In this document: positions 1-64,000 of the stretch, one piece after another
Numbering within the stretch: the stretch's first letter is position 1
How the letters are laid out: each line of letters opens with the position of its first letter
Origin: Candidatus Freyarchaeum deiterrae
GTDB taxonomy: Archaea; Asgardarchaeota; Jordiarchaeia; Jordiarchaeales; Jordiarchaeaceae
Reading direction: 5' to 3'
NCBI GenBank assembly: GCA_037305845.1
Contig: CP147778.1
Span: 1,024,001 to 1,088,000, forward strand
DNA length: 64,000 bases
The notes under the pieces: generated by a model
What the model was told of the DNA's origin: nothing
The model's input: only the letters and a program-made list of their open reading frames with translations
The model's database searches: none
Made by a program: the position numbers and the translations under genes

Positions 1-74
1 TGGAAACTAAAAGTTATATAATTTTAGAGGGGTTTTTTATGTTATTCTAGGATTATATTTGATGGTGATTATCT

Positions 75-422
75 TTGGCGAGAATTACGGGCAGAATTCT
101 CAGTGTTGCTATTTTTCTAGTTTTGGTATTATTGGTTCAGATGCCACTAGTTGCTCAATCGATAAATAATATAAATTTATCAAGCGGGTACACAGAGACG
201 GGATTACAAATAATTTTGTTAATATGGTTGATTGATTCTTTCATGATTGCAATTTCTTTCGAATGGGTTTCTCTAACCATTTCAATACTACCTTTCATCT
301 TGACATTCCCGATAGCTCTAATTTACCCCACTCTAAATTCAGCTTACGGTTGGATTGTTTACGCAAATTTAGCCGTAGTTATTGTGCTAATATTCGCTAG
401 GATGATAGCTAACATAATTTGA
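75..422 (+). CDS. Small multi-pass membrane protein, unknown function
   Basis: 115 aa, about 4 hydrophobic segments, GGTGA RBS upstream of TTG. Confidence 0.65.
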   Translation: MARITGRILSVAIFLVLVLLVQMPLVAQSINNINLSSGYTETGLQIILLIWLIDSFMIAISFEWVSLTISILPFILTFPIALIYPTLNSAYGWIVYANLAVVIVLIFARMIANII

Positions 423-509
423 AAAATTCGATTAGGTGTGGTCAAAAAATTTGGTATTTAGCTAGATTTTTATAAAAAATCAGCTTTTTTCTAGTTAGGT
501 GTATGTATA

Positions 510-1583
510 TTGGAAAAAAAAGGCTTAACATACGAAGACTCGGGAGTAGACCTGTCCAAATCGAGTGAAAGCCATAAAATTATTGGTAAATTGATTGAAA
601 AAACCTTTGCATTTAGGAGTGGAAAATTTGGTGAAGTGGTGGGAGAGTACGGCCATTACGCGAATTTAATAGACATTGGTTCAGGCCGAGCATTAGCTGT
701 ACACAGCGACGGAGTGGGCACCAAAGTGTTGATTGCTCAACTAATGGACAAATACGATACCGTAGGAATCGACTGCGTGGCCATGAACGCTAACGATTTA
801 ATTTGTATTGGTGCTGAACCCTCAGCTCTTGTAGATTACTTGGCAGTCGAGAAAGCGGATCCTGAGATGATTGCGCAGATAGTTCGAGGACTTGTCAAGG
901 GAGCTGAAATGGCAGGAATGGCTATACTGGGCGGGGAAACAGCTACGATGCCTGGCGTAATAAAGGGAGCCGTTGAAGGAAGAGGATTCGATTTAGCCGC
1001 TATGAGTATTGGGATGGTTTACCAGGACAAGGTGATAACGGGCAGAGAAATCATGCCCGACGACGTGGTGATTGGTCTGCAAAGCAGCGGAATTCACTCG
1101 AATGGCTTCTCTCTAGCAAGAAAAGCGCTTCTAGACGAAGCCGGATTTAGTGTATTTGACCCTATGCCCAATTCGAATCAGAGTGTAGGTGAAGCTCTAC
1201 TTGAACCGACCAAAATTTATGTTCAGGAAATTTTAGAAATTCTGAGAAATGCGGAGGTGCACGGCCTTGCAAACATAACTGGGGGGGCGTTCTCAAAACT
1301 CAACAGAATCTGTTATGGGAAAATCGGAATGTATCTTGACCAGTTACCAGAACCTCTAACTGTTTTCGAGGCTATTAAGCAGGCGGGGAACATTGACGAC
1401 TATGAAATGTATAGAACCTTTAACATGGGAGCCGGATTTGTTGTGGTTACCCCTAAAGAAAGCTCTGAAACGGTAATATCAATCTGTAAGAAAGCCGGGA
1501 CTCGTGCCCAAATTATAGGTAAAATAGCTACAAAAAAGGGTATCAAATTGGAGATAGCTAAGGGAAAACTTTTGGAAATGTAG
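510..1583 (+). CDS. purM: Phosphoribosylformylglycinamidine cyclo-ligase (AIR synthetase)
   Basis: TYEDSGVD N-terminus, DGVGTK, GGETA, SSGIHSNGFS, RTFNMG motifs. Confidence 0.97.
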   Translation: MEKKGLTYEDSGVDLSKSSESHKIIGKLIEKTFAFRSGKFGEVVGEYGHYANLIDIGSGRALAVHSDGVGTKVLIAQLMDKYDTVGIDCVAMNANDLICIGAEPSALVDYLAVEKADPEMIAQIVRGLVKGAEMAGMAILGGETATMPGVIKGAVEGRGFDLAAMSIGMVYQDKVITGREIMPDDVVIGLQSSGIHSNGFSLARKALLDEAGFSVFDPMPNSNQSVGEALLEPTKIYVQEILEILRNAEVHGLANITGGAFSKLNRICYGKIGMYLDQLPEPLTVFEAIKQAGNIDDYEMYRTFNMGAGFVVVTPKESSETVISICKKAGTRAQIIGKIATKKGIKLEIAKGKLLEM

Positions 1584-1670
1584 ATTAAAATCTTTGAAAA
1601 GCTAAGATTTATTATAGAGTTCCACGTTTTTAAATTATTTTTAAAAGTATAGAATAAGGGTGTAGGAATA

Positions 1671-3824
1671 TTGTGTTCTAATAAAACTAGGAAAAAGTTG
1701 GCACTTCCAGAAATAGCGCCCCTAGGCGAACCTTCTGTTCGAGATTTCTTTTTCAGTATTTTCAACAGGGGATCTATTAAAATTTGGAAACGAGATGATA
1801 TTAATGGAATTATTGCCCTGTTTGCAAACAGCTTTGCCCTATTCGTACTGCTTGTTGGTCTACTTCCCACCATTTGGAGTTTACAGTTTATGCCAGCATG
1901 GTACTTCTCCGCTCTAACAGGGATATACGTAGCTCCAATGAATTTAATTGGCGTCATCAATTTTTCCGGAACACAAATCCCGGTGGCAATCCCCCAGGGT
2001 TATTCTCTGCTCCCTGATTTTCAAATATTCTTCCCTCATAAGCCGTGGGGTGTGATTTCTGCTCTCCTAGGCGCTTGTGCATTGCAAGTTCTCATAGGAA
2101 ATTTTGCTTATAGTTACTATGCGTACAAGAAAACCATGGAAACAGGAAAAACATATACCGCGCTACCCTTTGGAATAAGTGCACCCGGACTGTTTCTATT
2201 CCTAGGTGTGATAATAGGCTTCTCTCAAACGACTTTAGGCCTTGATTTATATACAGCAGTTTCTATCGCAATATTAGCTAACATTTTAAGCTCAATAGTT
2301 GAAATCATCATCGCATTTGGCTTTATAGAGCGTATAAGGAAGCATATCCCGACAGCGGGAGTATTAGGCACAATTGCAGGGATAGGTTTTGCTTGGCTCA
2401 TCCTAAATTATTTTGGGTTTATAGCCGGAGGCCCCGTCGATGGGGTTTATGGGGCCCTCAATGGTTGGCCTTATCTTTCGCCCACAATTGGATTTGTAGT
2501 ACTGTTTATTTTGTTAGTCGGAATAGTATCTCGTTTGAGACTTTTTAAGAAAATTCCCACAAATCTTTTGGCAATAGTTGTTGGATCAATCCTCGTAATT
2601 ATTAACATTTTGTGGCTTGGACGCGGTACCCCCTTTAGCGATACCTTTTTCTATTTTAGAGAGATGTGGGCCCAGATTTGGGGTGGCACTGGGCCACAAT
2701 TTTCACTCGCAGTAATTTTTGGCCAAAACATCACGAATTTTATTTATCCTCAAACCTTCACCTTTATGTTTCCCGGCCTGAGACCCGAACTTCTGGAACG
2801 AGGGTTACAGGCTCTACCAATGGTCATAGCGGTTGTTGTCCCATTCCAAATTTACGACAGTATAGAGAGCTACGCCAACAACAAATCAGCTAATCTCGAA
2901 ATTGCTCACAAGTTCGGTATAGAGGATCCGGAGATGTTACAACTTTGGTGTGATAAATATGGATATTCTGCAAAGACCACAATGCTCATAGATGGCTGCA
3001 GCAGTCTGCTCGGAACACCCTTCGGGAGCTGGGCACCCACAGTGAACTACGAAGGATCGGCAAGCTACGTTAAAATGGGAGCAGGAATTGGATACTCTTT
3101 ACTGCATGGCATCATTACTGCAGCGATAGTTTGGTTCGGAATTCTATTTCTAGTGCCTATGATTATTCCGGCAAATGTTACCGTTCCATTACTTTTGGTA
3201 ATCGGAGGCCTAATTGTTGTCCAAGCCTTTAAGGAAGTCTATGAAGAAAATAAAAAAATGGGCAGCCCAGATTTCATAATTTGGGGGGATTTATTCGCCG
3301 TAATGCTGGCTATGATTCCGCAGTTCTTCACAGTTTTAGCTCTTATGATAATCAACAATTTTAAAAACGCTTACACTGGAGCACTTATGAGCACAGCCAC
3401 ATCGCCTTACCAATTATTTTTCATAACTGTAAATATTGGAGGCATACCAATACAAATTTCCCTTAACCAGTTCCTAGGTCTCTACGGTTATCTGGTCAAT
3501 GGAACTTTTAGCTACTCAAGCGCCACTTTCGGCTGGTATGGAATCGTCTTCCTAGGACTCGGAGCAGCAACAGTAGGACTAATCTGGGGAAGTCTGGTTT
3601 CAGACCTCAACCATAGACGTTTCAGAAGAGCTTTCATATTTGCCTCTTTGGCAGCGCTACTGGCACAAATTGGAATAATTCACGCATACTCGATACCGAC
3701 ATCTCTCGAACAACTTGTTATGCAAACTCCTTGGGCATTAGCCTATCTGGCAGCTGCAATATACATACTGATACTCTGGTGGAAAACCAAGTCCAGTCCG
3801 AGTCAAAAGCTAACCGAAATTTGA
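1671..3824 (+). CDS. NCS2/AzgA-like nucleobase permease-family membrane protein (start may be TTG 1698)
   Basis: Many TM helices; YTALPFGIS, and GTPFGSWAPTVNYEG..Y.KMGAGIGYS resembling the xanthine/uracil-permease-like signature; adjacent to purM. Confidence 0.7.
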   Translation: MCSNKTRKKLALPEIAPLGEPSVRDFFFSIFNRGSIKIWKRDDINGIIALFANSFALFVLLVGLLPTIWSLQFMPAWYFSALTGIYVAPMNLIGVINFSGTQIPVAIPQGYSLLPDFQIFFPHKPWGVISALLGACALQVLIGNFAYSYYAYKKTMETGKTYTALPFGISAPGLFLFLGVIIGFSQTTLGLDLYTAVSIAILANILSSIVEIIIAFGFIERIRKHIPTAGVLGTIAGIGFAWLILNYFGFIAGGPVDGVYGALNGWPYLSPTIGFVVLFILLVGIVSRLRLFKKIPTNLLAIVVGSILVIINILWLGRGTPFSDTFFYFREMWAQIWGGTGPQFSLAVIFGQNITNFIYPQTFTFMFPGLRPELLERGLQALPMVIAVVVPFQIYDSIESYANNKSANLEIAHKFGIEDPEMLQLWCDKYGYSAKTTMLIDGCSSLLGTPFGSWAPTVNYEGSASYVKMGAGIGYSLLHGIITAAIVWFGILFLVPMIIPANVTVPLLLVIGGLIVVQAFKEVYEENKKMGSPDFIIWGDLFAVMLAMIPQFFTVLALMIINNFKNAYTGALMSTATSPYQLFFITVNIGGIPIQISLNQFLGLYGYLVNGTFSYSSATFGWYGIVFLGLGAATVGLIWGSLVSDLNHRRFRRAFIFASLAALLAQIGIIHAYSIPTSLEQLVMQTPWALAYLAAAIYILILWWKTKSSPSQKLTEI

Positions 3825-4013
3825 TGCCTCTCTTAATTTAGTTATTTATTTTTAATAGCTAAATCGTGATGGACAGCAAACTTTAGTAAATACAAAAACT
3901 AGATAATAGACCCAGATTTATTTCCAAGAGGTTATCCCTCTACTTATGGAAAAAAATTCAATAACAATTAAGTATTAACTATTTTTTAAGCTAAACACTA
4001 GGAGACTCGCATC

Positions 4014-4670
4014 ATGATAAGCAAAATTAAATCAATTATTTTTGATCTAGATGGCACACTCTTGGATGTACCTGATGGAGATTTTTTTGATCAGTTGCTT
4101 GTGGATTCAATTATAGAAGTTGGATGTAAACTGCCCAGTCGAGAACAAAGGGATCTGTTATGGGATAGCGGGAAGGATTATCAGAAGATTTTAAAATCTT
4201 GGGGGGTTCAAAATCTGGAGGAGTTTTGGAAAGTATTTGATAGAAGGGATTTAGAAGCACGCCAAAAGCTTATAGATATAAGCGAAATCAAGCCATACGA
4301 CGATATTGTAGTTCTGGAGGATTTGGTGAAAGAATTTTCTTTAGGACTAGTTACGAATACTCCAGTTAAGCTAGCACTTTTGGAATTAGATTCTTTCGAC
4401 TTGACCAAGTATTTTAATTCCATCATTGCCCTAGGAACCGTGGAACAAAAAAATGCAAAACCAGAAGCCTACGGAATTCTCAAATGTATCAAAGAATTGA
4501 ACAGCACACCTAAAGTGTCACTAGTAGTGGGAGACAGGAATGCTGATATAATTGCTGGAGCAAGAGCAGGTGCTTCAACAGCCCTGATAATACGTTCGAA
4601 AATCAAAACGACGGCTAAAGCCGACTTTATATTAAATAATCTTTATGAGCTTATCGGAATCTTAAAATAA
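4014..4670 (+). CDS. HAD-superfamily hydrolase (phosphoglycolate phosphatase-like)
   Basis: FDLDGTL motif I, VTN, KP, GDRNAD motif IV. Confidence 0.9.
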   Translation: MISKIKSIIFDLDGTLLDVPDGDFFDQLLVDSIIEVGCKLPSREQRDLLWDSGKDYQKILKSWGVQNLEEFWKVFDRRDLEARQKLIDISEIKPYDDIVVLEDLVKEFSLGLVTNTPVKLALLELDSFDLTKYFNSIIALGTVEQKNAKPEAYGILKCIKELNSTPKVSLVVGDRNADIIAGARAGASTALIIRSKIKTTAKADFILNNLYELIGILK

Positions 4671-4898
4671 TTTCCAAATTCAAAATTCTATCAGTGTAGG
4701 ATAGCCTTGAAACAATTTTTTAAATTATTTTATCAATTTTTCTAAATTAGATTAATCCAAATTTATTGCAAAATACCCAAATTGCGAAAATCACAGCAAG
4801 AATATGCTTTTAATGCATATTTCTCAACATCTAACACAATATTTATTAGTGTATTTGGCGCCAATTATAAGTGATGCGGTTAATCCAGGTGGAAAGCT

Positions 4899-5411
4899 AT
4901 GATTCATAATTTCTATTTATTAAAGAAGAGTGGAGAATGCGTGGTTCACCGTAAGTACGGTAGCCTGGAAACCGATGAGAATTTGGTAACAGGGTTTTTA
5001 AGCGCTATGTTTTCTTTTGGTAGGAATATAAGCGGTTGCAATATTGAAAGTGTGCTAATGGACGATAAAAAATTCATATACGTAATAAACGGTGACGTTA
5101 TACTTGCGGCTTATACGGACAGAGATGATGTGGTAAAAGAAAAACTCGAATTATTAAGCAATGAATTTTCAACGCGTTATGGTAATTTGGAAAATTGGGA
5201 TGGAGACCGCGACAAATTTGCAGAATTTCTGCCAAAACTAGATGAGGTTTTGGGCTGCACAGGTGAGGAAGCTTCTGATGATTTTGTTGGCAAAATGATG
5301 AATGATATTCAAACTGTTATTCAAACTGGAAAGGGATCATCAAGAATAAAAGACTCCGTGGACGATTTGGTCCAGCATTACAAAGAACAGTATAAAAAAA
5401 TCAATCAATGA
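4899..5411 (+). CDS. Longin-like domain protein (eukaryotic signature-type)
   Basis: MIHNFYLLKKSGECVVHRKYG...LVTGFLSAMFSFG pattern typical of longin/profilin-like folds in Asgard archaea. Confidence 0.75.
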   Translation: MIHNFYLLKKSGECVVHRKYGSLETDENLVTGFLSAMFSFGRNISGCNIESVLMDDKKFIYVINGDVILAAYTDRDDVVKEKLELLSNEFSTRYGNLENWDGDRDKFAEFLPKLDEVLGCTGEEASDDFVGKMMNDIQTVIQTGKGSSRIKDSVDDLVQHYKEQYKKINQ

Positions 5412-5465
5412 AATATCGAGTCAAAAATGATTTACTGTTTTTGTGTTCTTTCAACAATCATGTAA

Positions 5466-6659
5466 TTAAATCTTGTTTTCTCTAAGTTCGTGGTATATTT
5501 GTTTGGATATTCTTTTCGATTTTAGTAAAGCATTGTTTTGAGTGGATTCGAGGATTTGAATCGTACAAACAGGGGTTCCTTTTTTTACAAAGGTTCTTGG
5601 TTTGGTGATATCAAAGACTTCGGGGATGGTAATTTCAGGCATTATAAAGTCATGTTTTGCGTACAAAATGTTTTTCACAGCATATCCCTTGTTTGTGTGA
5701 ATTTCTTTGGGGAGTATTCCATTGCATGCCTTTATGTGCGTTTCAACCATATTTAATCCAGATACCATTTCCACGCACTCTAGTGTTCCTTGAAAACGGG
5801 GATTTATTTCCATTAAGTATGGTTCATCCTTATGAATAACAAAGTCTATTCCATTTGAGCCCTTTAGATTTAGTAACTCGCAAAGTGCTTCGGAGCATGA
5901 TTTTATTTTATCGCAGATTTGTTTTTCGGCTGTTAGTGGCACAATGTTTCCACAATAGATAAAATCTTTCGCGCCTAGCTCAGGAATACCAATTAATTGT
6001 TCGTTGACTGAGACTGCCAATGCTGATTTACCGCTTGAGAGAAGAGCACAACTGGCATCTTTTCCCTTGACGTATTCCTGAATCATTATTTTTCTTTGGT
6101 TTGACAATAGTTGAAATATTTTTTCTACTTCATTTAGATTCTTCGCCAAATGGATTCCATGTCCACCTCCACCCTTTGTTGGTCTTATTATTACTGGTGG
6201 ACCAATTGATTTTGCTGCCTCTCTGGCGTCTTCTAAATCTTTTGCGATAATTGAATTTGGGGAATGAATATCCAATTTTTTTGCTTCACTAAAAAGCTTC
6301 ATTTTGTCTCTCGATTTTCTGAGAGTTTTCGGATTGTTACCGATTACTGGTGCTATTTTGTTGAGGTTTTCCCAGAATTTGGGTTGATCATCAAAACCGC
6401 TGCCAATTAGAATGAAATCGATTTGATTTTTTTCTTTTAATTTTTGGGCAAGTTCGAAAAAAAGATTTGTGTAATTTTTTTCGGTTTTTTCTTCTTTGAG
6501 CGATTCGCTTACAACTAAGACTTTATCCGTGTATTTGTAGATATCAGTATCTCCCCAGTAGTCCACTGCTAGAACATTTAGTCCTAATTTTTTTGCAGAA
6601 GCAGCTATGGGTCTAGCATTAAATCCTAATACAAGAACGGTGGTGCCCTTTTCAAGCAC
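5466..6659 (-). CDS. ATP-grasp domain protein (archaeal, C1-transfer-associated-like family)
   Basis: GGGGHG loop, IQEYVKG, NGIDF, EINPRFQG. Confidence 0.85.
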   Translation of the reverse strand: MLEKGTTVLVLGFNARPIAASAKKLGLNVLAVDYWGDTDIYKYTDKVLVVSESLKEEKTEKNYTNLFFELAQKLKEKNQIDFILIGSGFDDQPKFWENLNKIAPVIGNNPKTLRKSRDKMKLFSEAKKLDIHSPNSIIAKDLEDAREAAKSIGPPVIIRPTKGGGGHGIHLAKNLNEVEKIFQLLSNQRKIMIQEYVKGKDASCALLSSGKSALAVSVNEQLIGIPELGAKDFIYCGNIVPLTAEKQICDKIKSCSEALCELLNLKGSNGIDFVIHKDEPYLMEINPRFQGTLECVEMVSGLNMVETHIKACNGILPKEIHTNKGYAVKNILYAKHDFIMPEITIPEVFDITKPRTFVKKGTPVCTIQILESTQNNALLKSKRISKQIYHELRENKI

Positions 6660-6688
6660 GGCTAAACAGAACCCTCCAAACGAATAAT

Positions 6689-7420
6689 TTACGTTTCACT
6701 TTCTCTTACAGCCTCTTTAAGCTTTGTTATAATGTCTTTTACTTTAACCTTTTTTGGCATCGCGACCGCCAGTAACCTGTCGTTATCGATTTGCAGTGTA
6801 ATTACCATACCTTCCCTACCGGAAATGACAGAGTAATCACTGTTATCATTAGAAATCATATTACTACTTATCGCGAATATAGCGCTAATCATTCCTGAGA
6901 GAGATACTCCTTCTTCTGCGGGGTGCACCATCAGAGGTATCCCCTCTTTGGTAAGAATAGCGATTGCTGTGGCTTCAGGTATTGCATTTTTAACATTTAA
7001 AAATAAACCTTTTTTAGGATATTCTGCTAGTTCTATTATCTCTGCCATTTTGTAGGAAACATTCTGAATTTTGGAAATATAATTTTCAATACCTTTGCTT
7101 TCCGCCTTCTCTCTGTCGAGTAGCGCTGAAAGGACCATGTCGGAGGTAACAGCTAAGGTTATGATCAAATTGTTCTGGGTAAAGGAAAGAATATAATCTG
7201 GAGTCTGGTCTAGCAGTTTCTGAATCATCTGAGATGAAATAGCTAGTAAAGTAGCGCTACTAGCGGCCAGCTTATTCTTATTAATTGATTCGTCTAAGAT
7301 CACCATGGACTCTGACCTCCCCTCCTTACTAATCAGGATTATACCTTTTATGACTTTGTCTTTAACTATTTCTTCTAATATTTTAGATAATTCATTGACA
7401 GGCTCCATTTTAACCACCAT
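6689..7420 (-). CDS. Tandem Roadblock/LC7 domain protein
   Basis: Two repeats of the Roadblock pattern (ILISKEG...LAASSATLL; ILTKEGIP...LSGMISAIF). Confidence 0.75.
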   Translation of the reverse strand: MVVKMEPVNELSKILEEIVKDKVIKGIILISKEGRSESMVILDESINKNKLAASSATLLAISSQMIQKLLDQTPDYILSFTQNNLIITLAVTSDMVLSALLDREKAESKGIENYISKIQNVSYKMAEIIELAEYPKKGLFLNVKNAIPEATAIAILTKEGIPLMVHPAEEGVSLSGMISAIFAISSNMISNDNSDYSVISGREGMVITLQIDNDRLLAVAMPKKVKVKDIITKLKEAVRESET

Positions 7421-7647
7421 TTCCTATCTGTGAAAGTAATAACATTCTTATATTTCGAAAAATGGTATATTTTCAACAGCAAATTTCGCTTTCCCTTGTC
7501 TTTTTCATTTGTTGTATGTGTCATATTAAGGAATTTTACTTTTAAAAATGTTAGGTATATTGAAATAATTGGTAACTGTTTTTTACATAATACCTAAAGG
7601 GATTTTACTATGAAAATTAAAAAATCAATGTAATTGGCGAAAATTTC

Positions 7648-8400
7648 TTGGTGATTTTTTTGAGAGTGACCTTTTTAGGAACTGCGGGAAGTATGATTAC
7701 AAAAACTCGAACCAACTCAGCTGTACTAATTGATGAGGATCTGCTTATAGATTGTGGAGAAGGAACTACTCAAAAACTTCTTTCGATTTTGGGAGATTTA
7801 TCTAAAATAGATAATATTTTGATTTCACATGGACACGCGGATCATATCAATGGTATAATTTCACTCGTGTGGGGTATGTGGCTGGAAAATAGAAGAAGCA
7901 AAGAACTCACAATAACAGGTCCAGAATACATAGAAAACCAAGTAACATCCTTATTGAGATTAGAGCATACTCCACTTGATAGGCTAACCTTTAAAATAAA
8001 TTATAATGTTAATCCCAATTTTTTTGAAAATATTCGTATCAAAACTACGGTTCACGATCCTACGAATTACGCTTATCGTATAGAGAGAATGGGTAAAAGC
8101 ATCTGTTACACAGGGGATACCGGGCCTTTTAGAGATTTGGTAGAGATAGCTGCAGATTGTGATTTACTTATCCATGAGGCGACGTTTCAAGATGAACTTT
8201 CAGATCTGGCTCATACGCTGAATCATAGTACTCCTAGTGATGCGGGGCTATTAGCTTCTGCGGCTAACGCTAAAATTTTGGCGCTAGTTCACTGGCCGGG
8301 CATTTTCGAGGGAAATGAATCCGTCCTCATCGACCAAGCTAGAAAAACTTTCAAAGGGCAAATTATTTTGGCGAAGGATTTAGACGTTTTAGAGTTGTAA
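7648..8400 (+). CDS. RNase Z-like metallo-beta-lactamase
   Basis: FLGTAG, DCGEG, HGHADH, YTGDT, HEATF, HST motifs. Confidence 0.85.
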   Translation: MVIFLRVTFLGTAGSMITKTRTNSAVLIDEDLLIDCGEGTTQKLLSILGDLSKIDNILISHGHADHINGIISLVWGMWLENRRSKELTITGPEYIENQVTSLLRLEHTPLDRLTFKINYNVNPNFFENIRIKTTVHDPTNYAYRIERMGKSICYTGDTGPFRDLVEIAADCDLLIHEATFQDELSDLAHTLNHSTPSDAGLLASAANAKILALVHWPGIFEGNESVLIDQARKTFKGQIILAKDLDVLEL

Positions 8401-8470
8401 TCAAATTTCTTCAAGTTATTTAACAGGTATTAATAAAAATTTGATTAAAAATAGTTAAAATCATAAGACT

Positions 8471-8539
8471 TCGCAAAATATTTAAGGTCTTTTTGCGATA
8501 TTTAACTTAGACAATGTATATTTTGTTGTAATACTACAA
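8471..8539 (+). promoter_or_regulatory. Promoter/operator region of the Lrp gene
   Basis: Inverted repeat TCGCAAAA(8471-78)/TTTTGCGA(8491-98) enclosing TATTTAAG; second palindrome TTGTA-ATAC-TACAA at 8526-8539. Confidence 0.45.
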
Positions 8540-8583
8540 ATATTTTAAGAAAAAAATAGTCTTTTATAAGTGAGGCGTCAATT

Positions 8584-9033
8584 TTGACAGTCAAGGATGT
8601 TGATAGAAAAATATTAAAACTCCTTCAGGAGGACTCCCGAAGACCATTCAGGAAGATTGCCACAGACCTAAACATTTCCGAACCTACACTATACAGCCGA
8701 GTTAAAAAACTTCAGGAAGACATGGTTATCGAAAGTTTTACAACCATAATTAATCCCGATGCTGTTGGTTTCCCATACTTAGCTTTTATTATGTTAACAG
8801 TGGAACCATCAAAGGAAGAAGAAATCATTAATAAATTATCGGCTTTTCCAGAAATTCTGGAATTGCACCTCATATTCGGCGAAAAAAATATTCTCCTGAA
8901 AATTCGGTGTCAGGATATTACCTCTGTAAGGAATTTTATCACAAATAAACTAAGAGCAATAAGTGGAATATCGAAAGTCGAAAGTTACCTTTCAATAAAG
9001 ACCAAAAAAGAAACCCACATGATACCCATTTAG
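8584..9033 (+). CDS. Lrp/AsnC family transcriptional regulator
   Basis: DRKILKLLQEDSRRPFRKIA HTH plus C-terminal RAM domain. Confidence 0.95.
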   Translation: MTVKDVDRKILKLLQEDSRRPFRKIATDLNISEPTLYSRVKKLQEDMVIESFTTIINPDAVGFPYLAFIMLTVEPSKEEEIINKLSAFPEILELHLIFGEKNILLKIRCQDITSVRNFITNKLRAISGISKVESYLSIKTKKETHMIPI

Positions 9034-9306
9034 TACCTTCTTCTCAATACTTCTATATTTATTCTGAAAAAAAAATGTGGAAAATAGTAATTTTTCTCAA
9101 AATAGGTTTTTAAATCGTATTATTACTCTAGAATCATCTAATGTTAATTAGGATAAGGTTGAAGAGCATCCTTAAAAATTTTTAAAAATCCGGGAATTTT
9201 TCCAAAAAACGAATTTATAATAAATTGTATAAATATCCTAAAAGAGTATAACAGCAGAAAATTAGAAATATAACTCTTGTAAATTAGATTTGCGGGAGTT
9301 GGTTTT

Positions 9307-10266
9307 GTGGTTGCTGATGAAGTTATTCGGATTTCGAGAGACATAAAAGATATGCGAATAAGAGGAGCAGGAGAAATTGCTAGGGCAGCTGTAGAAACTC
9401 TGGGAATAACCGTTAAGAATTCAAAAGCGAATAATGTTCAAGAACTCTTGGAAGAATTGAGAAAGACTGCTCAGTTAGTTATTAACACTCGTCCAACTGC
9501 AGTTTCTCTTCCTAATGGGATTCGATATGTTTCTAAAAAAGTGAATGATGAGCTAAAGCGAAACCCTACTTTAGAAGAATTAAAAGAAATCGTGGAAAAG
9601 GTGGTAAAAGATTTCATAGTGAACTCGCAAAGAGCTGTTACACGTATTGGTGAAATAGGATCAAAAAGAATAAGGAAAGGAGATGTGTTAATAACTCATT
9701 GTAATAGCTCTGCGGCCTTAGCAGTTATTTTGAATGCTGCCAAACAAAATAAGGATATTAAGGTTTTTGCAACAGAGACCAGGCCTAAATTTCAGGGTCA
9801 CATTACAACCCAAATTCTAAGAGATGCTGGAATAGACGTAACTCTCATAATAGATGATGCGGTTCGACTCTACATGAATAAGATAGATACCGCAATTGTG
9901 GGTGCCGACGCCATTTCTTCAAACGGGGCCTTGGTAAATAAGATTGGTACGTCCACCCTCGCTTTAGTGGCTAAGGAATCTAGAACACTGTTTTTTGTTG
10001 CCGCCGAAACTTACAAATTTAGTTCTGAAACTATGATAGGTGAGCTTATTGAGATAGAGGAGAGGGATATAGAAGAGGTGATTGACAGAGAAGAGTTGGA
10101 AAAAATTGGAAATCCCAGAGTTTTAAATCCTGCATTCGACGTTACTCCGCCACAGTACATAGACCTTATTATTACTGAGAGAGGAATAATTCCACCTCAG
10201 GCTGCGTTTACTATACTTCAGGAGGAATTCGGCTGGCTAGGTGGAGAAAAGGAACATCTTTTTTAG
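9307..10266 (+). CDS. Ribose-1,5-bisphosphate isomerase (eIF2B alpha/beta/delta-like family)
   Basis: MRIRGAG, TRPTAVSL, THCNS, ETRP, GADAI, NKIGT, NPAFDVTP. Confidence 0.9.
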   Translation: MVADEVIRISRDIKDMRIRGAGEIARAAVETLGITVKNSKANNVQELLEELRKTAQLVINTRPTAVSLPNGIRYVSKKVNDELKRNPTLEELKEIVEKVVKDFIVNSQRAVTRIGEIGSKRIRKGDVLITHCNSSAALAVILNAAKQNKDIKVFATETRPKFQGHITTQILRDAGIDVTLIIDDAVRLYMNKIDTAIVGADAISSNGALVNKIGTSTLALVAKESRTLFFVAAETYKFSSETMIGELIEIEERDIEEVIDREELEKIGNPRVLNPAFDVTPPQYIDLIITERGIIPPQAAFTILQEEFGWLGGEKEHLF

Positions 10267-10475
10267 AAGGTATATTCAAAATCATAAATTTAATTGATCT
10301 TAAAGAGCTTGTTGAAGCATTTGCACTACAGAAAGCAAAAATTTTTAAATGACTATTAAGATTTGTCTATGAATCCCTTAATCAAGAATTAGGTTAAGAA
10401 AAATGTTTTAATCTAGTTGTAATTAATCTTTAAAGCTGCTGGATATAAACTACAAACTCAAAAGAAGGTACCGCA

Positions 10476-11258
10476 ATGACAAAAACGAAAGTTTGGGATT
10501 ACCTGATGAATATCATTAATAATGATTTAGCTGTCCATCTAACATTGATAGACCCTGATCCGATAAAGCAAACAGCTCAGGAGGCGGGTATTATTGCTAA
10601 GTATGCTGCTAAGGCTGGAACAGACGCATTTATGGTAGGAGGGTCAACCGCTTTCGGGATTTTGGATGATACAATTAAAGAAATAAAAGAACAAACAGAG
10701 TTACCTGTAATACTTTTTCCAGGATCTGTTGCTGGAATTTCTAAACACGCAGACGCTATTTTTTTTATGAGCGTTTTGAACTCAAGAAGCCCGTACTATA
10801 TTATTAGAGCTCAATTAATTGGGGCTAGGGCTGTTAGAGAGTTTGACATTGAGCCGATAGGTATGGCGTATTTAATTTTAGAGCCTGGCGGCACCGCTGG
10901 TTATATGAGTGAAGCACAGCTCATCCCGCGCAATAAAACTCATATAGCAGCCGCATATGCTTTGGCAGCCAATTACATTGGTTTTAAGTTGGTTTACTTG
11001 GAGGCGGGGTCAGGGGCAGAACACGAAGCACCATTGGAAATGATTAAAACCGTTTCCTCCCTTATTGATATACCCCTGATAGTAGGTGGCGGTATCGAGA
11101 ATGCTGAGCAGGCGATCGCTTTTGTGAATGCTGGTGCTGATATGTTGGTTCAAGGAACATTTGTGGAAAAAACTGTTTTAAAGGATAAGGGAGCAGGACT
11201 AGCGAAAATAATCTCAGCGATAAAGAAAGAAACAAGAGCTAAAAGTTTAAATAAGTAG
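10476..11258 (+). CDS. Geranylgeranylglyceryl phosphate synthase (GGGPS, group II-like)
   Basis: LIDPD, MVGGST, ILFPG, YLEAGSGA, LIVGGGI. Confidence 0.93.
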   Translation: MTKTKVWDYLMNIINNDLAVHLTLIDPDPIKQTAQEAGIIAKYAAKAGTDAFMVGGSTAFGILDDTIKEIKEQTELPVILFPGSVAGISKHADAIFFMSVLNSRSPYYIIRAQLIGARAVREFDIEPIGMAYLILEPGGTAGYMSEAQLIPRNKTHIAAAYALAANYIGFKLVYLEAGSGAEHEAPLEMIKTVSSLIDIPLIVGGGIENAEQAIAFVNAGADMLVQGTFVEKTVLKDKGAGLAKIISAIKKETRAKSLNK

Positions 11259-11264
11259 CAAAAA

Positions 11265-11299
11265 GCAGAAGTAGGGAACATAGAACCTCATCCTTCTGC
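11265..11299. terminator. Hairpin between convergent GGGPS and PAC2 genes
   Basis: GCAGAAG(11265-71)/CTTCTGC(11293-99) stem, followed by a T-run on the minus strand. Confidence 0.4.
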
Positions 11300-11328
11300 G
11301 TCAAGTAGGTCAATGATTCAATTATTTT

Positions 11329-12111
11329 TTAACTTATGTATTCCGGTTTCTTCTCCTCTTTATGCGTTGTTCCCTTTTCTTTCACTTTTCCAGCGGTCTC
11401 CCATTGAAGTTTTGCTTCACGTTCCAGTGTAGATAAATCGATGTTTAAACCGAGCTTAGAGCTTAAAGCTTTCGCAAGAGCATATGATGCAGAAAAATCA
11501 TGATTAAGCATTTTACTAGACTCTGAGAGTAGAACCACGCCATCTATATCATACAAGCTTTTACACATAACTGGAATTATGCCATTCATCCCAACCACAG
11601 TTCCTTCATTGAGAATATTAACGTTCTCCATTTGGCTAAATGATTCTACTAATTCTTTTGAAGTAGCCGTGACAAAGACTTTAGGGTTTCTTTTTGGAGA
11701 AGTCAAGGGCTTAGCTGCTAGAGAGATAACCATTGTTACACCTAAATCCTTCAGAATGTTTGCTATGTATTTCGATAGGACGTTCATACCGATGTTTGAG
11801 GTCGGTTGAGTATCCGAAGTTAGCAGTATTACATCTCTTTTTAGTGATTCGTCTCTGTAATGAAGCAATTCAATTTTAGATGATCCGAGACACCCATCGG
11901 GGTTTATCTTTACGTTTGACGGAAAATCTGAGAAATAAATTTCCATTATACTTTTTGCTTCGAATTGTTTTGCTATAAAGTCCACGGCGCCTTTTCCTGT
12001 ATTAGCTATGCCGGGCATTCCTTCAATGCATAAAGTATTGATTAGTTTGTTTGAATCAATTTGCCGTATTTTTTTCATGGATATGTTAAATTTGTCTTCG
12101 TGTATTGTCAA
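11329..12111 (-). CDS. PAC2-family proteasome assembly chaperone
   Basis: IEGMPGIANTG, SDTQP, GTVVGMNG, C-terminal EYIS. Confidence 0.85.
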   Translation of the reverse strand: MTIHEDKFNISMKKIRQIDSNKLINTLCIEGMPGIANTGKGAVDFIAKQFEAKSIMEIYFSDFPSNVKINPDGCLGSSKIELLHYRDESLKRDVILLTSDTQPTSNIGMNVLSKYIANILKDLGVTMVISLAAKPLTSPKRNPKVFVTATSKELVESFSQMENVNILNEGTVVGMNGIIPVMCKSLYDIDGVVLLSESSKMLNHDFSASYALAKALSSKLGLNIDLSTLEREAKLQWETAGKVKEKGTTHKEEKKPEYIS

Positions 12112-12212
12112 TTTAAATCATCTACTTTTCGGGGCAGAATTTTCTAATAATAAGATTAATTTGTATGTATGTTTTAGAAATTTTAATGTTTTCTATATTC
12201 GGAGATGAACTT

Positions 12213-12812
12213 ATGGTAAAAGGAAAACTCATTGTTTTAGAGGGAATCGATGGTGCTGGTACCACTACTCATTCTAGTAAATTGATGAATTGGATGAAAA
12301 GTAAGAATTATAAGGTCGCTGTAACCGCGGAACCCACAGATGGTACTATAGGTAAGATTATCCGGAATTACCTACGCTCTGGAGGCGGGTCTCCAACGGT
12401 TCATGCACTTCTTTTTGCTGCAGACAGAGCTGAGCACATAGAAAATGTTGTAAAACCCCTTATTAATGAAGGAGTAATTATTATTTCGGATCGTTATGTT
12501 GAATCATCAATAGTGTATCAAGCAGCGGAGGGAGTGGATGTAGAATGGATTCAAACCATTAATAGATTTGCAATTGAACCGGATTTAACAATTTTACTAG
12601 ATGTTGACCCAGAAGTATCTTTGGCCCGAAAAAAAGAAGTCAGAGATGCATTTGAAAATGTTAAATTTCTAAGAGAAGTGCGTCGAATTTATTTAGAAAG
12701 AGCACGAGCGAAAGAATACCCAATCATAGACACAAATAGGCCTACGGAAACTGTTCACCGAGATATTGTAAGATGTGTGGAACACTTTCTACTCAAAGCG
12801 CAGAATTTATAG
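12213..12812 (+). CDS. tmk: Thymidylate kinase
   Basis: EGIDGAGTTT P-loop, EPT, LFAADR, DRY; ATG 12213 after GGAG RBS. Confidence 0.95.
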   Translation: MVKGKLIVLEGIDGAGTTTHSSKLMNWMKSKNYKVAVTAEPTDGTIGKIIRNYLRSGGGSPTVHALLFAADRAEHIENVVKPLINEGVIIISDRYVESSIVYQAAEGVDVEWIQTINRFAIEPDLTILLDVDPEVSLARKKEVRDAFENVKFLREVRRIYLERARAKEYPIIDTNRPTETVHRDIVRCVEHFLLKAQNL

Positions 12813-12835
12813 ATTCTAAAACAAGTGAATATAAT

Positions 12836-12896
12836 AGGCGATGAAGATGAGTCCATCTGACTTGCGGATGAAGAACGATTCGGGCGGTCTGAGCCT
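12836..12896 (+). ncRNA. Box C/D guide sRNA; D guide predicted to target 16S rRNA C1402 (E. coli numbering)
   Basis: AGGC/GCCT terminal stem; C ATGAAGA 12841-47, D' CTGA 12857-60, C' ATGAAGA 12868-74, D CTGA 12889-92; guide CGGGCGGT complementary to universal SSU ACCGCCCG. Confidence 0.85.
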
Positions 12897-12988
12897 CCAA
12901 ATCCATATTCAAATTTTTTATTGAAAAATGATTCAAAAAGAAAACTTCTTGACAAAATAAGGCTTGATTAGTTTTGTGATGTGGATAT

Positions 12989-13363
12989 TTATTCTTCGGA
13001 TAGTAATTCCCCTATTTTATTTGAAGTCTTTTTAAGAACCATGAGAATTAATCCCAAGTTAGCGTCAGTTTTAGCAAGAACCGTGATAATAGCGCTCAAG
13101 CCCGCCCCCTTAATAATAATGTACCCATCATCCCCCTGCAGCAATATTTGTTGCAGGTTCCCACGAACCAGCTCGTGCGCAGCGCGTTCACCAACACTAA
13201 GCATGGCAGCCGTCATAGCCGCAACAACACTCTCATCAACCTCCGCTGGCATAGCAGACGCTATCGGAAGTCCTTGAACGCTGACAACTGCGCTGGCTTC
13301 TATTCCAGGCGTATTTGCCTCCATGTCCCTGATTAGACTCATTATTTCCTCAATTTTCGACAA
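12989..13363 (-). CDS. Roadblock/LC7 (MglB-like) protein
   Basis: ASAVVSVQGLPIAS...VAAMTAAMLSVGERA...NLGLI. Confidence 0.92.
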   Translation of the reverse strand: MSKIEEIMSLIRDMEANTPGIEASAVVSVQGLPIASAMPAEVDESVVAAMTAAMLSVGERAAHELVRGNLQQILLQGDDGYIIIKGAGLSAIITVLAKTDANLGLILMVLKKTSNKIGELLSEE

Positions 13364-13639
13364 TCTTAATCACTACAGATTTAGTTGTTCAGTGATATTT
13401 TTGTTCCCAATTTAGCTATAAATTTAACCTATATTATCCTTTTTTCGCTTCCCGAGATTTATTCATACTTAAACACGCGTTTAGAACGTAGCAAGTAATT
13501 ATTCAGTTAATATTCTAATTAATTTTTTGCTCATTAATTTTTTGTTTCAATACGTATTTAAGCCGTAGGAAATAAGTTAGGGGAATAGTTTAATAATTTC
13601 TGCTCTAAATTTATAGACCTAACAGTAGGAGGAACCATC

Positions 13640-14599
13640 TTGAGCGATGAAAAAATCAAAGAAACTGTTTCAAAAAAACAAGGGGAAACAGCAGCAGAAG
13701 AAGAAAAAAAAGATAAATTTGAAAAGTATAGAAAAGCTGGAAAAGCTGGAAAAGAAGTCAGAGAAATTGCAAGAAAAATAGTGCAACCAGGAACTCCAAT
13801 AATAGATATCTGTGAAAGGATTGAGAGTGAACTTCTCAATAAAGAGGTAGGGTTGTCATTTCCTTGTAATATTTCAGTCAATAACGTTGCTGCCCATTAC
13901 ACATCTCCACCTGATGATAAGTCAATTATAAACGAGAATGATGTAGTAAAGATTGACTTCGGAACGCATGTTGACGGGTATATTGCTGACACCGCCTTTA
14001 CAGTAAGTTTCAAACCAGAGCATGAAAAACTTATTGAAGCCTCTGAAAAGGCTCTTGAAGCTGCTATAGAAATGGTTAAACCCGGAGCAGAAGCAAGGTT
14101 AATAGGAGAAAAAATTGAAGAAACGATTAAAGGATACGGCTTCAGACCGATAAAGGACCTTTCAGGTCATTTGGTTGACCAGTATATTATTCATAGCTCA
14201 AAGATAATTCCAAATATTTCAACTCCCCACGGTACAAAAATAGAGGAAGGAGAGGTATACGCCCTTGAAACCTTTGCAACTACAGGTTCGGGAAGCGTGA
14301 CGGAAGCGCCTTATGCTTACATCTACGGTTTGTTGCCGCTTAGAATACCTTTAAGATTTAAGGGTTCACGTCAGGTTTTAGGTTTGGTTCAAAAAGAGTT
14401 CAAGACGCTGCCATTCGCAGAAAGGTGGTTAGCTAAAAAGGTTTCTAAGGCAGGACTTAAACTTGCCATTAAAGAGCTTACAGAGAAGGGATTATTCCGC
14501 GCCTACAATGTATTGTCTGACAAGAAAGGTAGCCTTGTATCACAAGCGGAACATACTCTAATTGTTCTTGAAAGCGGGTGCGAAGTAATCACGCGATAA
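13640..14599 (+). CDS. map: Methionine aminopeptidase type II
   Basis: AAHYT, KIDFGTHVDGYIADTA, LSGH, ALETFAT, QAEHT. Confidence 0.97.
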   Translation: MSDEKIKETVSKKQGETAAEEEKKDKFEKYRKAGKAGKEVREIARKIVQPGTPIIDICERIESELLNKEVGLSFPCNISVNNVAAHYTSPPDDKSIINENDVVKIDFGTHVDGYIADTAFTVSFKPEHEKLIEASEKALEAAIEMVKPGAEARLIGEKIEETIKGYGFRPIKDLSGHLVDQYIIHSSKIIPNISTPHGTKIEEGEVYALETFATTGSGSVTEAPYAYIYGLLPLRIPLRFKGSRQVLGLVQKEFKTLPFAERWLAKKVSKAGLKLAIKELTEKGLFRAYNVLSDKKGSLVSQAEHTLIVLESGCEVITR

Positions 14600-14685
14600 T
14601 TGAGGGGTAATCTAAAAGAGATATAATTTGTTATGAATTAAAGTTGGCTGTCCAAATTTTAAAAAAGTAGCTGAGGAAAATATTA

Positions 14686-16014
14686 TTGACGAGTATTGAA
14701 TTGTCTTTTCTTGGTGGAGCAAGAGAAGTCGGCCGGTCATGTATTTCTATTAAAAAAGGTGACCAGTGTATTTTGCTCGACGCAGGAATTAGTTTGGGTA
14801 AGACGGGAGGAGATGAGTATCCATTGGATCCATCGGATCCTCCTAGCGTTGTTTTTATTACTCATGCACATCTAGATCACTCGGGATATCTTCCAGCAAT
14901 AATCTCGAAGTATGGATGCAGAGAAGTTTCTACACTTCCAACACAAGATTTGGGTGAACTATTACAGATAGATTTTTTAAAACTGCAGAAAGATTTTAAT
15001 TTGGAAGCACCATACACCTCCGAGGATGTTATGGCTGTAAGAAGCCATGCACTTGAAATAAACTATAGCGTAGAAATGGACATGGGAAAAGGGATTAAAG
15101 CCATGCTTCTTCCCTCGGGTCATATATTAGGCGCAGCAATGGTTCGTTTATGTGTGAATGATCAGGTTATTTTATATACTGGTGATTTATCTACTAGAAA
15201 CACTCGGACCCAAAGCATGGCAGAGACCTCGGTGGGTAAGGTTAACACATTAGTGATAGAATCAACCTACGCAGCTCATAATGACCGCCATCCTAGTTTT
15301 CAGAGAGTTGAGAGGGATTTCATAGATTCAATCAACAAGGCTCTGGATCGTGGTGGCAAAGTCTTGGTGTCTGTGTTTGCGGTGGGAAGAGCCCAAGAGG
15401 TAATGCTGTCTTTAGAAGCGTACATCCGGAGTGGTGTACTGGCTCAGGTTCCAATATACATTGATGGAATGATTAAGAGAGTTAATGAGGTTTACCGATT
15501 GTACTGGTCGTATCTTCGACCCACTGTTAGAAGGCAGATAAGGTATACTAGGCAAAGCCCTCTAGAATCCGATATCTTTGTTGAAGTATACCAAAGGAAA
15601 GGAGTTAATCTTGATGAACCTTGCATTATTATTAGCACTTCGGGAATGCTTGAGGGAGGACCGGTGATTGGGTATCTGAAGCAGATGGCGAATGACCCAA
15701 AGAATCTCATTTGCCTTACGGGCTATCAAGTTCCCGGCACGAGGGGACGGAAGCTTCAAGACGGGGCGAAAGAAATTAAGCTCCCCCCCGACGGGGAACC
15801 GATTGAGGTAAAATCGGAGGTTAAGACTTTTGAATTTAGTGCACATGCTGACCAGTCTGGACTTTTTAGATTTATATCGCGTATTAAGGGACTAGAAAGA
15901 ATTTACTGTGTTCATGGGGAAGAGTGGAAAACTATAGAGTACGCTGAGCGAATTGAGGAATTGAAAAAGGTGGATGCTTGTTCTCCCCTGAATGGGGAAA
16001 CCTTTTCTATTTGA
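14686..16014 (+). CDS. Beta-CASP metallo-beta-lactamase ribonuclease (aCPSF-like, no KH domains)
   Basis: GGAREVGRS, THAHLDH, GHILG, ESTY, GRAQE, FSAHAD, VHGE. Confidence 0.92.
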   Translation: MTSIELSFLGGAREVGRSCISIKKGDQCILLDAGISLGKTGGDEYPLDPSDPPSVVFITHAHLDHSGYLPAIISKYGCREVSTLPTQDLGELLQIDFLKLQKDFNLEAPYTSEDVMAVRSHALEINYSVEMDMGKGIKAMLLPSGHILGAAMVRLCVNDQVILYTGDLSTRNTRTQSMAETSVGKVNTLVIESTYAAHNDRHPSFQRVERDFIDSINKALDRGGKVLVSVFAVGRAQEVMLSLEAYIRSGVLAQVPIYIDGMIKRVNEVYRLYWSYLRPTVRRQIRYTRQSPLESDIFVEVYQRKGVNLDEPCIIISTSGMLEGGPVIGYLKQMANDPKNLICLTGYQVPGTRGRKLQDGAKEIKLPPDGEPIEVKSEVKTFEFSAHADQSGLFRFISRIKGLERIYCVHGEEWKTIEYAERIEELKKVDACSPLNGETFSI

Positions 16015-16022
16015 TGGAAAAT

Positions 16023-17600
16023 TTATGCTAAATCCTCAAATTTTACAACGCCGGAAACCAGTTTAGAGATAATTTCGGTTAAACTGGCTCTATTAACGAC
16101 TGCTTGTTTTCGGGAATCTCTATCCCTAATTGTCACAGTGTTAGCGTTAGGTGTATCGTAATCTACGGTCACACAGAAGGGGATACCTATTTCGTCTGCC
16201 CTAGCGTACCTCTTACCTACGGATCCACGATCATCATATTCCGCGTCTATTCCGTTTTCCTTAAGATGCTCATAAATTTTAAACGAAATTTCTGTCAACG
16301 GTTCCTTAGTGACAAGTGGCACAACTAGTGCGGTTAAGGGCGCAAATTTTGGGGGAAACTGAAACCAGTTCCACCCTCTTCCATCATCCTCTCGGTAGCA
16401 GTGTTCTAAGATGCAGTAAATGGCTCTTTCTACTCCAAAAGAAGGTTCCACAACTTCGGGAATCACTTTTTCTCCATCAAAGTCTACCGATAGATCCTTA
16501 CCGCTTTTCTTCATATGATTAGATAGGTCGTAGCTTGTCCTGTAGGCGTTACCGACAATCTCCTTCCTTCCAATACTCAGCTCGATTTCAAGATCAAAGT
16601 TACCACCAGAGTAGAAAGGAGTTTCCTCAGGCATCATGTGTCGAAAACTAAATTTATCATAAGGAATTCCCAAGCTCTGATAAAACAGCGTCTCCTTCGC
16701 AAGATAATACGCCATATACGCGTTAGGAAGAATTCCTTTCTCAAGAAATTCCCCCACAGACATTTCAACAGGTTCAGTTTCACCCATTTTCTGCTGCTCT
16801 CTCGTTAAAATTCTAATTTTAACATCCCTAACTCTACCAAAACTGGGGTGAACACCAAGCTCCTTAGGATGTACGAACATCTCAATTTCCATCTGTGTAA
16901 ACTCGCGAACACGAATCAAACCCTGCCTGGGCGAAATCTCATTCCTGTAGGATCTACCAATCTGAGCTATACCAAAGGGAAGCTTAGCCCTCATGGATTG
17001 CTGAACCCGTTTAAAATCCAGGAAAATATCTTGAGCCGTTTCCGGTCTCAGAAAAGCGCTCTGCCCACCCGCCGGACCCACTTGGACTCCTAGCATAAGA
17101 TTAAAAACAGATACGTCAGATAAGCCATCTCCACAATCAGGACAAACTAAATTATTCTCCCTAATTATTTTGGTAAGTTCTTCAGGAGACATTCCCTCAA
17201 CGTACATTCCTAGATTATCCTCAATCAAGTGATCTGCACGCATCCACTTCTTACACTTCAAACAAGAAACCGTAGGATCAGTAAAAGAATCCAAATGACC
17301 AGAAGCCTTCAAAGCATCATAAGGAAGAATCGTAGCACCATCCAACTCGTACACTGGAGGATTAGTTTCCCTTAAAACAAAAAACTCTCGCCAGGCCTGG
17401 ATTAAATTATTCTTTAATTTAGAACCTAAAGGGCCTAGATCATATATACCAGCTATACCACCATAAATTTCAGCACTAAGAAATACGAACCCCCTATGAT
17501 TAGCCAGCGTCCAAACCTTATCAAACAAACTAATCTCTGCCTTTTTTTTCTTGCCTCCGCCACTACCTTTAGATTTATCCTTTCCTTCCATGATAACCAT
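16023..17600 (-). CDS. glyS: Glycyl-tRNA synthetase (alpha2, archaeal/eukaryotic type)
   Basis: LRPETAQ, RNEISPRQGLIRVREFTQME, VEPSFGVER, GKRYARADEIG. Confidence 0.97.
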   Translation of the reverse strand: MVIMEGKDKSKGSGGGKKKKAEISLFDKVWTLANHRGFVFLSAEIYGGIAGIYDLGPLGSKLKNNLIQAWREFFVLRETNPPVYELDGATILPYDALKASGHLDSFTDPTVSCLKCKKWMRADHLIEDNLGMYVEGMSPEELTKIIRENNLVCPDCGDGLSDVSVFNLMLGVQVGPAGGQSAFLRPETAQDIFLDFKRVQQSMRAKLPFGIAQIGRSYRNEISPRQGLIRVREFTQMEIEMFVHPKELGVHPSFGRVRDVKIRILTREQQKMGETEPVEMSVGEFLEKGILPNAYMAYYLAKETLFYQSLGIPYDKFSFRHMMPEETPFYSGGNFDLEIELSIGRKEIVGNAYRTSYDLSNHMKKSGKDLSVDFDGEKVIPEVVEPSFGVERAIYCILEHCYREDDGRGWNWFQFPPKFAPLTALVVPLVTKEPLTEISFKIYEHLKENGIDAEYDDRGSVGKRYARADEIGIPFCVTVDYDTPNANTVTIRDRDSRKQAVVNRASLTEIISKLVSGVVKFEDLA

Positions 17601-17709
17601 CGCACCCAGTACTGTTTGCTTAAAGATTTTTGAAACCTAATGTAAAAATACCTAAAATAACTTTCCCCAAGTCTTTAAAAAGCGCAACTAAAAACATGAG
17701 TAAGAAGGT

Positions 17710-17853
17710 TTACATAGCCTTAACACGCTTAATGACAGGTGGCCGAGCCTTGTACAACACTCTATATCCACAACTGGGGCACTTCATTCCTCCAAGAAGG
17801 TCTAAGCCCTCAACAGTAACAGTTTTGCCACATTTCCCGCATATGTATACCAT
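17710..17853 (-). CDS. rpo12: RNA polymerase subunit P (Rpo12); 47 aa, absent from the ORF track
   Basis: MVYICGKCGK...MKCPSCGYRVLYKARPPVIKRVKAM zinc ribbon. Confidence 0.95.
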   Translation of the reverse strand: MVYICGKCGKTVTVEGLDLLGGMKCPSCGYRVLYKARPPVIKRVKAM

Positions 17854-17929
17854 TTTTTATACCACTTCTTTTCAATGTTTTACATGTTGAGTATTGATTG
17901 GAATTTAATAAATATTTCTTGTTGCGGAT

Positions 17930-19528
17930 TCAATCAATCACTGCTTCTACCAGTTTTTCACTTTTTATTTTTGTGATTTTAACTTTTACTAATTCATTTA
18001 GAGGCGCATTTTCTGCCCACAATATTATTGTTGGGCCTTCTTCGAGGGGATAGGCTATGTACTCTCCGGGTTTTGTTTTTTCTGCTACTAAGGCCTCGAT
18101 TTTCTTGCCTATTAGTGATTTCTTTTGTTCCAAGTTAATCTGGTTTGCCTTGTCGACTATAATTTTGCTAGCTTTATCTTTGGTTGCCGGAGGGGGTGAT
18201 TCAAAGTCTCCAAACGCAGACATCGGAAGGGGTTTGAACCTGTAAATTGTTATTTTTTCAACTCCGTACTCAGCCATCTTGTCCATAATTTCCACAGTCT
18301 CTTTCGCAGTTTCCAAGGTTTGTCCTGGTAATCCATGAATAAAGTAAACATATGGCCTTAATCCATAAGCTATTGCGCGCTTCACAACCGTAAGGCTCTG
18401 ATAGGGAGTTGAAGGCCTACCAATGCTTTTCGAATGCCACTCCGATCCAGTTTCGCAGCCCACATGTACCGTAGTATGGGGTAGATAGGTACTTATAATT
18501 CGAGCCGCCTCTTCGGTAAAGAGGCAAGGCTTTATGTTTTCAATAGATATATAAGTTTTTTTTTCGCTCTCCCTCTGTATTTTTGAGATTCCAGACAGCA
18601 ACGATTCAATCTCCAAGTAGTTCGGTTCGGGTAAACAAGGATCAGTGAGAGGATGGGGGCTTACCAGTTTTTCCCTTTGATAGTCTAGAAAGTCACTTGC
18701 ACCCAGTACAATCCGATTGACTCCAAGATTTAGCAGATTACCTATTTCTCTCAGTATGATTTCCTTGCTCCTACTTCGCGACGGCCCGAAAAAGCTGGGT
18801 ACAGAGCAGAAGCCACAGCCTGGTAGAATTCCTATTGGACAGTAGTATCTTTCAGTCAGGTTGTCTTTATAGCATGAACCACATTGATTACATTCTCTTC
18901 CATCAGGTAGAGTCAAAAGCGTCCTTCGATAATTGGAACAACCACTGACACAGGTCACATAAACACGAGAAGCTCGAAAATAAGGATAATCAACTATTCT
19001 CTCAACAGATGGCTCGTACTTAAACTCGAAAGCTGGAGGCCTAAGAGGCGTCACTGCTACACCGCCGTCCATTCTGAAGGCTAGGCCTCTAATTCCTTTT
19101 AGAATATCTCTTTCAGGTACTCGACCTTCGGACAAAGCAGTTCCTAACAATTCCTCCAGTGTTTCCTCCCCCTCTGATATAACTACCAAATCATAATCCG
19201 TTTTTCTTAACAACTGGTAAGGATCAGCCGCGGCGGGACCCCCAGCTATAGCAAGCTTATCATCATTCACCCTTCTCCATATATTTACTATTTTTCTCAT
19301 AGAGGGAATATCCATAGTCATACCGCTGCACATCAAAACATCAAAATCCGATAAAAATACTTGATCCTTAAAAACTCGCTCAGTAGTGGATATTCTGCAC
19401 TCAAATCCTAATTGCTCCAACACCCCAGCCACAGTTCTCGGACCCGCACCAATAACGTCACGAGTAAATCTCTTGAAACCTTTTTCCACAGCCAATGAAT
19501 CCACGATAACGAAACGAATCCTACTCAT
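17930..19528 (-). CDS. B12-binding/radical SAM/TRAM protein
   Basis: N-terminal AGGP...SEGE cobalamin-like domain, split SGC...GCGFC cluster motif, GCETGS, FIHGLPG, C-terminal TRAM-like beta domain. Confidence 0.85.
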   Translation of the reverse strand: MSRIRFVIVDSLAVEKGFKRFTRDVIGAGPRTVAGVLEQLGFECRISTTERVFKDQVFLSDFDVLMCSGMTMDIPSMRKIVNIWRRVNDDKLAIAGGPAAADPYQLLRKTDYDLVVISEGEETLEELLGTALSEGRVPERDILKGIRGLAFRMDGGVAVTPLRPPAFEFKYEPSVERIVDYPYFRASRVYVTCVSGCSNYRRTLLTLPDGRECNQCGSCYKDNLTERYYCPIGILPGCGFCSVPSFFGPSRSRSKEIILREIGNLLNLGVNRIVLGASDFLDYQREKLVSPHPLTDPCLPEPNYLEIESLLSGISKIQRESEKKTYISIENIKPCLFTEEAARIISTYLPHTTVHVGCETGSEWHSKSIGRPSTPYQSLTVVKRAIAYGLRPYVYFIHGLPGQTLETAKETVEIMDKMAEYGVEKITIYRFKPLPMSAFGDFESPPPATKDKASKIIVDKANQINLEQKKSLIGKKIEALVAEKTKPGEYIAYPLEEGPTIILWAENAPLNELVKVKITKIKSEKLVEAVID

Positions 19529-19676
19529 AAGTACCCAAACTCATAAATTTTTATAAATTCATTCTTCTAAGGGACATAACTTTAAATAAGTATACTGTAT
19601 TCTTAAAAGTGGAAAAAGCTGAAAAACAGAATATTGCCTTCCTAAAAAAAGGCAAAAAAGTTGGAATGGTGTATTA

Positions 19677-19988
19677 ATGGCACAACAGATATGTCCGACA
19701 TGTGGATTACCAAAAGACCTTTGTGTCTGCCAAGAAATAGTAAAAGAAGAACAAAGAATAAAAGTACGAATAGAAAAGAGAAAGTTCAACCGTGCAGTAA
19801 CCATTGTGGAGGGTATTAACAGTAAGGACGTGGACTTGGGGAGGCTTGCGACGAAGTTGAAGAGCGTTCTTGCCTGTGGCGGTACTGCTAAGGAAGAACG
19901 CATCGAGCTGCAGGGCGACCATCGTTATCGCACGAAGGAGCTTCTTGTCGATTGGGGTTACCCCGAGAAAAATATTGACGTCTCATAA
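19677..19988 (+). CDS. sui1: Translation initiation factor aIF1 (SUI1)
   Basis: CPTCGLPKDLCVC, LACGGTAK, IELQGDHR. Confidence 0.96.
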   Translation: MAQQICPTCGLPKDLCVCQEIVKEEQRIKVRIEKRKFNRAVTIVEGINSKDVDLGRLATKLKSVLACGGTAKEERIELQGDHRYRTKELLVDWGYPEKNIDVS

Positions 19989-20038
19989 TTTTTTCATTTA
20001 TTTTCTTTCGACTTAAAATTTTTCAGAGATTTCGAAAA

Positions 20039-20281
20039 ATGTTTGGAAGAATTAGGGGTTTATTTCAAAGTTTTACAAGGCGTCCCATGACTAAGAGGGG
20101 AGTACTGGTCTGTCCCAGGTGTGGCAGCACAAGAATAAGACAAGCTGATTCAATATCAGGTGTCATTACTCCTCCGCGCTACTTCTGCCCGAACTGTTAC
20201 TATTCAGGATATTTTGTAGTTGAGAAAGACAAAGACGAAGATAAGAACAAAGAAAATTATTTTGAAGGGTTTGGAGCATAA
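20039..20281 (+). CDS. Small zinc-ribbon protein
   Basis: CPRCGS...YFCPNCYYSG. Confidence 0.75.
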   Translation: MFGRIRGLFQSFTRRPMTKRGVLVCPRCGSTRIRQADSISGVITPPRYFCPNCYYSGYFVVEKDKDEDKNKENYFEGFGA

Positions 20282-20344
20282 AGAAAAGAAAAAGGAAGAA
20301 GATTTTAGGAGTTATGAAGCCAAGAACTTTTTCTTTTTTGTATT

Positions 20345-21301
20345 TTAGATTTCGACTTCTAATTTGAGTTTTTTAACCAGCTCTTTGTACCTGTTTCTGA
20401 CGGTGACTTCGGTTACATGTGCTACTTCTGCGATTTCTCTTTGTGTTCGGCGTTCTCCGATCATGATGGCTGAAATGTACATTGATGCTGCAGCGAGCCC
20501 TGTTGGATCTTTGCCGGCGGTTATGCCGAGTTCTTTTGCTTTTTCGATAATGAGGGCTGCTTTTCTTTGTGCTGCGCCTGAGAGATGTAATTCTGCTCCG
20601 AAGCGGGGCAAGAAGTCTATGGGGTTTGCGATGGGGATGTCGATGTCGAGTTCTCTGAGGACTAGTCGGTAACATCTACCTAATTCTTTGCGTCCAACTC
20701 TTGATTGTTTGGCGATTTCGTCTAGGGTTCTTGGAACTTTGCGCATACGGCAGGCTCCGTATACAGATGCTGCAACCATAGCTTCAATAGAGCGTCCTCT
20801 AATTAGGCTTCTTTCAATAGCTTTGCGATAGATTACTGCTGAAGCTTCCTTGACGCTGTGTGGAATTCCAAGTTGGCTTGAGAGTCTGTCAAGTTCTGAC
20901 ATTGCGTATGCTAAGTTTCTGTCCATGGAACTGTGAACCCTAGTTCTAATTTGCCATTTTCTTAGACGATAAATCTGGGCTCTACGTCTAGGGGTTAGTT
21001 TTTTGCCATAGGCATCGCAGTTGCGCCAATCTATCATAGTGCTTAAGCCTTTATCGTGCACCGTATATGAGGTCGGAGAACCCACACGACTGCGTCTGGA
21101 GCGTTCTTCGGAAGTAAAAGCTCTCCACTCCGGTCCCTGGTCAATCATGTGCTCATCGATAACGAGTCCACAATGGCTACAAATCAATTCTCCTCTGGTA
21201 ACATCACGGACAACATCTGTAGCTCCGCACTCTGAACATTTATACGGTGTCTTGGCCTTCTCCTCTAAGTCAGTTTCCTCTACCGTTGACTGACCACCCA
21301 T
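20345..21301 (-). CDS. tfb: Transcription initiation factor TFB (likely start ATG 21301)
   Basis: CSEC..CSHC Zn ribbon, GPEWRAF B-reader, HDKGLST, two cyclin repeats, VTEVTVRNRYKE. Confidence 0.98.
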   Translation of the reverse strand: MGGQSTVEETDLEEKAKTPYKCSECGATDVVRDVTRGELICSHCGLVIDEHMIDQGPEWRAFTSEERSRRSRVGSPTSYTVHDKGLSTMIDWRNCDAYGKKLTPRRRAQIYRLRKWQIRTRVHSSMDRNLAYAMSELDRLSSQLGIPHSVKEASAVIYRKAIERSLIRGRSIEAMVAASVYGACRMRKVPRTLDEIAKQSRVGRKELGRCYRLVLRELDIDIPIANPIDFLPRFGAELHLSGAAQRKAALIIEKAKELGITAGKDPTGLAAASMYISAIMIGERRTQREIAEVAHVTEVTVRNRYKELVKKLKLEVEI

Positions 21302-21645
21302 GACACCATTCTCCAAGGATTTGTGCCGAATTGCCCTGAATAAGGCGATTCTCACAAATATGCCGCTTATCCGAAAGCTCGAAAGATATAAATTCCTTAT
21401 AAATCTTTCGTTAGATTTATATTTACTTCGACCCTTTTAAACGCTTCCCATGCTTTGCATAAACAAGTTTTGAACAAAATAGGTAATAAACAAATATAAA
21501 AATAATTATGATTTACTTGTTTTTCATAGTCGTTAATTCATGAAAGCAGAAAAATGTGTGCATACTAGTGCGAAACTTAAATATAAAACGTATTCCCTCT
21601 TTAGGGCAGCTTGAGGAATAGATAAAGAACAGGAGGTGTATAGCT

Positions 21646-22338
21646 TTGGATGTTTTCGAAGCTATTTATACGAGACGTTCAATTAGGCAATTTAAAGAAG
21701 GAGAAAGAATACCTGAGTGGAAAATTGAGAAAATATTAGACGCCGCGCGTCATGCACCTTCACCCGAGAATGTGCAGGCGTGGAAGTACATCGTTATTAG
21801 AGATCAAAAATCAAAAGAATTGTTGGCAGACCTAGCTCAAGAAACCTCGTCGGGAACCTTTGGAATGTCGCGTTTTGAAATGCCTGCTGACCGGCTCTGG
21901 TATGTACCCACTCCAGCAAGAGTTGATACAGTTGAGGGCATGTTCGACGGGTCGCTCTTCAGATACCCTGAAACAGCAGACACAGTAATCCTATGCTGCT
22001 ACTCGGACCACTACTATGACCTACCAACAATACCCGGATCAATAAAAGATATTTGCATTGCCGCAATAAGCATGGGTATACAGAATATGTGGCTTGCGGC
22101 CACAGAGCTGGGCATTGGTGCTGCTTGGGATAGTTTCCCTGTCATTGGTGATGAGAGACGGCGTGAGACAGTGATGGACTATTTTGGTATTCCTAAGGGT
22201 TGGTACCCGCTGACTGCATTCTGTTTAGGTGTTCCGATAAGCACAAGAGTTCTTGGCCCTACGAGATACCCGATGGAAGGGGTTGTTTTTAGAGAAGCGT
22301 GGGGTATTCCCTATATTAGGAGTGAGTTAAGAAGGTAA
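21646..22338 (+). CDS. Nitroreductase family flavoprotein
   Basis: IYTRRSIRQF, ARHAPS.ENVQ.W, QNMWLAATELGIG. Confidence 0.92.
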   Translation: MDVFEAIYTRRSIRQFKEGERIPEWKIEKILDAARHAPSPENVQAWKYIVIRDQKSKELLADLAQETSSGTFGMSRFEMPADRLWYVPTPARVDTVEGMFDGSLFRYPETADTVILCCYSDHYYDLPTIPGSIKDICIAAISMGIQNMWLAATELGIGAAWDSFPVIGDERRRETVMDYFGIPKGWYPLTAFCLGVPISTRVLGPTRYPMEGVVFREAWGIPYIRSELRR

Positions 22339-22349
22339 AGGAGGAGATT

Positions 22350-22652
22350 ATGGTGCCTTTGAAGATTGATTTGGATGTAGATACCCAGAAGAAGTTCAAC
22401 GAGATTGCTAAGAAAAGTGAAATCTCGCCGGAATCGCTTGCAAAGTTGGTGCTTACTCTTTGGGCTACTAGGGGCGGTGGCATTGTACTCGGAAGGAAAA
22501 AAGGTGAAAGACAACGGATAGCTATTGATTGGCCTACGGGATTCGACCTTCTCAATAAGTCAGGAGAAAATTTGGAACAGATTCCTAAGACTAAGGGCAT
22601 TTTCTCAGAGTCGGTATTGGATAAAGATTGGATTACTTATGGAGGTAAATGA
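22350..22652 (+). CDS. Hypothetical protein, possible N-terminal ribbon-helix-helix
   Basis: GGAGG RBS; LKIDLD..TQKKF.EIAKK.EISPE.LAK pattern. Confidence 0.6.
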   Translation: MVPLKIDLDVDTQKKFNEIAKKSEISPESLAKLVLTLWATRGGGIVLGRKKGERQRIAIDWPTGFDLLNKSGENLEQIPKTKGIFSESVLDKDWITYGGK

Positions 22653-22903
22653 ATATGAGTGAATGGCTTGGCAAAAGGGAAATTAAGAAAGAAGACCTTT
22701 CTGAATGGCTCAAGGATATGAAATGGTTTGGCACTATAGCCCGTTGGTTTACGGAGATTAACTTTCCGCACATTGTGGTGGTTGTGCCTAATGAGTATAT
22801 TGATGATTTGATGAAAAAAGTTGAGCAGGAGTATGGGACGCTTTCTGCAGGTACTCTTAGGAAGGCAGCTCTGGATGCTTTGATTGAGTGGATTAAAAAG
22901 TAG
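22649..22903 (+). CDS. Hypothetical protein, possible C-terminal ribbon-helix-helix
   Basis: GGAGGT RBS, ATGA overlap with the upstream gene; VPNE...EYG...GTLRKAALDALIEWI. Confidence 0.6.
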   Translation: MNMSEWLGKREIKKEDLSEWLKDMKWFGTIARWFTEINFPHIVVVVPNEYIDDLMKKVEQEYGTLSAGTLRKAALDALIEWIKK

Positions 22904-22918
22904 CTCTGAGGGGTTTGT

Positions 22919-23293
22919 ATGGCTGATGTAAATAATATTGTGAAAGGCTTTAAAAAGTTGGCAGATGCAATCAATGAGAATGATTCGGCGAAGAGTGTTT
23001 TGGCTAAGTGGCTTGATGGGTACGTTGGCAGAATTCACGCATTTGAGATAGATGACAAGAAGTTTCACATTGTTTTTTGGCCGGATGAAGCGAAATTTGT
23101 TGATGGTGAAGCATCTGCTCCTGACCTTGTAATTCGTGCTACTGCTGACGCTTGGACGGATATGGTTACTGGTAAGAAGAAGTGGTCAGACCTTCTCGGA
23201 GAAGGTACTTTGTTTATTATCGGTGCTGCAAATGAAATACAGTCTTTTATCCAGATTGCAATGACTGCGGGGGTTATACCTTCCGGTGCTTAA
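22919..23293 (+). CDS. SCP2 (sterol carrier protein 2)-like lipid-binding domain protein
   Basis: DGEASAPDLVIRATADAWTDMVTGK...GTLFIIG. Confidence 0.8.
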   Translation: MADVNNIVKGFKKLADAINENDSAKSVLAKWLDGYVGRIHAFEIDDKKFHIVFWPDEAKFVDGEASAPDLVIRATADAWTDMVTGKKKWSDLLGEGTLFIIGAANEIQSFIQIAMTAGVIPSGA

Positions 23294-23476
23294 CCTTCAA
23301 ACTAAACTTTTATTTCATTTTTTTATTTTTGTTTTAAAGAGACATAGGCATTAACTTAACCCTGTTAGGACTGCTTAAAGATGTTGTTGTCAATTTTACC
23401 CCAATATTTAAAAGGTTTGCTTGATTAAAATTTTTCATTGCTTGATATTTGATATGGCTTGATTGGGAGATAGTTT

Positions 23477-24487
23477 ATGCCCTCTTTGAAGAAGATATAT
23501 CATGTCGCGCGCCCAGTTCTTTCTCTTATTCCTGTAGGTAGTTTTATGATTGGTAGTATTATGGCTTTGTTTGATCCTTTTACGTGGAGCATCTATAAGA
23601 ATGGTTCTGTTTTTACGTTTTTTGCCTTGTCGATTCTTTCTCTTCCGGTTTTTTTGTTATCTTATTTATCTGTATTTTTTTTGGGGGTCTCTAGTTCATG
23701 CCTGAATTCTTTGGTGGATGCAAGGGACAGTGATTTGAGAGGTTTTAGGAAGGATTATCAGAACCCTATTGTTTATTATGATGTTTCTCCTCGGCAAATG
23801 AAGATTATTACGGTTTTTAGTGCGGCTGTTAGTTTTGGTATTGGTTTGTATGTCTCCCTTGTATTTGCAGCTTTGGTTTTGGTCGGAAATTTGATTTCGG
23901 TCTCTTATTCGTATTATCCTCGGATGAAGAGGCATGCTCCCTTTGACGTCATCTGGAATGCTATTGGTCTTTTTACTTTTCCGTTTATTACTGGTTGGAT
24001 TGTTTATCACAGTTCTTCGCAGGTTTTACTTTATTCGCTTTATGTTAATGAATTTTCATTATATTTGTTTTCAGGAGAAGGGGTTTATTATTTGCTTGCA
24101 TTTATGCTAGTGGTTAGGGCTTATTGGTTTCCTTTTTATGAGCTGTTAGGTGGCTCTCTGATAGGGGGAGCTTTCTATGTAATAACTGCTGTTTTAGATT
24201 ACGATAACGACAAGGAGACAGGTATTAAAACGATAAGTGTCATTTTGGGGAAGCGTTACGCCCTCCTGTCAAGTCTCGCATTATACACTTCCGGAGTTTT
24301 GGTAATGTTTAGCCATCTATTTTTTGATGTAGGAACTTTATTATTGGCTTCTTCAATAGCAATTTTTATAGCATATTTAGTTATAAAACCGGAAAATCTA
24401 CGATTATGGTATCTTTTAAAGTTGTCTTTAATGGCAACCTTAATTCTAATTGCAGTGGAAATAATCCTGAGAGTTTCTATCCATTGA
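23477..24487 (+). CDS. UbiA-family prenyltransferase
   Basis: ARP, NSLVDARDSD, YSYYPRMKR, DYDNDKETGIKT; multiple TMs. Confidence 0.88.
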   Translation: MPSLKKIYHVARPVLSLIPVGSFMIGSIMALFDPFTWSIYKNGSVFTFFALSILSLPVFLLSYLSVFFLGVSSSCLNSLVDARDSDLRGFRKDYQNPIVYYDVSPRQMKIITVFSAAVSFGIGLYVSLVFAALVLVGNLISVSYSYYPRMKRHAPFDVIWNAIGLFTFPFITGWIVYHSSSQVLLYSLYVNEFSLYLFSGEGVYYLLAFMLVVRAYWFPFYELLGGSLIGGAFYVITAVLDYDNDKETGIKTISVILGKRYALLSSLALYTSGVLVMFSHLFFDVGTLLLASSIAIFIAYLVIKPENLRLWYLLKLSLMATLILIAVEIILRVSIH

Positions 24488-24707
24488 ATGTGATGACTCT
24501 TTTCCAAAAAAAAATCAAATCTCAAGAGAACTATTTTTTATTCTTCTCGATTTTAGAATCTAGGCGAGGGACGTTTAAATATTGTGAAAAAGTAATTCTA
24601 GAGGGTCTACATTAAGTAGACATTAATAAAGTGTTTTAAATCTAGACTAATAGAAGGTGTTCGGGGTTCCCTCTCATTAAAAAATTAACAATAATTTTGC
24701 AATCAAG

Positions 24708-27683
24708 TTGAAAATATATCAAAGATGGTGTTTCATGTATATGCTCCTGGATTATTTTCTGGATATATCATCATTTTTGTCTCCGCCAGATTTATTTTGG
24801 GAACTAGCTATACTGATGCTTATTGTATTAGGTTTTGGTTTTTCGCTCTACTTTATTAGTAGAATCTCTATTGGTGTTCTCTCTCGTGGTATTTGTGGTA
24901 AAGGCGTTCGCTATTATTTTACAACTTGTCTTAAGGTTTCAAATATACCAAGGGAAGAGGTGAAAATGCAAAGACAGAACATTCAGGAAGACGATAAGAC
25001 AGTTATTCAGTATATACATCAACACTTGACCTCAATGTGGAGAAATGCTAGGGAAGCGAGTTATGAGATACACGTTCAGGAAGATGGCATCAGTATTTAT
25101 TTTTACACTCACCAAGCCGGATTTAGAGGAGAGGAATGTTTTAAAGAAGCCTGGAAGAAAATCCATTCGCTAAAAATTAGCCTAGAAACACGTTTCCCAA
25201 ACATTTTAACAGAAATTCAAGAATTTGACGAACTGAAAAAAGTCTTTAATATTATTGATACCAACTCAAAAGTTAGGAGTAAAAAGAACTTTTTAATTTT
25301 TCAAAACAGTGAGGGAGAAAATTGGATAAGTATAATTCATATTAGGAGAAGGATAGAAAACACACCGCATGAAAAGTATTCTCAGATTGATAACCTAGTC
25401 GGGGGTTTAACAAGATTAGGAATGGATGCTCATTTTATTGTCCATTTTAGGGCGATTAAACCTCCCAGAGTCAGAAAGACTAAATATACAAATAAGAAAT
25501 TGAAAGCGTCCAATGGAAAAATTCTTGTTAAAATAAATGAAGATAAACTGGAGGAAGAAGAGAGAGAAAGTGGACACATCACAGGTTTTTGGGACGTTTC
25601 GGCATATACTTTGATCAAAACTCAAAGCGAGGGCGAAGCAGAAACTCGGTCCATGCAGGTCAAAAACATTTTAACTACTGTTTACTCTGGAGCGCATTAC
25701 AGTCCAGATATAAAGATTCTTAGCGGAAGAAAGATAAAAAGAAAATTAAAACAAATAGTCTTACGAAAATCGGTTGGAAGAACCGAAAAGATGGCAAGCA
25801 CACGACTCGCAGCCCTAACACATTTTCCTGAAAGACCCGTTCCTGGCATCGAGTCTCACGAATACCCAGACTTTGAGATACCTCCCAACAACATATTTAA
25901 CTATTTCACGGGGATACCGACTGCTTACGTGTTATATAGAGAACGGGAAATTTTTACTTGTACACTGGACCCAGAAGATTTGAGACGTGGACTTGCGGTT
26001 TTAGGTACTGTTGGAAGCGGGAAAACCTTTTTCGTGATGAACCTTGTGGATAAATTACTAAGGAAGAAGCAGTTACCCATGTTAATATTTGAGAGCAAGG
26101 GCGAATACATTGGACTTGTCAAATCTTTATCTCCAGAAATTGTGAAAAATATAGTGATAGTATGCCCCGGGAGTGAATTCGCACCTCTAAAAATTAATCT
26201 TTTCGATCCGGGTGACATGGAGCCAGAGGATTATGCTCGAAGACTTTATGGCCTAATTGATGAGACACTTCACTCCCTTTTTCGGGTAGATGGCGAACTT
26301 TCACTTCAGATGTCAAGAGTTTTGGGTGAGGTACTGCCTCAGGTAATAAAAGAGGAAAGGTACCGAAACTTTGATGCGTTACGTAAATTATTGAGTGATT
26401 ATGCAGAGAAGAATAGGCAAAGTGCATCTTACATTGATAACACTGTACTCGCCTTAGACGCCCGCTTGAACGTTTTTCGTCAAGGGATTCTGAGCCGAGT
26501 TTTTAACGTGGAAAAAACCAACCTTAGCCTAAATGAACTTTTGAGAAAGGTGGTTATAATAGATTTCAGTTATCTACTTTCTCAAGGTGGAACTAAAGAG
26601 GATACACAGATTATTATGAATCTTATCTTGCTCCAAATTTTTCAGGCTGGACTAAGAAGGATGAATGCTGAAGAACTAAAACATCTCGTTATAGTAGATG
26701 ATGCTCGTTTTCTAGTACCCGAGATCTTTAGACGTCGCAGTAGTGGAGATACAACCATAGTTGAGGACATGATTACGATAGAGCGTGGAAAAGGGCAAGG
26801 ATTGGTTTTGATATGTCAGGACCCCGCGATATCAAAAGTGGCGCTTTCAAATTGTAATACGCGTGTTGTTTTTCGAATAGCTTTTAAATCTCCCGAAGAA
26901 GAAAAATATATCAGACTAGGCCTGAATGTTGCAGAGGAGCAGAATAGACATCTTGTTATTCAACCGAGACGTGAAGCGATAATGAAATTAGCCGAGTATC
27001 CTCACCCCTTCAGGGTTAAAACATTAAACTACCAAATTCCTAAAATCACATTTCAAGAGATAGAAGAACATAACAGGAACAATCATACAGGGTTATCTCC
27101 GGAAAAAGAGATTGAAAAAGAAGAAATACAAGAAATTACAGAATTTCAGGATCAAGATGAAAGATATATGAATGAAATTTTGTCTTGGCTGGTAACCCAT
27201 GACTATATCACAGTTAGTAAAGCCAAAAAATTAACCAAACTTAGCGACTTGAAAACGCAGGAATTATTAGATAGAATGTACTCGAAAAAAGAACTTTTAC
27301 GAACTATATTTTTTTCGCCATTAAACGGAAAGCAAATACTCTACCATGCAAACAAGGACATCAGCTTAGCATTTATGAATAACGAGTTGAAAAACTTTGT
27401 GAATAACAATAAACTTAACGCATCCATTCAGACATTAAAAAAAGGAGATAAAAACAAAATAGTACAAGAGCTTTCTTCCCCAGCATTTAAAGGCGGAGTT
27501 ATTATAACTTTTGATGAAAAAACAGCAAATCAAATAAAAAAATTGTACCAAGAAAAGAACAACGGACACAAAATAATTAGTTTTACAGAAAAGGGAATAT
27601 CAGAATTAAAATTGTTTCTTAAAAAAGGACAAAACAAAAACAATACTCACCGCATTATTATCATAGAAAAAATAGTTAATTAA
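24708..27683 (+). CDS. Membrane-anchored HerA/VirB4/FtsK-superfamily ATPase
   Basis: N-terminal TM, GTVGSGKT Walker A, IFESKGEY, VIVDDARF Walker B, ERGKGQGLVLICQ, NCNTRVVFR. Confidence 0.85.
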   Translation: MKIYQRWCFMYMLLDYFLDISSFLSPPDLFWELAILMLIVLGFGFSLYFISRISIGVLSRGICGKGVRYYFTTCLKVSNIPREEVKMQRQNIQEDDKTVIQYIHQHLTSMWRNAREASYEIHVQEDGISIYFYTHQAGFRGEECFKEAWKKIHSLKISLETRFPNILTEIQEFDELKKVFNIIDTNSKVRSKKNFLIFQNSEGENWISIIHIRRRIENTPHEKYSQIDNLVGGLTRLGMDAHFIVHFRAIKPPRVRKTKYTNKKLKASNGKILVKINEDKLEEEERESGHITGFWDVSAYTLIKTQSEGEAETRSMQVKNILTTVYSGAHYSPDIKILSGRKIKRKLKQIVLRKSVGRTEKMASTRLAALTHFPERPVPGIESHEYPDFEIPPNNIFNYFTGIPTAYVLYREREIFTCTLDPEDLRRGLAVLGTVGSGKTFFVMNLVDKLLRKKQLPMLIFESKGEYIGLVKSLSPEIVKNIVIVCPGSEFAPLKINLFDPGDMEPEDYARRLYGLIDETLHSLFRVDGELSLQMSRVLGEVLPQVIKEERYRNFDALRKLLSDYAEKNRQSASYIDNTVLALDARLNVFRQGILSRVFNVEKTNLSLNELLRKVVIIDFSYLLSQGGTKEDTQIIMNLILLQIFQAGLRRMNAEELKHLVIVDDARFLVPEIFRRRSSGDTTIVEDMITIERGKGQGLVLICQDPAISKVALSNCNTRVVFRIAFKSPEEEKYIRLGLNVAEEQNRHLVIQPRREAIMKLAEYPHPFRVKTLNYQIPKITFQEIEEHNRNNHTGLSPEKEIEKEEIQEITEFQDQDERYMNEILSWLVTHDYITVSKAKKLTKLSDLKTQELLDRMYSKKELLRTIFFSPLNGKQILYHANKDISLAFMNNELKNFVNNNKLNASIQTLKKGDKNKIVQELSSPAFKGGVIITFDEKTANQIKKLYQEKNNGHKIISFTEKGISELKLFLKKGQNKNNTHRIIIIEKIVN

Positions 27684-27718
27684 AAATGTTAGTTAGACTA
27701 ACACAACAGATTAAACTT

Positions 27719-28951
27719 TTAATTTTTGTAAGCCTTTTCTAAGGCTCTTATTGCTGGCAGAGATCCGCATCCATCAGTTATGAAACTTATGAATGCTTTA
27801 CCCGCGGTGCTCATGTATGATATTTTTGAAGCGTAACCATACTTTTCTACTGCTGCAATAGTATGCCCACCGCCAACAAGAGAGTATGCCTTCGATTTCG
27901 TAACAGCTTCAAGAAGTTTACGCGTACCAATTGCAAATTGAGGATCTTCATAGACACCAGCAGGGCCATTAAAAACAATGGTTTTCGCGTTTTTCAATAT
28001 ACGAGTGAATTCATCTATTGTCTTGCTCCCGATGTCCTTAATTGGTTTATTTGTAGGCAAATCTTCAACAAGAATCTCTACGCGTTTTCCCCCATCGTCA
28101 ACTGCAACATCTTTTATAATTTCAATTACATCACTGTATTTATTTAGAAGACCTTTAACCTCGGAAATTTTATCCATCAGTCCTTTCGAGGAAAGCATTT
28201 TTTTGTTTACATCACCAATATCAATTCCCTTACCAAGCAAAAACAGGTAAGAAATTATGCCTATAGGTAAGATTATATCTGCAATCTTATTATCCAAAGC
28301 TTCTTTCATTATTTCGTAACTATCCTCAGCTTTCATTCCCCCCAAAACATAGACTGATGGTCTTTCAGGATCCTCTGTAACATTAAGAATAGAATAAACC
28401 TCTTTTTCCATTACTCTTCCTGCAGCAGAGGGCAAGACATAAGTAAAACCGACCATAGAAGTATGATTTCTATGAGCTGTAGAAAAAGCATCATCAACAT
28501 AGATATCAGCTACGCTCGCAAGCTTCTGAACCATGGGAGAATTGATTTGCTCCTCTAATGTTTTCGCACCATCTTCCTCGTCACAAAACCGCACGTTTTC
28601 TAGAAGTAAAATTTCACCATTTTTCATATTCTTTATACTCTTGAGTGCCCTGTCTCCGTAAACATCATTGACGTATTTCACGGGTCTCCCCAAAATCTCG
28701 CTCAACACTTTCCCATGCTCTTCCAATGGTATAAAATCATCGTCTCCTTTCCGCCCTTGGTGTGCTAGAACGACGACCTTTGCACCATCATTTGATAGTT
28801 CTGAAATAGTACTAGCATGTGCCTTGAATCGCATACTATCCGTTATTTTTTTGGTTGCTAAATCGATAGGAGAGTTTATGTCAACTCGGACAAGTACCGT
28901 TTTATCTTTAAAATCGAAATCATCCAATGTATAAAACTTCTTACCAGCCAA
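27719..28951 (-). CDS. pgk: Phosphoglycerate kinase
   Basis: RVDINSP, AHQGR, LLENVRF, DAFSTAHR, NGPAGVYE, GGGHT. Confidence 0.98.
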   Translation of the reverse strand: MAGKKFYTLDDFDFKDKTVLVRVDINSPIDLATKKITDSMRFKAHASTISELSNDGAKVVVLAHQGRKGDDDFIPLEEHGKVLSEILGRPVKYVNDVYGDRALKSIKNMKNGEILLLENVRFCDEEDGAKTLEEQINSPMVQKLASVADIYVDDAFSTAHRNHTSMVGFTYVLPSAAGRVMEKEVYSILNVTEDPERPSVYVLGGMKAEDSYEIMKEALDNKIADIILPIGIISYLFLLGKGIDIGDVNKKMLSSKGLMDKISEVKGLLNKYSDVIEIIKDVAVDDGGKRVEILVEDLPTNKPIKDIGSKTIDEFTRILKNAKTIVFNGPAGVYEDPQFAIGTRKLLEAVTKSKAYSLVGGGHTIAAVEKYGYASKISYMSTAGKAFISFITDGCGSLPAIRALEKAYKN

Positions 28952-29128
28952 TTGAAAACTCCCCTACAAGTAGGAATAAACTACGTCACGTCCATCTATT
29001 ATAAAAATTTTATTCAATTTTCGAGAAAAATAAGTCAATTATAAATATTAGCTGAATTATGAAAACTAAGCATAATCAATATGTTCACAATATTATATAT
29101 ACTAACTTAGCTTGTTTTACAATCTATT

Positions 29129-29659
29129 CTATATTTTTTCTGATAATTTCTTTTTCTTCGGCCTCCAATACTTCCACTTATTATTCCAAGATTTCCACCC
29201 AGTTTTAACATATTTCTCTCTACCTTCAAGATCCCCCATAACCCACCTTATAAGCGCGTAAAATCTATCCCTGCCGCTCTCGACAGTCAAAGTTTCCCTA
29301 GGAATCCCCAATGAGGCATAATAATCCAAAAGAGAGTTCTCAATCAGATCTTGCAATTTTCCTTCGATACGAGTAGGTTTCACTTTATATCCTTCACCCA
29401 TTAGAGTCAAACTGATCTCACTCAGAACTGAACCAGTACAAATCTCGATCTCTTCATCCTTAGTAACATTTAGCTCCTCCAAAGCCTCCCTTGCTAATCT
29501 TAAGGCCTCCTTAAGATAAGTTTTCCTAGCAAAATTAGGAGGACGAAAATGAGAAACATCAATCATTTTCACAACATATTCACCAGTTTCTTCACGTAGA
29601 AACCCCAATAAACAACCACCAACAAGGTCGCCCCATCCAGCATCATCTATTCTAAGCAA
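29129..29659 (-). CDS. RNase H-fold (RNase HII-like) hypothetical protein
   Basis: IDDAGWGDLVGG resembles the RNase HII GIDEAGRG strand; TTG start after GAGGGA. Confidence 0.65.
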   Translation of the reverse strand: MLRIDDAGWGDLVGGCLLGFLREETGEYVVKMIDVSHFRPPNFARKTYLKEALRLAREALEELNVTKDEEIEICTGSVLSEISLTLMGEGYKVKPTRIEGKLQDLIENSLLDYYASLGIPRETLTVESGRDRFYALIRWVMGDLEGREKYVKTGWKSWNNKWKYWRPKKKKLSEKI

Positions 29660-29689
29660 CGGGTATCCCTCAAGATATTATCAAAGGCT

Positions 29690-29771
29690 GAGTACCAATT
29701 CCAGTTCTCCGCTAGAAAGCTTGGGCGGTCTGCCAAGCGGCGTCCCAAGTCTGAGAAACTAAAACTCACTC
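29690..29771 (-). other. Long structured RNA element upstream of the RNase H-fold gene
   Basis: Nested pairings GAGT/ACTC, AGTTTTAGTT/AACTGGAATT (with G-U), CTC/GAG, CTTGGG/CCCAAG. Confidence 0.55.
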
Positions 29772-30074
29772 GTATTATGACCATAAAATCACACCTAACA
29801 CTTAAAGTAAGTCAGATAAAATATAAATCCAACCCATAGAATTACCTTTAAAATAAATTACAAATAATAAAACATTTCTGTAAAAATGGTAGTTGCTCTG
29901 GCTTCCTTTGTCTTCTTAAACTGATTTCACGTAGAGAATAGAACACAAATCTGAAAAGAATAATTTTTTATTGAGTCTTAATTTTTCAGTGAAAAGTATA
30001 AAACAAAAAATACTTTCATAATGGAAAACACGAAAGAAAGGCAAAATAAATAGTTAAAAAACAAAAAATTAAAG

Positions 30075-30563
30075 TTAAGCCATTAGCAATGTACGTACTA
30101 GTTTACTGCGTAGAATGCCCTTTTTACTTAATTGGGACATATCTCTCATGTAATTAATTTTGATGTACTCATCGCCACCAGATAAGTTTGCGTATTTCTT
30201 ATACTCTTGAAAAAATTCGGTAAAATCGTTCGTTCTTGTCAGTTTAGATTCAACCTCGGGGGGAATTCTTATCAGAGCATCGGGATCTGAACATCTTCCA
30301 CTTGTTATTTTGAAAGTTTGCACACCACTTTTACACATGTAAAACAAGTTCCCTCCTGCATTAAACTGAAGTGTGATATCTCCTAAATTTTTATTCGCTT
30401 CGATAACCTCTGGATATTCCAACCTTGCCACAAACCAGTCCAACAATGTATCATCGCCATGATAAGAATTATCAGTCTCTAAATTTGTGGGAATGTTGTT
30501 CTCTGTGTCAGTATTTTCTTCGGCATTTCTGGATTTGCCTTTAAATATTTTTAACCTACTCAC
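30075..30563 (-). CDS. Hypothetical protein, possibly a divergent SCP2-like fold (likely start GTG 30563)
   Basis: GTGAGGT RBS; ITLQFNAGGNLFY...ITSGRCSDPDALIRI. Confidence 0.55.
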   Translation of the reverse strand: MSRLKIFKGKSRNAEENTDTENNIPTNLETDNSYHGDDTLLDWFVARLEYPEVIEANKNLGDITLQFNAGGNLFYMCKSGVQTFKITSGRCSDPDALIRIPPEVESKLTRTNDFTEFFQEYKKYANLSGGDEYIKINYMRDMSQLSKKGILRSKLVRTLLMA

Positions 30564-30864
30564 AAAACTAACCTCACTTGCAGCTATAATTAAAAAGCGC
30601 CTGAAGTAGGTTAAAAATATTTCTAAATTTGATATATAAAATTGAGAAAATAACAAAAATCACATTCATATAATGCGAAAAATGAAATAAATACTAAAAA
30701 AATTGTCTACTAAAATGCCAAGCTTGAATATATGCAGTCAAGGGGATATTTAGCATCCATGAACAAAATTAAAGAAAGGAATAAAAAAAATATTTAAGAC
30801 CAAACAAACCAACTAACCATCATTAAAAAAATAACTAACATCACCAAATAAAAGGGGAGAACCA

Positions 30865-32035
30865 ATGGCAAAAATAACAGTCTCCTTAATAAAAGCAGAT
30901 ATAGGTTCCTTAGCTGGCCACACAACCGTACATCCAGACTGCCTAGAATCAGCCAAAAACTCGTTAAAAAAAGGAAAGGAAGACGGAACAATAATTGATT
31001 ATCACGTAACCCACGCAGGCGATGACCTAGAGCTAATAATGACACACAGAAGGGGTGAAAACAACGAAAAAGTACACAAACTAGCCTGGGACACCTTTAC
31101 CAAAGCAACTGAAATTTCGAGGAAACTCAAGTTATACGCAGCAGGTCAAGATCTACTCAAAGACACATTCAGCGGAAACGTCAAAGGAATGGGACCAGGA
31201 GTCGCAGAAATTGAATTCGAGGAAAGAGCAAGCGACCCTCTAATAGCATTCATGGCAGACAAAACCGAGCCCGGAGCCTTCAACTATCCGATATTCAAAA
31301 TCTTCGCAGATCCCTTCAACACAGCAGGACTAATAATAGATCCCTCTCTACACCAAGGATTCACATTTGACGTTCATGATGTAATGGAAAACAAAGGAGT
31401 ACCAATACAATGCCCGGAAGAGATGTACGATCTTTTAGCATTAATAGGAACAACAGGTAGATACGTAATCAGAAAAGTGTGGAGAAAAGACAAATTACCA
31501 TGCGCGGCAATCTCCACAACACGGCTCAGCTTAATAGCGGGAAAATATGTAGGAAAAGACGACCCTGTTGCCCTCATACGTGCTCAAAACGGGCTACCAG
31601 CCACCGGAGAAATTTTAGAACCATTCGCATTCCCTCACCTGGTAGCAGGCTGGATGAGAGGCAGTCACACGGGACCTCTAATGCCTGTCAGCGTTAAGAA
31701 CGCTGTTTGTACTAGGTTCGATGGACCGCCAAGAATTGTTGCCTTGGGCTTCAACATTTCCGACGGCTACTTAGTTGGACCAATAGACCTATTCGACGAC
31801 CCAGCATTCGATCTAACAAGACAGCAAGCGAATGAAGTAGCAGACTTCATGCGCAGACACGGACCTTTCATGCCACACAGACTAGGACCCGAGGAGATGG
31901 AATACACATGCGCGAGTTTCTTTATACTTGTATATCGAATCGCGTTCGAATACAATTGAGGTTTGCCTCACGCAGTAGAACACCCTTCCCGGAGTTCTGA
32001 AAAAGTTGGATAATCGGTTCATGAAGGAAGATTAA
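30865..32035 (+). CDS. fbp: Fructose-1,6-bisphosphate aldolase/phosphatase (class V FBPase), join(30865..31907,31981..32035), 365 aa if spliced
   Basis: KADIGS..GH, GDD, YAAGQDLL, DKTEPGAFN, YVGKDDP, GWMRGSH, EMEY; expected C-terminus TLPGVLKKLDNRF found 73 nt downstream in another frame. Confidence 0.95.
31908..31980 (+). other. Candidate bulge-helix-bulge (tRNA splicing endonuclease-type) intron in fbp mRNA
   Basis: ATAC-ACA-TGCG...CGCA-GTAG-AAC; cleavage AC/A and AA/C gives TAC ACC ACC CTT CCC (YTTLP); insert is strongly self-complementary. Confidence 0.75.
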
Positions 32036-32117
32036 TTTGCAATACCCTCTTTTCCTTCCCTTTTTCTTTTTTTATTTTGTTTAAGGTTTTTGGGCCTTTA
32101 TTTTGATAGAATCCGCT

Positions 32118-32267
32118 CTACACAGCTATTTCTTCGATTCTTATGTCTGCTATGGTGCGGGCTAGTGTGTATCTGTATTTTCTTACATTCTCTTCCTTAT
32201 CCTCAGTAAGGGTATCATAGACGTCTTTTAACTGGTTAAGGATGACTTTTGTAGTTGTTCTGTCCAT
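32118..32267 (-). CDS. Small hypothetical protein (49 aa), absent from the ORF track
   Basis: MDRTTTKVILNQLKDVYDTLTEDKEENVRKYRYTLARTIADIRIEEIAV; purine-rich GGAAGG upstream. Confidence 0.55.
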   Translation of the reverse strand: MDRTTTKVILNQLKDVYDTLTEDKEENVRKYRYTLARTIADIRIEEIAV

Positions 32268-32299
32268 TTTTTTATCGCCTTCCTTTTTTTTCCTCAATT

Positions 32300-32388
32300 G
32301 TATGTAAGTTATGTGGTTTTTTCAATTATTAATTTACATACTTTTACAATGTTTACATACACAGTCTATACGTACACTAGTTACATTA
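32300..32388. promoter_or_regulatory. TTACATAC repeats in the divergent promoter region
   Basis: GTATGTAA 32300-07 (inverted), TTACATAC 32334-41 and 32353-60, TTACATTA 32381-88. Confidence 0.4.
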
Positions 32389-32438
32389 ATAAGGCTTTCG
32401 AAACATACATTAAATTAAGAAACTTGGGGAAAGATCCT

Positions 32439-33713
32439 ATGAGTTATGACATACTCATTAAGAAGGACAAATACAAACAGTTCCATCTAAAAGGAAACCC
32501 TTTCGTAAAAACTTCTGCGGAAGCTATGACCGAAGAGGAGATACTTGAAACTCTAGTGTTTACAGCAGAAGACGAATCGATAGCCACAAACATAGACATT
32601 GTTCTCAGCGGAGGCGGAGCGACCATCAGCTTGGTGGGTGACTACGGGACTGGGAAAAGCGTTAGAGCTGTAGCCATAGCTGAAACTTTTAAGAAACATG
32701 GCGGATTGGTTTTCTTATGCAAGGTTCCCAGTGGAGACCCTGTTAGATACGCGAACGCACTTTTTGAATCAGTATGTCCCGAAGCACTCTCTCTAAAACT
32801 CCCCGTTGAAGATAAAGATTTTATTTTTGAAATTCGGGAATACTATAAAAATTTGAATATAAAAAATTTGGAGTTTGATTCTCATAAGGCGGGGAGAGAT
32901 TTAGCAAGCGTTTTTTCTATTTTGAGTAAAAACGATTATTCTACCTGTTTTATCATAGACGAGTTTGAAGAGTTAATTTCTGCGGGAAATGAGAAAGAAA
33001 TTAGAGAAGCCTTTACTCTTACTAGGGAATATCTTTCAAGGGTTCACGGTTTAAAGAAACACATCACGGTTATTTGTAGCAGCCCAAAATCTTGGCAGAT
33101 GGTTAAAGATATTCATCCAGCTGTTATCTCAAGGATTATGGCTGAGATAGAATTTGAAGAACTTGATAATAATTCGGCTGTTGAACTGGTTAGCAAGAGA
33201 CTGAAAATATATAGAGAGGATAACCCTCCGAATCCCATTTTCCCTTTTACAAAGGAGGTTATTGAGAAAGCTAATGAGGTAGCCTATCATAATCCTCGCT
33301 ACTTACTAGTTATTCTACGAAGCACACTTGAGGCAGCCTTAAAAAGGGAGAGTAGTCAGAGTGTAGAGCTTCAAGATTTAGATACAGGCATTCGTCTGGC
33401 CAGAGGAAAGCTCAGCACGAGTATTCTTAAGAGAATGAAGGAAGAACTGACTACTAGGGAACTCGACATTTTCTTGAAAATCTGCGAAAAGTTTGGCGGC
33501 GGACCAGTTTTTGCCAGTCAGTTAGCCGAATCTTTGGATATTGACCAAGGGAATATTTCAAGGTACCTCAACAAGTTGTCTAAAATAGGGTATTTAGATC
33601 AAAATAGAGAGGGGCAGAAGGTCTTGTTCGAAGCAAAAGAACTCTATAAAGTAGTTTTCGCTAGGAAGAAAACCACCAAGATTGAGGTTAAACCTGATAA
33701 AGGTGAAGAATAA
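32439..33713 (+). CDS. P-loop AAA+ ATPase with C-terminal winged HTH (ExeA/Orc1-Cdc6-like architecture)
   Basis: LKGNPF, GDYGTGKS, IIDEFEE, AVISRI, PIFPF, HNPR, C-terminal QLAESLDIDQGNISRYLNKL. Confidence 0.85.
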   Translation: MSYDILIKKDKYKQFHLKGNPFVKTSAEAMTEEEILETLVFTAEDESIATNIDIVLSGGGATISLVGDYGTGKSVRAVAIAETFKKHGGLVFLCKVPSGDPVRYANALFESVCPEALSLKLPVEDKDFIFEIREYYKNLNIKNLEFDSHKAGRDLASVFSILSKNDYSTCFIIDEFEELISAGNEKEIREAFTLTREYLSRVHGLKKHITVICSSPKSWQMVKDIHPAVISRIMAEIEFEELDNNSAVELVSKRLKIYREDNPPNPIFPFTKEVIEKANEVAYHNPRYLLVILRSTLEAALKRESSQSVELQDLDTGIRLARGKLSTSILKRMKEELTTRELDIFLKICEKFGGGPVFASQLAESLDIDQGNISRYLNKLSKIGYLDQNREGQKVLFEAKELYKVVFARKKTTKIEVKPDKGEE

Positions 33714-33743
33714 AAAAAATCTTTTTAAAATATTAAAGAAATT

Positions 33744-35543
33744 TTAGTCTTTACCAATTGGAATATAATAGTATTCTCCTTGTTCCTTTTGTGACCTATC
33801 TAGTCTTGAATCTGCCTTGTTAATTCTAGGTCTGCCATTTTCTGGATCTCTACGGAAGGTTATGTTTAAAGCTTTAAGGAATTGATTCATGCCTGTCCTG
33901 AGGTCGGTGGGTGCCGAGGCTTCACCTTCTACTCCGGGTATCCCACTAAAGACCATAAGGCTATCTGAGAGGCTGTCTACGCCAATAATGTCATGCTCAA
34001 CAATAAAAGAAGCGACCTGCCAGTTTTCAATAAAGCGTCTGACTACTCGCGCCATTATAAGCCTCTGTTCCGATGATAGAAAGGCGCTAGGTTCATCAAG
34101 AAGATAAATGTCTGCTTCTCGGGATAAACAAGCTGCTATAGCGGCACTCTGGAGTTCTCCACCGCTTAGTTCTTTAACCGATCTATCGAGCAAATTTTCC
34201 AGTTCTAAGGGTTTGATTACATCAGACTTGAATACACTACTATTTGCTCTTTTTCCTCCAGCCTCTCGGAGTAACATTTCTATTGTTCCTTCGTAGTTAG
34301 CACTAAGGTATTGGGGTTTGTAGCTGACTTTTATGTCTTTTTCGGGCGGTTCACCTTCATCAGGCGGAATCTCCCCAGCGAGTAATTTGATGAAAGTCGT
34401 TTTACCAATTCCGTTTGGTCCTATTATTCCCACTACTTCTCCTCTGTGGATTTTACCACTCTGAACCTTTAATGAGAAACCATCGTAGCCTTTTTTCATT
34501 TGTCCAAATGAAAGAAGAACTTCTTGCCCTTCCCATCCTCCAGAAGGTGTAGGTCGTGTGTGAAATCTAATGGGCTCTGTACGAAAACGCAGATTTTCAT
34601 CTGGAAGAAATCCAGCAAGGTAGATGTTTATTCCCTCTCTGGCACCGTGCGGATTTGAAGCCACGCCATAGGCTCCGGGAACGCCGTAGAACATGCATAC
34701 AGCGTCGCTTAGATAGTCTACTAGGGCTAGATCATGTTCTACACATATTACCGTTTTTTTCTCGTCAGCAAGTCTTCTTATTACTCGTGCTATGTTTAGG
34801 CGCTGGTAGATGTCTTCGTAGCTCGATGGTTCGTCAAAGAGATAGACATCAGCATCCCTTTCAACGGTAGCAGCTATAGCAACTCTTTGGAGTTCACCGC
34901 CGCTTAGAACTTTAAGTTCTCTGTCAAATAGTCTTTTTAACTCTAATTCTTCTGCGAGTTTTCCTATTATTCCTCTTTCGTCGACTTTTTCTAGGAGTTC
35001 CCCCGCCATTCCCTTTGCTACCTCTGGTAGCCGGGTAATGTTTTGGGGTTTATGAACTATTCGTAGTTCGCCGGTAGACATTTTTTCGAAGTAAGGTTGT
35101 AACTCGCTACCGCGGTAGTATTTGATTATACTATCCCACTCTGGGGGATTTTCATAGTTACCCAGATTTGGTTTAATTTCGCCAGACAGTATCCTAACTG
35201 CTGTGGTTTTACCTACACCGTTTGGACCTATTAATCCAGTTACCTTTTCGGGCTTGGGTATAGGCAAACGGTAGAGTTTGAAAGCGTTCGGACCGTACCG
35301 GTGTGTTAAATTTTCTTCCAGCTCTTCTGGAAGATTGATAATATTTATGGCTTTAAAGGGGCACTTCTTGGTACATAGTGCAGTTCCTTGACATAGCTTT
35401 TCTGATATTATTGCCTGACCGGTGTCTGGATCGAAGGTAATGGCTTCTTCTCCCATTCTCACTACTGGACAGAATCTGTAGCATTCTTTTTGGCAGTCTT
35501 TTGGTTTGCAACGTTCTCTGTCGACTATTGCTATTCTCACCAT
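33744..35543 (-). CDS. rli: Ribosome recycling ATPase ABCE1/RLI
   Basis: N-terminal FeS domain, HRYGPNAFKL, two GPNGxGKT NBDs, LSGGELQ, TFRRD..GRPRINK. Confidence 0.98.
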   Translation of the reverse strand: MVRIAIVDRERCKPKDCQKECYRFCPVVRMGEEAITFDPDTGQAIISEKLCQGTALCTKKCPFKAINIINLPEELEENLTHRYGPNAFKLYRLPIPKPEKVTGLIGPNGVGKTTAVRILSGEIKPNLGNYENPPEWDSIIKYYRGSELQPYFEKMSTGELRIVHKPQNITRLPEVAKGMAGELLEKVDERGIIGKLAEELELKRLFDRELKVLSGGELQRVAIAATVERDADVYLFDEPSSYEDIYQRLNIARVIRRLADEKKTVICVEHDLALVDYLSDAVCMFYGVPGAYGVASNPHGAREGINIYLAGFLPDENLRFRTEPIRFHTRPTPSGGWEGQEVLLSFGQMKKGYDGFSLKVQSGKIHRGEVVGIIGPNGIGKTTFIKLLAGEIPPDEGEPPEKDIKVSYKPQYLSANYEGTIEMLLREAGGKRANSSVFKSDVIKPLELENLLDRSVKELSGGELQSAAIAACLSREADIYLLDEPSAFLSSEQRLIMARVVRRFIENWQVASFIVEHDIIGVDSLSDSLMVFSGIPGVEGEASAPTDLRTGMNQFLKALNITFRRDPENGRPRINKADSRLDRSQKEQGEYYYIPIGKD

Positions 35544-35848
35544 ATGCAGCCCTCAACACTTAGTTTAGCTTTAATGAAAATGCTCTTAATTAACAGTTTA
35601 TTTAATGCTGATTCTATTCTCTTTTAGGGGGTTTCAGCATTCCATCTTTACGTTTGGGAAGACACCTAATAATCTTTTTTAGTTGACTGATTTTTTAAAG
35701 GCCGATATTCCCCAAGATATTTTTTGGGGAAACTTGCGACTTAGATTTTTATTTAGTTTTCTATTTTATATTTATATAATTTTTTATATTTTCTTATTTA
35801 ATTCGCTTAGTTTTTATATTAAACTCTACACCAATCTTTGGTGGTTAA

Positions 35849-36025
35849 ATGGTCAAGGTAAAAATTGTTCTGGCAGCCCTACTAACAGTAGTACTGTTAG
35901 CCCTAGTCGTGGCTCCGTTTGTGGGAACGGGACTAGTCAGCGCTGCGACTTTAGCACCGTACGGATCATGGTTCTGTTGGCCATGGTTCGGCTGGATATT
36001 CCCAGTGCTCCCATATCCCATCTGA
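35849..36025 (+). CDS. Putative secreted micropeptide precursor (58 aa), absent from the ORF track
   Basis: MVKVKIVLAALLTVVLLALVVAPFVGTGLVSA-ATLAPYGSWFCWPWFGWIFPVLPYPI; GGTGGT RBS, TTTTTATATT upstream, T-run downstream. Confidence 0.7.
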   Translation: MVKVKIVLAALLTVVLLALVVAPFVGTGLVSAATLAPYGSWFCWPWFGWIFPVLPYPI

Positions 36026-36363
36026 AGCATCTATGAGGTTGCTGATAGCACCTCCTCCTTTTTTTATCCATTTCAATTAAGTTAGTTTAAATTTCAAGTT
36101 ACTTCACTGCTCTCTTAGGAAAAGATTTTTATAATTAAATAAGTCGAAAACCCCTTTTTTTGTTTCCCCAGGTTTAAGAAATTAAGAGGGATATTCGTCT
36201 ACTAGAGCTAAAACAGCCCGTGTTTTGTTTTTAATTTTAGAATTCAAGGTAATTGTAAGGGTGAGGAAAAATTTAAACGATATTGGTTAATCTTAAATTT
36301 AGTTTGTCTCTCAATTATTCATGTATCGTACATTTCTAGATTTTGGTTGACAAGGTGTTTTAA

Positions 36364-37131
36364 TTGGTGGAAACATGGCGCTTTTTGGATTTGGGAATAG
36401 TTGATCCTCCGACTAGCGGTGCAGTGGGTGAAGCTATTCTGTTAGCGCGTTCAAAGAAGATGGTTCCAGATACCCTATTTCTATATCAGAGGGATCCGCC
36501 GGCGTGTTCTATAGGTTACTTTCAAGCGGTAGAGAATGTGGTAGATGTTGAGGAGTGTAAAAGACTAGGTGTTGATATTTGTAGAAGGATAACGGGAGGA
36601 GGGGCGATTTACTCGGACGTAGAGAATCTCACCTACAACATTGTTGTGAGTGAGAGTAACAAGAAAATACCTCAAGATATTTTGAAATCATACGAGGTAC
36701 TTTGCGGCGGTTTAGTTGAAAGCCTAAAAATGCTCGGACTGGATGCGAGATTCAAACCCGTGAACGATATTCTAGTTGACGAAAAAAAAATCAGTGGAAG
36801 TTCCCAGACGAGAAGAAAAAAAGTTGTACTACATCACGGAACGCTTCTCGTAAAAACAGACATAAAAACCATGTCGAAAGTATTAAAGGTATCAAAAGAA
36901 AAAATGAGCGACAAAACCGCTAAATCCGTTGAAGAAAGAGTCATAAATCTAGAAACATTGTTAAAAAAGAAGCCAGACATAGAAATGATAAAAAAATTAT
37001 TAAAAAGAGGGTTTGAAAAAGCTCTGGATATAGAACTTATACCAAGCGAACTCTCAGAGCACGAAAAGCGACTAACTGATGAACTTAAAAAAGAAAAATA
37101 TTCTACCAAAGAATGGAACTTCCGACGCTGA
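36364..37131 (+). CDS. Lipoate-protein ligase/octanoyltransferase catalytic domain
   Basis: SIGYFQ, RRITGGGAIY, VNDI, KKISGSSQ, HHGTLL, WNFRR. Confidence 0.93.
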   Translation: MVETWRFLDLGIVDPPTSGAVGEAILLARSKKMVPDTLFLYQRDPPACSIGYFQAVENVVDVEECKRLGVDICRRITGGGAIYSDVENLTYNIVVSESNKKIPQDILKSYEVLCGGLVESLKMLGLDARFKPVNDILVDEKKISGSSQTRRKKVVLHHGTLLVKTDIKTMSKVLKVSKEKMSDKTAKSVEERVINLETLLKKKPDIEMIKKLLKRGFEKALDIELIPSELSEHEKRLTDELKKEKYSTKEWNFRR

Positions 37132-37147
37132 AAATAAGCTCTTTTTT

Positions 37148-38176
37148 TTAAATTTTCTCTCTTATTCTTGCTTCAAATTCACTGGGCAACGCACAACAAG
37201 AAGCATACCTTTCGATTTTTAAACCAAGCTCTTCCGCCTTTTTTAATGCTGGTGGCGTAGGCATTCCCATTCTATCAACCACATTTAAAGCCAAAAGGTC
37301 TAATACTCTTCTCTTGATTCCACTTGGGCGCATACATCCAAGAGATATGGAGGTTTTTCTGAGCATCAACCGCGCAACCGCAATTATCTTCATCACTGTT
37401 TCAGCACTAGGGGGAGTAACCTCCTCCATAAGTGTGCCGGGTGTTGGAATTATTGTTATAAAGACTAATATCTCAGGATTAATTTTCTCTATTATTTTAA
37501 GGGCATTGATTTCACCACTTATCTTTCCAAAATTTAAACCAATGCAAATATGTGGAACAATATGTTTTATTCCCGCATTTAAATGGTTATAAAGAGCCCT
37601 CTCATAATCCTCAACTGTTTTATTTAGCCCATAAACGCCATTTATGGTTTCGTTATCACCAATCACATCAATTGAAGCTACATCGATTTTAGCTTCCGAC
37701 AACCTCGCAGCCAGATCCGAGTTCAACAATCCAGTATGCACATTCAGAACAAGATCGGTATCCTCTTTGACTCGTTTAATTACATCCACATATTGTTCGA
37801 GTGGAACATAACCATCTATGGTATTCCCACCACTTATTAGGCAACCCACCGCACCTTCACGGTATAAATCCAAACATACTTGATAAAGTTGATCAGGAGT
37901 CATCGCAGGTATCATGTGTTGAAGGTAGTGATGGTTACAATGAGCGCACCTTAAGTTACAGGATTCTCCTGTTATGGATATTGAAGGAAACATTTGTGAT
38001 GGATAATAAGTACGTAGAACGCGTCCCACTTCACGGTCAGTTACTATCCTAGACACGCTTAACAATTTCTCAAAATTTTTACCGTCAACGTTTAACAGGC
38101 TTTGCGCTTCCTGAGAGGTAATTTTCCTATTCAAAGCCTGATTTAGAAGAACCGTAATATTTTTTTGTGCTTCCAC
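37148..38176 (-). CDS. lipS1: Radical SAM protein, LipS1-type lipoyl synthase component
   Basis: CNLRCAHC, LISGG, GCMRP and C-terminal CC motifs; next to the lipoate ligase. Confidence 0.8.
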   Translation of the reverse strand: MEAQKNITVLLNQALNRKITSQEAQSLLNVDGKNFEKLLSVSRIVTDREVGRVLRTYYPSQMFPSISITGESCNLRCAHCNHHYLQHMIPAMTPDQLYQVCLDLYREGAVGCLISGGNTIDGYVPLEQYVDVIKRVKEDTDLVLNVHTGLLNSDLAARLSEAKIDVASIDVIGDNETINGVYGLNKTVEDYERALYNHLNAGIKHIVPHICIGLNFGKISGEINALKIIEKINPEILVFITIIPTPGTLMEEVTPPSAETVMKIIAVARLMLRKTSISLGCMRPSGIKRRVLDLLALNVVDRMGMPTPPALKKAEELGLKIERYASCCALPSEFEARIREKI

Positions 38177-38248
38177 TTCTGTTCACACAAACAATTCTTT
38201 TCTGTGTTCTTCCAGACATTTACCCAATATAAATATGAGGGTTTCAAA

Positions 38249-39292
38249 ATGCATAAGGAAATACCGCAAATGGCTAAGGTTAAGGCAGAACTCCTGGAAA
38301 ACGGAGCAATATTCGTATCAAATGTTAAGGACCTAACCTTCCTTGCAGATCGCTCAACCGCAGGTCCAAGTACAGGTCTTAACAGTATTTTTCTCCGTTT
38401 CGATGATGGAAGACTAGTACGCCTTAGATTAGCGGAAACCCAGCAAGAAACACCCTACACTTACGATGTTAAACGCAAAATGATTCAGAAGAAAGAGAAG
38501 GATTGGTATCCCGCAAAACAGGTTGAAAGCCTTCTTCACTGCCCAGAACAGGCATTTCTTAACTTGGATTCAACCTGTATATACCACTGCAAGTTCTGTG
38601 CAACTCCCCTAATACAATCCCATATTTCACACAGAACCCTTAAGCCCCAAGTAGTGACGAGAACCATTAAGCGTGTAGCGGACAAAGGTTTAAGTGGTGT
38701 AGCACTCACAACAGGCGTTTTCTCCTCGCCCACTGAGAGTGTGAAACATATGTGTCTAGTAGTGAAGGCAATACGCAAAGAATTCGGAGACGCCCTCCCT
38801 ATCGGAGTCGAACCCTTCGTCGAAGAAGAGAAACATGTGGATATGCTATACGCCGCCGGAGCAGACGAGATGAAAATCAACGTTGAAACTTATGACCCAG
38901 AAATCTTCGCGATTGTTTGCAGCGAACTCGACTACAAAAATAATCTAAGAATGATTAAATACGCAGGGAAAGTCTTTGGAGAAAACCGAGTCTGCTCAAA
39001 CATCATAATCGGACTCGGTGAAAAAGAGGAAACAATTAACGAGGGCGCAGAAGCACTTGCGGATTGGGGAGTGATCGCATCCCTAAGACCTCTGAACTTA
39101 AACCCTCTAATCAAAACATCATTACAAGAAGTCTTAAGCAATAGAGCCTCACGTCCATCAGCTGAAAAATTAATCTTACACGCAGTAAAACATAAGGAAA
39201 TCCTTGAGAAAAGAAGCTTAAACGTAACCAAGTTCAGAACCATGTGCCTAAGATGCACAGGTTGCGACATCGTACCCCAGAGAGACCTGTGA
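38249..39292 (+). CDS. Biotin-synthase-like radical SAM protein (possible LipS2 counterpart); likely start ATG 38249
   Basis: STAGP, HCPEQ, CIYHCKFC, IIGLGE, C-terminal TMCLRCTGCD. Confidence 0.75.
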   Translation: MHKEIPQMAKVKAELLENGAIFVSNVKDLTFLADRSTAGPSTGLNSIFLRFDDGRLVRLRLAETQQETPYTYDVKRKMIQKKEKDWYPAKQVESLLHCPEQAFLNLDSTCIYHCKFCATPLIQSHISHRTLKPQVVTRTIKRVADKGLSGVALTTGVFSSPTESVKHMCLVVKAIRKEFGDALPIGVEPFVEEEKHVDMLYAAGADEMKINVETYDPEIFAIVCSELDYKNNLRMIKYAGKVFGENRVCSNIIIGLGEKEETINEGAEALADWGVIASLRPLNLNPLIKTSLQEVLSNRASRPSAEKLILHAVKHKEILEKRSLNVTKFRTMCLRCTGCDIVPQRDL

Positions 39293-39306
39293 AAAGGAGC
39301 TAGAGT

Positions 39307-40200
39307 ATGCCTAGAGTAATCCACCCTCAACAAGTAAACCTCGTAAAAACCAAGGAAAAAGAAAACGTAAAAACCCTAAAAAAGAGAAGGGTGTTCCACA
39401 CTACAAGATACATAATAGTCCAGTCACCGAAAGGACTCTCAGTATACGAAATCAAAACCACAGGCGACAGCCTGATAAGAACAATATCAAACGCAATACT
39501 GCTAAGTGACGAGGAAGAAACACTAACCATAGACTGCCCTGACATCGATCCCACACAAAAAACCGAAATCATAAAAAACACTATGAAACACCTAAAAAAA
39601 GAAACACTAAGCATAGTTTACAAATCAAAATATGAACACACAGGAATTGCGCTGTTCGAACCTCAAAACACAACAGTAGGAATAATAGAGATTGTACCGC
39701 CCCCAGCCAAACTAGTTGATCAAGCACAAAACGCCCAAAAACAGGGACTAATACGCAAAGACACAAAATTCGAAACAAAGACAATTAACATCCTAGACGA
39801 AATACCCAATACAAACCTACCGGTGATTTATCCCTGCAGCGCGAGCACAGGAAAAGACTTTATTTTCTTAGACACCAACCCTGAAAGAGTAGCATCACTC
39901 AAGGAACAAGCCCTTGTAATAGGCTGCCCAATAACCTTCGAAACCGTCAAAGAACTAAACCCACAAATAACAGTAAAAAAAATTGATGTATGCCCGGCAC
40001 ACTACGCAAGAAAAGAAACTACACCAAACGACTTCTACATTGTAAGATGCTGCCGCGCGAGCACCCAAGGAACACAAATATACTCACCAAAAAACAAACC
40101 CATAATAGCCCTAGAATGGGGACCCACTATAGAAAATTTCCTAGACGCAATCTACTTAGGAACCCTAATAAAAAAACACCCCAACTACCCTCTTTTTTAA
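39307..40200 (+). CDS. Cys-containing hypothetical protein cotranscribed with the radical SAM gene
   Basis: AAGGAG RBS; YPC, IGC, DVCP, RCC motifs. Confidence 0.7.
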   Translation: MPRVIHPQQVNLVKTKEKENVKTLKKRRVFHTTRYIIVQSPKGLSVYEIKTTGDSLIRTISNAILLSDEEETLTIDCPDIDPTQKTEIIKNTMKHLKKETLSIVYKSKYEHTGIALFEPQNTTVGIIEIVPPPAKLVDQAQNAQKQGLIRKDTKFETKTINILDEIPNTNLPVIYPCSASTGKDFIFLDTNPERVASLKEQALVIGCPITFETVKELNPQITVKKIDVCPAHYARKETTPNDFYIVRCCRASTQGTQIYSPKNKPIIALEWGPTIENFLDAIYLGTLIKKHPNYPLF

Positions 40201-40401
40201 AACCAAAAACCCGCAAAACCAAAACCAATACACCCTGCCTTCAAACCCAAACCACTCACACGCCACAGGAACTCCGATATTCTAAATTTTTATATACTCT
40301 AGCTTCCCTTATTCTCTATTATCTCCAAATTCGTTAAAAATATATATTCTTTATAGATTTTTTAAAAAATCATATAATCTCAACTTTCTATGTCCAATTT
40401 A

Positions 40402-40416
40402 AGAAAAGTTTATAAG
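40402..40416 (+). promoter_or_regulatory. BRE-TATA-like element with no downstream protein gene
   Basis: AGAAAAGTTTATAAG. Confidence 0.5.
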
Positions 40417-40516
40417 TTCATCGGAAAATAGTTACTTCCGATAGAAAAAACAACTAAACAAATAGTTAAACTCTAAAAACGGTTCAAAACGAGCCGAATG
40501 GAGTTTTACACTAAAT

Positions 40517-40670
40517 TCCCTCTCTCCCTCCTAAAGCTCCCCTCCCCTCCGCGGAGGGGGGCTCCAAATGTTACATGCTTATCTCCCTCTCTCCCTCCTT
40601 AGAGGCCCTCCTCCCTTCTTTGGGAGGAGGGGTTTAAAATTTCATGCTTATCTCTCTCCCTCCCTCCCTC
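40517..40670. repeat. Tandem about 67-69 bp units: pyrimidine-rich repeat plus variable GC hairpin
   Basis: TCCCTCTCTCCCTCCT at 40517 and 40584; CATGCTTATCTC at 40574 and 40643; hairpins 40544-59 and 40606-31. Confidence 0.75.
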
Positions 40671-40803
40671 ATTACTTTTCCTTACTTTTGTTTTACTTGA
40701 TTGGTGGTCTTTTTTGGTGTTTGTATTTTTTGTTTCTAGTTTGATTAAGTTTATTTTTCAAGTATGGAACAAAATGGGAATTGAAAGAGTGCAGAGGGGG
40801 TGA

Positions 40804-43065
40804 TTATATTTTGATTTCTTTGCTCTTGGAGAAGACCATTGGTGTTATTATTTCTTGGTTGAATTTGATGTAGCCTTGTTGTTCGGAGACTATGGCTACT
40901 ATTTCTTCTCTGGAGGTTACGGGTGCAAATAGTACTTCTTCTTTGTCCCTTATTACGCACCAAATGTCTTTGTTGGGGTAGTTGAGAAATTTTACGTTTC
41001 CCTGTCTTGAGAAGTGTTTTATGACAGATTCGAAAACTTTCATATCAATGTTTGAGGCGACGGTTGTTTTGAAATCCTTGATGTTCAGTAGCTCTTCCAA
41101 AATTTCTGGGATGGGTTCGGGGGATATTATTATCATGTTTTTCTTTGTTCTCTTAGCCATGGATTTGGTGTGGGCTATGATGGCTTTCTCTCCTATTAAG
41201 GGCCATGTTTTTGTGTCCATGGTAAAGGAGTTGTAGGAGGCTTCCCATATTTTTCTTAGGATTTCCTCTTTTTTCCCGACTTGTGAGGTAATGTTTTCGG
41301 ATTTTTCGATTAGGTCTTTAAGGTTTTTATCCACGATTTCCTTTGATTCCGTGTAGCTTTTCGTTATGATTGAAGCTATTTTTTCTTCGAAGGGGCTGAG
41401 TTCTTCTATGTAGGGGGAGGTTTGTTGGTTTATGGATGTGGAGAAATCAACGTAAAGCCCATCGATCATTTTATCGTATTCGAAGGCGTTGCTCTGTAAT
41501 AGTTGGGCGAGTTTCTTTCGGAGATAGAGAACGCTGTATTCTAGCAGTTTGATTCTGTTCCTGATGTTATTCTTATGTGTGGAAAAAAGTTCCTTTGATC
41601 CATTTTCAAATGAGGATAAGGCCTCGTTGACGTTTTTATAAGCATTGTCGATGTAGTTTCCTATCTCTTGCTCCAGCTGGGCGCTTACCTTTTCATAATC
41701 ATCGCTGTTATTTCTAATTATTTCCGAAACTCTATCAGAGATTTTGGATTCTATTGGAGGATATTTCAGTGTAATGCGTTCCTTGACTTTCTGCTCAACA
41801 TTGCTGATCTCGACTTTTGCATCGTTGGTTTTTTCATCTAGGAAAGTTGAGAAACTTTTGCTAATCTGTTCGGTGATTTCATTCGCTGAAGAAATCTGGT
41901 CCGATATAGCTTTTCGGTAATCAGCGTTCAAATTTTTAACCGTCTCATATATGTTCTTGGTCTGTCCATTCAATTCATCAAGAAAAGCGTCTCCTTTTAG
42001 AATTGCACCGGTAAAGGCTTTTTTACGAGGAGATAGAGAGGATACGGAATTAGACAAGTCTTGGGAAACGTTCTGTAATCCTTCAATAATGCTCCTTACT
42101 CTGGGTTCGAATGAAGCCAGCACATCCAAATACTCGTTGCGTAAACCATTAAGAGTCTCTAAATATTTATTTTTAAAAGATTCCGCTTTTTCACCTGTAA
42201 TATCCAAAATAGTCTTGAGTAAATCAAGAATACTTGCCTCAACCTCTTCAACGGATTTTCTTAAATCGTTTGAATCCTCATCCATGATAACTCTGATCTT
42301 ATTATTTAAATCGGAATTATTTTTCTCATGCCTTGAACGGTGGTCAGTCAAGATGGATGCGAACTGCAACTTAATAAGTTCGAATCGGCTATGAATATCT
42401 TTTATAAAAGCGGAAAGCGTATTACCCGTCAGATCTACCAGAGAAGAAATATCTCCCTCTACATTAGAAGTAAATTCAGAGGTAATATCTAAAAGATTGA
42501 AACTTTTTTTCTCCTCCAAACGCTCAATATCATTCATGCTTACAATTCCCGTAGAGAGCGTAGAGTGTATAGCCTCCTCAATGGAAACACTTAAACCCCT
42601 GAAAGCATCGGCACTCTCCTCAAACCTAGAAGCCATAATTTTGGAAAAATCCTCAACGAAGGACTTTAAATTCTCCACCCGTGTATGCGTCACATGAGAA
42701 ATCTCTTCAACCGATGAATTCTTACCCTTCTCAAGTCTCTCGAAAAGATCCTGATACCTTAAACCCACAGTGTCTCGCAAATCCTCAAAAGAGCTACTCA
42801 AATCTTCATAAGTAATCAGAAACCCAGCCAAAAAAGGATTCAAAGCCACAAAACCCTCCACTTCACCGGGAGTCTTTCTTACAAAACGCAATTCCACCAA
42901 GCGATCCAGAATACTCTTGCAAGCATCCACAGACAATCCAGTCAAGAAAGAGACGTCACCCAAAGCTAAACGACTCGCACCCAAAACAGCCAAATAAACT
43001 TTAACCTCATCTTCTCTCAAATCCAATTTCTTCATAAACTCCGAAATAACCTCGTCCAAACCCAT
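40804..43065 (-). CDS. TrmB-like HTH plus long helical/coiled-coil insert plus TrmB/PLD-like C-terminal domain
   Basis: LDLREDEVKVYLAVL...ALNP N-terminus; about 500 aa amphipathic helical middle; WPLIGEKAI...IIISP...VIRDKEEVLFAP. Confidence 0.8.
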   Translation of the reverse strand: MGLDEVISEFMKKLDLREDEVKVYLAVLGASRLALGDVSFLTGLSVDACKSILDRLVELRFVRKTPGEVEGFVALNPFLAGFLITYEDLSSSFEDLRDTVGLRYQDLFERLEKGKNSSVEEISHVTHTRVENLKSFVEDFSKIMASRFEESADAFRGLSVSIEEAIHSTLSTGIVSMNDIERLEEKKSFNLLDITSEFTSNVEGDISSLVDLTGNTLSAFIKDIHSRFELIKLQFASILTDHRSRHEKNNSDLNNKIRVIMDEDSNDLRKSVEEVEASILDLLKTILDITGEKAESFKNKYLETLNGLRNEYLDVLASFEPRVRSIIEGLQNVSQDLSNSVSSLSPRKKAFTGAILKGDAFLDELNGQTKNIYETVKNLNADYRKAISDQISSANEITEQISKSFSTFLDEKTNDAKVEISNVEQKVKERITLKYPPIESKISDRVSEIIRNNSDDYEKVSAQLEQEIGNYIDNAYKNVNEALSSFENGSKELFSTHKNNIRNRIKLLEYSVLYLRKKLAQLLQSNAFEYDKMIDGLYVDFSTSINQQTSPYIEELSPFEEKIASIITKSYTESKEIVDKNLKDLIEKSENITSQVGKKEEILRKIWEASYNSFTMDTKTWPLIGEKAIIAHTKSMAKRTKKNMIIISPEPIPEILEELLNIKDFKTTVASNIDMKVFESVIKHFSRQGNVKFLNYPNKDIWCVIRDKEEVLFAPVTSREEIVAIVSEQQGYIKFNQEIITPMVFSKSKEIKI

Positions 43066-43421
43066 AAAAATTCCCCGACATACTAATTAAATGAAAAATA
43101 ACAACAAAATATATATCTCTTTTGAAGAAAAAGGCAAAACAAACCTAGATAAAAACAAAAGAACAGCCTTATAACAATCCAATTTCAAGACAAACATCAT
43201 TAATATCTATTTGCACCCAAATCACCCAACCTATTAATAACAAGCACTTCAATTGTCAAATTAAATATTCGAACGCATCACTCAAAGTCAATACAAGTTT
43301 ATAGCTGAATAAGACTGTTTGAAAGCATCATTCCAAAAAAGAGATAAACATATATCCATGTCGCCGTAAATTTGAAAATGTTTATAACCGCTAGAAAACA
43401 AAAGCGCGAAGATGAGGGAAG

Positions 43422-44612
43422 ATGGCATACTACGACCCAAACGACCCCGATATGAAGACAATAAAAGTTGAGTACGATGTTAAAAAACTAGTGGAATCCC
43501 TAAGAAATTCAAGCTGGGGCATTCGACAGGCTGCGGCAAACGCCCTCGTAAAGATCGGAGAAGCGGCAGTAGAACCACTTATCGGAGCACTAAATGATAA
43601 TAGTCATACCCGAATAACATCAATATGGGCACTGGGAGAAATAGGAGACAAAAGAGCCACAGAACCACTCACACAAGCACTAAAAGACAACGATTGGCAT
43701 GTGCGAGAAGCCGCAGCAATAGCCCTCGGAAACATAAAAGACGAGAGAGCGGTACAACCACTAATACAAGCACTAAGGGATGAAGATGCCGATGTTTGGA
43801 TCAAAGCAGTCACGGCACTAGGAGAAACAGGAAAACCAGCAGTAGAACCACTAATCGGGGCATTAAAAGATGAAAACAAAAACGTTCGATGGGGAGCAGC
43901 GCAAGCGCTAGGAAAGATAAAAGACAAAAGAGCCGCAGAACCACTCGCACAAGCACTAAAAGACCAAGACAAAAGTGTCTGTAAAAGCGCCGCACAAGCA
44001 CTGGGAGAAATAGGAGACAAAAGAACTGTGGAACCACTAATACAAACACTAAAAAATGAAAACAAGGACATCCAAGTGGAAGCAGCGCAAGCGCTAGGAA
44101 AGACAAAAGACAAAAGAGCGGTACAACCACTAACACAACTATTAAAGGACAAAGACAAGGATATCCGTAAAAGCGCCGCACAAGCACTGGGGGAAATAGG
44201 AGACGAAAAGGCGTCAGAACCACTCGCACAAGCACTAAAAGACGAAGACGAAGACGAGGATGTGAAAGCAGAAGCAACACTAGCCCTAGTAAAAATGAAA
44301 GACGAGAGAGCGGTACAACCACTAACACAATTTCTGAAAAGCGAAGATAGAAGGATTCGAAAAAGAGTAACAGATACCCTCATAGAAATAGGAGAACCAG
44401 CGGTACAACCATTAATACAAGCACTAAAAGACAAAGACGACCGCGCTCGATACAGAGCAGCATGGACACTAGGAGAAATAGGAGACACAAGAGCTGAAAA
44501 ACCGCTAACACAAACGCTAAACAACGACACAGAAATAGAAGTCAAACTATTCGCAGAAAAAGCACTAGAAAAACTCAAAACAAAAAAAGGCGAAATGAAA
44601 CCAAACTACTAA
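43422..44612 (+). CDS. HEAT-repeat (PBS lyase-like/alphaRep) protein
   Basis: About 11-12 31-aa repeats VR..AA.ALGEIGD.RA.EPL.QALKD; DNA-level repeats visible. Confidence 0.95.
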   Translation: MAYYDPNDPDMKTIKVEYDVKKLVESLRNSSWGIRQAAANALVKIGEAAVEPLIGALNDNSHTRITSIWALGEIGDKRATEPLTQALKDNDWHVREAAAIALGNIKDERAVQPLIQALRDEDADVWIKAVTALGETGKPAVEPLIGALKDENKNVRWGAAQALGKIKDKRAAEPLAQALKDQDKSVCKSAAQALGEIGDKRTVEPLIQTLKNENKDIQVEAAQALGKTKDKRAVQPLTQLLKDKDKDIRKSAAQALGEIGDEKASEPLAQALKDEDEDEDVKAEATLALVKMKDERAVQPLTQFLKSEDRRIRKRVTDTLIEIGEPAVQPLIQALKDKDDRARYRAAWTLGEIGDTRAEKPLTQTLNNDTEIEVKLFAEKALEKLKTKKGEMKPNY

Positions 44613-44822
44613 ACCACTACTCAAACTCAACTAAACATCGCAAAAAAAATTATTATACAACATGTTTCAAAAAACACAAACCAGACAAACTGTTATAGTA
44701 AACATTCATATTTTTTGAAACTTACAAGCAACCACAGAATCACTTCTTATAAATTAATCCGAAAATATAAATCCCTCAACCTTAAATTCGGGAACTATAG
44801 CCTCCATCATTTAGTCTTGTTA

Positions 44823-45036
44823 TGCGATTGAAAAATCGCAAGAGGGAAAAATATATGGAAAACTCCTGAGAAAATAAGTCGCTTTCCCCCACCACAAGCA
44901 GTGGAAGGGGAATTAGATTGCGGTGTTCATCCAGCTAGAAAACGAGGGGTGGCTTCATCGCCAACACATAAAAGTGCGCTGGGAGAGGGGAGATAAAACA
45001 TAGGGGAGGAGGGCGTGAAATTGGGAGGAGGGGAAG
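44823..45036 (+). other. Structured intergenic element with purine-rich repeats related to the 40.5 kb element
   Basis: Palindrome TGCGATT-GAAA-AATCGCA 44823-40, TATA-like AAAAATATAT, hairpin TTCCCC..CCAC/GTGG..GGGGAA, two GGGAGGAGGG copies, GGGAGAGGGGAGATAA. Confidence 0.5.
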
Positions 45037-45328
45037 TCATGCACATATTAGTCGGCTCGGCCATGTTTACTCTCTTTTGCTTTCTTTGTGCATATATAGT
45101 TTTCGGAAGATTTTGTATTTTTCGCAAAAATATTTTGTTTTTCACTTTTATTTGTATCTTATTCTTGAGAGATTCGCAAAAAAGGCGCGTTTTTAGTTAG
45201 AAGTTCAAAAAATTTTACACATTTTCAGCCGTTTACTGAAATATTTAATCTCTAATTGGGCGCCCTATTTTAGGAACCTAAGGTTTACATTTTTAGATAT
45301 ATTGTTTTGCGGTTCTCAGTTTTTTATC

Positions 45329-45658
45329 CTATTTTATTTTTGTCCCAGCTGGGGTCTCCTCTTCCGGTGTTATTAGTATTGGTCGTCCGTTTAGGTCGGC
45401 TGCTAGTATCATTCCTCTGGATTCGAGTCCCATCAATTCTTTGGGTTCCAGATTGACTAGTACGACTACGTTTTTGCCGGTTAGATCCTCGGGTTTCAGG
45501 TATTCGGCCACACCGGCTACGATTTGTCTAGTCTCTCCTTGCCCTATTTCCACTTTCATGTTTATGAGTTTTTTAGCGGTTGGGACTTTTTCTGCTTTTA
45601 TTATTTTTCCTATTCTTAGGTCCATTTTTTGGAATTCTTTGAGGGTTATTGTGGTCAT
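45329..45658 (-). CDS. tRNA-binding OB-fold protein (MetRS C-terminal/Trbp111/CsaA-like)
   Basis: FQKMDLRIGKI, RQIVAGV, NLEPK.LMGLESRGMIL. Confidence 0.92.
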   Translation of the reverse strand: MTTITLKEFQKMDLRIGKIIKAEKVPTAKKLINMKVEIGQGETRQIVAGVAEYLKPEDLTGKNVVVLVNLEPKELMGLESRGMILAADLNGRPILITPEEETPAGTKIK

Positions 45659-45750
45659 TTTTCCACTTCTACTTTCGCTTTCCTTAGTTTAATTGTTAGT
45701 TATGTTTATTAGTTTTAATGGGTGGCTGGGAGTGTTTTTTTGTTTTGTGG

Positions 45751-46971
45751 TTATTGAACTAGTTGGAGGTGGCGGAGTTGGTTAAGTAGGTTTAGGAGTT
45801 GTCTATCTCCTTTTGCTGCTGCCTTTAGGAAGATTCCTATTTTTTTTCCGGCGGTAAGTTCTACTACGTTTTGTCCGGTGAGTATTTGTGCGAGTTTGTC
45901 GAGCAGCGAGTCTTCGGCTTCTGCCAGTAGTTTTTGTAGGTCTAGCATTTGTTCGAATTCTTTCTGGTATTTTTCTTTCCATCGCTCTTCATAGAGTGAG
46001 AGGGCTTCTTCGCTGGTGTCTTCTTCGGTTATGGCTTCTGTTGCTACTTCTCCAGCTATGCTTCCACAGACTATCGCGTATCCCATGCCCCCGCCAGTAA
46101 TGGGGTGGACTTGTCCTGCTGCGTCTCCTACTAGCATTAGGTTATCCTGTACGTTTTTGGGATTGGGGCCTCCCATGGGTAGGGCTCCGACTCGGAATTC
46201 TATTACTTTAGCGTTTTCGCAGATTTCTTTGCCTCGGGGGTTGTGTTTGATGAAGTCTTGTAGGTATTCAAAGGCGGTTTTTTCTCCCATTCCTCCTCCT
46301 ATTCCTAGTCCGATGTTGGCTCGGTTTTCGCTTTTGGGGAAGACCCATACGTATCCACGGGGGGAGACTTGTTTTCCGAGGTAGAATTCAAGTAGGTCAG
46401 TGTCGTCTATTTTAACGTTTACCATTTCATATTGTGCACAGCTTTCTATGTCTTTGATTTTGACATTTTTTCTTAGTCCGGAAAGTTTTGCTATTGTACT
46501 GTTAACTCCGTCTGCGCCTACTACCACTTTGGCTTCTATTTCGACTTTTTCACCGAGTCTTCTGCCTATTATCCCGCTGATTTGATCATTTTTGTATAGA
46601 AATTCGGTGACGTTTACTCCTACAAGGGCTTCAGCACCAGCCTCACAGGCCTTCGCTAGTAGTTCCTTGTCGAATATGCGGCGATCAATAATATATCCTT
46701 CTGGTTCTGATTTAGCATAGTCCACTTTGGCTAGGTTGGGGCTGTAGATGCGGAATCCGCGGATGGTATTGATTACTGCATTTTTAGGAACGTCAATTTC
46801 AGCGATTGAAGGCCCGGTTTTTCCAAGGGCTTCTCCGCAGTGCACGGGAATGCCTACGTGGGTTTTACGATCTATGATTAAAACTTTGCCGCCTTTTTTC
46901 AGGGCGGACATGGCTGTTGAGGTTCCTCCAGGTCCTGCTCCTACTACTAATAAATCGGTTTTGAGTTCCAT
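45751..46971 (-). CDS. Digeranylgeranylglycerophospholipid (geranylgeranyl) reductase
   Basis: GAGPGG, PVHCGE, GADG, PRGYVWVFPK, VGDAAG.VHPITGGG. Confidence 0.92.
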   Translation of the reverse strand: MELKTDLLVVGAGPGGTSTAMSALKKGGKVLIIDRKTHVGIPVHCGEALGKTGPSIAEIDVPKNAVINTIRGFRIYSPNLAKVDYAKSEPEGYIIDRRIFDKELLAKACEAGAEALVGVNVTEFLYKNDQISGIIGRRLGEKVEIEAKVVVGADGVNSTIAKLSGLRKNVKIKDIESCAQYEMVNVKIDDTDLLEFYLGKQVSPRGYVWVFPKSENRANIGLGIGGGMGEKTAFEYLQDFIKHNPRGKEICENAKVIEFRVGALPMGGPNPKNVQDNLMLVGDAAGQVHPITGGGMGYAIVCGSIAGEVATEAITEEDTSEEALSLYEERWKEKYQKEFEQMLDLQKLLAEAEDSLLDKLAQILTGQNVVELTAGKKIGIFLKAAAKGDRQLLNLLNQLRHLQLVQ

Positions 46972-47160
46972 TTATATCACCTAATGAATGGGTCTGAAAT
47001 TGATAATCTGTTACAGGAAAGGTTTTATGAATTGCGGAAATGCGACTCTTATTTATCTTTTTAACTCTCCGAGGTGGGGATGGATAAAAGTGAGAATTCT
47101 AGTTATATTCTTGAGGAAATATAAAGGTAAATGTGCTTGGTTCCTATTTAAAATGATGGT

Positions 47161-47340
47161 TTAAGATGTTTTTTCCTCAATTATTATTGCACCTATAGGA
47201 CAGACTTTGAAACATACTCCACAATTGTTACAGGTTTGAACATCTACCACCGCCTCGTGTTCTTCGATACATACAGCATTCCTTGGGCATACGCTTGCAC
47301 ATGCTGCACATATTCCGCAAAGTTCTCTCTTGATTTTCAT
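47161..47340 (-). CDS. 2[4Fe-4S] ferredoxin (59 aa), absent from the ORF track
   Basis: CGICAACASVCP and CNNCGVCFKVCP; upstream of GGR. Confidence 0.95.
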   Translation of the reverse strand: MKIKRELCGICAACASVCPRNAVCIEEHEAVVDVQTCNNCGVCFKVCPIGAIIIEEKTS

Positions 47341-47698
47341 TGAGCTACTTCCTGAATTTGTTTAGTTATATTCCCAATGAAGATTTAAATTATTATCTTT
47401 ATCTCCCTTTAGACTTCTTATACTTATTGTTGTAGATACTTAAATTAATTTAGGGAGTTGTAATAGCCTAGTTGTCTATAAGGGGAAAAATTATTTAAAG
47501 AAAATCTTTTTTACCCCACATGTAATACTGACATATAATTAAAATACAAAATTTGAAAGGAAAAGTGAAGTGTTAAAAAATTCATCTGTACTCCCAATCT
47601 TTTACACTATATTTGTAATGAGATAGTAGATATGCCTAAAACTTTAGTTTGCAACTACTGTTCAAGAGTGCTAATACCACTATGGAGGTGATTGGATT

Positions 47699-47872
47699 AT
47701 GGTCAAGTGTAAATGTCCAGAATGTGGCGCTAATTTAGACCTCGAAGACCCAGTTGTAAGAGAAATAGTTGAGTGCCCAGATTGCGGAGCCGAGCTTGAA
47801 GTGGTAAGCGTAGAAACGAATAAAGTTAGTCTGAAAACCGCAGAGATTGAGGGCGAAGACTGGGGAGAATAA
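47699..47872 (+). CDS. lysW: LysW amino-group carrier protein (57 aa), absent from the ORF track
   Basis: CPECG...CPDCG Zn ribbon and C-terminal EDWGE; GGAGGTGA RBS. Confidence 0.98.
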   Translation: MVKCKCPECGANLDLEDPVVREIVECPDCGAELEVVSVETNKVSLKTAEIEGEDWGE

Positions 47873-47923
47873 ATAGAGCGATAGATTTTAATCGGCGAAA
47901 TCAACAAAAGAAGGTACTAAAGG

Positions 47924-48778
47924 TTGAAAACTATTGGTATGATAATCGATCGAGTAAGATGGGACGAGAAGTCTCTGATCGAAGCCGCAAAACGAAAAAA
48001 CATCAAATTAGTTCTGATCGATGGAAAAGACATCTTCTTAGAAGCTACAGGGGATTGTGATCGCATACCCGAGGCTGACATATATCTTCAGCGCACGGTG
48101 AGCACTTTCAAGGGTCTCTACATCACAAAAATTTTGGAGAGCAAGGGTAAACCTGTGGTTAATTCCTATGCGGTGTCCAGCGTCTGTGCAGATAAGCTTC
48201 TCACAACCCTAGCCCTAAGGAAAGCAGGCATACCCAGCCCCAGAACTTTTGTAGCTTTCGATATCGACGCCGCTCTTAACACTTTGGAGGAGTTGGGATA
48301 CCCTGCGATAATTAAACCAGTGTTTGGGAGCTGGGGAAGACTGATAGCCCCCCTAAAGGATCCCCAATCCGCTAAAGCCATATTAGAGAGCAGAGAATCT
48401 ATGGGAGCGCTTTACCAAATTTATTATATTCAGGAATTTGTGAATAAAATGAATAATAGGGATATTAGAAGTTTTGTCATAGGCGATAAGGTTGTTACAG
48501 CGATATATCGTATTGCTGGCCAGGATGAATGGCGAACAAACACTGCCCTCGGGGGAAGAGCGGAACAGTGTCCGGTAACCCCCGAAATAGAGGATTTAAG
48601 TTTGAGGGCCGCCAAAGCCCTCGGAGAAGGAGTATTTGGAGTTGACATATTAGAAACCTCAGAGAATATGTTTGTTAATGAAGTTAATCACACAATGGAA
48701 TACCATACTACTGTGCCTTTAACTGGTGTGGACATTCCCGGAATGTTAATAGATTATTGTTTGGAGATAGTGAAATGA
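47924..48778 (+). CDS. lysX: LysX/ArgX ATP-grasp LysW ligase
   Basis: KPVFGSWGR, QEFV, RDIR, WRTNTALGG, NEVNHTMEY. Confidence 0.95.
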   Translation: MKTIGMIIDRVRWDEKSLIEAAKRKNIKLVLIDGKDIFLEATGDCDRIPEADIYLQRTVSTFKGLYITKILESKGKPVVNSYAVSSVCADKLLTTLALRKAGIPSPRTFVAFDIDAALNTLEELGYPAIIKPVFGSWGRLIAPLKDPQSAKAILESRESMGALYQIYYIQEFVNKMNNRDIRSFVIGDKVVTAIYRIAGQDEWRTNTALGGRAEQCPVTPEIEDLSLRAAKALGEGVFGVDILETSENMFVNEVNHTMEYHTTVPLTGVDIPGMLIDYCLEIVK

Positions 48779-49824
48779 GAGTTGGAATTGTTGGAGCTTC
48801 AGGGTACACGGGTGGAGACCTAACAAGACTGTTACTCTTTCACCCCGACGCGGAATTAACCTGTGTAACGTCTAGACAGTTTTCTGGAAAATATTTGAGC
48901 AGCCTGCATCCGAATCTAAGAGGTATAAGCCAAATAAAGTTTGAGGACTACAACGTGAACACTGTTACCGATAAATGCGACTACGCCTTCCTCGCAGTGC
49001 CGCATCGAGCCTCTATGAGCATTATGCCTGAATTACTGGAAACTGGATTAAAGATAATAGATTTGAGCGCTGATTTCAGAATAAAAAACCTGGAAACCTA
49101 CGAGTACTACTATGGTAAACATGAACACCCAGAACTTCTAGAAAAATCAGTCTACGGCATCTCCGAACTCCACAAAGAAGAAATCAAAAAAGCCAAACTG
49201 GTTTCCTGCCCCGGATGCATGGCTTCAAGCGCCATACTCGGCGCCGCACCTATGATGGGTACTGGAGCTGTGGACTTGGAGAAAATAGTAATCGATTCCA
49301 AAGTAGGATCCTCAGCTTCGGGAAGGGAATTCTCTCTCTCAACACATCACCCAGAAAGGGCGAACGTTGTAAGACCTTACAAGGCCACCAACCATAGGCA
49401 CACTGCCGAGATGGAGCAGGAACTAAGTGCGTTGGCCGGAAAGCAGGTGAAGGTTGCATTTTCCGCTCACGCAGTGGACATGGTAAGGGGCATTCTAACG
49501 ACTATACATCTGTTTCTTGAAAAGGAGCTAACCGAACAAGAAGTTTGGGGCACTCTCCGAGAATTCTATACAGGTCAGCCGTTCATAAGACTCATTAAGC
49601 AGAAAACAGGAATCTACAGACTACCCGACCCCAAAGTCGTTGTAGGAACTAACTACTGTGATATAGGATTCGAAATAGACGAGCATATGCCTCGTATAGT
49701 GATTTTTTCTGCTATAGATAATTTAATTAAAGGTGCGGCGGGGCAGGCGGTTCAGTGTATGAACATTATGGAAGGAATAGATGAAACCAGGGGTCTAACA
49801 TTTCCAGGACTTCACCCATATTGA
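48775..49824 (+). CDS. lysY: LysW-aminoadipyl/glutamyl-phosphate reductase (start ATG 48775, ATGA overlap)
   Basis: GASGYTGG, DLSADFR, CPGC, HRHTAE, DNLIKGAAG. Confidence 0.95.
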   Translation: MRVGIVGASGYTGGDLTRLLLFHPDAELTCVTSRQFSGKYLSSLHPNLRGISQIKFEDYNVNTVTDKCDYAFLAVPHRASMSIMPELLETGLKIIDLSADFRIKNLETYEYYYGKHEHPELLEKSVYGISELHKEEIKKAKLVSCPGCMASSAILGAAPMMGTGAVDLEKIVIDSKVGSSASGREFSLSTHHPERANVVRPYKATNHRHTAEMEQELSALAGKQVKVAFSAHAVDMVRGILTTIHLFLEKELTEQEVWGTLREFYTGQPFIRLIKQKTGIYRLPDPKVVVGTNYCDIGFEIDEHMPRIVIFSAIDNLIKGAAGQAVQCMNIMEGIDETRGLTFPGLHPY

Positions 49825-49836
49825 GGACGCGATTAG

Positions 49837-50649
49837 ATGAGAATAGTTGTGAAAATAGGTGGAAGTCTTATTGACGAGGATCTATCTCCTCTCGCTCGAG
49901 ACATAAAAGAGGTGGGTAAGGAGCACCAAATAGTCATAGTACATGGCGGAGCAAAGATTGTTACAGAAATAGCGGAAAAACTGGGTAAGGAGCAGAAATT
50001 CGTTACATCTCCCACCGGATTCAGAAGTAGATACACAGATGCTGAAACCGCAGATATTTACACTATGGTCATAGGAGGCACAGTAAACAAAAAGCTGGTT
50101 ACCATTCTCCTAAAAGAGGGAGTTAACAGCGTGGGACTCTCTGGAATGGACGGAGGACTGCTGGTAGCAGAAAGAAAATCACGTATTAAGGTTAAAGAGG
50201 GAAACAAGGTACTTTTAATAGATGGAGACTACACCGGAAAGGTTGTAGAGGTTAATTCGAAACTCTTAGAATTACTACTAAATGCAGGGTATGTTCCAGT
50301 CATTGGAGCAGTAGCAATCGGTAAAGAAGGAGAAAACCTGAACGTGGACGGGGATAGGGCAGCAGCCAGTGTTGCTGGAGCCATCAAAGCGGAAAAATTA
50401 TTAGATATGACGGATGTGCCGGGAGTTCTTGAGAATGAAAAAGTGATAACAAAACTGAATAAGGCAGAGGCGAAGCAGACCATGGAGAAAGTTGGCCCCG
50501 GAATGCGCAGAAAGATCTTTGCAGCATTAGAAGCAATTGAAGAGGGCGTACCAGAAGTAATTATAGCGTCAGGAATTGGAGAGCACCCCATCCTTGATGC
50601 TTTAAAAGAAAAAAACTGTACGGTGATCACGGATGAATCAAGCGAATGA
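49837..50649 (+). CDS. lysZ: LysW-aminoadipate/glutamate kinase
   Basis: VVKIGG, VHGG, SRYTD, LNVDGDRAA. Confidence 0.95.
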   Translation: MRIVVKIGGSLIDEDLSPLARDIKEVGKEHQIVIVHGGAKIVTEIAEKLGKEQKFVTSPTGFRSRYTDAETADIYTMVIGGTVNKKLVTILLKEGVNSVGLSGMDGGLLVAERKSRIKVKEGNKVLLIDGDYTGKVVEVNSKLLELLLNAGYVPVIGAVAIGKEGENLNVDGDRAAASVAGAIKAEKLLDMTDVPGVLENEKVITKLNKAEAKQTMEKVGPGMRRKIFAALEAIEEGVPEVIIASGIGEHPILDALKEKNCTVITDESSE

Positions 50650-51820
50650 TAAATCAAGATATGTTCATCTGGAAGACACTTTCGAGGCCCAGACCTATGC
50701 CAAAAGACCGGTTGTAATTGTGAGAGGCAAAGGAGCCTTGGTCTGGGATACAGAAGGTAAAGAATATATAGACTGTGTAGCCGGTCACGGAGTAAGTCTT
50801 ACGGGACATTGCCATCCCAAAATTGTAGAAGCCATAAAAAGACAGGCTGAAAAACTCATAACCTGCCCGGGCATATTATACAATGATGCCAGAGCAGAAC
50901 TGGTAGAAAAACTGGCAAAAATAGCTCCTAAAGGCTTAACAAGAACCTTTCTTTCAAACAGTGGAACTGAGGCAGTTGAATGCGCTATAAAAGTAGCCCG
51001 AAAGTATACCGGAAAGAAAGAGATTATAGCTATGACTAAGGGATTTCATGGTCGTTCTCTAGGGGCACTATCAGCCACTTGGGAAAAAAAATACAGAGAA
51101 CCTTTTGAGCCTCTTGTTCCAGGATTCAATCATGTAAAATTCGGCGACGCAGACGAGGTTCGAGAAGCTATAAACGAAAACACAGCCGCAGTGATAGTAG
51201 AACCAGTACAAGGGGAAGCGGGTATTTATCCTGCACCAGAAGGTTACTTGAAAGAGTTAAGAGAGATCTGTGATGAAAAGGATGTTTTACTCATATTTGA
51301 TGAGATCCAGAGCGGACTTGGTAGAACCGGTGAAATGTTTGCATGCATGCATTGGGGAGTGACTCCAGACATAATGACCCTAGCTAAGGGAATCGCTGGA
51401 GGCGTACCCATGGGAGCCACTATTGCCAGAGAAGAAGTAATGAATTCCCTCAAAGAGGGTGAACATGGCACAACCTTTGGTGGAAATCCCCTCGCATGCG
51501 CTGCCGCAAATACTACACTAGATGTCATAGTAGAGGAAAAACTCCCCCAAAGATCTAAGGAACTGGGATTACGTTTAAAGAACGAATTAGAAGCGGTTAA
51601 GCAGAACTCTAAAGCCGTCAAAGAGATTAGAGCACTGGGTTTAATGGTCGGAGTCGAGCTGCGTTTCAAAGTCAAGGACTATGTGTTAAAGTCTCTGGAA
51701 AAGGGACTACTGGTTTTAACTTCAGGACTAACCATTCTAAGATTACTGCCCCCTCTAGTTATTGAGGAAGAGCAGGTTGATAAAACAGCGGAGATTTTGG
51801 CGCAGATATTGGAGACCTGA
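50633..51820 (+). CDS. lysJ: LysW-semialdehyde aminotransferase (class III)
   Basis: NSGTEAVE, FHGR, DEIQSGLGRTG, LAKG, HGTTFGGNP. Confidence 0.93.
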   Translation: MNQANDKSRYVHLEDTFEAQTYAKRPVVIVRGKGALVWDTEGKEYIDCVAGHGVSLTGHCHPKIVEAIKRQAEKLITCPGILYNDARAELVEKLAKIAPKGLTRTFLSNSGTEAVECAIKVARKYTGKKEIIAMTKGFHGRSLGALSATWEKKYREPFEPLVPGFNHVKFGDADEVREAINENTAAVIVEPVQGEAGIYPAPEGYLKELREICDEKDVLLIFDEIQSGLGRTGEMFACMHWGVTPDIMTLAKGIAGGVPMGATIAREEVMNSLKEGEHGTTFGGNPLACAAANTTLDVIVEEKLPQRSKELGLRLKNELEAVKQNSKAVKEIRALGLMVGVELRFKVKDYVLKSLEKGLLVLTSGLTILRLLPPLVIEEEQVDKTAEILAQILET

Positions 51821-51823
51821 AAC

Positions 51824-52882
51824 ATGGATCCTCAAGATTTTCTAAAACGAATGCTCGAAATTTACAGCCCCTCGGGGCAAGAAGCTGAACTCGCTAAATT
51901 TCTTCAAACCCAAATGAACACCATGGGTTTTGAAACGGAAATAGATGAAGTTGGAAACGTTATCGGCAGAATCGGGAAGGGTGAACCGACTCTACTACTC
52001 AGCGGTCACATGGATACCGTAACTAAGGAACTACCAGTCCAAGTCATCGATAGTGAATTAACAGGTAGAGGCGCAGTTGATGCAAAATCTTCTCTTGCAG
52101 CTCTAATACTTGCAGCCTCGATTTTTGTTGATCAGAAAATTAGCGGAAGTATACTGGTTGTGGGCACGGTACAAGAGGAAGGAACATCCAGTGGTATAAA
52201 AAACATAGTAGATAAAGGGTTAAAGGCGGACTACTCGATTTTTGGCGAACCGTGCAATACCAATTTTATTGTAGTAGGTTACAAAGGAAGTTTAGAAATA
52301 GAACTTGAGGTCAGAACTAAACCCGGTCATCCAGCTAATCCTACGGTAAGAAACGCTAACGAGGAATTAATATCCATTTGGCTAAGGATAAAGGATGAAC
52401 TAGGAAAATACCAATCCAAATCAAATTATGACTCGGTAAACGTATCACTGGGCCGATTGAATGGTAGAGACAATCAAAGCGTAGCAGAAATAAGGGTTAG
52501 GATACCATTCAAAATGAGCTGCAGTGATACCTATGAAATGATAAATCGTGTAGTTCAAGATTATTGTGAAAAAAATACTGACATTGTGTGCACAACCAGA
52601 CTGATTGATACCACAGAGCCTTACGAGGCTGAAAAAAAATCGCCTCTAATAGAGGCGTTGAGAAATTCAATAAAGCAGATTACAGGGGAGGACGCCCGCT
52701 TAATAAAAAAAACTGGAACCGGCGATATGAACATTTATGGAAACAGCATAAAAACCTCAGCAGTCACCTATGGTCCAGGTGACCCCCGCCTAGACCATAC
52801 AGACCATGAAAGAATATCTATAAAACAGTTTTTAGACACCATAAAAATTCTAACTAGGACAATCGAAAAACTGGTACTATAG
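51824..52882 (+). CDS. lysK: LysW-lysine/ornithine carboxypeptidase (M20)
   Basis: GHMDTV, GRGAVDAK, QEE, KTGTGDMN, YGPGD..LDHT. Confidence 0.93.
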   Translation: MDPQDFLKRMLEIYSPSGQEAELAKFLQTQMNTMGFETEIDEVGNVIGRIGKGEPTLLLSGHMDTVTKELPVQVIDSELTGRGAVDAKSSLAALILAASIFVDQKISGSILVVGTVQEEGTSSGIKNIVDKGLKADYSIFGEPCNTNFIVVGYKGSLEIELEVRTKPGHPANPTVRNANEELISIWLRIKDELGKYQSKSNYDSVNVSLGRLNGRDNQSVAEIRVRIPFKMSCSDTYEMINRVVQDYCEKNTDIVCTTRLIDTTEPYEAEKKSPLIEALRNSIKQITGEDARLIKKTGTGDMNIYGNSIKTSAVTYGPGDPRLDHTDHERISIKQFLDTIKILTRTIEKLVL

Positions 52883-52888
52883 AGCATT

Positions 52889-53956
52889 TCAAATGCGTTC
52901 TGGTTCTCTTTCCTTCTTATCTTTTCTTTCTTTGATTTTTTTCTCAAGCTCAGACACAAACGGAACCATATCCTCCGAAGGTTCAAAGGGTACAACTCGC
53001 TTCAATGGCCTCATCCACTCTAAAACCAGCGGAGCCTGCCCCAACAAACCAATTATATTTAGAACAGCCTCTTTATTAACCTCAGAAAAAGTGTTTGCTA
53101 AAGAACCAGCGACGGTTTCAAGATCTCCTTTTTGTAAAACATAAGACTTTTCCAGTGTTAGTGACTTGCTAAACATTATAGGTCCTATTTTAGTATCTCT
53201 TTTGCTATCAAAATGAATTTCACCGTTAAGAGTGCAGACATAAGCATTGTTTATATCGGCTTTAAAGCGGCCATTCCACGTAGTTTCCCATTTTTCCTCA
53301 TCACTTCTCTTCTTAGCTGCATGCCTTAGTATTATCCTGCACTTATCACCCATAGGTATGGCTATCACAGAATGTCTTGATTCACCGAACTTAATAACCT
53401 CACTATAAAGAGGAGTTAGAAGTTCTTCAACCCTTTTCCGGAAATCTTTCACTTTAAAACCCAGAAACGTATTCTCAGATAAACTTCTATTCATAGTGCC
53501 TACTATTTTTCCCTCAGTAAAGTCATACTTGGAAAGGGCATTGCAATTAGGACAGGCAAACGAACCAAAGACCCCCCCTTCGGTTTCAACAAATTCCTCT
53601 TCTATCTCCGAATCTAGGAAGAATGCTGCATTACATTTGGGGCAACTTACAATCACTGGCAAAATATTTATAGAACCACGATTTTTGTTAGCATCCACTA
53701 ATCTCTCCGTTTCTTCATATATCGGTTGAACATACACATTAGTAACATCTGCTAAACCCTTCAAAGCCTCTTCCTTATTATTAACAAGAAAATTTCTAAC
53801 AACCCTACGAATAATTTTTTCTCTTTCACTCTTGGCCTCGTCGGAGGTCTCCTTAGCTCTCATAATAATATTTTCCGCTTCTCTCTTAGCAGTCTCCAAA
53901 ATCGAATCTGCTTTCTTTCTAGCGTCAGAAATAATCTTATCAGCTTCCATGGACAA
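52889..53956 (-). CDS. Hypothetical protein with N-terminal stalk-like coiled coil and zinc ribbon
   Basis: ADKIISDARKKADSILETAKREAENII; CPKC...CPNC. Confidence 0.7.
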   Translation of the reverse strand: MSMEADKIISDARKKADSILETAKREAENIIMRAKETSDEAKSEREKIIRRVVRNFLVNNKEEALKGLADVTNVYVQPIYEETERLVDANKNRGSINILPVIVSCPKCNAAFFLDSEIEEEFVETEGGVFGSFACPNCNALSKYDFTEGKIVGTMNRSLSENTFLGFKVKDFRKRVEELLTPLYSEVIKFGESRHSVIAIPMGDKCRIILRHAAKKRSDEEKWETTWNGRFKADINNAYVCTLNGEIHFDSKRDTKIGPIMFSKSLTLEKSYVLQKGDLETVAGSLANTFSEVNKEAVLNIIGLLGQAPLVLEWMRPLKRVVPFEPSEDMVPFVSELEKKIKERKDKKEREPERI

Positions 53957-54263
53957 AACTACACTCTCCCTAAACCTTGCCTATAAAAGAAAGGGGTTTC
54001 AAGCAAAACTTACCTAATCTTTGCAAAATATTTTTCCTAATTGCACTCTCATAAAAGCATTCACAAAGCTAATTATTATTATTACAAACCTAATATGATA
54101 AGCGTTTCGATTAATAATATATAAAAAGAGTTAAAACCACTGCAAGTTTAAAGGAAAAAAACCGCAAATCTTTATAAAGGAATAAGTATAAAAATGACGA
54201 AACAACAATTCCGCCAAAAGTAATTGCGGATAAGTGTAAAATAGTTAATTCGGAAGGAGAAAA

Positions 54264-54683
54264 ATGTCGCGAAGAAGGAGAAGAAGTTCAAGAAGAACTC
54301 CAAGACGAGAATCAAGAAGCCTAGCACTGATTGGCGCGATACTGCTGATAGTAAGCCCATTTGTACCAAACATAGCTTTTGGATCGTATACCTCACCCGG
54401 TCAGACATTCCCACAGCTAACAGGTGGTATTGGGTGGTGGTTCCTTAGTCTCTGGGGAATTATTGCTTTGATAATGGGTATGCTTGCCCTAATCGGTTTA
54501 CTTATAGATTCTGGCGACGTAACTATGATTCTTTGTGTACTCGGTGGTATCATAGGTTTACTCATAGGAATATTGAATTTAATTTGGTTCATAACGGGAG
54601 GAATAATTCTAGCCTTTGCACCAGCTACTGCACTACTGGGTGGTTTACTAACTTTACTTGGAGCACTAAGAATCAGAGTTTAA
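54264..54683 (+). CDS. Membrane protein with Arg-rich N-terminus
   Basis: MSRRRRRSSRR then about 4 TM helices; GGAAGGAG RBS. Confidence 0.7.
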   Translation: MSRRRRRSSRRTPRRESRSLALIGAILLIVSPFVPNIAFGSYTSPGQTFPQLTGGIGWWFLSLWGIIALIMGMLALIGLLIDSGDVTMILCVLGGIIGLLIGILNLIWFITGGIILAFAPATALLGGLLTLLGALRIRV

Positions 54684-54815
54684 ATGGCACAACCTCTTCC
54701 TTTTTTTTTAATATATTCTCGAATTCTTGAAAAAGAAAAGTAGAAGAGAAATTCTACTCAAAAAATGTTTCAGATTATTTTCTTGCAATCTTCTAGTTTA
54801 TAGTCTCGTACCAGT

Positions 54816-54885
54816 TAACATATATATGTCAAAATAATCAATATTAATTCGAGAATGTTGCTTTTTTTATGTCATTTTTGACATA
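54816..54885. promoter_or_regulatory. Candidate operator upstream of the pur operon
   Basis: Perfect palindrome TATGTCA-TTTT-TGACATA 54868-85 and near-palindrome TTAACATATATATGTCAA 54816-33. Confidence 0.5.
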
Positions 54886-55022
54886 TTTATTTTTACAAGT
54901 TTATGTTTATTTACATGAACATTGAAAAAAAGTTTTATATTGTTTGTGTAGATAGTTGGAGTTGTTGGAGTCTTGGGTCTTCCGCGATTTAGAATTAATA
55001 AATGTTGCTCGGAGATAGAAAT

Positions 55023-55775
55023 ATGCCTAACCCTTCGGGTAAGGTTCTTTCTGAGGGCAAAACTAAGATCGTGCGTGAAACTGAACGCAGCGATGTGGTC
55101 CTCTTAGAATTCAAGGACAGTATTACTGCTCTTGATGGAGAGAAAAAGGACATTTTAAGAGGAAAAGCCGTAATAAATTCGCATATATCAGCCTACTTTT
55201 TAGAATTATTGGAAAAAAACGGGGTTCCCACTCACATTATTGAATTTGTTGAACCGAACATGATGATAGCAAAGAAGCTAAGGATGATACCTGTAGAGGT
55301 TGTTTGTAGAAATATTGCTGCGGGGCATTTTGTTAAAAATTTTCCTGTAGCAGAAGGGACGCCGCTAAATCCGCCAATCGTAGAATTTTATCTTAAAGAT
55401 GACACCCGCCATGATCCTATGCTTAATGAGGATCATTTTGTAGTTTTGGGACTTGCTTCTCGAGAGGAAGTTAAAAAGATTAAGGAACTCGCTCTTAAGA
55501 CGAATAAGGTTTTATGTAAGGATTTAAAGGCTAAGGGCCTTATTCTTGTGGATTTCAAGATAGAAGTAGGGCGAGGATCAAATGGCAAAGTTTATGTTGG
55601 GGATGAAATTAACGCTGACTCTATGAGACTCTGGGAAGTCGGCACCAACAGAATTCTGGATAAGGATGTTTACAGAAAAGGTGGATCAATGGAAGAGGTT
55701 TTGAACACTTACGTTCAACTTTATGAAAAGCTTTTAGGAAAAACGCCAGCCATCGGAGGAATCCTAAATGGATAA
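55023..55775 (+). CDS. purC: SAICAR synthetase
   Basis: EGKTK, FKDSITA, IPVEVVCRN, LVDFKIE, DSMRLW, LDKDVYR. Confidence 0.97.
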   Translation: MPNPSGKVLSEGKTKIVRETERSDVVLLEFKDSITALDGEKKDILRGKAVINSHISAYFLELLEKNGVPTHIIEFVEPNMMIAKKLRMIPVEVVCRNIAAGHFVKNFPVAEGTPLNPPIVEFYLKDDTRHDPMLNEDHFVVLGLASREEVKKIKELALKTNKVLCKDLKAKGLILVDFKIEVGRGSNGKVYVGDEINADSMRLWEVGTNRILDKDVYRKGGSMEEVLNTYVQLYEKLLGKTPAIGGILNG

Positions 55776-56025
55776 TTATGTGTTAGAAATTGTGATAGAG
55801 AACAAGCCTGCTGCAAGAGACCCCGAAGGGGAAACTATACTCAAAGATTTAATGAATCAGAATGGGTTTGAAATGGTTAAAAATGTACGCTCAGGAAAAT
55901 TCCTCCGAGTAAATCTAGAGGCTGAGAGCAGGGAAGAAGCCAAGAATATTGTTTACAGAATGTGTAACGATTTAAGGATTTTCAATCCAGTTATTCACGT
56001 AGTCACAATAAACGTGAAGGATTAG
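55768..56025 (+). CDS. purS: FGAM synthase subunit PurS
   Basis: RDPEGETI, VRSGK, FNPVIH. Confidence 0.95.
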   Translation: MDNYVLEIVIENKPAARDPEGETILKDLMNQNGFEMVKNVRSGKFLRVNLEAESREEAKNIVYRMCNDLRIFNPVIHVVTINVKD

Positions 56026-56080
56026 TAAAATAATCATACAATCCAAATAATGTAGGTTTAGTCCCCCTGAGGAGATATTT

Positions 56081-56782
56081 ATGAAAGTAGCGGTTATTAG
56101 ATTCCCTGGTTCAAATTGTGACTTAGACGCAGTACATGTGCTCAGGAATGTTATAGGACTGGAAACAGAGCTGGTGTGGCATAAGGATTTCAAGGACGGG
56201 GACTTCGATGCTGTTATACTTCCTGGTGGTTTTTCTTATGGGGATGCTTTGAGGGCGGGAGTCATAGCCGCGTACAGCCCTGCTATGAAACTGGTAAAAG
56301 AAATGGCTAAAGATGGAAAGCCAGTTTTAGGAATATGTAACGGTTTCCAAACCTTGGTTGAATCAGGCTTACTCAGCGGAGCCTTGCTGAAAAATGATTG
56401 TCTCACATTTGTATGTAAATGGGTTACACTCCGTGTTGATAACACGGAAACCATGTTCACCGAAATGATGGAAAGGGGCCAAATAGTTAGAATGCCCATA
56501 GCTCATGGTGAAGGACGATATTATAATGATGAGGAAGCTATTCGTGAAATGGAGGAAAATCATCAGATTGTTTTTCGATACTCCGATGATAACGGTAAAT
56601 TAACACCTGATTCGAATCCCAACGGATCGGTCGAGAATATAGCGGGTATTTGCAATTTGGAGCGAAACGTTGTGGGTTTAATGCCCCACCCTGAAAGAGC
56701 CTCCGAGCCTATTCTTAGTCCCTTTAAAACGGACCACGGGAAACTACTGTTCGAATCCATGATTAATGCGATTAAAGGATGA
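56081..56782 (+). CDS. purQ: FGAM synthase glutaminase subunit
   Basis: FPGSNCD, PGGFSYGD, GICNGFQ, MPHPER. Confidence 0.98.
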   Translation: MKVAVIRFPGSNCDLDAVHVLRNVIGLETELVWHKDFKDGDFDAVILPGGFSYGDALRAGVIAAYSPAMKLVKEMAKDGKPVLGICNGFQTLVESGLLSGALLKNDCLTFVCKWVTLRVDNTETMFTEMMERGQIVRMPIAHGEGRYYNDEEAIREMEENHQIVFRYSDDNGKLTPDSNPNGSVENIAGICNLERNVVGLMPHPERASEPILSPFKTDHGKLLFESMINAIKG

Positions 56783-59009
56783 GGCGATTGTAGTGACAAT
56801 AGTTGATGGGGTTCAAGTAGACTTAAAACCCGAAGAGTTGAAACAGGCAGAAAAAATACTGAGAAAAAAGCCTAATGCTGTAGAAGCGGGCATGATAGAT
56901 ATTATGTGGTCCGAGCATTGTTCTTACAAATCTTCAAGACCAATTCTAAAGCTACTCCCCAAGAAAGGTTCTAGAGTTGTAGTTGGACCAGGGTATGATG
57001 CCGGGGTTGTCGACATCGGAGACGATTATGTTGTGGTTTTCAAAATTGAGTCACACAATCATCCATCGGCAATTGAACCCTATAACGGAGCAGCTACTGG
57101 AATAGGTGGAATAATTCGTGATATTTTATGTATGGGGGCACGTCCCATCGCTCTGCTTGACCCCCTACGTTTCGGCTCTCTAAAAAGTCCCCATTCACGC
57201 TGGCTCTTTAAATATGTAGTGAAGGGCATAGCTGATTATGGAAACTGCACTGGTATCCCCACTGTGCGTGGCGAAGTAGAATTTGATGAAAGCTTTGAAT
57301 CAAACTGCCTAGTAAACGTAACATGTGTTGGTATCGCGAAGAAAGGTGATATCTTTTTAGCTGAAGCAAAGTATCCAGGAGACGCGGTTATTCTTGCAGG
57401 TGGCTCCACGGGGAGAGACGGCATCCATGGTGTTACATTCGCCTCTCGGGCACTAACCGAGCAATCTGAGGAAGATCGCCCAGCGGTTCAGGTCGGCGAT
57501 CCCTTTACAAAAAAATTAATCATTGATGCTACGCTCGAAATTTTGAAAACAGGTTTTGTACACGGGTTAAAAGATCTTGGTGGAGGGGGTTTAACCTGCG
57601 CTTCCTCAGAAATGGCGAATAAGGGGGGTACAGGGATTGATATTGAGCTTTCAAAAGTTCACTTGAGGGAGAAAGGGCTTACACCCTTCGATATAATGCT
57701 TTCTGAATCGCAGGAACGTATGCTATTTATTGTAGATCCGAGTGGAGTGGAAACTGTTACAGGGATACTGAACAAGTATGGCTTAGCTTGGAGTAATGTA
57801 GGCAAGGTCACTGAGTCCAGTTATGTTAACGTCTTTCAAAATGGCTCGTTGGTGGCTAAAGTCCCTGCTAAACTATTAGCGGAAGCCCCCACAATAGAGA
57901 GAAAAGCTGAAAAACCATCTTACATAGATGCATTGCAGGCAGTCGAAAAACCTCAGATGCCTGACAATCTATCCGAAACCCTGATTCAACTAATGGCTTC
58001 TGAAAACATTGCTAATAAGGAATGGGTTTATCGTCAGTATGACCATGAAGTAGGCATTGGGAGCATAGTTAAATGCGGAGAAGCAGATGCGGGGGTGCTT
58101 AGAATACTGGGCGAGGATAAGGGTATTGCGGTTTCTAGCGACTGCAACTCTAAACATTGCTATCTTGATCCCTATAATGGGGGGGCCGGTGCTGTGGCTG
58201 AATCTTGTAGAAACGTTGCAGCAGTAGGTGCCCTTCCTATAGCAATGGTAGATGGTTTGAATTTTGGTAACCCTGAAAAAGCGGATGTTTTTTGGCAGTT
58301 TAAAGAAGCGGTACGCGGAATGTCAGATATGTGCAAGGTTATGCAAACACCATGTGTGGGAGGAAATGTGAGTTTTTACAACGAAGACGAAGTGACAAAA
58401 AAGGCAGTAAAACCCACACCAATCGTTGTCGCACTCGGAGTTTTAAACACGCTTAAAAATATTGTAACGTTAACATTCAAAAATGTTAATGACTGCATTT
58501 TATTAATAGGAGAAACTTTGCCCGAAATGGGTGGCTCTGAGTACTATTATTCGATTCACGGTATTGAAGGAGGAATAGCTCCCAAGGTGGATATGAAAAG
58601 AGAGAAAAGCACCATTGACTTTGTTTTATCGTCGATACAGAAGAATTATGTTAACGCGGTCCACGACTGTTCAAAAGGTGGGCTTGGAGTGGCTCTTTCC
58701 CTGATGAGTGTAAAAAGCGACCGTGGCATTGAGATAGACCTCAGTAAAACTAATATAGGAAAACTGAGATTGGACGAGCTGTTATTTTCCGAGAGTCACT
58801 CTCGATTCATCGTAACCACTCCAGAATCTAATGTCAAAGATCTCCTTGAACTTGCTAAGAGACAAGGCATACCCGCATACCATATAGGAAATGTTAGTAG
58901 TTCGTCTCAAGTTGTATTTCGTTATGAAGATAATCAAATTGTAAATTGTGATTTAAAAAATATGAAAACAGCTTGGGAAAATACGATACCTTCGTTTATG
59001 GGGCTTTAA
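56766..59009 (+). CDS. purL: FGAM synthase large subunit (true start possibly GTG 56793)
   Basis: WSEHCSYKSS, ESHNHPS, GRDGIHG, SESQERM, QYDHEV, GGNVSFYN. Confidence 0.98.
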   Translation: MRLKDEAIVVTIVDGVQVDLKPEELKQAEKILRKKPNAVEAGMIDIMWSEHCSYKSSRPILKLLPKKGSRVVVGPGYDAGVVDIGDDYVVVFKIESHNHPSAIEPYNGAATGIGGIIRDILCMGARPIALLDPLRFGSLKSPHSRWLFKYVVKGIADYGNCTGIPTVRGEVEFDESFESNCLVNVTCVGIAKKGDIFLAEAKYPGDAVILAGGSTGRDGIHGVTFASRALTEQSEEDRPAVQVGDPFTKKLIIDATLEILKTGFVHGLKDLGGGGLTCASSEMANKGGTGIDIELSKVHLREKGLTPFDIMLSESQERMLFIVDPSGVETVTGILNKYGLAWSNVGKVTESSYVNVFQNGSLVAKVPAKLLAEAPTIERKAEKPSYIDALQAVEKPQMPDNLSETLIQLMASENIANKEWVYRQYDHEVGIGSIVKCGEADAGVLRILGEDKGIAVSSDCNSKHCYLDPYNGGAGAVAESCRNVAAVGALPIAMVDGLNFGNPEKADVFWQFKEAVRGMSDMCKVMQTPCVGGNVSFYNEDEVTKKAVKPTPIVVALGVLNTLKNIVTLTFKNVNDCILLIGETLPEMGGSEYYYSIHGIEGGIAPKVDMKREKSTIDFVLSSIQKNYVNAVHDCSKGGLGVALSLMSVKSDRGIEIDLSKTNIGKLRLDELLFSESHSRFIVTTPESNVKDLLELAKRQGIPAYHIGNVSSSSQVVFRYEDNQIVNCDLKNMKTAWENTIPSFMGL

Positions 59010-59011
59010 AT

Positions 59012-60457
59012 ATGATTGAACAAAATTGTTTAGATAAGCCGCGTGAACACTGCGGAGTAATAGGAGTTTATGCACCGGACAAATCGATTCAGGTTTCAAG
59101 ATACGCGTTTGATGGCTTGATTGGTCTTCAGCACAGAGGACAGGAATCCGCGGGAATATACGTGCAAAATGGTAAAGGGATCACGGGCCATAAGGACATG
59201 GGTCTTGCCAGCACAGTTTTCACAAAGAAAATTCTGTCCACGCTCTATGGGAACAAGGCAATAGCACATGTCAGATATAGTACCACGGCAGATAGCAATA
59301 TTGAGAATGCGCAGCCCAAAAAGTTCGTTTCTACTCTAGGTTCCTACGCCATCGCCTTTAACGGAACAATAACCAATTTCCTTAAACTAAGAGAGATATT
59401 AGAGGATAAAGGTCATGTTTTCCACACAGAATCAGACACGGAAACAATAGCTCACGTCTTAGCAGCAAATCTGCTGGAAACAGATGATTACAGCCAAGCA
59501 ATAGTCAGAAGTATGAACCAGTTGAAAGGCTCTTACTCTATGGCCATACTGAATGAAAAAGGCGAGCTTTATGCCGTGCGTGACCCATTAGGATTCAAAC
59601 CATTATGCATAGGAAGAGTTAACGGAATTTACATGATTTCCTCCGAAACTGCAGCTATTGAATCCCTCAACGGAACCATTTTAGAAGACGTAAAACCAGG
59701 CCAAGTAAAACTTATTACCGATAGTGGCCCCGTAACACAAGCAGTTGTCAAGGCAGATAGACGTGCCCGTTGTATGTTTGAGTTTGTTTACTTCTCAAGA
59801 ACCGACACCAGATTTGATGGTATATCAATTTACAAGGTTCGGGAAAGACTAGGAAAAATACTCGCTCAAATCCACCCAGTAGATGCAGATATTGTTGTCC
59901 CTGTTCCTGATTCAGGTAGAACTGCTGCGACTGGATATGCGTATGAGTCAGGTATACCCCTGGGAGAAGGCTTAATTAAAAATCGTTACGTTTGGCGAAC
60001 CTTCATTATGCCTGTACAGGTAGAGAGAGAAGACCAGGTTAAACTGAAACTTAACCCGGTCAGAGAACTTATTGATGGAAAAGACGTTGTACTCATGGAC
60101 GATTCTATAGTTAGAGCCACCACCATGAAGAGAATAGTTGACCTCGTTAGAAATGCAGGTGCTAGAAAAGTTCACGTGATGGTTAGCTGCCCACCCATCA
60201 TAGCCCCATGTTACATGGGAATAGATTTCCCAACCAGCCGTGAATTGATTGCTTCAAATCAAACAGTCGAAGAAATTAAAAAATTTGTCGACGCTGACTC
60301 ACTCGGTTATATGACAATTGATGGGCTAATGGAGGGCATTGGATTACCGGAAAACGAGCTTTGCATGGCTTGTCTTAACAAGAAATACCCCGTTGAGTCC
60401 TTAGACACCGATTCCCTGGAGAGCCAGCTCGGAGGTATAAAAAAAATTGAAGTTTAA
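59012..60457 (+). CDS. purF: Amidophosphoribosyltransferase, paralog 1
   Basis: REHCGV, QHRGQESAG, HVRYST, SDTE, CMFEFVYF, DDSIVR, LCMAC. Confidence 0.95.
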   Translation: MIEQNCLDKPREHCGVIGVYAPDKSIQVSRYAFDGLIGLQHRGQESAGIYVQNGKGITGHKDMGLASTVFTKKILSTLYGNKAIAHVRYSTTADSNIENAQPKKFVSTLGSYAIAFNGTITNFLKLREILEDKGHVFHTESDTETIAHVLAANLLETDDYSQAIVRSMNQLKGSYSMAILNEKGELYAVRDPLGFKPLCIGRVNGIYMISSETAAIESLNGTILEDVKPGQVKLITDSGPVTQAVVKADRRARCMFEFVYFSRTDTRFDGISIYKVRERLGKILAQIHPVDADIVVPVPDSGRTAATGYAYESGIPLGEGLIKNRYVWRTFIMPVQVEREDQVKLKLNPVRELIDGKDVVLMDDSIVRATTMKRIVDLVRNAGARKVHVMVSCPPIIAPCYMGIDFPTSRELIASNQTVEEIKKFVDADSLGYMTIDGLMEGIGLPENELCMACLNKKYPVESLDTDSLESQLGGIKKIEV

Positions 60458-61790
60458 AGAAAAATGCGGTGTATTCGGAATCTACGCCTTTGACGAAAAG
60501 TGGAATGTTTCAAGATTTTTGTATTACGGTCTGATCGCGTCGCAGAATAGGGGGCAAGAAACCTGTGGAATAGCTGCTTTCAACGGAAACGAAATTAGAT
60601 GCGTCAAAGGCAAGGGAATGGCGGAAGAAGTTTTTTCATCAGAAAAGTTGGAGAAGGTACCTGGCTGGATAGGAATAGGAAACGTTTGTCCATTTAACCC
60701 AGAATCCACAGATAACATACAGCCAGTCAGCGATAGTGATTCCGGACTAGCTTTCAGCTACAATGGGAAAATTCTTAATTTCAAAGAAATTTCTCCTAAT
60801 TCGAATGTCGGCAAGAATGAAGACGCGAATGTTGCCGCAAGGTTATTGTCTAAGGAATTAGAGAAGAGCGATCCCTTAGAAGCGACTGAGAGCGTTATGG
60901 AGAAGTTTAAGGGTGCTTACTCATTCACAGCCATTACCAAAAGGGGGGAGATGATTGCAGCTCGAGACCCGATGGGCGTAAAGCCCCTCTGTATAGGGAG
61001 CTTTGGTTTCGATCACGGAGCTGTAGCCTCCGAGAGCGCGTCATTAGATGTTATAGGTGCCGACTACAAGGCGCCAATAAAACCCGGAGAAATTTATGTC
61101 TTCACACCTTACAGTATAGAAAGAAAGCAGGCCTTCAAACCGGAGCCTCGTTACTGCGCCTTTGAGTATGTGTATTTTGCGCGCCCAGATTCCCTGATAA
61201 ATGATAAGTCGGTTTACGAAGCCAGAATGAAGATCGGAGAATACCTTGCCAAAGAGTTTCCAGTGAACGCTGACATTGTTATAGGGGTTCCTGAAACCGC
61301 TATACCATTCGCTATGGCTTATTCGGACTACACGGGTATTCCCATAGAAATGGGATTCGTAAGAACCGGCCGAGCGGTACGAACCGCAATAAAGCCTACA
61401 CAATTTGAACGGCTTGTGGGAGTACAACTTAAGCTAAATCCAATCCGTCACGCTATTAGAGGAAAGAAAGTAGTTTTAATTGATGACAGCGTAGTTAGAG
61501 GGACCACAACTAGAAACATTGTTAATTTAATGCGCAACCGTATAGGAGCTAAGGAAGTTCATGTAAGAATTGGCAGTCCCCGATTGATTTCTCCTTGCCC
61601 ATTCGGTGTTGAAGTTCCTGAGAAAGACGAACTTATCGCGGCTAACTTGTCAGCAGAGGAAGTAAGCAAGGTTGTTGGCGCAGACACTTTTGCTTGGCTA
61701 TCACTTGAAGGTGTTATCAATTCAACAGGATTCCCAAAGGAGAAATTATGTTTAGGATGCTTTACAGGTGAATACCCCCTTGGAGAGTAA
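60447..61790 (+). CDS. purF: Amidophosphoribosyltransferase, divergent paralog 2
   Basis: KEKCGV, CAFEYVYFARPDS, DDSVVRGTT, LCLGCF; glutaminase motifs altered. Confidence 0.88.
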   Translation: MKFKEKCGVFGIYAFDEKWNVSRFLYYGLIASQNRGQETCGIAAFNGNEIRCVKGKGMAEEVFSSEKLEKVPGWIGIGNVCPFNPESTDNIQPVSDSDSGLAFSYNGKILNFKEISPNSNVGKNEDANVAARLLSKELEKSDPLEATESVMEKFKGAYSFTAITKRGEMIAARDPMGVKPLCIGSFGFDHGAVASESASLDVIGADYKAPIKPGEIYVFTPYSIERKQAFKPEPRYCAFEYVYFARPDSLINDKSVYEARMKIGEYLAKEFPVNADIVIGVPETAIPFAMAYSDYTGIPIEMGFVRTGRAVRTAIKPTQFERLVGVQLKLNPIRHAIRGKKVVLIDDSVVRGTTTRNIVNLMRNRIGAKEVHVRIGSPRLISPCPFGVEVPEKDELIAANLSAEEVSKVVGADTFAWLSLEGVINSTGFPKEKLCLGCFTGEYPLGE

Positions 61791-61795
61791 TAAAA

Positions 61796-63274
61796 ATGGT
61801 TAAAGTTCTACTTGTGGGAAATGGAGCGAGAGAACACTCCATTGCAGACGCATTAGCAAGAAGCACACACGACCCCAAGATTTATTCTGCGGCAAGCGAA
61901 AAAAATCCAGGAATAGTTCGCATATGTGAAGAAACAGGCGGAGAAATCATTCTAGGAAAGCCAACAGACCCAAAATTCGTAGCCGAGACCGCCCAAAAAC
62001 TCTCGGTAGATTTCGTCTTCATAGGACCTGAGGAACCACAGTTCCTTGGTGTAGCGGATGAGGTTGAAAAACAAGGAATCCCCTGTATAGGAGCAAAAAA
62101 AGGCCCCGCAGAGATTGAAATGTCCAAAGCATTTATGCGGAGACTAATGTGGAAGTATGACATACCCGGAAGGCTAAGATTTATGGCGTTTAAGAACGTT
62201 GAGGACGCCATAGCATACATAAATGAATTTGCTGAGAGTGTAGCTCTAAAGCCCGCACGGCAGGCAGGGGGAAAGGGAGTAAAGGTCATTTCCGACTTAC
62301 AAGCATATCTCCAAGAGGAAAAAGCCGAAGTTAAAAGAAAGCACGCCCAAGACATATACGAAAAACACATGCAACCATATGACGACATTGAAGACCGAAT
62401 ACTAATAGAACAGAAAGTAGAAGGCCCAGAATACACGATACAGTGCTTCACGGACGGAAAAACCGTAAAGCCCCTACCACTAGTTCAGGACAATAAAAAC
62501 GCATACGAGATGGATGTAGGACCGGAAACTGGCGGCATGGGCAGTATAGGAGGACCGGGATTAACGCTCCCCTTCATAAATGGAGAGGAGTACAAACAAT
62601 CAGCCGCGATAGTGGAAATGACAGTGAAAGCTATAAATAAAGAATTGAACCAACCCTACCGCGGAGTAATAGCAGGTCAAATGATGCTAACCGCCCTATG
62701 GGGACCCACAATAATCGAGTTTTACTCCAGATTCGGAGACCCAGAAGCCGTAAACGTATTTCCAATACTTGAGACGGATTTAGTGGATATCTCAGAAGCT
62801 ATAATAAGTGAAAAACTTCACAAAATCAATTTAAAATTCAAAGACACGGCAACAGTTGTAAAATGCGTGGCACCCAAGGGCTATCCTGACAGAAGGGATT
62901 TAGCAAAGGGTCATCCACTGAGCGTCGACGAAGCAGCAATCAAAAAAAGAGGCGCAAAAGTCTTCTACGGCTCAGTAGGATTAGAAAACGGAGAAATAAT
63001 CACAGGTGGATCACGAGCTGTAGAAATTTATGCTGATGCTGATACAATTCCAGAAGCATCAGAAATAGCAGAAAGCTGCGTAGATAGTATTAAACTCAAG
63101 GACAACTGGGGATTATTCCACAGGTCGGACATCGGTAGCGAAACACTCTTGGAAAAGAGAGTTGAGTTAGCACAATTGATTCGAGAGATATACAATTATC
63201 GCAAAGAAAAAAGGCTTATAGGAAAACAAGTGGATTGGATACCCGGAAGGGGACGTATAGAATACCAAGCTTAA
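61796..63274 (+). CDS. purD: Phosphoribosylamine-glycine ligase
   Basis: GNGAREH, GPEEP, AGGKGV, GPETGGMG, RFGDPEA. Confidence 0.97.
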   Translation: MVKVLLVGNGAREHSIADALARSTHDPKIYSAASEKNPGIVRICEETGGEIILGKPTDPKFVAETAQKLSVDFVFIGPEEPQFLGVADEVEKQGIPCIGAKKGPAEIEMSKAFMRRLMWKYDIPGRLRFMAFKNVEDAIAYINEFAESVALKPARQAGGKGVKVISDLQAYLQEEKAEVKRKHAQDIYEKHMQPYDDIEDRILIEQKVEGPEYTIQCFTDGKTVKPLPLVQDNKNAYEMDVGPETGGMGSIGGPGLTLPFINGEEYKQSAAIVEMTVKAINKELNQPYRGVIAGQMMLTALWGPTIIEFYSRFGDPEAVNVFPILETDLVDISEAIISEKLHKINLKFKDTATVVKCVAPKGYPDRRDLAKGHPLSVDEAAIKKRGAKVFYGSVGLENGEIITGGSRAVEIYADADTIPEASEIAESCVDSIKLKDNWGLFHRSDIGSETLLEKRVELAQLIREIYNYRKEKRLIGKQVDWIPGRGRIEYQA

Positions 63275-63407
63275 ATTCTTTTATTATTCCACCCTAATAA
63301 GAGATTTAGATTCTTACAAAGACTTTTTAAACCAGTTCAATTTAGAACAAAGAAGTGAATATTACTGAGAATTTTCAGTAAAGAGAAGAGAAGAAGGGTG
63401 TAAAATT

Positions 63408-63812
63408 ATGGCTGAAAAGAAACCTTTGGTCTCCATAATCATGGGCAGCGAATCCGACAAGGAAATATCTGCGAAGGCTGTTGAGGTTTTAAAGAGCAGT
63501 AATATACCTCACGAGGTAAAAGTGATTTCTGCCCACAGGAATCCAAAAGAATTGGAGAAGTATATATCTGAAACAAAATCAGTAATTTTCATCGCAATAG
63601 CGGGGCTAGCCGCTCACCTACCTGGATTTATAGCCTCGAGAACCGAGAAACCGGTCATCGGAGTACCTGTAAGTTCTAAACTAGGGGGTCTGGATTCTCT
63701 ACTCTCAATAGTGCAGATGCCTTCAGGTGTACCTGTAGCTTGCGTAGGTATTGACAATGCCCAAAACGCGGCTTTCTTAGCATTGAGAATATTAAAACTG
63801 GCAGGATATTAA
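63408..63812 (+). CDS. purE: PurE (N5-CAIR mutase/AIR carboxylase), short form
   Basis: [35 protein letters not shown]. Confidence 0.97.
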
Positions 63813-63843
63813 AAAGCTCTTAAGGAATGGAGGCTTCATAATA

Positions 63844-64000
63844 GTGGATTTCCAAATAGTTATTGTGGGAGCGGGGCCAGCGGGATTAGCCGCAGCCTAT
63901 GAACTCACAAAAAATGGAGTTAGAAACATTGCAGTCATAGACCAAGGTAAAGCCGCCACCAAAAGACAATGCCCCATGATTAATAATTACAAAATGTGCG
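63844..64000 (+). CDS. FAD-dependent oxidoreductase, N-terminal fragment (runs off the window)
   Basis: GTG start after GGAGG; IVIVGAGPAGLAAAYEL Rossmann motif. Confidence 0.8.
   Translation, partial: MDFQIVIVGAGPAGLAAAYELTKNGVRNIAVIDQGKAATKRQCPMINNYKMC

Follow-up and report, generated by a model that had tools for sequence, protein, structure and literature searches.

A box C/D sRNA gene predicted to guide methylation of 16S rRNA C1402 in the Asgard archaeon Candidatus Freyarchaeum deiterrae

A box C/D sRNA gene behind tmk

We found that a 61-nt locus on the forward strand of the Candidatus Freyarchaeum deiterrae genome, flanked by tmk and a convergent roadblock gene, is almost certainly a genuine box C/D sRNA gene, as predicted from its sequence (positions 12836–12896 of the window, the whole 64,000-nt stretch of DNA that was analysed). 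Its D guide probably directs 2'-O-methylation of C1402 of 16S rRNA. The complete host genome, which comes from wetland soil (PMC11291895), is one contig of 3,576,204 bases. The original prediction had described a complete C–D'–C'–D layout with a 4-bp terminal stem directly behind tmk, and we located every box and the stem as follows.

12836–12839, +: 5' arm of the terminal stem (canonical helix of the K-turn), aggc, pairing with 12893–12896
12840, +: unpaired G before box C
12841–12847, +: box C, AUGAAGA, in which A at position 3b gives an A-U instead of a U-U with box D
12848–12856, +: D' guide TGAGTCCAT, 9 nt, with 8 Watson–Crick pairs to host 16S 961–968 and N+5 = A964
12857–12860, +: box D', CUGA, kept in the genus and the sister family
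12861–12867, +: linker, 7 nt
12868–12874, +: box C', AUGAAGA, which varies among homologues (AUGAUGA, AUGAGGA, AUGAAGA and others)
12875–12888, +: D guide ACGATTCGGGCGGT, 14 nt, directed at 16S 1398–1405, plus 1406–1408 past a UU bulge, with N+5 = C1402
12889–12892, +: box D, CUGA
12893–12896, +: 3' arm of the terminal stem, gcct, pairing with 12836–12839

The order of the boxes (C, D', C', D) and the length are those of archaeal box C/D sRNAs, which span 50–70 nt. Boxes D and D' are exact, and C and C' are each one base off RUGAUGA. Both AUGAAGA boxes, which had been singled out as variants, are present, but they are a common variant and no peculiarity of this RNA, because the position-3b A of box C occurs in 10 of 72 homologues and the variant is seen in C' too. 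A 3-nt G-A-U bulge abuts the terminal stem in the standard K-turn arrangement, and the layout together with stem covariation predicts the tandem G-A pairs, 3-nt bulge and terminal stem of a K-turn.

The locus is the only one in the 3.58-Mb genome that combines a stem of at least 4 bp and a CUGA D' box with two guides that each match rRNA over 8 bp; the same joint criteria returned 0 loci in three Markov-shuffled genomes. Within the genus, the sRNA is 95–100% identical, compared with 56–87% for its 60-nt flanks, and this difference indicates that the RNA is under purifying selection. The terminal stem covaried across the 72 homologues, with 265 of 288 cells paired in several pair types, compared with 155 ± 8 (maximum 181) in shuffles, a figure that is inflated by kinship among these homologues.

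The D guide and C1402

The host has a single 16S gene, in which positions 1398–1408 (E. coli numbering) read ACCGCCCGUCG. The D guide forms eight Watson–Crick pairs with 1398–1405, placing G12884, the N+5 nucleotide, opposite C1402. The host's own 16S therefore carries the complementarity on which the original prediction had staked its assignment of C1402. RNAduplex added three further pairs (1406–1408) past the UU bulge, giving −18.6 kcal/mol. This extension had also been suggested, and it agrees with the syntenic orthologues, which do not have the UU and in which the duplex runs uninterrupted to 1408. For the D guides of these orthologues, only 1398–1408 pairs well (−17.9 to −21.4 kcal/mol, compared with about −9.5 kcal/mol at the 1414 site). 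The pattern of archaeal C1402 guides, GA[C/U][G/A]GGCGG-N before a D or D' box, is matched exactly by the orthologues at the same locus, and by the Freyarchaeum RNA with a lineage-specific UU insertion.

In the box C/D RNP, spacer position 1 is unpaired and at most about 10 nt of duplex are accommodated (PMC7229835), a limit that a bulged duplex of 7 + 3 pairs fits. Excluding position 1 by the same rule (PMC7229835) leaves only seven contiguous pairs that count toward C1402. Both guides have a Watson–Crick pair at N+5 (G12884–C1402 for D and U12852–A964 for D'). Each makes 8 pairs, from spacers of 14 nt (D) and 9 nt (D'), and so falls short of at least 9 continuous Watson–Crick pairs and spacers of about 12 nt (Lui et al. 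2018), a target-prediction rule that its authors relaxed for family members and not a definition of the class. Spacers in homologues are 12–13 nt for D and mostly 12 nt for D'.

In the orthologues, C1404 faces an A, and C1404 is indeed the base in their hosts' 16S. The same A was found in 15 of the 69 archaeal homologues listed; Freyarchaeum has G at this position but has added the UU bulge. Imperfect pairing of the C1402 guide may have been selected for. We considered a U1404 variant in the hosts whose guides have A at position 7, but found C1404 in the 16S of every one, which makes the mismatch genuine. The groups with A opposite C1404 are Jordarchaeia, Baldrarchaeia, one Heimdallarchaeota family, Micrarchaeota and Undinarchaeota (loci L023–L030, L054, L058, L070, L072, L086, L090, L094, L098 and L123), and C1404 has been modelled as hm5C in P. 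abyssi.

One alternative, which we regard as unlikely, is that the D guide has been retargeted or works in two registers, the UU and the G at position 7 allowing it to pair with 1411–1422 so that C1414 in helix 44 is methylated instead of, or in addition to, C1402. Host 1411–1422 resembles 1399–1408 with two extra bases, and this register, with N+5 = C1414, is the most stable site in host 16S and 23S (−19.6 kcal/mol, compared with −18.6 kcal/mol for C1402). In a post hoc test, 3 of 88 possible 2-nt insertions, UU among them, reached that stability, and five genomes of the genus and two metagenome contigs share an identical D guide. However, the register contains a C-A mismatch at position 4, adjoining C1414, that every congener has kept and that retargeting should have repaired. 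The 16S of congener G004, an assembly without the sRNA locus, has U1414 and G1421 and pairs at only −14.0 kcal/mol; the 5' part of the D guide drifts freely in other members (L212 and L223); and we found no report of Cm1414 in the literature. We therefore retain C1402 as the probable target.

The D' guide and helix 31

The original prediction had left the D' guide without a target. Its eight Watson–Crick pairs with 961–968, in the helix-31 loop, make this the best site in host 16S and 23S (−13.1 kcal/mol). A match of 8 nt in 16S had a prior of 2.4%, with a shuffle p of 0.036, and is modest support by itself. Three congeners have an A-to-G change in the D' guide that keeps the pairing as G-U. 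The D' guide probably pairs with the helix-31 loop at 961–968. At position 965, the Freyarchaeum D' guide has G and its host C965; Thermoplasmata D' guides have A and their hosts U965.

Methylation of A964 by this guide is conceivable, but we lean against it. The claim is uncertain because the spacer is 9 nt instead of the usual 12; among the 69 homologues listed, no assigned D' spacer is that short and 45 have 12 nt. With eight continuous pairs and an off-length spacer, the rule of Lui et al. (2018) lowers confidence in this target further. In vitro, a D' duplex of 8 bp remained unmethylated at 50–70 °C (PMC7229835), and we found no report in the literature of A964 or C1414 as methylation sites. 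A proposed equivalence of A964 with the orphan Arabidopsis Am1188 was rejected, as numbering offsets place Am1188 near 959. In P. abyssi, 16S positions 966, 967 and 1402 are modified (PMC7005279). Both predicted targets of the Freyarchaeum RNA flank the P site.

The wider family supports the helix-31 pairing independently. Among the 69 archaeal homologues listed, 32 have D' guides toward 16S 900–968: 12 at the helix-31 stretch, 10 at helix 27 (900–908) and 10 at 914–921. Such loci include L056, L082–L084, L117 and L118 at helix 31; L057, L071, L077, L103 and L116 at helix 27; and L047, L068, L069, L121 and L122 at 914–921. This recurrent target zone surrounds the central pseudoknot and helix 28. 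In one case, a helix-27 D' guide changes along with its host rRNA. The D' guides of the sister family are AT-rich, are not conserved with Freyarchaeum and have no good 16S match.

Taken together, these predictions suggest a stand-alone archaeal box C/D sRNA gene whose transcript would bind L7Ae, Nop5 and fibrillarin. The D guide would position N+5 on C1402, leading to sugar methylation of this decoding-site base, and the D' guide would probably pair with the helix-31 loop, the other modified P-site element, where its pairing may serve only as a tether or chaperone.

The latter possibility can be extended to the whole RNA, which would then hold the helix-31 loop and the 1398–1408 strand while the 30S subunit assembles, one or both guides directing little or no methylation; we judge this no likelier than the C1414 register. 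The non-standard spacers of the Freyarchaeum RNA speak for it, as do the recurrence of imperfect D duplexes with A opposite C1404 and the clustering of partner guides around helices 27, 28 and 31. Chaperone roles have been proposed for other sRNAs (PMC4644070). Furthermore, Pyrobaculum sR25 pairs with the C1402 stretch with a conserved N+5 mismatch (PMC6009581), so pairing there need not mean methylation. By contrast, the Freyarchaeum RNA has four intact boxes and a Watson–Crick G-C at N+5 (the homologues provide no test of this pair, because the search that found them used that core). In addition, methylation of C1402 occurs in all three domains, and some members can do without the 5' pairing. 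Guided methylation of C1402 accordingly remains our preferred reading.

Distribution across archaea

A strict pattern matched 13 of 400 Asgard genomes (control 1). These 13 genomes belong to the host's order, apart from one from Baldrarchaeia and two from a single further family, of which one carries the label Heimdallarchaeota. Scanning all GTDB species gave 84 matches, and 69 of the 80 listed were archaeal-type sRNAs. These at least 69 archaeal homologues, found by their common GGCGG D-guide core, come from Thermoplasmatota (including DHVE2), DPANN (Micrarchaeota and Undinarchaeota), Korarchaeia, Thermoproteota, Nitrososphaerota and a few Asgard groups. The 11 bacterial matches among those listed were set aside as chance-like, being mostly without a stem or D' box, as was the single viral-contig match, in GC-rich coding DNA.

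A looser pattern matched 42 of the 400 Asgard genomes, with control matches too, and none of the 22 new loci that we inspected by eye had a clear full C/D layout. Both patterns depend on boxes close to consensus and overlooked further sRNAs in the host genome itself, so non-detection in other Asgard genomes is not absence. We also rejected the idea that this is the only C/D sRNA in the host genome, as the scans that yielded this locus alone required RUGANGA and candidates exist with AUGAUGU, AUGAUUG, AUGAUAA and AUGAAGC boxes. Further host candidates with non-consensus C boxes lie at genome positions ~1,371,003 (+), 1,437,584–1,437,655 (−), 1,740,045–1,740,115 (−) and 483,320–483,400 (+). Our literature search, made largely without subscription journals, found no paper on Asgard C/D sRNAs.

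A broader reading would make the RNA a member of an ancient archaeal family that joins a C1402 guide to a second guide repeatedly aimed at the 16S neck and P site (helices 27, 28 and 31), and would have the shortened D' guide and 2-nt longer D guide of Freyarchaeum shifted to new sites, with A964 methylated and a switch between C1402 and C1414. As a whole, this chain is somewhat less likely still than either alternative above.

The original prediction had taken the RNA for an Asgard counterpart of the eukaryotic guide. A special counterpart of this kind is not what we found, given that the guide spans many archaeal phyla, that expressed archaeal versions have been published (PMC4644070 and PMC5389701), and that 387 of the 400 Asgard genomes had no strict-pattern match.

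Neighbourhood, promoter and machinery

The surroundings of the sRNA contain the following features.

12213–12812, +: tmk (thymidylate kinase), the upstream neighbour (PF02223, E 3e-51)
12795–12813, +: putative promoter, a purine-rich BRE-like stretch (12795–12805) and TATA-like TTTATAGA (12806–12813)
12914–12919, +: oligo-T run, a possible archaeal terminator
12989–13363, −: Roadblock/LC7 gene, the convergent downstream neighbour (PF03259, E 3e-15), syntenic

The sRNA orthologues lie behind tmk in both families of the host's order, the sister family being placed in Jordarchaeia by named matches. The TATA-like element sits 31 nt 5' of the sRNA, and the promoter stretch overlaps the tmk stop codon. 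A [C/T]TTAT core preceded by purines, 29–33 nt 5' of the stem, was present in all 12 Jordarchaeia and Baldrarchaeia homologues examined. In congeners G003 and G005, where tmk stops about 100 nt sooner, the TATA-like element is still present, outside tmk, which argues that the element is not a by-product of coding sequence. We infer that the sRNA has a putative promoter of its own. The oligo-T run may, tentatively, be a terminator; congeners have T-runs 3' of the sRNA, but these do not align.

No Rfam family matched in the window at gathering score, and the weak matches below that score were archaeal sR models, through the boxes only. The folding z-score of the sRNA was −0.19; a low folding score is expected for C/D RNAs, which are stabilised by proteins. 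Although these two results and the off-consensus C boxes would suit a chance arrangement, a decayed pseudogene or part of a 66-codon antisense ORF (12755–12955), such origins are very improbable given the conservation above the flanks, the covarying stem and the conserved promoter-like element, and the ORF was rejected because the antisense frames vary in length and are broken by stops in relatives.

Genes for fibrillarin, Nop5 and L7Ae are all present in the host genome. The RsmI model (TIGR00096) had no match in the host genome; the same model passes its cut-off in 10 of 14 control genomes.

Other features of the window and host genome were recorded in passing. The roadblock gene adjoining the sRNA is single-domain and Pfam-confirmed; a second one in the window (6689–7420) is two-domain, by eye only, and roadblock genes are typical of Asgard archaea. 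The 16S (genome 1,804,896–1,806,517) and 23S (1,836,803–1,839,888) genes are single and unlinked, ~30 kb apart. Relative to a Jordarchaeia 16S, the host 16S has a 90-nt insertion near helix 11 (L001:1771–1860, genome 1,805,166–255) and another of 32 nt in the helix-45 loop, at the KsgA/Dim1 adenosines (L001:3068–3099, genome 1,806,463–494), both of which are probably rRNA introns. ARAGORN called 17 tRNAs genome-wide, compared with 38 published, which suggests that many tRNA introns are non-canonical; its tRNA-Trp call at genome 1,729,295–1,729,446 resembles a tRNA-Met with a D-arm intron. A dispersed repeat resembling the end of a mobile element, its palindromic core rich in GC and by chance containing ACCGCCCG, has eight copies (genome 85,877; 274,941; 276,176; 277,538; 301,943; 3,054,203; 3,055,722; and 3,247,961).

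Implications

With the Freyarchaeum RNA, a complete Asgard genome in which RsmI was not found has a likely source of Cm1402. RNA-guided Cm1402 is widespread in archaea, so it predates eukaryotes and is no marker of an Asgard–eukaryote link. The family of C1402 guides is absent from Rfam, despite its presence in several archaeal phyla, and the leaning of its second guide to 16S 900–968 offers a concrete test of the chaperone role proposed for double-guide sRNAs. C1402 guides were already known in other archaea, and the additions made here are confined to the predicted pairing of the second guide with helix 31 and to the alternative C1414 register. These findings leave the understanding of the box C/D class unchanged.

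Comparison with known systems

Cm1402 has been measured in P. abyssi, as Cm1376 (PMC7005279), and in N. equitans (PMC5389701); Ignicoccus sR11 was named as a candidate guide for Cm1402 (Seistrup et al., PMC5389701). An RNA-seq catalogue contains expressed C1402 guides from Ignicoccus hospitalis (sR11), Sulfolobus acidocaldarius (sR122) and Methanopyrus kandleri (sR114) (Dennis et al. 2015, PMC4644070, Additional file 1). Like the window RNA, all three have a GAUGGGCGG guide with N+5 on C1402. They differ from it in carrying this guide before D' instead of D, in their partner guides, which for M. kandleri sR114 is assigned to 16S U894 (PMC4644070), and in having no UU insertion. Pyrobaculum sR25 and Thermoproteus tenax sR35 share with the window RNA a D-position guide against the C1402 stretch (PMC6009581 and PMC4644070). 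However, both have a mismatch at N+5, are predicted to be non-methylating and have a partner guide at C1349 (alignment numbering).

Rfam sR46 (RF01130), a Pyrococcus sRNA, has a D' guide, AUGAAUCCAAUG, against the same helix-31 stretch as the D' guide of the window RNA. Because the latter is shorter, its N+5 falls on A964 instead of G962; the D guides of the two RNAs are unrelated. The sR46 model (threshold 50 bits) did not match the window RNA up to E 10, whereas Thermoplasmata homologues that join the sR46 D' guide to a C1402 guide reached up to 45 bits against this cut-off. The helix-31 D' guides of Freyarchaeum and sR46 may reflect either homology or convergence.

Yeast snR70, human SNORD43 (U43) and Arabidopsis U43 target Cm1639, Cm1703 and Cm1645, respectively, all equivalent to C1402, as the window RNA would. 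The equivalence of snR70-guided Cm1639 to C1402 had been drawn correctly in the original prediction, and loss of Cm1639 raises frameshifting and readthrough in yeast (PMC2794176). The guide that these RNAs have in common is dictated by the target and is thus no sign of descent. Neither the SNORD43 nor the snR70 Rfam model was among the 21 matches, and the window RNA was unmatched by both even at E 10. Membership of sR46, SNORD43 or snR70 was rejected because none of them scored to the window RNA. Bacterial RsmI makes the same 2'-O-methylation of C1402, but as a protein-only enzyme. By its sequence features, then, the window RNA is predicted to work like the known C1402 guides and to belong to the archaeal C/D class, outside those Rfam families.

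Follow-up and report, generated by a model that had tools for sequence, protein, structure and literature searches.

The locus studied here raises the question of how a gene of central carbon metabolism can encode its conserved C-terminus, when this segment lies behind an in-frame stop codon and in another reading frame. The gene (fbp) is situated in the window, i.e., the whole stretch of 64,000 nucleotides from Candidatus Freyarchaeum deiterrae that was analysed. Its open reading frame (30865-31959) ends with EEMEYT-CASFFILVYRIAFEYN* at a TGA stop codon and encodes 364 aa, which track the family up to Tyr347-Thr348 and end with 16 unrelated residues. The family tail, TLPGVLKKLDNRFMKED*, resides in another frame at 31982-32035. 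This arrangement had been described in an earlier note on the same DNA and was confirmed from the sequence. We consider it probable (roughly 85%) that the insert is a tRNA-type (bulge-helix-bulge, BHB) mRNA intron, which is spliced by EndA and RtcB and conserved across one Asgard genus. The proposal of a BHB intron in an Asgard fbp gene, already made in the note, is supported by genus-wide conservation, the occurrence of inserts in three phases, compensatory pairs, a selected exon 2 and the splicing repertoire of the host, all of them read from sequence.

The fbp product was assigned to the class V FBP aldolases/phosphatases by its family profile (PF01950, E 1.5e-178), by its fold, which resembles 3R1M and 1UMG (TM 0.9), and by the conserved EY motif. 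Class V fbp is present in one copy in the host genome, in which neither a class I nor a class II FBPase was found. One gene of the IMPase family could provide some backup FBPase activity. Tyr347 aligns with the tyrosine of ST0318 whose mutant had no phosphatase activity (PMC8740755). The predicted spliced form and the unspliced form both keep Tyr347 and differ just in the segment after it. A literature search on the role of the C-terminal helix of FBP aldolase/phosphatase yielded no paper.

To define the junctions, all excisions of 70-79 nt were tried. Just two of them, 31908-31980 and 31909-31981, restored YTTLP, and the BHB cut rule (cleavage after the second bulge base) is satisfied by the former, not by the latter. 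The excision of 31908-31980 leading to YTTLP and a protein of 365 aa, as proposed earlier, was thereby reproduced. The central helix ATAC/GTAG is paired at three of four positions, the inner helix h′ at seven of eight, and the bulges are ACA (5′) and AAC (3′), which are the values given in the note. The 3/4 central helix recurs in all 13 distinct inserts that were compared, and in each of them cleavage after the second base of both 3-nt bulges restores YTTLP. Contiguous pairs of h′ number four in the window and four to eight across the inserts. We regarded a central helix of 4 bp as canonical and one of 3/4 as relaxed, with at least two pairs in the intron-side helix h′. On the exon side, no pair (0) is formed directly beside the 3′ bulge, which excludes the full canonical hBHBh′ class, though not the relaxed class. 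The outer exon helix had been called weak; this holds for the position beside the bulge, but a few bases beyond the BHB the exons form a helix of 13 pairs (31883-31896 with 31986-31999). Judged by these pairings, the fbp junction is a relaxed BHB with HBh′ layout and not a canonical one, and every testable feature of a relaxed BHB intron, as opposed to the full hBHBh′ class, is present in the insert.

When the insert was shuffled 20,000 times with its dinucleotides preserved, 0.2% of the shuffles had H>=3 and h′>=4 at the fbp site. Under loose rules, the BHB motif by itself is common across the genome. Therefore, geometry alone proves little, and the weight lies on the exact restoration of the motif and on conservation. 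An extra hairpin, TGAGG/CCTCA, had also been pointed out; its formation competes with that of the inner helix, and it lacks conservation, being weak or absent in the copies L113 and L128. In agreement with the note, no target-site duplication is conserved, but the 4-nt direct repeat ACAC is present (31904-07, 31980-83). We did not interpret it as a target-site duplication, because most relatives have ATAC there and a 76-nt excision would remove the conserved Thr. A search of Rfam with the insert gave no match.

Table. Features of the fbp locus (positions in the window) and of further inserts in the host genome (positions on C1)
Feature	Position	Strand	Basis or remark
fbp exon 1, Met1 to Tyr347 and first two bases of Thr348	30865..31907	+	PF01950, fold, single copy
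Outer exon-exon helix, 5′ strand	31883..31896	+	96% of cells paired; codons 341-343 synonymously invariant
BHB 5′ strand: central helix ATAC 31902-05, bulge ACA 31906-08, predicted cut after 31907	31902..31908	+	GAA TAC synonymously invariant in all intron-bearing copies
Predicted BHB intron, 73 nt, phase 3n+1, in-frame TGA	31908..31980	+	Excision, alignment of relatives, covariance model
Intron helix h′, 5′ arm	31909..31916	+	Pairs 31910-31973 and 31913-31970 compensatory
AU-rich variable inner hairpin of the intron	31917..31961	+	Pair 31930-31947 compensatory
TGA closing the unspliced 364-aa frame	31957..31959	+	ORF reading
h′ 3′ arm 31967-74, central helix GTAG 31975-78, bulge AAC 31979-81, predicted cut after 31980	31967..31981	+	GTAGAA invariant (13/13)
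fbp exon 2, third base of Thr348, TLPGVLKKLDNRFMKED and stop	31981..32035	+	pN/pS 0.24
Outer exon-exon helix, 3′ strand	31986..31999	+	Duplex energy comparison
rtcB insert	C1 ~1452800
porA insert	C1 ~1589350
kae1 insert	C1 ~2203700
pcm insert	C1 ~2244150

An insert at the identical site was detected in five of five congeneric genomes and in further assemblies. The 13 distinct inserts have lengths of 70, 73, 81 or 89 nt and thus cover all three phases, and the removal of each restores YTTLPGVLKK. Five genomes of the sister family and about 250 other homologous proteins are devoid of the insert, none of them having an insertion at the fbp site, and the gene tree requires one gain (support 83/93). 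We propose that a tRNA-type intron was acquired once, in the ancestor of the Freyarchaeia genus. According to BLAST and a covariance model, the insert is single-copy per genome; the covariance model revealed no insert outside the genus among the 15 genomes searched. An assembly artefact, considered in the earlier note, can be dismissed, as independent Logan assemblies contain the identical insert. The comparison with sister genomes proposed there supports the intron reading: presence at the same site genus-wide, absence in the sister family and compensatory pairs.

In the public protein records of the genus (e.g., MEM2133648.1, MHA1207877.1, MEM3587059.1), whose cluster members are named Freyarchaeota or Jordarchaeaceae, all listed sequences end in the unspliced tail (362-364 aa). 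The spliced protein was found neither among the 15 listed of 27 cluster members nor among fragments and short homologues, a search that is uninformative because the proteins are mostly called from DNA assemblies. The 89-nt insert of the L127/L128 lineage has expanded via tandem duplications of short units (TACT; CTAA repeats). If the TACT duplication were absent, its tail would again read ...FEYN, with the N-stop three codons later.

The surroundings of fbp vary within the genus. GAPDH is located directly upstream of fbp in L111, L112 and L114 and is absent from the host locus (window 29659-30075), the host GAPDH being encoded at C1:398078-399028. A gene of the class II FBP aldolase family (C1:384524-385426) exists in the host and was not found in 12 relatives searched. 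In most congeners, fbp is followed by an AAA+ ATPase with a C-terminal winged helix (window 32298-33713), which is preceded by a conserved divergent minus-strand ORF of 49 aa (L111, L112, L114-L116) and is absent from this position in L118-L121.

The substitutions within and around the insert were studied in detail. Its ends are invariant in the 13 distinct inserts, including the sequence GTAGAA, while the middle is variable. The second pair of h′ (31910-31973) is G-C, but A-U in L127/L128, the fifth pair (31913-31970) is A-U or U-A depending on the lineage, and the inner-hairpin pair 31930-31947 is G-C or A-U in all seven 73-nt copies. This covariation comprises few events in related sequences; its score was reached by 10 of 500 shuffles, a level possible from relatedness alone. 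Exon 2 exhibits a pN/pS of 0.24, its first eight codons show synonymous changes and no amino-acid change, and its stop codon is in place in all copies. These patterns indicate that exon 2 is translated and under purifying selection. On the other side of the insert, invariance is seen in five of the six degenerate codons that most closely precede the site, compared to 15% gene-wide, and it is these frozen codons that form the 13-pair outer helix. The outer duplex had a mean energy of -19.8 kcal/mol in the intron-bearing copies, which belong to one clade, and of -9.7 in 85 intronless homologues. For the window's own duplex, the comparison with synonymous recoding was not significant (P 0.07).

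The host encodes two EndA paralogues (C1 near 1921033 and 1733162) and RtcB. A complete 3.58-Mb Freyarchaeia genome, the same as studied here, has been published, its overall topology being validated by long reads, and introns were reported for 92-95% of tRNA genes (PMC11291895). Using the coordinates of its supplement, which matched the genome exactly, we selected the tRNA introns of the host that have H>=3 and h′>=2, which number 34. They include the relaxed form, since the central helix is 3/4 in nine of the 34, three of which have a G.A at the same terminal position of this helix as fbp. More than half (18/34) end with AA, as the fbp insert does. With 70-89 nt in the genus, the latter is longer than any of the 60 tRNA introns of the host that were examined (10-67 nt).

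The fbp intron had been treated as a single case. This view was not upheld, because frameshifting inserts with BHB geometry also reside in porA (28 nt), kae1 (28 nt), pcm (32 nt) and rtcB (29 nt) of the same genome. All four end with AA, and their removal by the BHB rule restores YPITP (porA), GPGLGPC (kae1), ISAPHM (pcm) and LPDAHQG (rtcB), which we take to be motifs of the respective families. When frameshifting inserts flanked by a BHB were sought across the whole genome by intrinsic features, the scan was without power, the true and seven decoy geometries giving the same counts. The published metatranscriptome comprises 0 transcripts for fbp in Freya.

Another insert was noticed in the vicinity of fbp. 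In the region 29650-29784 of the window (minus strand), a neighbouring gene of 176 aa carries a unique structured insert of 122 nt a few codons after its ATG (29784), where the congeners compared show an uninterrupted M-V/G-I-Q-I-D-D. By sequence comparison this insert is species-specific. No frame-restoring excision with convincing BHB geometry was obtained for it (best H 4, no h′), and no further copies were found in the host genome. The TTG at 29659 is a possible restart codon for this gene.

From the sequence we infer the following steps of folding, cleavage and ligation of the fbp mRNA. The outer exon-exon helix and the intron helix would fold the pre-mRNA so that both junctions lie together in a relaxed BHB, which the two-subunit splicing endonuclease (EndA) would cleave after 31907 and after 31980. 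RtcB would then ligate the exons, joining GGAATACAC to CACCCTTCCC; in congeners from hot springs or Guaymas the junction base is T. The spliced message should give rise to a normal 365-aa enzyme with the conserved C-terminal segment after the active-site Tyr347, whose junction tryptic peptide would contain EEMEYTTLPGVLK. From unspliced messages a by-product of 364 aa with a hydrophobic tail would be made, which is probably non-functional or degraded.

The earlier note went further and suggested a possible switch between two C-termini. On this reading, which adds to the intron and does not compete with it, regulated splicing would leave some message unspliced to encode a functional second isoform, in which a 17-aa tail instead of the canonical C-terminal helix alters the enzyme's balance of phosphatase and aldolase activity, its location or its stability. 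We judge this unlikely, as the signs of selection on the tail are mixed. The unspliced frame is open for 16-17 codons and has an N-stop end in 12 of the 13 inserts, and it is kept in L031, where eight extra bases follow the stop. Tyr at position 10 and Phe/Leu at position 14 of the tail occupy the sites of Leu and Phe in the canonical tail. Invariant columns of the tail amount to 8/15 at the second codon position and to 3 and 2 at the others, and column shuffles produced less conservative substitutions than those observed (BLOSUM P 0.0009; no-stop P 0.05). However, synonymous changes in the tail were not enriched (P 0.54) and replacements not depleted (P 0.65), and much of the coding-like pattern is mimicked by the intron hairpin, which pairs codon positions 2-2 and 1-3. 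In the nested L127/L128 lineage, known from two assemblies, the tail is frameshifted, but the intron ends and exon 2 are intact. The AlphaFold model of the unspliced form placed a tail helix at 350-356, though with a pLDDT of 60-70 and with canonical tails in the alignment during prediction; it has low confidence at 337-348 and cannot judge the tail. The host possesses its own class II aldolase. In the sister family, which lacks the intron, the ADP-dependent kinase is of the same family, and no gene for a class II aldolase was found. Thus, no metabolic need tracks the intron. A need for an aldolase-only isoform was discarded for want of support from the distribution of aldolase and kinase genes. 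The combined proposal, that Freyarchaeia splice many mRNAs via the tRNA machinery and that regulated retention of the fbp intron sets the ratio of the canonical enzyme to a selected isoform with hydrophobic tail, appears slightly less credible still.

Far less probable is translational bypassing as in T4 gene 60, by which ribosomes would take off at the Asn codon before TGA, slide over 25 nt, land on the matching Asn codon at 31979-81 and resume with Thr-Leu-Pro, so that a protein with a 16-aa insertion would result without any splicing. A matched AAY take-off/landing pair with the stop right after take-off is indeed present in 12 of the 13 inserts, and the window's copy has a small hairpin at the stop. 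L113 and L128 have not retained this hairpin (TGAGG/CCTCA), though, and in L127/L128 the in-frame stop follows ATT, which lacks a matching landing codon, with exon 2 intact. The AA of the landing site is at the same time the commonest 3′ end of host BHB introns. Furthermore, none of the intronless homologues carries an insertion in this loop, and bypassing accounts neither for the exon-exon helix nor for the pairing of the Tyr codon with an invariant GTAG.

We gave marginally less credence even to the assumption that nothing is rejoined, the 364-aa protein being the sole product and the old tail a relic, or fbp being truncated by a small mobile element. All listed database annotations represent the unspliced form of 362-364 aa, and Tyr347 and Thr348 are kept in it. 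But a relic does not fit with an exon 2 under purifying selection and a stop in place in all copies, nor does a mobile element fit with one copy per genome by BLAST and the covariance model, none in the other families searched, and neither terminal inverted repeats nor a conserved target duplication. Selenocysteine or a simple +1 frameshift at the TGA was rejected, as a TAG stands in the frame of exon 2 shortly before the junction and the inserts cover three phases.

If the interpretation of the fbp insert as a BHB intron is true, endonuclease-and-ligase splicing of mRNA would be an ordinary process in a lineage that stands near the ancestor of eukaryotes, affecting fbp and at least four other genes with inserts, and the spread of introns in these archaea would extend beyond tRNAs. 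The annotation error would be systematic, because all database entries found for the genus would have the wrong C-terminus, to which DNA-based gene-calling is blind. The fbp element would also offer a concrete mRNA substrate for EndA and RtcB of an Asgard archaeon. In a literature search that covered few subscription papers, none on Asgard mRNA introns or on an fbp intron was found.

In the literature consulted, archaeal mRNA splicing has been documented for just two genes, cbf5 and HVO_1309 (reviews including PMC10485636). The cbf5 pre-mRNA intron of Desulfurococcales and Sulfolobales (Watanabe 2002; Yoshinari 2006; Yokobori 2009, PMC2738675) is short and ORF-less like that predicted in fbp. 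Both are found next to a catalytic residue within conserved coding sequence, frequently have a relaxed BHB, go back to a single gain in a clade and occur in hosts with a hetero-oligomeric EndA. The fbp intron differs in that it resides in an Asgard genus and in a central-carbon gene, is longer (70-89 nt versus 16-44 nt in cbf5; PMC2738675), contains a conserved inner hairpin and is located near the 3′ end, so that the unspliced message encodes 95% of the protein including both catalytic regions; its splicing is predicted from sequence. The BHB-flanked mRNA intron in the 5′ UTR of HVO_1309 of Haloferax volcanii is cut by EndA and leaves as a circle (PMC7714728; PMC10485636). It has 46 nt and is untranslated, whereas the fbp intron interrupts and frameshifts a coding sequence. 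Similar to that of fbp are the tRNA introns of non-canonical type in Freyarchaeia and Atabeyarchaeia (PMC11291895; bioRxiv 10.64898/2026.10.13.758758), which stem from the same genome and share its junction repertoire, namely a 3/4 central helix, a terminal purine-purine mismatch and an AA end. When these two papers were searched by terms, no passages on mRNA introns were found. Unlike those introns, that of fbp interrupts an mRNA and is longer than all 60 examined.

A more distant analogy is provided by HAC1/XBP1, where the loss of a short frameshifting intron, with rejoining of the tRNA-ligase type, exchanges one C-terminus for another. There, IRE1 cuts at stem-loops instead of EndA at a BHB, and regulation is established, whereas for fbp it is hypothetical. 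If true, regulated retention of the fbp intron would constitute a prokaryotic, Asgard counterpart of HAC1/XBP1-style C-terminal swapping. Compared with these known systems, the predicted fbp intron stands out through the lineage of its host, the gene it interrupts, its length and the other inserts that accompany it in the genome.
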